A DNA stretch of 14,012 bases, taken from positions 1 to 14,012 of the forward strand of contig CBFFRP010000098.1 in assembly GCA_965644295.1 (NCBI GenBank). Direction: 5' to 3'. The position numbers and the translations under genes are program-made. Positions 1 to 14,012 of the stretch are shown piece after piece (positions within the stretch are counted from its first letter, which is position 1; each line of letters begins with the position of its first letter). The notes below the pieces were generated by a model. That model was not told the origin of the DNA. It ran no database searches and saw nothing but the letters and a program-made list of their open reading frames with translations. Source of the stretch: Paraphysomonas bandaiensis. Lineage: Eukaryota > Protista > Chrysophyceae.

Positions 1-352
1 ATGAGTGGGCGAAAATTATCTGCGGTGTTGAGTTCTGCAATATGATATGATATAATATATTGAAGTGAGTTAATAGTGTGCAATAGATGAAGTCAACTCA
101 TAGGTGTAACGGGTGATTATAGGTGCAAAGGAATTACATTCAGTTACTGATGTCTGACTATACTAGATATAGAACTGACTGATGAACATAGGATAAACAG
201 ATGTTTTATCAGATGTTACACGAATATGTAGTGAAGTGTTCAGAGTAATAGCTATAATTATTTCTTATTTGAAAGTGCACTGTGTTCAACACAGTAAGTT
301 AAGGTTTAAGTGTAGAGCAAAGTTAACTTCAGTGAAATGTCCAATTCTAAAA

Positions 353-446
353 TGCGGACTATGCAGAATGCGGCTCACATTAGTTTCCCAGAGAAATGTA
401 TCTCAGAACACCACGAAAAGGTGCGAGCCCGACATTGTTGAGGGCA
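353..446 (-). pseudogene. Remnant of an unknown coding family, paralogous to 6155-6261
   Basis: The reverse complement aligns with 6155-6261. The copies translate as ALNNVGLAPFRGVL and ALNKVGLAHFRGVL, with three synonymous third-position differences. Confidence 0.55.
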
Positions 447-749
447 TAAAGCATAAAGTACATTGCCAACATAATTTAGCGCTCTTGTAGCCACCACTGA
501 TAAACACCTGTGCCTTGAATCATCACATTTCTGTTTTACAGTTATATACCTATACAGTATGTTGACTGCGTATTAGTTTCGTTTTTACATGTATTTAACG
601 AATTATACACTTCTATCTTAGGGGAATATACATATTTCAACTCCCCCACTTATTCTGTAGAAATGATTATCGCTATAATACTGCAGCTCTATTTTTTTCT
701 TCTAAAACTAGCCATATAGGATAAGTGAATATGAAAACTTATTAAAGAT

Positions 750-1350
750 ACTGTGTACTCCAAACTCGCTGTAGGCGGTACTATTGATTTTATTCCACTT
801 CATTGGATATATACTCCTCTTCCAGTAGTTTGCTATCGTTCCAGCATGAGAGAACACAATGTACCCTACAGTATGGCACCAGCCCATCCAGAATCATTAA
901 CACATAGATCAACCTACTCCACTTTATACACTGCTATCCACTCTAGTATTTCAATAGTTGAATTGCTAACCTACAAGATGCGTACGTAGGCTTACTACAC
1001 TATCTCGTCAGCAATCCGACAGCATAGGCGAGGTATGGTTGCGTATGTAGTACTAAATACAAAATAATGATGCTATGGTATGAAATAAATGTTGATACCC
1101 ACTGTTCCTGTTCTGATGTAAGCTCCCGTTCTGCAGCTAATAGTTCCTGCGTATTTGGTGCTAATCTCTTGTTCTTCCTACTATTATGTCCAATGATTGG
1201 ATGAAATTTCCGAAATATTTTCTCCGCATAATATTTTGTGTGAGATCGTTTTCGAACCAATTCGCAGTAAGCCTTCATCTATTGGTAGGTACGTATAACA
1301 TATAGTCGTCTTCATCCCTAGATATAACAAAACGCAGAGCTCATGTCAAG
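750..1350 (-). mobile_element. Decayed Ty1/copia LTR retrotransposon remnant (RT C-terminal part and start of RNase H)
   Basis: The minus-strand ORF 1000..1278 contains YYAEKIFRKF and YHSII-ILYLVLHTQPYLAYAVGLLTR, matching the copia RT consensus Y.EKIL.KF and YRS.VG.L.YL...TRPDIAYAVG.LSR. Past the stop it reads CSKPTYASCRLAIQLLKY, then in shifted frames NDSGWAG (cf. SDADWAG) and GYIVFSHAGTIA (cf. GYVF...GGPISW). There are several stops and frameshifts, and the ends are approximate. Confidence 0.8.
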
Positions 1351-1743
1351 TTGATGAACGCAATAATATATTATAATATCAATCACTACACTCTAATCCT
1401 TTTACTACAGAGATGCAAATGTAGTTGGCGCCACCTCTTGCTTCTCCTCTAGCCTTATATTTTTGTCTATATATTCAAGTTTCATGAACATACATATCTT
1501 TCCAACGAATAAGTTTGACCCCAAATGGTCGACGAACAATTATCTTGAATGCTTCACTTCTCTTCGTCGCGTTTGGCCTTCATCTAGTCGTGTGTCTATT
1601 TAAGGAGAGTAATCCGTGTCCTGAGAACTATTTGGTTTTTAGGGATGTTCAACCTTGCAGTACCTTCACAAAACTCCTCTATAGTTTACATTGGCGTCTA
1701 TATAATTGCCCCATTCTGAGCGCGTACTTAGGTAGATTCGGAT

Positions 1744-1817
1744 GGGGGTCGGGTGGGTACCTAACTAATACTTGATTTAAGTCCCATACGTTATTTGCTA
1801 GCTACCTACTGATCCCA
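1744..1817. repeat. Small imperfect inverted repeat (arms about 27 bp)
   Basis: tgggggtcgggtgggtacctaactaata resembles the reverse complement of the right arm, tgggatcagtaggtagctagcaaata. Confidence 0.45.
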
Positions 1818-2567
1818 ACTAGCTACATCATTATCACATGGTATTCAGCGCTGAATATGCAGTGAGACCCCGGGTGGGGTAGTGCTGAACTAAGCAATGT
1901 GTACATAGATAGAGGTGAGCAATCGCAGCAGCACTCAGCCGCACCCACTAGGGTATTGCTAACCCGAGGTATTTACTCCGGGTGCAGCCACTATATGTGA
2001 ATAATAAGGAAATGTAAGAAAGAAGAAAGGAAAATAAGAAGAGGAATGTGCTTGTTAATAGCCTTACAATAGCTCAGGCACCCCCAAGCTCTTATAATTG
2101 GACACCTCCAACTACGTGTTAAGGTGTAAGGCACTCTAACAAAAACTGAACAGCAAGCAGAACACAAAATAACTCACAAAGAACCACTCATGTTCTACAA
2201 GCTATCTAGAAACACACAATAACATCTAGAACAATATTCTACAAAAGATTGTACAAGATTTGGTTGATTATGTGGACATATCAGTTTTCTGGAACACTCC
2301 CGTAGAATGCTATGAAGACCAACTCCAACCAACAGAGTCTCCAGCACACCAAAATGAGAATATTGTCCAATCATATGCTTGTACTCGACAATATACCGTC
2401 ACTGTACTATAGACCATACACAGATATACAACAGCACAATACTGTATACTCAGAATCATATACAGCATCATACAATCGTATATACAGAGGAGTACAAGGT
2501 CTCATACATCCCGCATACCAGAGTAGCATCCAGGAGTATACAGCAAATACAGTAAATACGGTAAATA

Positions 2568-2747
2568 CGGCATACGACAAAAACAACAGTTGAGAAGAGA
2601 CTGAAGATGATGATGCTCGTAACACTCATTGCAGATACATGCCAACGCTCCATAACCAGTAAGAGATGAATGATGACACTTGGCACACTAGTCAAGTCCA
2701 TAATGACAGACGTCTGACGCAAGCCACGGCTCCAAACATCATGAACA
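2568..2747 (-). pseudogene. Degenerate RING-finger-like coding fragment
   Basis: A minus frame not listed in the ORF track reads CS*CLEPWLASDVCHYGLD*CAKCHHSSLTGYGALACICNECYEHHHLQSLLNCCFCRMP. This gives CxxC...CxH...CxxC...CxxCR spacing with two in-frame stops. Confidence 0.45.
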
Positions 2748-3660
2748 CGAGAAGTTAGAGTCCACTGCGCTCCACAGGAATATGAAGACCACACAGAGAG
2801 TACTAATGGCCTCATGACAAGATGAGTGGACCCTCAGGTGATACAATGTGTACATATACCATACATACGTCATATTCATGTCATGTATACATGCAGATCG
2901 TGCTTATGACAAGACTTGGATCTTATACAAGCACGTGTACACCATACCCTATAGTATGCAAGTGATAAGAGTGTGATAATGTATATAGATGGTGACACAC
3001 ATACATATAGAGATATTGGAAGGTATAGATGAACATGTATACACTACATTGATATCTAATTCTTTCTATCTGCAGCTAGAGAAGAATTAACACCAACACA
3101 GCATAGAGTGTTATATGTGTACAGTGTGATAATGGATAAGGTGCATAATGTATGTCATATGTGTATAGTGTGAGTGATGTTGGTGATATAGTAATAAGTG
3201 TGAGTGCATACAATGCAATATCAATACAATGATGACATGCAGTGCAAGGCATAGTGTTGTGTACATGCAAGCATACATATAATAATATACACAATATGTA
3301 TCACAAGCAAGAGGTCTCACTCTTACTAGCGTAGCCCATATAAGTATCCAACCATAGCCATAGTACTCACCAGTAGATAGACATCCAAATCTCACTCACA
3401 GGAGTATAGTTGAACGCCACAGCGTTACAAGGGGCCGCACGCAGTAATTAGTTACGCTGTCAATATGGGGCAATAATACTTCTACATTGTTACGTTGGAG
3501 GTATTTTGGCTAACCTCCTCCCCGGAGTGTTGCTGTCGTCTTTGTAGCTCCAGTAGAAACTATCCGATCTTTACTATATTAGTATAATATAAAACAACAT
3601 CATCAGGTACTGTTGTAGGTACTCCTCCTAGCTGCATAATTCTTTAACCAATCATATAGC

Positions 3661-3923
3661 TAAGTGAATTGATCTACCTATTGGGAGCTTTAGGTTGCAA
3701 AATACTTGGGAGCTTGTATTTTTGCTGTGATAAGTTTAGATAGTCATTCTGTTCTATGAACAACTTGGTTTTTAACGCCTAAGATCACTGAAAAGAGAGC
3801 GTGTGTATGCTTGTTTATGGAAACAAGAAAACAGAATGACTATCTAAACTTATCACGAAATACAAGCTTCCAAGTATTTTGCATTCTTAAACCCCCAATA
3901 GGCGGATCGGATCAATTAACTTA
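3661..3923. mobile_element. Foldback/MITE-like element with imperfect terminal inverted repeats of about 93 bp
   Basis: The left arm 3661-3753 is the reverse complement of the right arm 3830-3923, including a perfect core gtgataagtttagatagtcattctgtt / aacagaatgactatctaaacttatcac. Weaker pairing extends to about 3646/3941. No coding capacity. Confidence 0.75.
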
Positions 3924-5727
3924 CCGATATATCGATTAGTTCGAGATAAAGAGTAAGAAGAAGGCAAGACAGACACCCCCCTCTACCATATCGGCATCCG
4001 TTGTATATCAATATACTTCTTGCTCACTGCGTTTGCTTTGAGTGATTAATAACGAGAATGGTTGTACCTCTGTGCCTTGGGGCGACACACAAAGTAGTTC
4101 TCGTAGTAGCGGAGTATCGTACAGAAATGCGACTGGGTGCATTGTGTATGAAGCGAGAGGACCACGTACTGTCATCCATGTTATAGGCTACAGTTTCGAC
4201 ATCATCTATATCAAAAGTGACTATCAAGCGATGTATACCTGGATACAAGAACTGCTGTGGCTTCGAGGGTGTTGGTCGAGCGAGGATTACGGTAAGCGAA
4301 CCCACAATACATGGACAGTCAAAGTACGTGCAGCATGACACTTACTCCTAATACCATAATTGAAATTAAATATCATTGAAATAGCAGAGCACGTAAATCC
4401 AAGTGGTACGTTCAAAAGTGCAACACTGCATTATGTTAGAACCGATGATCATACTGTGGACACCTTTGCCAAATTATTGCGTGGTGTTATATACGAGAAG
4501 CATAAAAATGTGTCAACGTGAGGATTAGAAAAACTCTAGGGTAGTCATGAGAGAAAACTCAATTTAACGACACATAAGATTGTGAAGAGTTGACGATGGT
4601 GAAGCTAACTGCAATGCTGGAGTCATACGGTTACCAGTTTGTCCTATTCCGTTTTCGTGGTTGCGTATCTGTCAGTTATATCTTGTGGTATGAAGGATCT
4701 GTCTACAACTTTGAATTGGGAGAGTGTGTTGAGTTTTACTAACTTGTAAAGCAATTAAAAGCTGTAAATTATATCTCTTAAGAATTCAGTTTTTAAAAAC
4801 AGTATTATATAAATTTAATGAATTGATATATATTAGGTTAGACAAATGGATATATAGAAATGGCTGTATAAAATCGTGTCTACTTAAGATAGTAAAATAT
4901 TGGTTAGTAACAGTTACATTATTAATACAATGAATGATGAGAAATGATTATCACAAATTTTATTTTATTGAAGGTAGATTGTATTTTAAGTTCAGTTACT
5001 CACTTCTAGTTTTCAACGTCAAATTCTGTTACAGTGCCTAGTGTTTTTATCACAGATAACATATTAGTTAATAGAGACTATTTGAGAGCTGTGTGATTTC
5101 AGTTTCTTACTTCTATGAGTAAAAATTACAAATATTATTATTATTCTAGTGGCGTATTATTTGCTCCATTCTGAGCGTTTCTACTATTAATTAAAAATTA
5201 AAACTAGCATGGTTTACAGCCATGCTCTCCACGACATGACGCTCGTCAAATTCTACTGGCCGAGTACTTCAAGCTATTTTATAATCATTAGGTTGCATCT
5301 ATTGACTAGTTAAAGTTAATCAAACTAGATAGATTATGTTATTAGAATTGTATACACAATTGTGTTGTCAAGTAAAACTCATCAACAACATGATATAATT
5401 TGTTCATGTCATCTACTGATCAACTTCCGTATCTTGTACAGTCGTGGTATAATACTTCAGTTTCACATATATAGCTATATAGTATGTTTGACTACGTATT
5501 ACAGTTTCTCACATTGTATTCACCGTATTCCATAGAACTATCTTAGAGAGACATACGTATTCCAATACTAACGTGCGTATTCCAACAGCATCTTCATTTA
5601 TGTGTTAAAATATAACTGCGCGGGCTTGCTCATCATTTCTATAAATATATACATATACAAAGATGTGGCGTTTTATTCAAATGGATTTATTACTGGTTCA
5701 GCAATATGGGGAAGTAGAGTATTTATC

Positions 5728-5862
5728 TTAATGGCCTAAAGCACTCAACACAGGGGCAACAGCAGAGAGATCAGCAGCAGCCTCAGCCTTTGCCTTAAGA
5801 GCGGCCCTGGCCTTCTTCTCGGCGTAGTAAGCCTGCTCCTTGGCTTTTCTCTGAGCCTCAAT
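5728..5862 (-). pseudogene. RPL13A: Orphan 3' fragment of 60S ribosomal protein L13a (uL13)
   Basis: A GC-rich island whose minus frame reads IEAQRKAKEQAYYAEKKARAALKAKAEAAADLSAVAPVLSALGH*, matching the eukaryotic uL13 C-terminal helix (LE..RK.K...YY..KK). AATAAA motifs follow in the putative 3' UTR. No upstream part of uL13 is recognisable in the window. Confidence 0.8.
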
Positions 5863-5960
5863 TGATACAATTGAAATTATAACATTACTAACAGAAGTTG
5901 CCATTATTTGCTAAGGTTTTCTGTGGTTCTCAATTGATGCGATTGAAATTATAACATTAC
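5857..5960 (+). repeat. 32-bp direct repeat pair at the breakpoint of the RPL13A fragment
   Basis: ctcaattgatacaattgaaattataacattac (5857-5888) and ctcaattgatgcgattgaaattataacattac (5929-5960). Confidence 0.8.
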
Positions 5961-6154
5961 ACGATAAAGAACCTAAGTTGTATTCGGTGTGCTCAACACC
6001 AATCATTTACTTCTATAATGTACGAACCACACTCTCAGTAGTCGTACCCTGTATAGTCACTATCTTATACTTCAGTTTCATACTACAATATAATATAATA
6101 TATTAATTACATACATATAGATATAACTTTTGATCCTTGCATCTCACATAATAC

Positions 6155-6261
6155 TGCCCTCAACAAAGTTGGACTTGCACATTTTCGTGGTGTTCTGGAG
6201 GATATAAGTACCGGAGAGATTCTCTCTGGGAAACTAACATGAGTCGCAAACATAGTCAGCA
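6155..6261 (+). pseudogene. Remnant of an unknown coding family, paralogous to 353-446
   Basis: Reads ALNKVGLAHFRGVLEDISTGEILSGKLT*VA and aligns with the reverse complement of 353-446. Confidence 0.55.
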
Positions 6262-6489
6262 GATAGATATTGTTCTGCCCACTCATAGCCGAATGCTTGT
6301 GTGGTACAAGGGACACCAATATAAGTGTCACTTGTGTAGACGTCTTTGGACCCTGACGAATAAACAGGCATCCGGAAATGGGCCCACCACCTCAACGGCA
6401 TCCGGGACAGGGCCCACCTGAAGGGTAACCGGGGTATTGGGCTGCCTGCTGAAGTCAAGCATACGGGATGTTCACCTTAAGGACTCAGA

Positions 6490-6766
6490 ACGGAAGTGGT
6501 TGCACCTTGGTGCTTGCGGCAACGCACAAGCCGCTTCTGTAGGACAATAGCGTTTGTATTAATTAGTTACGGGTGGAGGTCTCACTAGGTTGACTAGCAT
6601 TCATTCATCTACTAGCTACTAAACTACGGAAGTGGTCGCACCTTGGTGCTTGCGGCGACGCACAAGCAGATTCTGTAGCGTTAAATAGTAGGATAAAAGA
6701 GTTTGTATTGATTAAGTTACGGGTAGAGGTCTAAATAGCATGTCTAGCATTCCTCTAGCCACTAAA
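6490..6766 (+). repeat. Diverged tandem repeat, 2 x about 136 bp, each unit starting with a conserved branched hairpin
   Basis: Units start at 6490 and 6626 with acggaagtggtYgcaccttggtgcttgcggcRacgcacaagc...ttctgtag...gtttgtatt...agttacgggtRgaggtct...ctagcattc...ctagcYactaaa. Confidence 0.85.
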
Positions 6767-7044
6767 TTGGTGCAGGTTTTCAACGACTATTGCTAGAAAA
6801 TAAGACATTCAATATATATATACATATTACTGCACTCAATTGCAAGCATATAGAATCTTCAGATCTCAACACTTTCAATTGCTCGAATATATAGCAGAAC
6901 TCAACAGACCGCTATAGGGGTATACTGGTTTACTTTGCTCACTAACTAAACCGATGTTGCTACATAGCACTTATAACTAGACTTTCAATATATATATAAG
7001 ATATTAATTTATTATGATGCATCTCATACGCGATACTGGTTCGG

Positions 7045-9303
7045 TTAAACTTCTGAACTTATTTTCAAACTTTCACCAAAACTAAAGGGCATATCCTCGT
7101 CACTATTATCGCTATCCTCATCGTCGCCATCGCCATCATGATCATTGCCATTTCGTTCGTCTCCTGTGAAGAAGAACTCGTATTTCAAATCATCACTAAG
7201 TTGAACGCCATATGCATCTGAAAGTGCATTACGAAGTGATTCAAATGAAAAAAAAATTTGTGATTTGCACAGCTCTCTAATTTGTTTCGCACACCGACCT
7301 GCGGCTGATTGACTCATATACTCCCGAAGAACTGATGTTAAAATTGATAATCTACTAGAATGAGGGTCAACGACGGAGCAAGCACAAGGATGGAACGAAA
7401 GACAAGAATGAAAATGTTTCAGTTCTTTGCGTGACATTATCACACACCTATCATTAGGAAGTCGGACTTTTCTTTTTCCATAGGTTGCTAAAGCAGAAAA
7501 TATACAAAAAACGACTAACATACCATTCACCGATGGTTTTGGCATCAGTTTAATGTACTTCGAAAGAGCACCAGTTGTCAGCGGCTTTGCTTCACGTTTG
7601 CGCTGATCCAGAAATAAGACAGTTCTACCGCAAACCGTATGTAATACGAAATAAAGGTCCACGCCTTTGCCCCCTGAGCCATTTACAACAATATGGCACA
7701 TACTAGATTCGAACAAATTAACTGTTCGAAGAAGATTCTCACTTTCTGGAATAGAGTTCAAATTAGATTCTTCGGCCAACTCATTGTCCGCGAAAAACAC
7801 CTCCGCTGGTCTTAGTTGAACAACCACTGGACGAATAGTACTCAAATTTGTACGTGCGCCAGGAAAAAGATCGTTGATAGATATTGTCTCTCGACCAAGT
7901 ACTAGCAATGCATTTATACGAAGACAGTGGAAATGCGCACCAAACAACTCCCATTTGTACCAGGGCACATCGGATATTGACGCCAACTCATGAATAATTC
8001 TGAGAGAGTCCATGAAACGAATTCTGCATAGAGATTGCGAAATGTCATCTCTATGATCGCACGCTAAACATTGCAAAATTCCTACATACGGAATAGTTAC
8101 GTACTCTGAATCACCACAAGAGGTAAATTCTACTAGACCACGGTCAGCCATTTGTTGCCATGTTGGTTTTGACACTTCGGGACTTCGTACGCTATGGCTT
8201 ACTAATGAGATTCCAGGCGAATCTGCGGGGGAAACAGAGGTCCTACTCACACAATAGGCTACCAGGGTGAGAAGAGAATTACCATCTAACAAAAGTCTCC
8301 ATTGATTAGAATGTTCGTTGGAGATATCATTGCGAATCTGTTTAATCCTATTGGCTGTGGGAAACTTGTCAAGCAGATGACACTCATTTTGAATTCTCCG
8401 ACTAAAATTTACAACACTTCTTGGAATATTACCTAGTGTGAATAAGCATTGCTGAAACACTTCACTGCGAATGGTTTCAGGATATATGTTCGACGCGATG
8501 CCTGCGTAGTTGCGCTGAAATGGGATATTTATCTTGGTACATAAATCTCGAGAAGATGAAGTACTACTAATTCGCTCCCATTCAGTACCAGCGAACATGG
8601 TATACAAGTGAACATTATGATTTTTGTTTAAATAAAGAGTTGCCTCAAAGAGAAGTGTCATCAAGCGGTCTAACTTATCTATTCCGTCTTCTTCAAGTCC
8701 TGTAATACTCTGAAATTCGTCAATGCCAAGAAAAAAAGAAATCGGATTACTTTCATCAAATGTATCTCTTTTGGAGCTCAACACTGCAAGTATTGCCTCC
8801 GAGATAGTGAGTCCATCGTAAATATTAGAATTTTCTAGAAGATTCATGTGCTGTCGAAACTCGGAGCCGTCAAAAAAGTGGCGTTGTAGAATCCTCCATG
8901 CAAAAGTTTTTTCAATAGCACAGACATTATCAACAGAACACAATCCATGACCATTAAAATATAAAACTAATAAACCAGTGCGGTTAGTTGATGATATTCC
9001 CATCATATCAAACATAGATAACCATTCTTCAAGTAGTCTGGTCTTTCCAACCCCAGATATACCCACACAAACAGGATGTTTATAATCTGTTCGATTAGTT
9101 GAATTATTAGAAAAACTTTTTTGACGAAGTTTCCATATTTCAGTAATTCTTTTAAGGATATCATAACGTCCATATAGAGGTATCTGACGATCCTCATTAC
9201 TGTGACAATATATAAATGGATTGCTCTCAATTCCACCTAATTGAAAGATTTCATTCATCAGATTTGTATGATAAGATTTTATTTCTTGTATTTGATATGT
9301 CAT
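7045..9303 (-). CDS. Crinkler (CR)-type effector/toxin: P-loop NTPase + PD-(D/E)xK restriction-endonuclease-fold domain + C-terminal helix-hairpin-helix, acidic tail
   Basis: Intact, intronless 752-aa ORF. Walker A GISGVGKT (near 9063), Walker B FFLGIDEFQ (near 8720), MFAGT and LGNIPR. Then WYKWELFGAHFHCLR, VVNGSGGKGVD and LFLDQRK (QxK-type REase motifs), followed by a ComEA-like HhH (VDPHSS...AKQIRELCKSQIFFSFESL). This NTPase+REase+HhH order is typical of CRN-family proteins. Confidence 0.8.
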   Translation of the reverse strand: MTYQIQEIKSYHTNLMNEIFQLGGIESNPFIYCHSNEDRQIPLYGRYDILKRITEIWKLRQKSFSNNSTNRTDYKHPVCVGISGVGKTRLLEEWLSMFDMMGISSTNRTGLLVLYFNGHGLCSVDNVCAIEKTFAWRILQRHFFDGSEFRQHMNLLENSNIYDGLTISEAILAVLSSKRDTFDESNPISFFLGIDEFQSITGLEEDGIDKLDRLMTLLFEATLYLNKNHNVHLYTMFAGTEWERISSTSSSRDLCTKINIPFQRNYAGIASNIYPETIRSEVFQQCLFTLGNIPRSVVNFSRRIQNECHLLDKFPTANRIKQIRNDISNEHSNQWRLLLDGNSLLTLVAYCVSRTSVSPADSPGISLVSHSVRSPEVSKPTWQQMADRGLVEFTSCGDSEYVTIPYVGILQCLACDHRDDISQSLCRIRFMDSLRIIHELASISDVPWYKWELFGAHFHCLRINALLVLGRETISINDLFPGARTNLSTIRPVVVQLRPAEVFFADNELAEESNLNSIPESENLLRTVNLFESSMCHIVVNGSGGKGVDLYFVLHTVCGRTVLFLDQRKREAKPLTTGALSKYIKLMPKPSVNGMLVVFCIFSALATYGKRKVRLPNDRCVIMSRKELKHFHSCLSFHPCACSVVDPHSSRLSILTSVLREYMSQSAAGRCAKQIRELCKSQIFFSFESLRNALSDAYGVQLSDDLKYEFFFTGDERNGNDHDGDGDDEDSDNSDEDMPFSFGESLKISSEV

Positions 9304-9347
9304 TTTAATTGAGGTTTATATTATTCTACTGTATGTTTAATGATACT

Positions 9348-9631
9348 CATCTCTACTGGATTATTAAGGCAGATATCTAGATATGTACACAGTACTATAA
9401 CCCTAACCCTAATAGTACGACGTTCCTACGGGAAGTGGTTGGTGTGCAAATCGATTTTACGGTCATTGTTTTTTTCATTATTTTTTAAGTGAAAAGTGGT
9501 TTTTTACGAAAAAAAACGACCAAAAATTATTGATGAACTAAATCAGTGCCACCAAGCAAAATCGATTTGCACAACCACTTCCAGTACTGTACATATCTAG
9601 ATATGTGCCTGTTAATCAGCCAGTAGAGATG
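9348..9631. mobile_element. Foldback/MITE-like element with TIRs of about 74 bp; the left arm is interrupted by a telomere-repeat-containing insert
   Basis: The reverse complement of 9558-9631 (catctctactggctgattaacaggcacatatctagatatgtacagtactggaagtggttgtgcaaatcgatttt) matches 9348-9458 apart from an insert of about 34 bp (9397-9430). The termini are CA...TG, and CT flanks both sides (possible 2-bp TSD). Confidence 0.75.
9398..9412 (+). repeat. Short telomeric repeat TAACCCTAACCCTAA (TTAGGG type)
   Basis: 2.5 units closed by a 6-bp stem, gtacta (9392-9397) / tagtac (9413-9418). Confidence 0.6.
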
Positions 9632-9726
9632 CTGTGACAACGTCCCGGAATGCTGTGACACCAGTATGGTGCAGTTTGAATATATATATATTTGCCGGAC
9701 ATGTCAAACGTGTAGTTGACAATTGG

Positions 9727-10116
9727 ATGATCTCAAACGAATCGTTTTCACGCGACTGTGAACTTCGTTCGTCCAAAATTCAGTATACGCGGTCGGCTTA
9801 TTTCAACAAGTGGTTGATGCGTATTCTCGGTACAAATATTCACTGTACACATAAACAACAAAACCTTCGAGGACTCAACCGATTCGATCTATACTTTTGT
9901 GCACATCCCAAACATAGGGATTGGTTGTCCTACAACGAGATAGGAATGGTGATTGATCGATTCAATTTGATCGACCGTGTATTCACACATAACAAACCAC
10001 AGCGACGGAAAAACTTCTTTACGTATAGTGTCGTATTACAGTGTATAGTGGATGATTTGAATCTGATGGCGAAGATCCCTTTTCCAATACACACTCTCGA
10101 TTTATCCAATAAATGA
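9727..10116 (+). CDS. Compact VLTF3-like (poxvirus A2 family) viral late transcription factor; possibly truncated by a TGA (the frame stays open to TAG at 10174-10176)
   Basis: YTRSAYFNKWL (cf. YKR.NHFNEWL), LSYNEIGMVIDRFNLIDRVF (cf. LS.E.E..L...F..IQ.PF) and RRKNFFTYSVVLQCIVDDLNL (cf. RKNFLSYSYVLYK...LL). The first ATG is at 9727; the ORF track start at 9634 is a non-ATG codon next to the foldback element. Confidence 0.75.
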   Translation: MISNESFSRDCELRSSKIQYTRSAYFNKWLMRILGTNIHCTHKQQNLRGLNRFDLYFCAHPKHRDWLSYNEIGMVIDRFNLIDRVFTHNKPQRRKNFFTYSVVLQCIVDDLNLMAKIPFPIHTLDLSNK

Positions 10117-10187
10117 ACCCATGCAAACCAGGTCGCTTTAATTACAGCGATATTAAATGGGAAAATCCCTGATTAGTCATGGGTTTT

Positions 10188-10354
10188 TCATTGGTTTTTC
10201 TTGGTAAGATTGGATGCCACTTTAATTCCGATTGCGTGTTGCTTCTTGGACACCACCTTACCGTGCTTGTTTTTCATTAAATTTGATTTTTAAGACCACC
10301 CGCCGTCCTATCTGCGGTTCCGTGCCAAACTTGTAATTTTGTTCCAACAGTCAT
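10188..10354 (-). pseudogene. DVNP: DVNP (dinoflagellate/viral nucleoprotein), 55 aa once a 1-nt homopolymer deletion is repaired
   Basis: From the ATG at 10354: MTVGTKLQVWHGTADRTAGGLK. Adding one base to the T5 run at 10287-10291 continues it as KSNLMKNKHGKVVSKKQHAIGIKVASNLTKKNQ*. This matches the viral DVNP signature GS..QVWHG.A..T.GGL.K.DL.KNK.G.IVSKK.H. Absent from the ORF track. Confidence 0.9.
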
Positions 10355-10432
10355 TTTATTATATTTTTACAATAAGTCAAGTAAAAATGAGCTTACTCGT
10401 ATATATTATTTGCATATTATATAGTTTATCAA

Positions 10433-10699
10433 ATGACAACAACTATGTCCGATTCTATCAAGAAAAAGCGGCGGGAGTACATGCGGCGATACCATGCAAA
10501 GTACCCTGATCGACTCAAGGTGATACAGCGGGAGTCTAATCGGAAATATAACGAAAAACAGAAAGCTCTATTGGGTGTCGAAAAGTTTAATGAAAATCGC
10601 CGTAGATGGATGAGAAACCATTATGCTCGAAGGAAAAAGGAGATTGCAGAGTTTCGAGAATACAAAAAAACTATGTTGCGTAAAAAAACTGACGATTGA
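10433..10699 (+). CDS. Small Lys/Arg-rich helical protein, putative DNA-binding protein of the viral element
   Basis: 88 aa with an ATG start, divergent from DVNP across a 78-bp AT-rich spacer. Internal repeat RREYMRRYHAK / RRRWMRNHYAR, a pattern common in small proteins of eukaryotic DNA viruses and transposons. Confidence 0.6.
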   Translation: MTTTMSDSIKKKRREYMRRYHAKYPDRLKVIQRESNRKYNEKQKALLGVEKFNENRRRWMRNHYARRKKEIAEFREYKKTMLRKKTDD

Positions 10700-10706
10700 T
10701 TTGTGC

Positions 10707-11009
10707 TAAATTTTATACTTTTTGTAAACAATTGTGGGTGATCCTCCTCCACCCATTTATATATTTTTCATAATTATATAAAAAAATGAATTTCATTTGA
10801 GAGCCATTTATTTCCATTCTCAAAAGTTGCAGTGCATGTTGGATGGGTATAAATTTTATACTTTTTGTAAACAATCGTGTGTGATCCTCCTCCACTCATT
10901 TATATATTTTTCATAATTATATAAAAAAATGAATTTCATTTGAGAGCCATTTATTTCCATTCTCAAAAGTTGCAATGCATGTTGGATGGGTATAAATTTT
11001 ATACTTTTG
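10707..11009 (+). repeat. 143-bp tandem repeat (two near-identical copies plus the start of a third), candidate replication origin or regulatory region
   Basis: Units start at 10707, 10850 and 10993 and differ by only a few substitutions. Unit junctions form the palindrome GTATAAA-T-TTTATAC, and each unit has a very AT-rich core. Confidence 0.9.
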
Positions 11010-11088
11010 ATAAAATCATTTGAGTTCCATTTTCATTTTTAATCACAACACACAACTGTTTGACCCCCCACCATCATTTCTTACAAAG

Positions 11089-14012
11089 ATGTCGTCCAGC
11101 AGCAATCAGAAACAGAAGTGTCCGCATTGTCAAAAAATGATTAAAGACGTTCGAGGTCATATTATGCGGCAGCACCCGGGTTTCACCGCAACGGTCAATT
11201 CTACTGAATTGCCATCAAATATTAAGACCACATCAAATCCATGGGAACTAGGTTACTTGCCATCCCCTCGTACGGACATCGGTAGTGATGAAACCATGTG
11301 GTCACCCCATAACCCATTTGGGTTAACTATGCCGAAAACTGTTCCATCAATTTACGTAGGCCGAGGAAAAATAAAAACATTTGAGATAACCGATCGTTCG
11401 TTATTGAGGGGTATCATTAATTTGAGTTCGAGCAACCAAGAGAAATCGTCGTCAAGCGAATATGTACGACAAGAGACAATTGCACAGCTTGCACAGCGAA
11501 TGTACGATCTCCAAGAAACGGATAATGAAAATCCCGAGCTCGGTCGTGTCAAAACTTCGTACAAACACGCCATACATGAATTTGGTCGAATCATTGAAAT
11601 GTTATCGGCAAGTTTGTCAACAGTAAAACGATCTTACCGACACACATTATGCCGGATAATCTATGTAGACTTCGATTTTGTTTGTTGTATGCCCACCATA
11701 ATGTTGGCATTTGCGGCGCGATACCAAATCAAATGTCCGAGATTGCGAGCATATTGTGAAAATCCCAAGAAACTACGTGTCGAAATCGCACGCCATCACT
11801 TTCCAGCTATGTGTGAAGAAAAAACTACAGTTGAAATATTGAAAATGTATAATGACACGGCAAAATCGCTTCCCATTCGTCTGGCGTTCGGGGGAACCTA
11901 TCGGCAATGGCGTGAAGATTTTGAAATTGATAAATCTATTCGTGAGATGTCATTTGTGAATGATCTTCAACGTGAATTGAATCAACTCATGACATTGATA
12001 TATAACAACAACCCTCATATTCGAAAGGCATATGCCGAGCTTCGTCCCGAAAAAACTAAGTCCCAATTGAAACGATCAATCAATTCTTTATTTTTTAGTA
12101 GCATTGAAAAGGTGGTACAAGAAGATGCGACGATGTTTCTTTATCACGCATATCCGACGATTGAACGTGGAAGTATTGTGCCATGCCAAGATGGAATGAT
12201 GCTCCGTGTCAATGATGTTCGCGACGATATGCTCCAACGGGTGAATGAATACCTGGAGCTAAAGTATGGATACGGGCTCACTCTGATTGATAAACCTTTT
12301 GACGAAGCCATGGACGACATTCCCCGAGATGCGAGTATCAATGCCGTACCTGCGCCGAATATGACTGAAGAATTGAAACGATATTTCGATGTCGACACTG
12401 GTGACATCAAAATCATAACTGAAGATTCAAAGTATCTTTCTCAAGAGGGTACTCCATTTGAGGACGACATTTTTGATGATTCGAAATACCTCATTCTTAG
12501 TTCATATATGGGTACTGGGAAATCAACTGCGATGCGGAGACTGATTGATCATATGTTTAGCGATGAATTAGAACTTGTATGGGAGAAGGAAAAACAGGTG
12601 TATCGACGAAGGAATGATGATAGCAACTATAAGTCGCGTGGTGTTTACTGCAATGAACCACCACGTAGGAGCATTTTACAAGTATCACCGAGGCGGTTGT
12701 TTACACATCATTGCGAATCTTGCAATCACTTTGATAGTTACCTCTCGATTGAACGTGGTCCCAACGATTGTGAAACATTTATTTGTCAAGTGGAATCGTT
12801 GCTAGCTAAAACGAGTAACATCACATACAAATGTATCCTTCTCGATGAAATTGAGGAAATCTTGGCTCAGTTTTCAAGTCCGACGATGAAACAACATATT
12901 GATACTTGGAATTTATTGGTAAATCATATGCAAGGGGCGGATAAAGTCATCATTGCGGATGCATATATCACCCAACGAACCATTTCATTTGTAAATTCGG
13001 TGGCGGGTTCGTTGAGTGGTGTCACCATGATCCGAAATACAACATTGCCAAGTAATCAAACGGCAATCATAGTAAAGGATGATATCATGAATGAAGTATT
13101 CCTTCATAACTTGAGTCAGGATAAACGGATATATGCCGTGTTTTCTACAAAAACTCGAATGAAATCGGTGAATTCTATGATAGCCAAACACTTCAAAGAT
13201 AAAAAAGTACTTGTTTACAAGGGGGGTCAAGGGCGCGAAATGAAAGAGTCCGTATTTAATATAAACACGACGTGGGCGGAAGTGGATATAGTTCTCACAA
13301 CCCCCGCTTTAACCGTGGGCAATAGCTATTCACCAGACGACAAATCCTTTTGGTTTGATTGCACGTTTGCGTTTAATTTTGATAGAAGTGCCTGCGTGCG
13401 AACTGCAAACCAAATGATGTGGCGGAACCGACACACCAAAGAGAACAAGATATATGTATCGTTCCAGGAAAGTAAACAAATTCGTTTCAAAGGTAGTAAG
13501 CCGGATGAGCTATTGCATGAGTTATTTGAGTCACGTCGCCACGCGGATGAAAAACAATCTAAAATACAATCTATTCGGCGGTACTGTGAAAAGTGTGCAA
13601 AAGAGGCGTACGATGCGGGGGACTATGTGACGGGCAATCAGTTTACCAGTGTTTTTATGTTTTCCGGAAGCGATGAATGCTCTAATGCACCAGTTGCCTT
13701 ATACGACAAACGCTCCTTTATACATATTACGAGACCACTTTGTCAAATATGACATATAGAGCCATGTATCACGAGTACCTTAAAAGGGCCGGTTATGCTA
13801 TTCGGCCATATGATGGGAAGGAACTGTGTAAACAGAAAACAGAAAAAGAAGAGAGCACTGCGTATTCTATGACACCTTCTGTGCGAAATTGTGATATTTA
13901 TTGCAAAATGATACAATTGCGGAATAAAGACAACGCGACGGGTTTCGAATTGATGCAGATCAAAAAATATCAATTTGATCAAAGTACGAGTAAATGTCGA
14001 GCCGCAGAGCAT
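11089..14012 (+). CDS. Viral replication protein: C2H2 zinc finger + PolA-family TVpol polymerase/primase + UL9-like (origin-binding) SF2 helicase; frameshifted near 13702, 3'-partial
   Basis: ATG at 11089. Zinc finger CPHCQKMIKDVRGHIMRQH. TVpol motifs: FGR...SLSTVKRSYRHTL, YVDFDFVCCMPTIM (motif A), AKSLPIRLAFGG (B), IVPCQDGMML (C). Helicase motifs: SYMGTGKS (near 12511), VSPRR, CQVESL, LLDEIEEILAQFSSPTM, IIADA, TTPALTVGNSY, QMMWRNR. A second frame is open from 13704 to the window end (RQTLLYTYYETTLSN...YLKRAGY...ATGFELMQIKKYQF). Confidence 0.85.

Follow-up and report, generated by a model that had tools for sequence, protein, structure and literature searches.

The Zephyrviruses, NCLDV-like PLV clusters (VC123/VC126) of ~25 kb, have TV-Pol among their replicases, in the form of a PolA-SF3 protein, and VLTF3 in ~30% of two clusters; in the part of the report that is available, DVNP is not mentioned and neither an endogenous example nor a host is given (10.64898/2026.06.19.733378). 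The mriyaviruses (Yaraviridae, 'Gamadviridae') are small, likely nuclear NCLDV relatives with VLTF3 and, in some, a UL9-like SF2 helicase, fused to an AEP primase; all have an HUH endonuclease and none a DNA polymerase (10.1101/2024.02.29.582850), and two supplements of the same study, of which a part is available, hold no match for DVNP, PolA or TVpol. The replicases of virophages and PLVs are TVpol/AEP-helicase proteins (Sputnik V13 family), for which priming and polymerase activities were proposed by Iyer et al. (PMC2579912); small basic ORFs lie upstream of them, their helicases are swapped and, in polisuviruses, two PolA-SF2 fusions have been reported (10.64898/2026.10.13.758929). Of 1817 marine giant-virus genomes, 29% contain DVNP (PMC11953307), and accessory proteins with the TVpol fold occur in giant viruses (Pyramimonas orientalis virus A0A7M3UP97, 1019 aa; Catovirus A0A1V0S8M8, 1054 aa).

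The window, i.e. the whole stretch of 14,012 bp that was analysed, contains viral DNA from 9636 to 14012 (Table 1), about 4.4 kb in which four intronless genes and one tandem repeat are tightly packed, with 11 bases between the stops of the convergent VLTF3 and DVNP genes and 78 between DVNP and an 88-aa ORF. A PLV-type replicase and VLTF3 are shared with the Zephyrviruses, a common gene pair which is not a proof of kinship; the replicase of the window, however, is a PolA polymerase joined to a UL9-like SF2 helicase, and the 4.4 kb of viral DNA do not include the capsid by which Zephyrviruses, in the available part of their description, are defined. VLTF3, divergent and below the Pfam cut-off, is common to the Mriyaviricetes, whereas the family A polymerase breaks with their polymerase-less state. 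Polymerase family, fold and domain order are those of the virophage/PLV replicases, as are the small basic ORF upstream and the swapping of helicases, but the fusion joins halves of different clades, and VLTF3 or DVNP was found near none of 295 TVpol/UL9 loci, most of which are partial genomes. VLTF3 and DVNP, and the decay of endogenous copies, are typical of giant endogenous viral elements; here, in contrast, VLTF3 is compact and far under the sampled Pfam scores, and PolB, RNA polymerase and the usual neighbours are all missing within 4.4 kb. The undescribed lineage proposed by the first-pass annotation is sustained by the full VLTF3-DVNP-TVpol-UL9 gene set, of which no record was found, and weakened by the TV-Pol/VLTF3 pair and the PolA-SF2 fusions already reported.

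Three of the four genes, namely VLTF3, DVNP and the replicase, are broken, and the 88-aa ORF alone is intact; the present locus is therefore probably unable to replicate. What had been taken for a functional cassette with its own replicase, chromatin protein and late factor is a pseudogenised remnant: the position, the absence of introns and the dense packing were confirmed, the integrity of the genes was not. The endogenous viral origin is supported, the host junction being real in independent contigs. With a probability of about 0.5, the tract is a decayed endogenous fragment from one small or mid-sized NCLDV-like virus, of Zephyrvirus or mriyavirus grade, with a virophage-type polymerase-helicase. 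That this source was an undescribed small lineage, below ~50 kb, with DVNP packaging, a minimal VLTF3 and, as its own replicase, a family A polymerase joined to a helicase that binds the origin, is a more tentative proposal, which may well be wrong. The 14,012 bp yielded neither a capsid nor an ATPase, VLTF2, HUH or integrase gene, and they do not contain the right end of the element; in 9634-14012, no terminal repeats, penton, DJR capsid or YR or rve integrase were found.

Table 1. Features of the host junction and of the viral tract, in window coordinates.
Feature	Position	Strand	Basis and remarks
Inverted-repeat (fold-back) element	9349..9632	.	Nested arms 9367-9389/9588-9610 and 9438-9458/9558-9578; arm alignment, fold
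Telomere-like hexamer repeat, 2.5 units	9398..9412	+	In a 34-base insertion of the left arm (arm alignment)
VLTF3-like late transcription factor pseudogene	9636..10176	+	Pfam PF04947 (Pox_VLTF3), P0164 homology, tblastn in two frames
Virus-type DVNP pseudogene	10188..10354	-	PF19060; frameshift near 10,290, since the DVNP profile matches two frames
88-aa basic ORF, intact	10433..10699	+	Divergent from DVNP over 78 AT-rich bases
Tandem repeat, 143 bp x 2.1, 97%	10707..11008	.	TRF score 576; AT-rich, short GC hairpin (fold)
Replicase, TVpol + UL9-like helicase	11089 to beyond 14012	+	Family A fold; Herpes_ori_bp; runs off the window
TVpol (family A) polymerase domain	11089..12348	+	CxxC/HxxxH zinc-finger-like N-terminus
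UL9-like superfamily 2 helicase half	12409..14012	+	PF02399, E 1.1e-11; Walker motifs at 475 (A) and 584 (B)

The VLTF3-like gene scores 18.3 bits with Pox_VLTF3, under the cut-off of 25. Its sole protein match is P0164, an intact relative of 216 aa encoded on two metagenomic contigs, 81% identical, which scores 22 bits for VLTF3; no close relative was found in IMG/VR or JGI contigs. Compared with P0164 by tblastn, the window gene has lost 37 residues at its start; its frame shifts near 9,700, and a premature stop lies at 10114-10116. The match to canonical VLTF3s obtained by hhalign (90%) is partly circular, because the templates were selected by the shared motif. In a Foldseek search with a poor structure model of P0164 (pLDDT 41.5), VLTF3 proteins were placed at ranks 1, 3 and 6, none of them at E<=0.001. 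The nine giant-virus copies with the motif are 316-498 aa long, the four scanned score 102-174 bits, and the genes that usually flank them (RNR small chain, DUF5772, A32) are absent beside the window gene; judged by this sample (n=9), the 216 aa and 22 bits of the intact relative do not correspond to a conserved VLTF3 of full length, and the gene block usual for VLTF3 is not there.

DVNP replaces histones in dinoflagellates. In the window, the C-terminal piece alone is over the PF19060 cut-off (29.6 bits, E 9.6e-7), and the identity to giant-virus DVNPs is 69% over 26 aa. The assignment of VLTF3 and DVNP to the giant-virus type by the first-pass annotation was thus borne out, although VLTF3 is compact and divergent. 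In the 120 DVNP loci sampled, of ~270 estimated, 80 of them with flanks, DVNP was found only in giant-virus-type settings; topoisomerase II, PCNA and P8 clusters are its neighbours in 50, 35 and 31 loci, respectively, and none of them lies beside the DVNP of the window. TVpol or UL9 was found beside none of the 80 DVNP loci with flanks. The same synteny, for which a search at other loci had been suggested, did not recur, as DVNP is joined to TVpol at no locus examined (295 TVpol/UL9 and 80 flanked DVNP loci).

The model of the polymerase domain (pLDDT 94.6) has the family A polymerase fold. Its top PDB structure matches are all family A, the best being the Klenow fragment (E 4.7e-7), virophage TVpol proteins are among its top viral matches in BFVD, and in the Atlas the TVpol part falls into unnamed clusters, with DNA_pol_A as the nearest named family, at 0.82. 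The catalytic residues D194/D196, the finger lysine K259 and D368 are present, and conserved in 18 fusions. In a PDB sequence search with the helicase half, UL9 chains rank top: the partner is a UL9-like SF2 helicase, not the classic SF3 (D5-like) one of TVpol fusions. A match of P0037 to 13701-13796 in another frame (E 4.5e-5) reveals a frameshift near 13,700. Fold, catalytic residues and PF02399 confirm the TVpol-UL9 call; the use of TVpol as an argument against a giant virus did not hold, since TVpol-fold proteins occur in giant viruses.

The nearest relatives of both halves are virophage/PLV proteins. The TVpol domain falls in a clade of 37 rows with 100% support; in the other members the helicase is SF3, ResIII-type or not detected. 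In a FastTree tree, the helicase lies outside the UL9 clade of giant viruses. Because each half has its own nearest kin, the fusion probably arose by a domain swap. Beyond the two PolA-SF2 fusions reported (10.64898/2026.10.13.758929), 16 more were found among the protein matches, one of them in a virophage (L350). The contigs of the 80 TVpol loci measure 5-30 kb, and 45 of them carry an A32 ATPase cluster; the best helicase loci are contigs of 5-28 kb, one with Sputnik-type capsid genes (L083) and two with A32 ATPase (L081 and L092). Neither VLTF3 nor DVNP was found in the 8 family loci examined (of 50). A weak VLTF3 match in one TVpol locus (L405) was rejected as a coiled coil. IMG/VR and JGI contigs contained no close relative of the replicase, two 15-residue zinc-finger matches alone being found, and among INPHARED phages the helicase had two weak matches.

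The exact sequence of the 88-aa ORF is present in the database, with mmetsp as source. It weakly resembles small ORFs found directly upstream of PLV TVpol genes, scoring 8.4 bits against the 31-member family, a value equalled by none of 500 shuffles (top shuffle 8.1). The 143-bp repeat is a candidate origin or promoter. The loci of relatives lend little support to an origin, long-period tandems being present within 700 bases of the replicase in 10 of 278 loci (3 upstream, 8 downstream, 1 in both). In the viral DNA, the octamer of mimivirus early promoters does not occur.

That the fragment stems from an unusual giant virus has almost the same likelihood as its origin from a small giant-virus relative. 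The source would be a divergent member of the Nucleocytoviricota, with PolB and a long-resident accessory module of small ORF and TVpol-helicase, of which the host retained this piece alone, an account to which clearly less than even odds are given. DVNP's frequency among marine giant viruses and the exclusively giant-virus settings of the sampled DVNPs agree with it. The 1019-aa protein of Pyramimonas orientalis virus, a 'replication origin-binding protein', matches the TVpol model with a TM of 0.74, and a 115-117-aa ORF with TVpol-SF3 is found inside 361-kb and 719-kb contigs, in the former beside RNR and a capping enzyme; long residence of the module would also level codon use. VLTF3, however, is a core gene, yet here it is much shorter and more divergent than the sampled copies; the usual neighbours of VLTF3, as well as those of DVNP, are missing, and the helicase stands apart from the giant-virus UL9 clade.

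It is unlikely that the tract consists of two adjoining elements, nested before capture or inserted separately, of which one, with VLTF3 and DVNP, would come from a giant virus and the other, with the 88-aa ORF, the repeat and the replicase, would be virophage-, PLV- or transpoviron-like. The affinities do split between DVNP and the 88-aa ORF, the left side has a higher density of breaks (at least 3 in 0.7 kb for VLTF3/DVNP, 1 in 2.9 kb for the replicase), TVpol-UL9 is known in virophage L350 and in the capsid-less L351, with terminal inverted repeats, and tandem integration and replicase mobility have been described (10.64898/2026.10.13.758929); but the 78 bases between DVNP and the ORF show no junction, repeat or composition step. 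The codon use of VLTF3 and DVNP is best fitted, out of 315 models, by the window replicase, with the host ORF at rank 59, which favours one source genome; for DVNP alone (58 codons) the replicase ranks 40th. In control comparisons, the replicase of the own genome was ranked first by a gene in 30 of 242 cases, and the window replicase was ranked first by foreign genes in 8 of 1394. CpG o/e is 1.06-1.50 across all four viral genes, versus 0.69 in host DNA (1-7000), and the relatives' replicases have a median GC of 29%, 39% being reached by 41 of 244. A single source genome for VLTF3, DVNP and replicase is likely. Viruses sharing one host can converge in codon use, which counts against the codon argument. 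An assembly artefact, by a chimeric join at 9350-9630 or over the tandem repeat, is very improbable. Positions 9134-10783 are covered by single contigs in the sequencing runs X1 (0 differences) and X5 (1 gap), the latter from a different sample and study and under a different organism label, while X1 may be the window's own source; contigs of X3 (9501-10168) and X8 (9488-10214) also cross the junction. The chimera at about 9350-9630 envisaged by the first-pass annotation is thus discarded. To the left and to the right of the tandem, contigs have similar depths, close to those of unique host contigs, both in X1 (35.5 and 31.5-41.7; host 35.6-44.7) and in X5 (82.9 and 83.5-85.3; host 87-95). Within the repeat, 10783-10979 is bridged by none of the 32 pieces listed, of ~40,000, so that it is the assembly of the window that ties the replicase to the three genes on its left.

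If the source was one small or mid-sized giant-virus relative, its UL9-like helicase would bind and unwind the origin, possibly the 143-bp repeat directly upstream, and priming and copying of DNA would fall to the TVpol domain fused to it, in line with the proposal of Iyer et al. for this family, making PolB unnecessary. VLTF3 would direct late transcription through a borrowed RNA polymerase, of the host nucleus or of a helper giant virus, and the genome inside the particle would be condensed by DVNP. The viral DNA has become fixed in the genome of its host, probably a marine microbial eukaryote, and has decayed.

Small giant-virus relatives bear on giant-virus origins, and for the Zephyrviruses the available part of the report names no host (10.64898/2026.06.19.733378). 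Should the small-virus reading be true, DVNP would for the first time be known from a small virus, and the Zephyrvirus grade would gain its first endogenous member with an assigned host, with a close intact metagenomic relative in P0164; a linked tract in a marine eukaryote that has been sequenced would provide the host and extend DVNP to small nucleus-visiting viruses, plausible gene donors. A giant-virus piece would instead testify to a lineage of deep divergence and to a further independent swap of polymerase and helicase. As the fragment is dead, direct experiments on the locus are limited.

At the right end, contigs of X1 and X3 extend 33 and 29 bases beyond 14012, and the cover of X5 stops at ~13,290, absent cover being by itself no proof. 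Of the copia and MITE debris described beside the cassette, the repeats were recovered, with a contig pile-up, at 6085-7020 and at other places to the left of 7000, thousands of times above unique DNA; copia was not, as no retroelement Pfam domain was matched by 15 frames from 197-5910, and the region near 1000-1300 may resemble copia. The fold-back element at the host/virus junction has a depth near that of unique DNA, without the pile-up of the repeats further left, and is likely a small host transposon remnant, or possibly a viral end. The telomere-like hexamer in its left arm was matched once, and in none of 200 shuffles.

Features of the window. For each feature, position, strand and the supporting match or remark are reported.
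Feature	Position	Strand	Match or remark
uL13 C-terminal fragment	5731-5859	-	isolated amid repeats; 8/8 weak matches are uL13
752-aa ORF with P-loop	7045-9303	-	intact, intronless; start 46 bases from fold-back element
Fold-back element with telomere-like insert	9349-9632		adjoins truncated VLTF3
Telomere-like repeat	9398-9412		in one arm of fold-back element
VLTF3-like gene	9636-10176	+	Pfam Pox_VLTF3, 18.3 bits (under cut-off 25)
DVNP gene	10188-10354	-	Pfam DVNP, 29.6 bits
88-aa ORF	10433-10699	+	
143-bp tandem repeat, 2.1 copies	10707-11008		
Replicase gene	11089 to past window end	+	Pfam Herpes_ori_bp, E 1.1e-11

The segment 9634-14012 is a real, decayed endogenous viral fragment. All four genes and the tandem repeat that the first-pass annotation had placed there are present, but three of the four genes (VLTF3-like, DVNP and replicase) are broken. 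With respect to P0164, an intact 216-aa VLTF3 relative from an ENA metagenome contig (81% identity), 37 N-terminal residues are missing from the window copy, which also shifts frame near 9,700 and meets an early stop at 10114-10116; two frames of the window match a profile built from 120 viral DVNPs, and the replicase homology goes on in a different frame from 13701. The present viral copy is likely inert. An 11-base direct duplication, with copies 21 bases apart (9630-9661), lies exactly at the VLTF3 truncation point.

The left side of the window is eukaryotic host DNA, as indicated by the uL13 fragment and by deep repeat pile-ups. The 752-aa ORF matched no Pfam or NCBIfam family; it may resemble Crinkler-type NTPase-nuclease proteins, and diverged copies are present in the aligned runs. 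Copia debris had been proposed as well: minus-strand fragments at 1000-1300 may carry motifs like those of the reverse transcriptase and RNase H of copia, and Pfam gave no support for them. The telomere-like insert is possibly a repair scar. The stretch, or part of it, is present in 20 of the 24 runs listed (13 studies; four organism labels plus marine/seawater metagenomes). The 88-aa protein is recorded under the source mmetsp, a collection of transcriptomes from marine microbial eukaryotes, which hints that the ORF may be transcribed. On the right, contigs of runs X1 and X3 extend to about 30 bases beyond 14012 and stop there; a contig of run X5 (1207 bases) matches 12903-13293 with 375 bases and diverges from the window near 13,290, so that this side of the element may differ between isolates. 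No contig bridging the tandem repeat was found among the 32 pieces listed.

The identification of the replicase as TVpol-UL9 was upheld by its family A fold, catalytic residues, Walker motifs and Herpes_ori_bp match. Residues 86-420 were modelled by AlphaFold from 69 sequences (pLDDT 94.6), and the best solved structures were the Klenow fragment and further family A polymerases. In a viral structure library, named proteins that rank highest include those from the Zamilon and Qinghai Lake virophages, from Pyramimonas orientalis virus (origin-binding protein, 1019 aa) and from Catovirus (1054 aa). The replicase keeps the acidic residues D194/D196 and D368, residue K259 and the Walker motifs of the helicase. 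Of 2239 library hits, the best 150 include 16 with the same architecture, with identities up to about 40%, except for a near-identical 77-aa piece, P0021. This piece (99%) ends at 11365-11393, where X1 and X5 contigs break, and all four runs show about twice the depth in bin 11233-11700; the 5' part of the replicase is therefore likely present in the host as another copy or allele.

Dereplication of 202 TVpol domains, sampled around the query, left 87 for an IQ-TREE quick tree, where the window falls in a 37-row clade with 100% support and no other UL9 fusion inside. A FastTree tree built from 166 helicases, also sampled around the query, places it in an AEP-UL9-rich clade with weak local support, separate from the giant-virus clade, and TVpol-UL9 fusions are dispersed across this tree. 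From these sequences, the window fusion probably arose by an independent domain swap; such swaps, and two PolA-SF2 fusions, are described in the accessible part of 10.64898/2026.10.13.758929.

The best 80 of 88 TVpol loci lie on contigs of 5-30 kb. An A32 ATPase cluster occurs in 45 of these 80, a Sputnik-type capsid cluster in 6, and a basic ORF of 84-124 aa in 31, mostly <=350 bases upstream of TVpol; the window 88-aa ORF scores 8.4 bits against this family, topping all 500 shuffles, though barely. The nearest helicase loci (L081-L092, L130) have genes in common with TVpol loci (7 listed); Pfam detected capsid, penton and ATPase in L083, and ATPase in L081 and L092. TVpol-UL9 was found in a virophage (L350) and, as a 1484-aa replicase, in L351 (15.6 kb, mirrored terminal genes, no capsid), which is a transpoviron-like replicon whose polymerase belongs to family A. 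An ORF of 115-117 aa with TVpol-SF3 sits within large contigs (L287:9609-12400, 719 kb; L304:9600-12481, 361 kb), in the latter among RNR and capping-enzyme genes, and is possibly a two-gene mobile module in giant viruses. Taken with the small-contig loci, these copies indicate that the replicase module is of small-virus type but moves into giant viruses.

Nine of the 13 matches of a VLTF3 motif search are VLTF3 genes, of 316-498 aa; the four scanned with Pfam score 102-174 bits and adjoin RNR small chain, DUF5772 or A32. P0164, in contrast, scores 22 bits, with 23% identity to the best of the sampled VLTF3s. So short, low-scoring and divergent a VLTF3 argues that the source virus is distant from the sampled giant viruses. 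A motif scan for DVNP retrieved 120 loci out of an estimated total of about 270; in the 80 with flanks, topoisomerase II, PCNA, P8 and NCLDV capsid are frequent neighbours, and neither TVpol nor UL9 lies beside DVNP. The 295 TVpol or UL9 loci (overlapping, mostly partial genomes) contain neither DVNP nor VLTF3. DVNP is reported in 528 of 1817 giant-virus genomes (PMC11953307, accessible part).

The gene combination at 9634-14012 is unrecorded, and its parts are largely precedented. Neither the VLTF3, DVNP, TVpol and UL9 set nor the TVpol and UL9 pairing was found in the literature searched, most subscription papers lying outside it; the accessible parts of 10.1101/2022.07.28.501842, PMC12721341, PMC10120064 and PMC11502894 hold nothing further on this set. 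As far as the available texts go, Zephyrviruses have TV-Pol among their replicases, VLTF3 in about 30% of two clusters and no endogenous examples reported (10.64898/2026.06.19.733378); mriyaviruses have VLTF3 and sometimes AEP-UL9, without a polymerase (10.1101/2024.02.29.582850); Ariadnaviruses keep VLTF3 and have lost PolB, and SmDNAV has AEP-UL9 (both 10.64898/2026.08.29.747986).

A small NCLDV-like virus is the preferred source, with a probability of about 0.5. A divergent giant virus with an accessory replicase is a tentative second candidate, which the small ORF and TVpol-SF3 inside the 361- and 719-kb contigs favour and the size and score of P0164 oppose. An assembly artefact is very improbable, as single contigs cover the host/virus junction (9134-10783) in X1 and in X5, from another study, and viral contig depths agree with those of unique host contigs.

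Two adjacent elements are unlikely. VLTF3 and DVNP codons together (226) fit the window replicase best among 315 codon models, the host ORF ranking 59; against a single source genome, the left part is broken at a higher density and DVNP codons alone rank the window replicase 40th. In control tests, genes ranked their own-genome replicase first in 30 of 242 cases, foreign genes picked the window replicase first in 8 of 1394, and host chunks placed it at 12-104 of 245. CpG o/e is 1.26 in the viral part versus 0.69 in 1-7000. Codon fit and CpG favour one genome or long co-residence, and do not separate a small from a giant virus.

In the source virus, the UL9-like helicase would lead origin opening and TVpol would prime and synthesise DNA, as proposed for its family (PMC2579912, accessible part). 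Late transcription would depend on VLTF3 and a borrowed RNA polymerase, and DVNP, present in virions of a giant virus according to the available text of PMC11953307, would condense the genome. No integrase was seen in the window, nor a capsid gene that would place the virus. L092, a PLV with an rve integrase, carries 114-bp and 142-bp tandem arrays (4051-4463, 7953-8602) on both sides of its AEP-UL9 gene, resembling the window layout.

Follow-up and report, generated by a model that had tools for sequence, protein, structure and literature searches.

A frameshifted DVNP gene in virus-derived DNA joined to the genome of a likely non-dinoflagellate protist

DVNPs are viral proteins that pack DNA, and dinoflagellates employ them instead of histones. 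Cellular DVNPs are stated to be restricted to dinoflagellates in the available sections of two reports (PMC11953307; PMC6723414). This statement could miss cases, because searches of protein databases cannot see a 55-codon gene that is split between two frames. The stretch of DNA analyzed here (14,012 nucleotides, "the window") raises the question of whether such a gene lies in the nuclear DNA of another host, and whether that host makes use of it.

Identification of a DVNP gene split between two frames

The initial annotation had proposed a near-perfect DVNP signature, split within a homopolymer, and a search with the family HMM as a check. The features concerned are the following.

10289 to 10354, minus strand: front half of a DVNP pseudogene, 22 codons from the ATG, matching positions 1-20 of Pfam PF19060
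10188 to 10289, minus strand: rear half in a different frame, 33 codons and a stop, matching PF19060 positions 21-51
10287 to 10291: run of five T, site of the frame break according to translation and to the five of five spanning contigs without a gap

Translation places the start at an ATG at 10354. The front frame encodes 22 DVNP-like residues, followed by three further codons and a stop at 10277-10279 (25 codons in total), and the rear frame resumes the DVNP pattern until a stop at 10188-10190, the switch between frames being located within the T run. Against PF19060, which has a cut-off of 25 bits, the front half scored 26.0 bits (E 1.3e-5) and the rear half 29.6 bits (E 9.6e-7); each half thus exceeds the cut-off alone, at adjoining profile positions, and the proposed HMM check came out positive for both.

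Read through with an X at the break, the sequence reached 67.7 bits with a profile built from 120 natural DVNPs. It aligned to the best three natural DVNPs without gaps over 51 residues (61-63% identity), and to copies in IMG/VR over 47-51 residues (60-64% identity). As a control for chance, 200 dinucleotide-block shuffles of the whole window were scored; the best reached 9.8 bits, versus 43.4 and 21.2 bits for the two DVNP halves. A search for a DVNP structure in the PDB found none. The minus strand of 10188-10354 is therefore a genuine DVNP gene, frameshifted and shortened. The split signature was borne out, with both halves above the Pfam cut-off and far above the shuffles, whereas "near-perfect" is correct for profile positions 1-51 of 77 and not for the rear motif, which is absent.

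The frame break in several sequencing runs

Part of 9400-11400 is contained in 20 of the 24 listed sequencing runs, and seven runs were compared with the window. Contigs of five of the seven (X1, X4, X6, X10 and X14) span the T run, and none of the five has a gap there; among the pieces listed for X8 and X15, none lies across it. The X10 contig carries five T at the break, and in X4 the sole gap across 9134-10783 falls at 9468. X1 is possibly the source of the window, and the other four spanning runs come from four samples with three organism labels; since all are almost identical to the window, they may represent one or few strains, and the depth of X14 is 3. Homopolymer indels were detected elsewhere in the same comparison (9468 and 11142). 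The initial annotation had suggested looking for T6 instead of T5 at 10287-10291; T6 was not seen in any of the five spanning contigs. Among the compared runs, the break is a genuine allele.

Viral features and a missing C-terminal tail

The DVNP match does not extend past profile position 51 of 77, and the rear G-x-x-x-K-K-G-x-F region is absent. From the WHG motif to the end there are 46 residues, versus a minimum of 57 and a median of 77 in 82 viral DVNPs whose 3' end is closed and which were chosen by front-half patterns only. The window copy ends 11 residues short of the shortest of these, and no remnant of the rear motif or of a basic tail was found in the three frames past the stop. In viral DVNPs, the predicted nuclear signal lies mostly within this basic C-terminal tail (PMC11953307).

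At the other end, nine residues precede the WHG motif, which is the median of 113 natural DVNPs. Dinoflagellate DVNPs carry a Lys-rich N-terminal extension (PMC6723414). In the window copy it is absent, at least from this exon, with an in-frame stop five codons upstream of the ATG, and because of this the gene appears, from its sequence, to be viral rather than dinoflagellate in type. Viral DVNPs of Imitervirales and Algavirales (for example PkV RF02 ORF414) have the same core motif order, spacing, start position and basic make-up; unlike them, the window copy is frameshifted, lacks the rear conserved motif and basic tail, and is found in a host chromosome. The DVNPs of Hematodinium and other dinoflagellates share the family core and the nuclear gene location, but the window copy differs from them also in being single, broken and still amid viral genes, and there is no indication that the host uses it.

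In a tree of 83 DVNP cores (56 columns, viral sequences only, no dinoflagellate rows), the window copy formed a long branch outside any supported group. It was placed weakly beside L014, a giant-virus-like fragment (91/77, not starred); this placement was not taken as evidence of the donor.

Joining of viral and host DNA

The viral block lies to the right of a host gene, separated from it by a palindromic junction.

7045 to 9300, minus strand: Crinkler-type (CR) gene in the host flank, intact, intronless, 751 amino acids, with paralogues in the genome
9348 to 9631: foldback (imperfect palindrome) of about 284 bases between the host gene and the viral block (z -13)

The Crinkler-type gene has 13 homologues, one of them with PF20147, and its Atlas clusters are 96-100% Eukaryota, of mixed taxa. 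Paralogue differences were present in all four runs. Among the relatives of this multi-copy family, marine contigs of transcript size and one MMETSP protein stand at 46-51%, and one chytrid at 28%. The DNA to the left of the gene is repeat-rich and non-coding: no Pfam family was found in 1-7050, read in six frames through stops. Neither an Rfam match nor a tRNA was found. At 369-446 and 6155-6248, 5.7 kb apart, lie two oppositely oriented copies of a host repeat of very high copy number, whose contig depths add up to thousands of times that of low-copy DNA; they may bound a transposon.

The left junction is bridged by X1 and X4 contigs that cover 9134-10783, from within the Crinkler-type gene past the DVNP gene. 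Contig depths of viral block versus low-copy host pieces were 35.5-41.7 versus 35.6-44.7 in X1, 82.9-85.3 versus 89-95 in X4 and 25-31 versus 27-28 in X6, and in X8 the viral block was likewise at the depth of low-copy host pieces. The block is not contained in any single contig and extends past the end of the window, the right junction lying beyond 14012. The viral block is contiguous with host DNA at host-like depth, as an endogenous viral element is. Its CpG value is 1.16-1.30, versus 0.70 in the left flank, and because CpG in the block is not depleted, there is no trace of long methylation-driven decay.

The foldback is low-copy by contig depth, and a paralogous X4 contig departs from the window sequence at 9367. 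It could be the end or origin of the element, or a host foldback element. The loop of a side hairpin holds TAACCCTAACCCTAA (TAACCC twice). A second foldback of similar size, with arms of 64 and 27 bases, is found in the host flank at 3658-3921.

The initial annotation had viewed a small integrating element carrying DVNP as a plausible vehicle for virus-to-nucleus transfer. This stands insofar as the gene reached the nucleus within host-joined viral DNA; nothing shows that the host went on to use it.

Neighboring genes and the replicase

The remaining features of the viral block are listed below.

9727 to 10116, plus strand: short VLTF3-like late transcription factor ORF, 129 codons (PF04947, ESM Atlas, motif alignment)
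10433 to 10699, plus strand: small basic ORF, 88 amino acids, divergent from the DVNP gene (RNA contigs of X10 and X15)
10707 to 11008: tandem duplication upstream of the replicase, 2.1 copies of 143 bp, 97% alike
11089 to 13752, plus strand: fusion of a family-A polymerase (TVpol-like) and a UL9-like SF2 helicase, 887 amino acids, cut by a frameshift near 13690
13686 to 14012, plus strand: out-of-frame continuation of the helicase (tblastn), open at the window end

The VLTF3-like ORF scored 18-19 bits with PF04947, under the cut-off of 25. PF04947 clusters accounted for 29 of its 30 hits in the ESM Atlas, with a top score of 0.95, a low recognition value and the top clusters at 128-166 amino acids, and both family motifs align to the VLTF3 of a giant virus. 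After the stop, the frame reopens to 10176 (19 codons) and ends in register with the family C-terminus. Because of this open continuation the stop at 10116 may be premature, which is suggestive only. The DVNP gene converges on this frame and ends 11 bases from its end, so that the short DVNP tail could also be original. Neither the VLTF3-like ORF nor the DVNP rear half matched phage records, portal-protein matches at E 0.6 being taken as chance. For the 88-residue basic ORF, the search for a family gave no convincing hit; it is covered in a culture run and in a marine polyA run, and is possibly the block's only expressed gene.

The rear of the replicase is a UL9-like helicase (PF02399, 43.9 bits), and a structure model of 11326-12348 (pLDDT 89) matched the Klenow fragment (E 3e-7). 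Among named viruses, the polymerase model matched Zamilon, Pyramimonas orientalis virus, Qinghai Lake virophage and Catovirus; the matches in Pyramimonas orientalis virus and Catovirus are proteins of 1019 and 1054 amino acids. Both polymerase and helicase domains are spanned by 20 of the 151 matching homologues. Homologues P0031, P0036, P0048, P0063 and P0069 continue in frame 3 from 13689 in tblastn, and the polymerase-helicase gene is thus frameshifted like the DVNP gene. Further length differences were found between runs: in X4, a contig covers the 1540 bases of 11393-12932, inside the replicase frame, with 1547 letters (+7), and X6 contigs are one letter short in 9501-10168 and one in 13222-14012.

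A PolA-UL9 fusion is annotated in the chrysophyte Epipyxis sp. (P0028, EukProt), the nearest named carrier, and suggests an endogenous element there. Virophage-type contigs L058 (4653-7877), L120 (9998-12919) and L057 (314-3202) also combine PolA with a UL9-like SF2 helicase, and not with the usual SF3. No close relatives of the replicase were found in viral contigs, and searches of these contigs with homologues P0027 and P0038 found nothing. In metagenome contigs, two of 39 stretches gave matches, 15-residue zinc-finger ones that were taken as chance. At 12903-13293, X4 has a second diverged copy of part of the helicase with 24 differences and 18 gap letters in 375; shared differences place it also in X1 and X6, which points to further viral fragments in the genome.

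The donor virus

Capsid, ATPase, integrase and protease genes were not found within the window, and the only Nucleocytoviricota-type genes in the 4.4 kb of viral block are the short VLTF3-like ORF and DVNP. A TVpol-type replicase and a VLTF3 are both present, but the VLTF3 is under its Pfam cut-off and neither gene is exclusive to PLV, Zephyrvirus or mriyavirus; the foldback marks the left edge of the block, and a similar one also occurs in the host flank. We give about an even chance to a compact donor virus that combined a virophage/polinton-type replicase with Nucleocytoviricota genes. The narrower proposal, that the block represents the left end of a polinton-sized Nucleocytoviricota-like virus which integrated with its own short DVNP, short VLTF3 and PolA-UL9 replicase, is put forward tentatively.

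A giant virus of the Imitervirales or Algavirales, of which the block would be a fragment in a giant endogenous viral element, is a serious candidate, if somewhat short of an even chance; this alternative bears on the donor alone and agrees with decay of the locus. DVNP is reported in 29% of 1817 marine giant-virus genomes (PMC11953307), VLTF3 is a signature of Nucleocytoviricota (PMC11253617), and the polymerase model matches the Pyramimonas orientalis virus and Catovirus proteins. Moreover, DVNP or VLTF3 was found in none of 144 TVpol loci (mostly on 5-30 kb contigs, some of which entered the count twice; 2.0 Mb in total). Conversely, TVpol or UL9 was found near none of 136 DVNP loci (at least 5 kb long in 95 cases), a weak test against a giant virus, and the VLTF3-like ORF has 129 codons, versus 328-376 in the open frames of three VLTF3s near giant-virus DVNPs. 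The full PolA-UL9 fusion occurs in IMG/VR on three contigs, all small, two of them with a Sputnik-type capsid, and Zephyrvirus clusters pair VLTF3 with PLV replicases (available text of bioRxiv 2026.06.19.733378). The same replicase fusion is present in virophages and apparently also in giant viruses.

Zephyrviruses VC123/VC126 and mriyaviruses, which are small and Nucleocytoviricota-like, have VLTF3 in a compact genome, as here. Zephyrvirus replicases include TV-Pol, and some Yaraviridae have a UL9-like SF2 helicase, whereas mriyavirus UL9 helicases carry an AEP primase and the one in the window carries PolA. No endogenous Zephyrvirus was found by the authors who described them, in contrast to the integrated block here (in a window without capsid). 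Virophages with a TVpol-SF2 replicase (L058, L120 and L057; by fold, Zamilon and Qinghai Lake virophage) share the replicase architecture, but the three virophage loci have no VLTF3 or DVNP, and the window has no virophage capsid, protease or ATPase.

The combination of DVNP, short VLTF3 and PolA-UL9 is absent from all 280 viral loci examined. DVNP is mentioned neither in the main texts on mriyaviruses (PMC11253617) and on the PLV framework including Zephyrviruses (bioRxiv 2026.06.19.733378), nor in those on small-virus mosaicism and on brown-algal insertions (for the latter, PMC11890097). The combination may point to an undescribed small virus. If so, DVNP would occur in a small integrating class where it has not been described, with a first host record, and the locus would illustrate a route of DVNP into non-dinoflagellate nuclei and its subsequent loss, a failed counterpart of the dinoflagellate take-over.

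Neutral decay versus selective silencing

We consider it probable that the DVNP gene is not a host-adopted gene but a pseudogene, part of an integrated DNA-virus fragment that is undergoing neutral decay as a whole. The donor virus would have used DVNP for packing its DNA, as DVNP is found in virions of PkV RF02 (PMC11953307). The viral DNA would then have entered the chromosome next to the Crinkler-type gene and may have accumulated indels without selection for virus production, so that the DVNP frame would now yield 25 residues at most. General decay is suggested by the helicase frameshift, the run-specific indels, the short DVNP tail and the possible early stop of VLTF3. In a brown alga, viral insertions are usually frameshifted and fragmentary (PMC11890097). 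Bellas et al. found that the collapse of several copies into one can create artefactual stops in viral insertions as assembled (PMC10120064); a second diverged copy was seen for part of the helicase, and none for DVNP.

It is unlikely that the host instead selected for a knock-out of DVNP specifically, because of nucleosome displacement, with the viral neighbors staying active. Hematodinium DVNP does displace nucleosomes and slow yeast growth, but the toxicity demonstrated in the available text is that of a dinoflagellate DVNP and not of a viral one (PMC5906630), and toxicity of the window copy is doubtful since it lacks the basic C-terminal tail, the usual site of the predicted nuclear signal in viral copies. 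Every spanning run has the DVNP break, whereas certain other indels occur in individual runs only; the helicase frameshift, however, is equally shared. The marine polyA run covers both flanking ORFs and not DVNP, although cover holes (X4 beyond 13293, X15 over DVNP, X8) were not counted as evidence. Neutral mutation commonly removes a single base from a homopolymer. With several breaks at this one locus, DVNP does not stand out among the genes, and the targeted inactivation of a chromatin-toxic gene suggested in the initial annotation finds no support, given the helicase frameshift, the further indels and the missing DVNP tail.

The host

In X1 and X4, contig totals were 84-98 million letters at 35-85 fold depth, with a GC content of 38%. 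The genomes cited for dinoflagellates are of gigabase size (PMC6723414), and contig totals of only about 85-98 Mb therefore argue against a core dinoflagellate. The host is likely a non-dinoflagellate marine protist, perhaps, as a guess, a stramenopile, with a small animal as a less likely alternative.

A small-genome dinoflagellate (syndinian) host, which would make the DVNP gene unremarkable, is improbable. The setting is marine, and small syndinian genomes of about this size exist, but the DVNP has no Lys-rich N-terminal extension and lies in a viral context, and the 38% GC and the intronless 751-residue host gene do not fit either. Weaker points against it are the TTAGGG-type repeat and the fact that no spliced-leader relic was found. 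The Epipyxis fusion, as the nearest named one, also counts against a syndinian, although all it demonstrates is the presence of such elements in chrysophyte data.

Possible transcription across the break

In X10, tentatively an RNA run, a single contig lies at 9589-10693 and the remaining viral block compared has none; X15, the marine polyA run, covers 9869-10127 and 10440-10695 without differences. Part of the viral block thus seems to be transcribed, from one or the other strand; full silencing would not predict this, and it counts against the reading of plain decay. Both runs end near 10695 while the DNA continues, which hints weakly at the end of a transcript.

Ribosomal frameshifting or polymerase slippage, which could read through the break and yield a regulated low DVNP level, is very improbable. 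The break does lie in a homopolymer between halves that are otherwise stop-free, and X10 covers the DVNP gene. However, no in-frame X-XXY-YYZ slippery heptamer was found by eye, the X10 contig shows five T, the natural viral DVNPs examined are single frames, and the neighboring genes are also broken.

Sequencing or assembly error, to which a homopolymer is prone and which contigs that drop rare variants might hide, is a negligible explanation and was refuted for the majority allele, since five of five spanning contigs from runs dated 2017 to 2025 agree in a comparison that can see homopolymer indels.

DVNP as viral cargo in other genomes

As this case shows, other eukaryotic genomes can carry DVNP genes as viral cargo without their being called. 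In the literature outside most subscription papers, we found no report of DVNP in a non-dinoflagellate genome or in a polinton-sized virus. The locus opens the question of whether DVNP often reaches nuclei and is purged faster than its neighbors, as its toxicity in yeast predicts, or merely decays with them; a single locus leaves this unanswered and shows no host use, and the finding is accordingly modest.

Proviral DVNP in other nuclei is in fact to be expected, which lowers the surprise: EsV-1-52 is included in the DVNP alignment of PMC11953307, and the phaeovirus EsV-1 integrates (PMC2373305). By analogy, DVNP would sit in brown-algal chromosomes. Phaeovirus proviruses such as EsV-1 in Ectocarpus likewise bring a DVNP-encoding virus into a non-dinoflagellate nucleus, and EsV-1-type or degenerate giant-virus elements are mostly decayed (PMC11890097), as the block in the window probably is too; this block differs from them in its PolA-UL9 replicase and short VLTF3.

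Follow-up and report, generated by a model that had tools for sequence, protein, structure and literature searches.

The analysed stretch of DNA (hereafter the window, 14,012 nt) combines a flank resembling host DNA with an insert of apparent viral origin that runs off the window (Table 1). The flank encodes an intact Crinkler-like NTPase of 752 aa, with relatives in marine eukaryote transcriptomes, oomycetes and fungi; its second-best homologue is from an MMETSP transcriptome (47 % identical). As the relatives of this gene are eukaryotic, we took the flank to be host DNA. A second, diverged copy of the NTPase gene is found in the same samples, with a 259-bp replacement at 8421–8681. The flank also holds a pair of 43-nt inverted arms (404–446 and 6155–6197), a degenerate tandem duplication at 6490–6764 (period ~136–150 bp), a short repeat of very high copy number at 6822–6873 (summed contig depth ~10,000–68,000 in three of four runs) and two MITE-like stretches with inverted repeats at their ends (3658–3921 and 9367–9610). 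The second of these directly precedes the VLTF3-like gene, where it may either indicate or mask the left end of the insert.

Within the insert, the VLTF3-like sequence is matched by tblastn in two frames. Its match to Pox_VLTF3 (E value 0.0018) is below the cut-off, as is that of an intact relative, P0167 (79 % identical to the pseudogene; E value 1.4e-4). The 88-aa basic ORF that follows probably belongs to the same viral insert, judging by its position. Contigs from poly(A) metatranscriptomes cover 9869–10127 and 10440–10695 and not the replicase gene, although such contigs cannot show the level or absence of a transcript. Rfam returned no match.

Table 1. Features of the window, with the evidence for each.
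Feature	Position	Strand	Remarks and evidence
Crinkler-like NTPase gene, eukaryotic	7045–9303	-	Atlas clusters 96–100 % Eukaryota; context
VLTF3-like pseudogene	9636–10173	+	Frameshift near N-terminal cysteine motif; premature stop near end
88-aa basic ORF	10433–10699	+	Weak phrog_3327, E value 0.0077
Tandem repeat	10707–11008		143-bp unit x2.1, 97 % alike, 27 % GC; immediately 5′ of replicase
Replicase ORF	11089–13752	+	887 aa counted from ATG; premature end due to frameshift
Zinc-finger-like motif, C-x2-C-x9-H-x4-H	11119–11175	+	Pattern; short, without family-wide presence
Minimal family-A (TVpol-type) polymerase domain, without exonuclease	11338–12345	+	Alignment, model, structure matches
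Polymerase motif A, YVDFDF	11662–11679	+	Sequence pattern
Polymerase motif B, K259 to FGG	11863–11895	+	LAFGG at 11881–11895
Polymerase motif C, PCQDGMM	12181–12201	+	Sequence pattern
UL9-like SF2 helicase core	12481–13440	+	Pfam, PHROG, motifs, family profile, conserved columns
Helicase Walker A, SYMGTGKST	12502–12528	+	
Helicase DEIEE	12838–12858	+	
Helicase motif V	13297–13326	+	
Helicase motif VI, QMMWRNR	13411–13431	+	
Out-of-frame continuation, start of family C-terminal domain	13689–14012	+	C-terminal profile; truncated by window end

The replicase ORF may start at a TTG at 11020 (910 aa) or at an ATG at 11089 (887 aa), with both versions ending at 13752; residues (K259, D368 etc.) are numbered from the ATG. 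The original prediction placed PolA motifs A, B and C in frame with a set of SF2 helicase motifs in a single chain, and both sets were found at the predicted positions within one ORF. Four contigs from other samples and studies (X5, X6, X10 and X11) span the polymerase–helicase junction, so the fusion is present in the DNA, and we rejected an assembly chimera as its source. The fusion of the two enzymes in one chain is real. The C2H2 finger predicted at the N-terminus held up in part: the Cys/His pattern is present, but its match to zf-Di19 (E value 0.024) is below the cut-off and a similar pattern occurs in only 1/81 relatives.

Neither Pfam nor PHROGs contains a model that matches the N-terminal half of the replicase, and a PDB sequence search with alignment A1 returned helicase relatives only and no polymerase match. 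The Atlas scored unnamed viral clusters 0.91, against only 0.80 for DNA_pol_A, which serves as a lead only. An AlphaFold model of the polymerase domain based on an 82-sequence alignment (pLDDT 92, pTM 0.89) was used in place of a single-sequence model (pLDDT 33), and every match listed for it by Foldseek in the PDB is a family-A polymerase. Structural alignment gave Z 17.5 to Pol theta (rmsd 3.8, 295 residues), 15.6 to T7 DNA polymerase and 15.5 to Klenow, and the nearest viral models are virophage replicases (TM 0.69–0.75; Zamilon 0.69, Qinghai Lake virophage 0.71). The modelled fold thus agrees with the PolA/TVpol fold originally proposed for this part of the protein.

TV-Pol was defined (Iyer 2008; PMC2579912, in the part available) as a minimal family-A fold with predicted primase and polymerase activity. 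The two palm aspartates and β-hairpin arginine of that family are conserved in the alignment as D194/D196, D368 and R167, the assignment of palm and hairpin residues to motifs following sequence pattern and not residue-level superposition. No nuclease is fused to the domain, as matches are confined to the polymerase domains of their targets and 83 residues precede the domain. The lysine of the RxxxK fingers motif (K259) occurs in 82/82 sequences, and the arginine four residues before it is absent here and in most of the rows shown. K259, D368 and G369 are invariant among the 82 sequences and G166, R167, R184, D194 and D196 are conserved in at least 96 % of them, while the window polymerase departs from the family at four well-conserved residues (E128Q, Y135A, N199C and Q337S). 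On the strength of the model and these residues, the N-terminal domain is by fold a family-A polymerase, with the features of TV-Pol except for the RxxxK arginine.

Among giant viruses, the model matched a 1,019-aa protein of Pyramimonas orientalis virus and a 1,054-aa protein of Catovirus (TM 0.71 and 0.72). The former carries the name 'replication origin-binding protein domain-containing' and, going by name and length, we infer that both proteins share the whole architecture. With these two BFVD matches (A0A7M3UP97 and A0A1V0S8M8), giant viruses may encode unannotated family-A polymerases. The fusion also serves as a warning that a DNA polymerase can go unnoticed in a giant-virus or virophage protein annotated as 'origin-binding protein'.

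The C-terminal enzyme is not the D5-like SF3 helicase of TVpol proteins in the narrow sense but an SF2 helicase, with a match to Pfam Herpes_ori_bp (PF02399) at aa 527–650 (E value 1.1e-11, 44 bits against a cut-off of 20) and to PHROG 4913 (E value 7.6e-16). It possesses motifs I to VI of UL9 type, as in the UL9-like SF2 family (PF02399, NCVOG0024), and, of the 28 columns with at least 80 % conservation among relatives, it retains 26. When 25 fusion proteins were combined into a profile, this matched HSV-1 UL9 (E value 4e-41), covering only UL9 residues 87–415; a second profile, from 44 AEP-type relatives, likewise ends, at residue 407. According to the available part of PMC13483431, the dimerisation and SAP DNA-binding parts of UL9 comprise residues 536–851, and neither family profile gave a sequence match to this C-terminal domain, most of the window's own C-terminal domain lying beyond the window. 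The helicase is therefore of the UL9-like SF2 type that had been predicted, with a likeness limited to the UL9 helicase core. Because the match is confined to this core, the 'origin-binding' label, and with it the predicted role of origin-binding initiator, is unsupported for the window protein.

It could still be argued that the fusion is also a sequence-specific origin-binding initiator, binding and melting an origin as a UL9-like dimer and so placing two polymerase domains, with the AT-rich 143-bp repeat upstream of the replicase as a possible origin. UL9 is the nearest solved relative of the helicase core, the family shares a conserved C-terminal domain of ~375 positions, the repeat lies just 5′ of the gene and the bacterial helicase Cch2 binds a specific site close to its own gene (PMC7581432, in the part available). 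We nevertheless consider such an initiator unlikely, given that the UL9 dimerisation/SAP domain found no sequence match and that the repeat copies are 97 % identical, which fits a recent local duplication.

The window copy of the gene is broken. A frameshift lies near 13,690–13,710, and the family C-terminal profile matches the other frame at 13689–13988 (E value 4.6e-15; profile positions 63–165 of 375, with ~210 positions falling beyond the window). A second copy in the same samples, which on these data may be either an allele or a paralogue, has a 1,324-bp deletion at 11566–12891 as well as smaller deletions. Among the 31 differences between the two copies listed by the tool, 7 are synonymous, where chance alone would give 21.4 % (p 0.83). 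Judged by family preference, the window copy has the better residue at 8 of 22 amino acid differences and the second copy at 11, with 3 ties. Further 2-nt insertions are present in other strains at 11897 and 12673, inside both domains. Given the frameshift, the neutral divergence from the second copy, the strain insertions and the broken VLTF3-like neighbour, the window copy is a decaying pseudogene and probably inactive. The original prediction of intact catalytic Asp residues and Walker motifs is thus correct for the residues, which are kept, but does not extend to an intact enzyme. Alternatively, the host may have retained the truncated 887-aa protein as a functional gene, since the catalytic aspartates and Walker motifs are kept, the frame is open across both enzymes and 887 open codons would be expected only 1–8 % of the time under neutral decay at 2–3.5 % per copy, although long ORFs are those that get noticed. 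With neutral divergence between the copies, strain-specific frameshifts within both domains and a deletion in the second copy, such domestication is highly improbable.

Haplotypes over 11142–13710 are near-identical, and 2–3-nt insertions outnumber substitutions, an odd mutation signature; contig X6 alone differs by 1 substitution against 7 gap letters across 1,547 nt. Contig depth over the insert is 35–42 against 65.5 for one flanking contig, which is a hint of hemizygosity only.

A search of 50 %-identity representatives returned 2,239 matches (E value <=0.001), the best 150 of which were listed, giving 152 proteins when other matches were included. In this set (the best 150 of 2,239 plus 2), 81 of the 152 proteins have the polymerase domain. 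An SF2 helicase is also present in 24 of these 81 (16 strong on the helicase profile and 8 of a more diverged subtype) and absent from 57, and since the query favours fusions, 24/81 cannot be read as a frequency. Of the 57, 21 were scanned with Pfam and 17 of these gave D5_N or DUF5906. IMG/VR loci fetched by polymerase motifs provided a second view: among 143 distinct PolA ORFs, 108 are linked to SF3 helicases and 4 to UL9-like helicases, with 31 unassigned or cut.

Two of the four IMG/VR fusion contigs (L027 and L094) encode a Sputnik-type major capsid protein, and GIY-YIG genes are present in L094 and L099. L099 is a whole contig of 15,586 bp with perfect terminal inverted repeats of 3,073 nt, in which the PolA–UL9 ORF (1,484 aa) lies at 8085–12536. 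No capsid or ATPase match was found among the 8 ORFs scanned in L099, possibly making it a capsid-less, transpoviron-like linear replicon, though the repeats may instead have arisen in assembly. A PolA–UL9 fusion (P0006) also occurs in a chrysophyte (Epipyxis) entry of EukProt, placing the architecture in another protist data set.

PolA–SF2 fusions are already in print, with 'two instances' mentioned in the available text on a set of 1,055 genomes (bioRxiv 10.64898/2026.10.13.758929). We found no paper in the accessible literature that names a fusion of PolA with a UL9-type helicase, a statement on which the supplements of two 2026 preprints may bear, and there is no PolA–UL9 fusion in the accessible parts of PMC3671162, PMC10120064, PMC4889955 and 10.1101/2022.12.02.518924. 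The high novelty first attributed to the fusion has therefore to be lowered, with at least 24 other 50 %-identity clusters containing it and PolA–SF2 proteins (not named UL9-type in the available text) mentioned in a preprint. As to frequency, the fusion is rare in IMG/VR (4/143) but recurs in those clusters. The PolA–UL9 pairing is thus rare but recurring and not unique to the window; the window gene is a fossil case of a thinly described architecture, to which our analysis adds the UL9 type, evidence for an AEP-to-PolA exchange, a capsid-less contig and a VLTF3 neighbour.

The evidence for this exchange comes from the relatives. Fusions of an AEP domain with a UL9-like helicase are described in the accessible text for mriyavirus SF2_hel, mimivirus R8, ASFV F1055L and NCVOG0024 (10.1101/2024.02.29.582850; PMC3493329). 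In our search (best 150 of 2,239 matches), 52/70 proteins that matched by the helicase only have a shared N-terminal domain, the other 18 being mostly fragments, and the profile of this domain matches human PrimPol (E value 7e-23) and poxvirus D5. A helicase tree was built from 24 PolA and 50 AEP rows, excluding fragments and unassigned rows (quick search, LG+G4, with long branches). The PolA/AEP label switches 8 times along it, and an AU test, run after a first tree had been seen, rejected the grouping of all PolA rows in one clade (p-AU 2.9e-5). One fusion, P0007, groups beside an AEP protein on that first tree (99 SH-aLRT). Its PolA domain is separated from the helicase by a PriCT-2-like segment (aa 389–519, E value 1.5e-19), found in 1/26 fusions, which is likely the scar of a PolA that replaced an AEP catalytic domain.

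In the PolA-domain tree (likewise a quick search), helicase type has to change 9 times, of which the strongly supported branches require only 1–2, and so the tree alone is no proof of multiple origins. The window polymerase groups with diverged-SF2 and SF3-linked proteins (92 SH-aLRT), while the nearest relative of its helicase is AEP-linked (P0015, 36 %), and the protein looks like a chimera of its own. Given the helicase type, the rejected single clade and the P0007 segment, PolA likely replaced AEP repeatedly on a UL9-like helicase, which supports a role of the PolA domain as a primase-polymerase. A TV-Pol that displaces prim-pol domains has a precedent in the available part of PMC2579912.

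We consider it probable that the window gene is a frameshifted gene, likely of a small integrated eukaryotic DNA virus, and that in its intact relatives a one-chain, UL9-type helicase unwinds DNA while PolA primes and extends. The helicase would unwind the duplex and travel 3′ to 5′ ahead of the polymerase, leading to strand-displacement synthesis. The PolA domain would prime and extend the new strand in place of the AEP primase-polymerase to which helicases of this type are normally joined, a job assigned to it because PolA and AEP replace each other at the same position, and the C-terminal helical domain may mediate oligomerisation or DNA loading. UL9 and D5-type SF3 helicases move 3′ to 5′, and this common direction would account for the ability of SF2 and SF3 partners to stand in for each other. 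Of the single-chain initiator-helicase-primase/polymerase originally proposed, the primase-polymerase role is thus likely in view of the AEP swap, but the initiator part, with origin binding, is unsupported.

A difficulty for priming comes from the CCPol–MP system, an A-family primase that cooperates with the 3′–5′ helicase Cch2 and that, as of PMC7581432 (in the part available), was the only relative of TV-Pol with demonstrated primase and polymerase activity. CCPol alone extends primers only and requires its MP subunit for priming (same source), which keeps alive a reading in which the PolA domain only extends primers. Priming would then be left to the host or a helper virus, to a distinct ssDNA-binding partner, or to 3′ ends that a recombinase or nuclease generates. 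The GIY-YIG genes of L094 and L099 are in line with such a division of labour, and the available text of one preprint suggests that PolA/AEP replicases might extend from tyrosine-recombinase intermediates (bioRxiv 10.64898/2026.10.13.758929). The repeated in-place exchange with AEP primases is, however, easier to explain if PolA primes, and we regard extension only as rather unlikely. The alternatives to our reading (origin binding, extension only and domestication) overlap in part. The exchange offers independent comparative support for the self-priming predicted since 2008 for virophage-type TVpol, and the intact PolA–UL9 relatives are ready proteins on which priming can be tested.

The virus that left the insert is less well defined. 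The window sequence occurs in cultured-organism runs under four labels and in marine metagenomes, from which we infer a marine protist host, and the replicase gene likely derives from a small DNA virus of eukaryotes that entered the genome of a marine microbial eukaryote. No capsid, penton, packaging ATPase or integrase gene was found in positions 1–11088 when compared with 3,205 ORFs of related loci; with no capsid, ATPase or integrase gene in the window, the virus group stays unfixed. No close viral relatives turned up in scans with the helicase, P0005 or P0167, and a phage collection gave two weak matches to the helicase only. Two methyltransferase-like ORFs returned by a metagenome scan share only a CPHCQKMIKD stretch and were discarded as false. 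As for the VLTF3-like gene, VLTF3 is called diagnostic of Nucleocytoviricota in the available text of 10.1101/2024.02.29.582850, and it occurs in ~30 % of two clusters of Zephyrviruses, which use TV-Pol and had no endogenous example in a June 2026 survey (10.64898/2026.06.19.733378, in the part available). A single-sequence search of low sensitivity with P0167 found no VLTF3-like ORF in 167 IMG/VR loci. In a more ambitious reading, PolA–UL9 fusions would form a class of their own, assembled on repeated occasions, of single-chain replicases that prime for themselves; these would drive virophages, certain giant-virus loci and linear replicons that lack a capsid and have long terminal inverted repeats (L099), and the window would be the remnant of an integrated, VLTF3-bearing small virus related to Nucleocytoviricota (Zephyrvirus- or mriyavirus-like) that used one; as a whole this combination is doubtful. 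If the remnant were of such a virus, a group without endogenous cases in that survey would thereby gain its first host. In any case, the window copy is a fossil and mainly a marker of past infection of a marine plankton host.

Several known systems resemble the fusion in part. The TVpol–SF3 primase-helicases of virophages and PLVs (Sputnik V13 type; PMC2579912, PMC3671162, as far as available) likewise place a minimal, exonuclease-free PolA N-terminal to a helicase, a likeness reflected in TM values of 0.69–0.71 to the Zamilon and Qinghai Lake virophage proteins, but the window helicase is a UL9-like SF2 enzyme and not an SF3 ring. The polisuvirus PolA–SF2 fusions (bioRxiv 10.64898/2026.10.13.758929), for which domain swapping is proposed in the available text, have the same domain classes in the same order. 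The main text of that preprint gives neither the SF2 type ('UL9' occurs 0 times) nor a sequence, and from the description only, they are likely of the same family. The AEP–SF2 proteins (mimivirus R8, ASFV F1055L and mriyavirus SF2_hel) share the helicase family and the C-terminal region, with PolA standing where their N-terminal AEP and PriCT-2 would be. HSV-1 UL9 (PMC13483431) is alike in its helicase core (E value 4e-41 over UL9 87–415), but UL9 itself is without a polymerase and its dimerisation/SAP domain is without a detected counterpart in the fusion family. Finally, SCCmec CCPol–MP with Cch2 (PMC7581432, in the part available) also sets an A-family polymerase for priming beside a 3′–5′ helicase; there, three separate bacterial proteins share the work and MP is needed to prime, whereas the family of the window protein combines polymerase and helicase in one chain.
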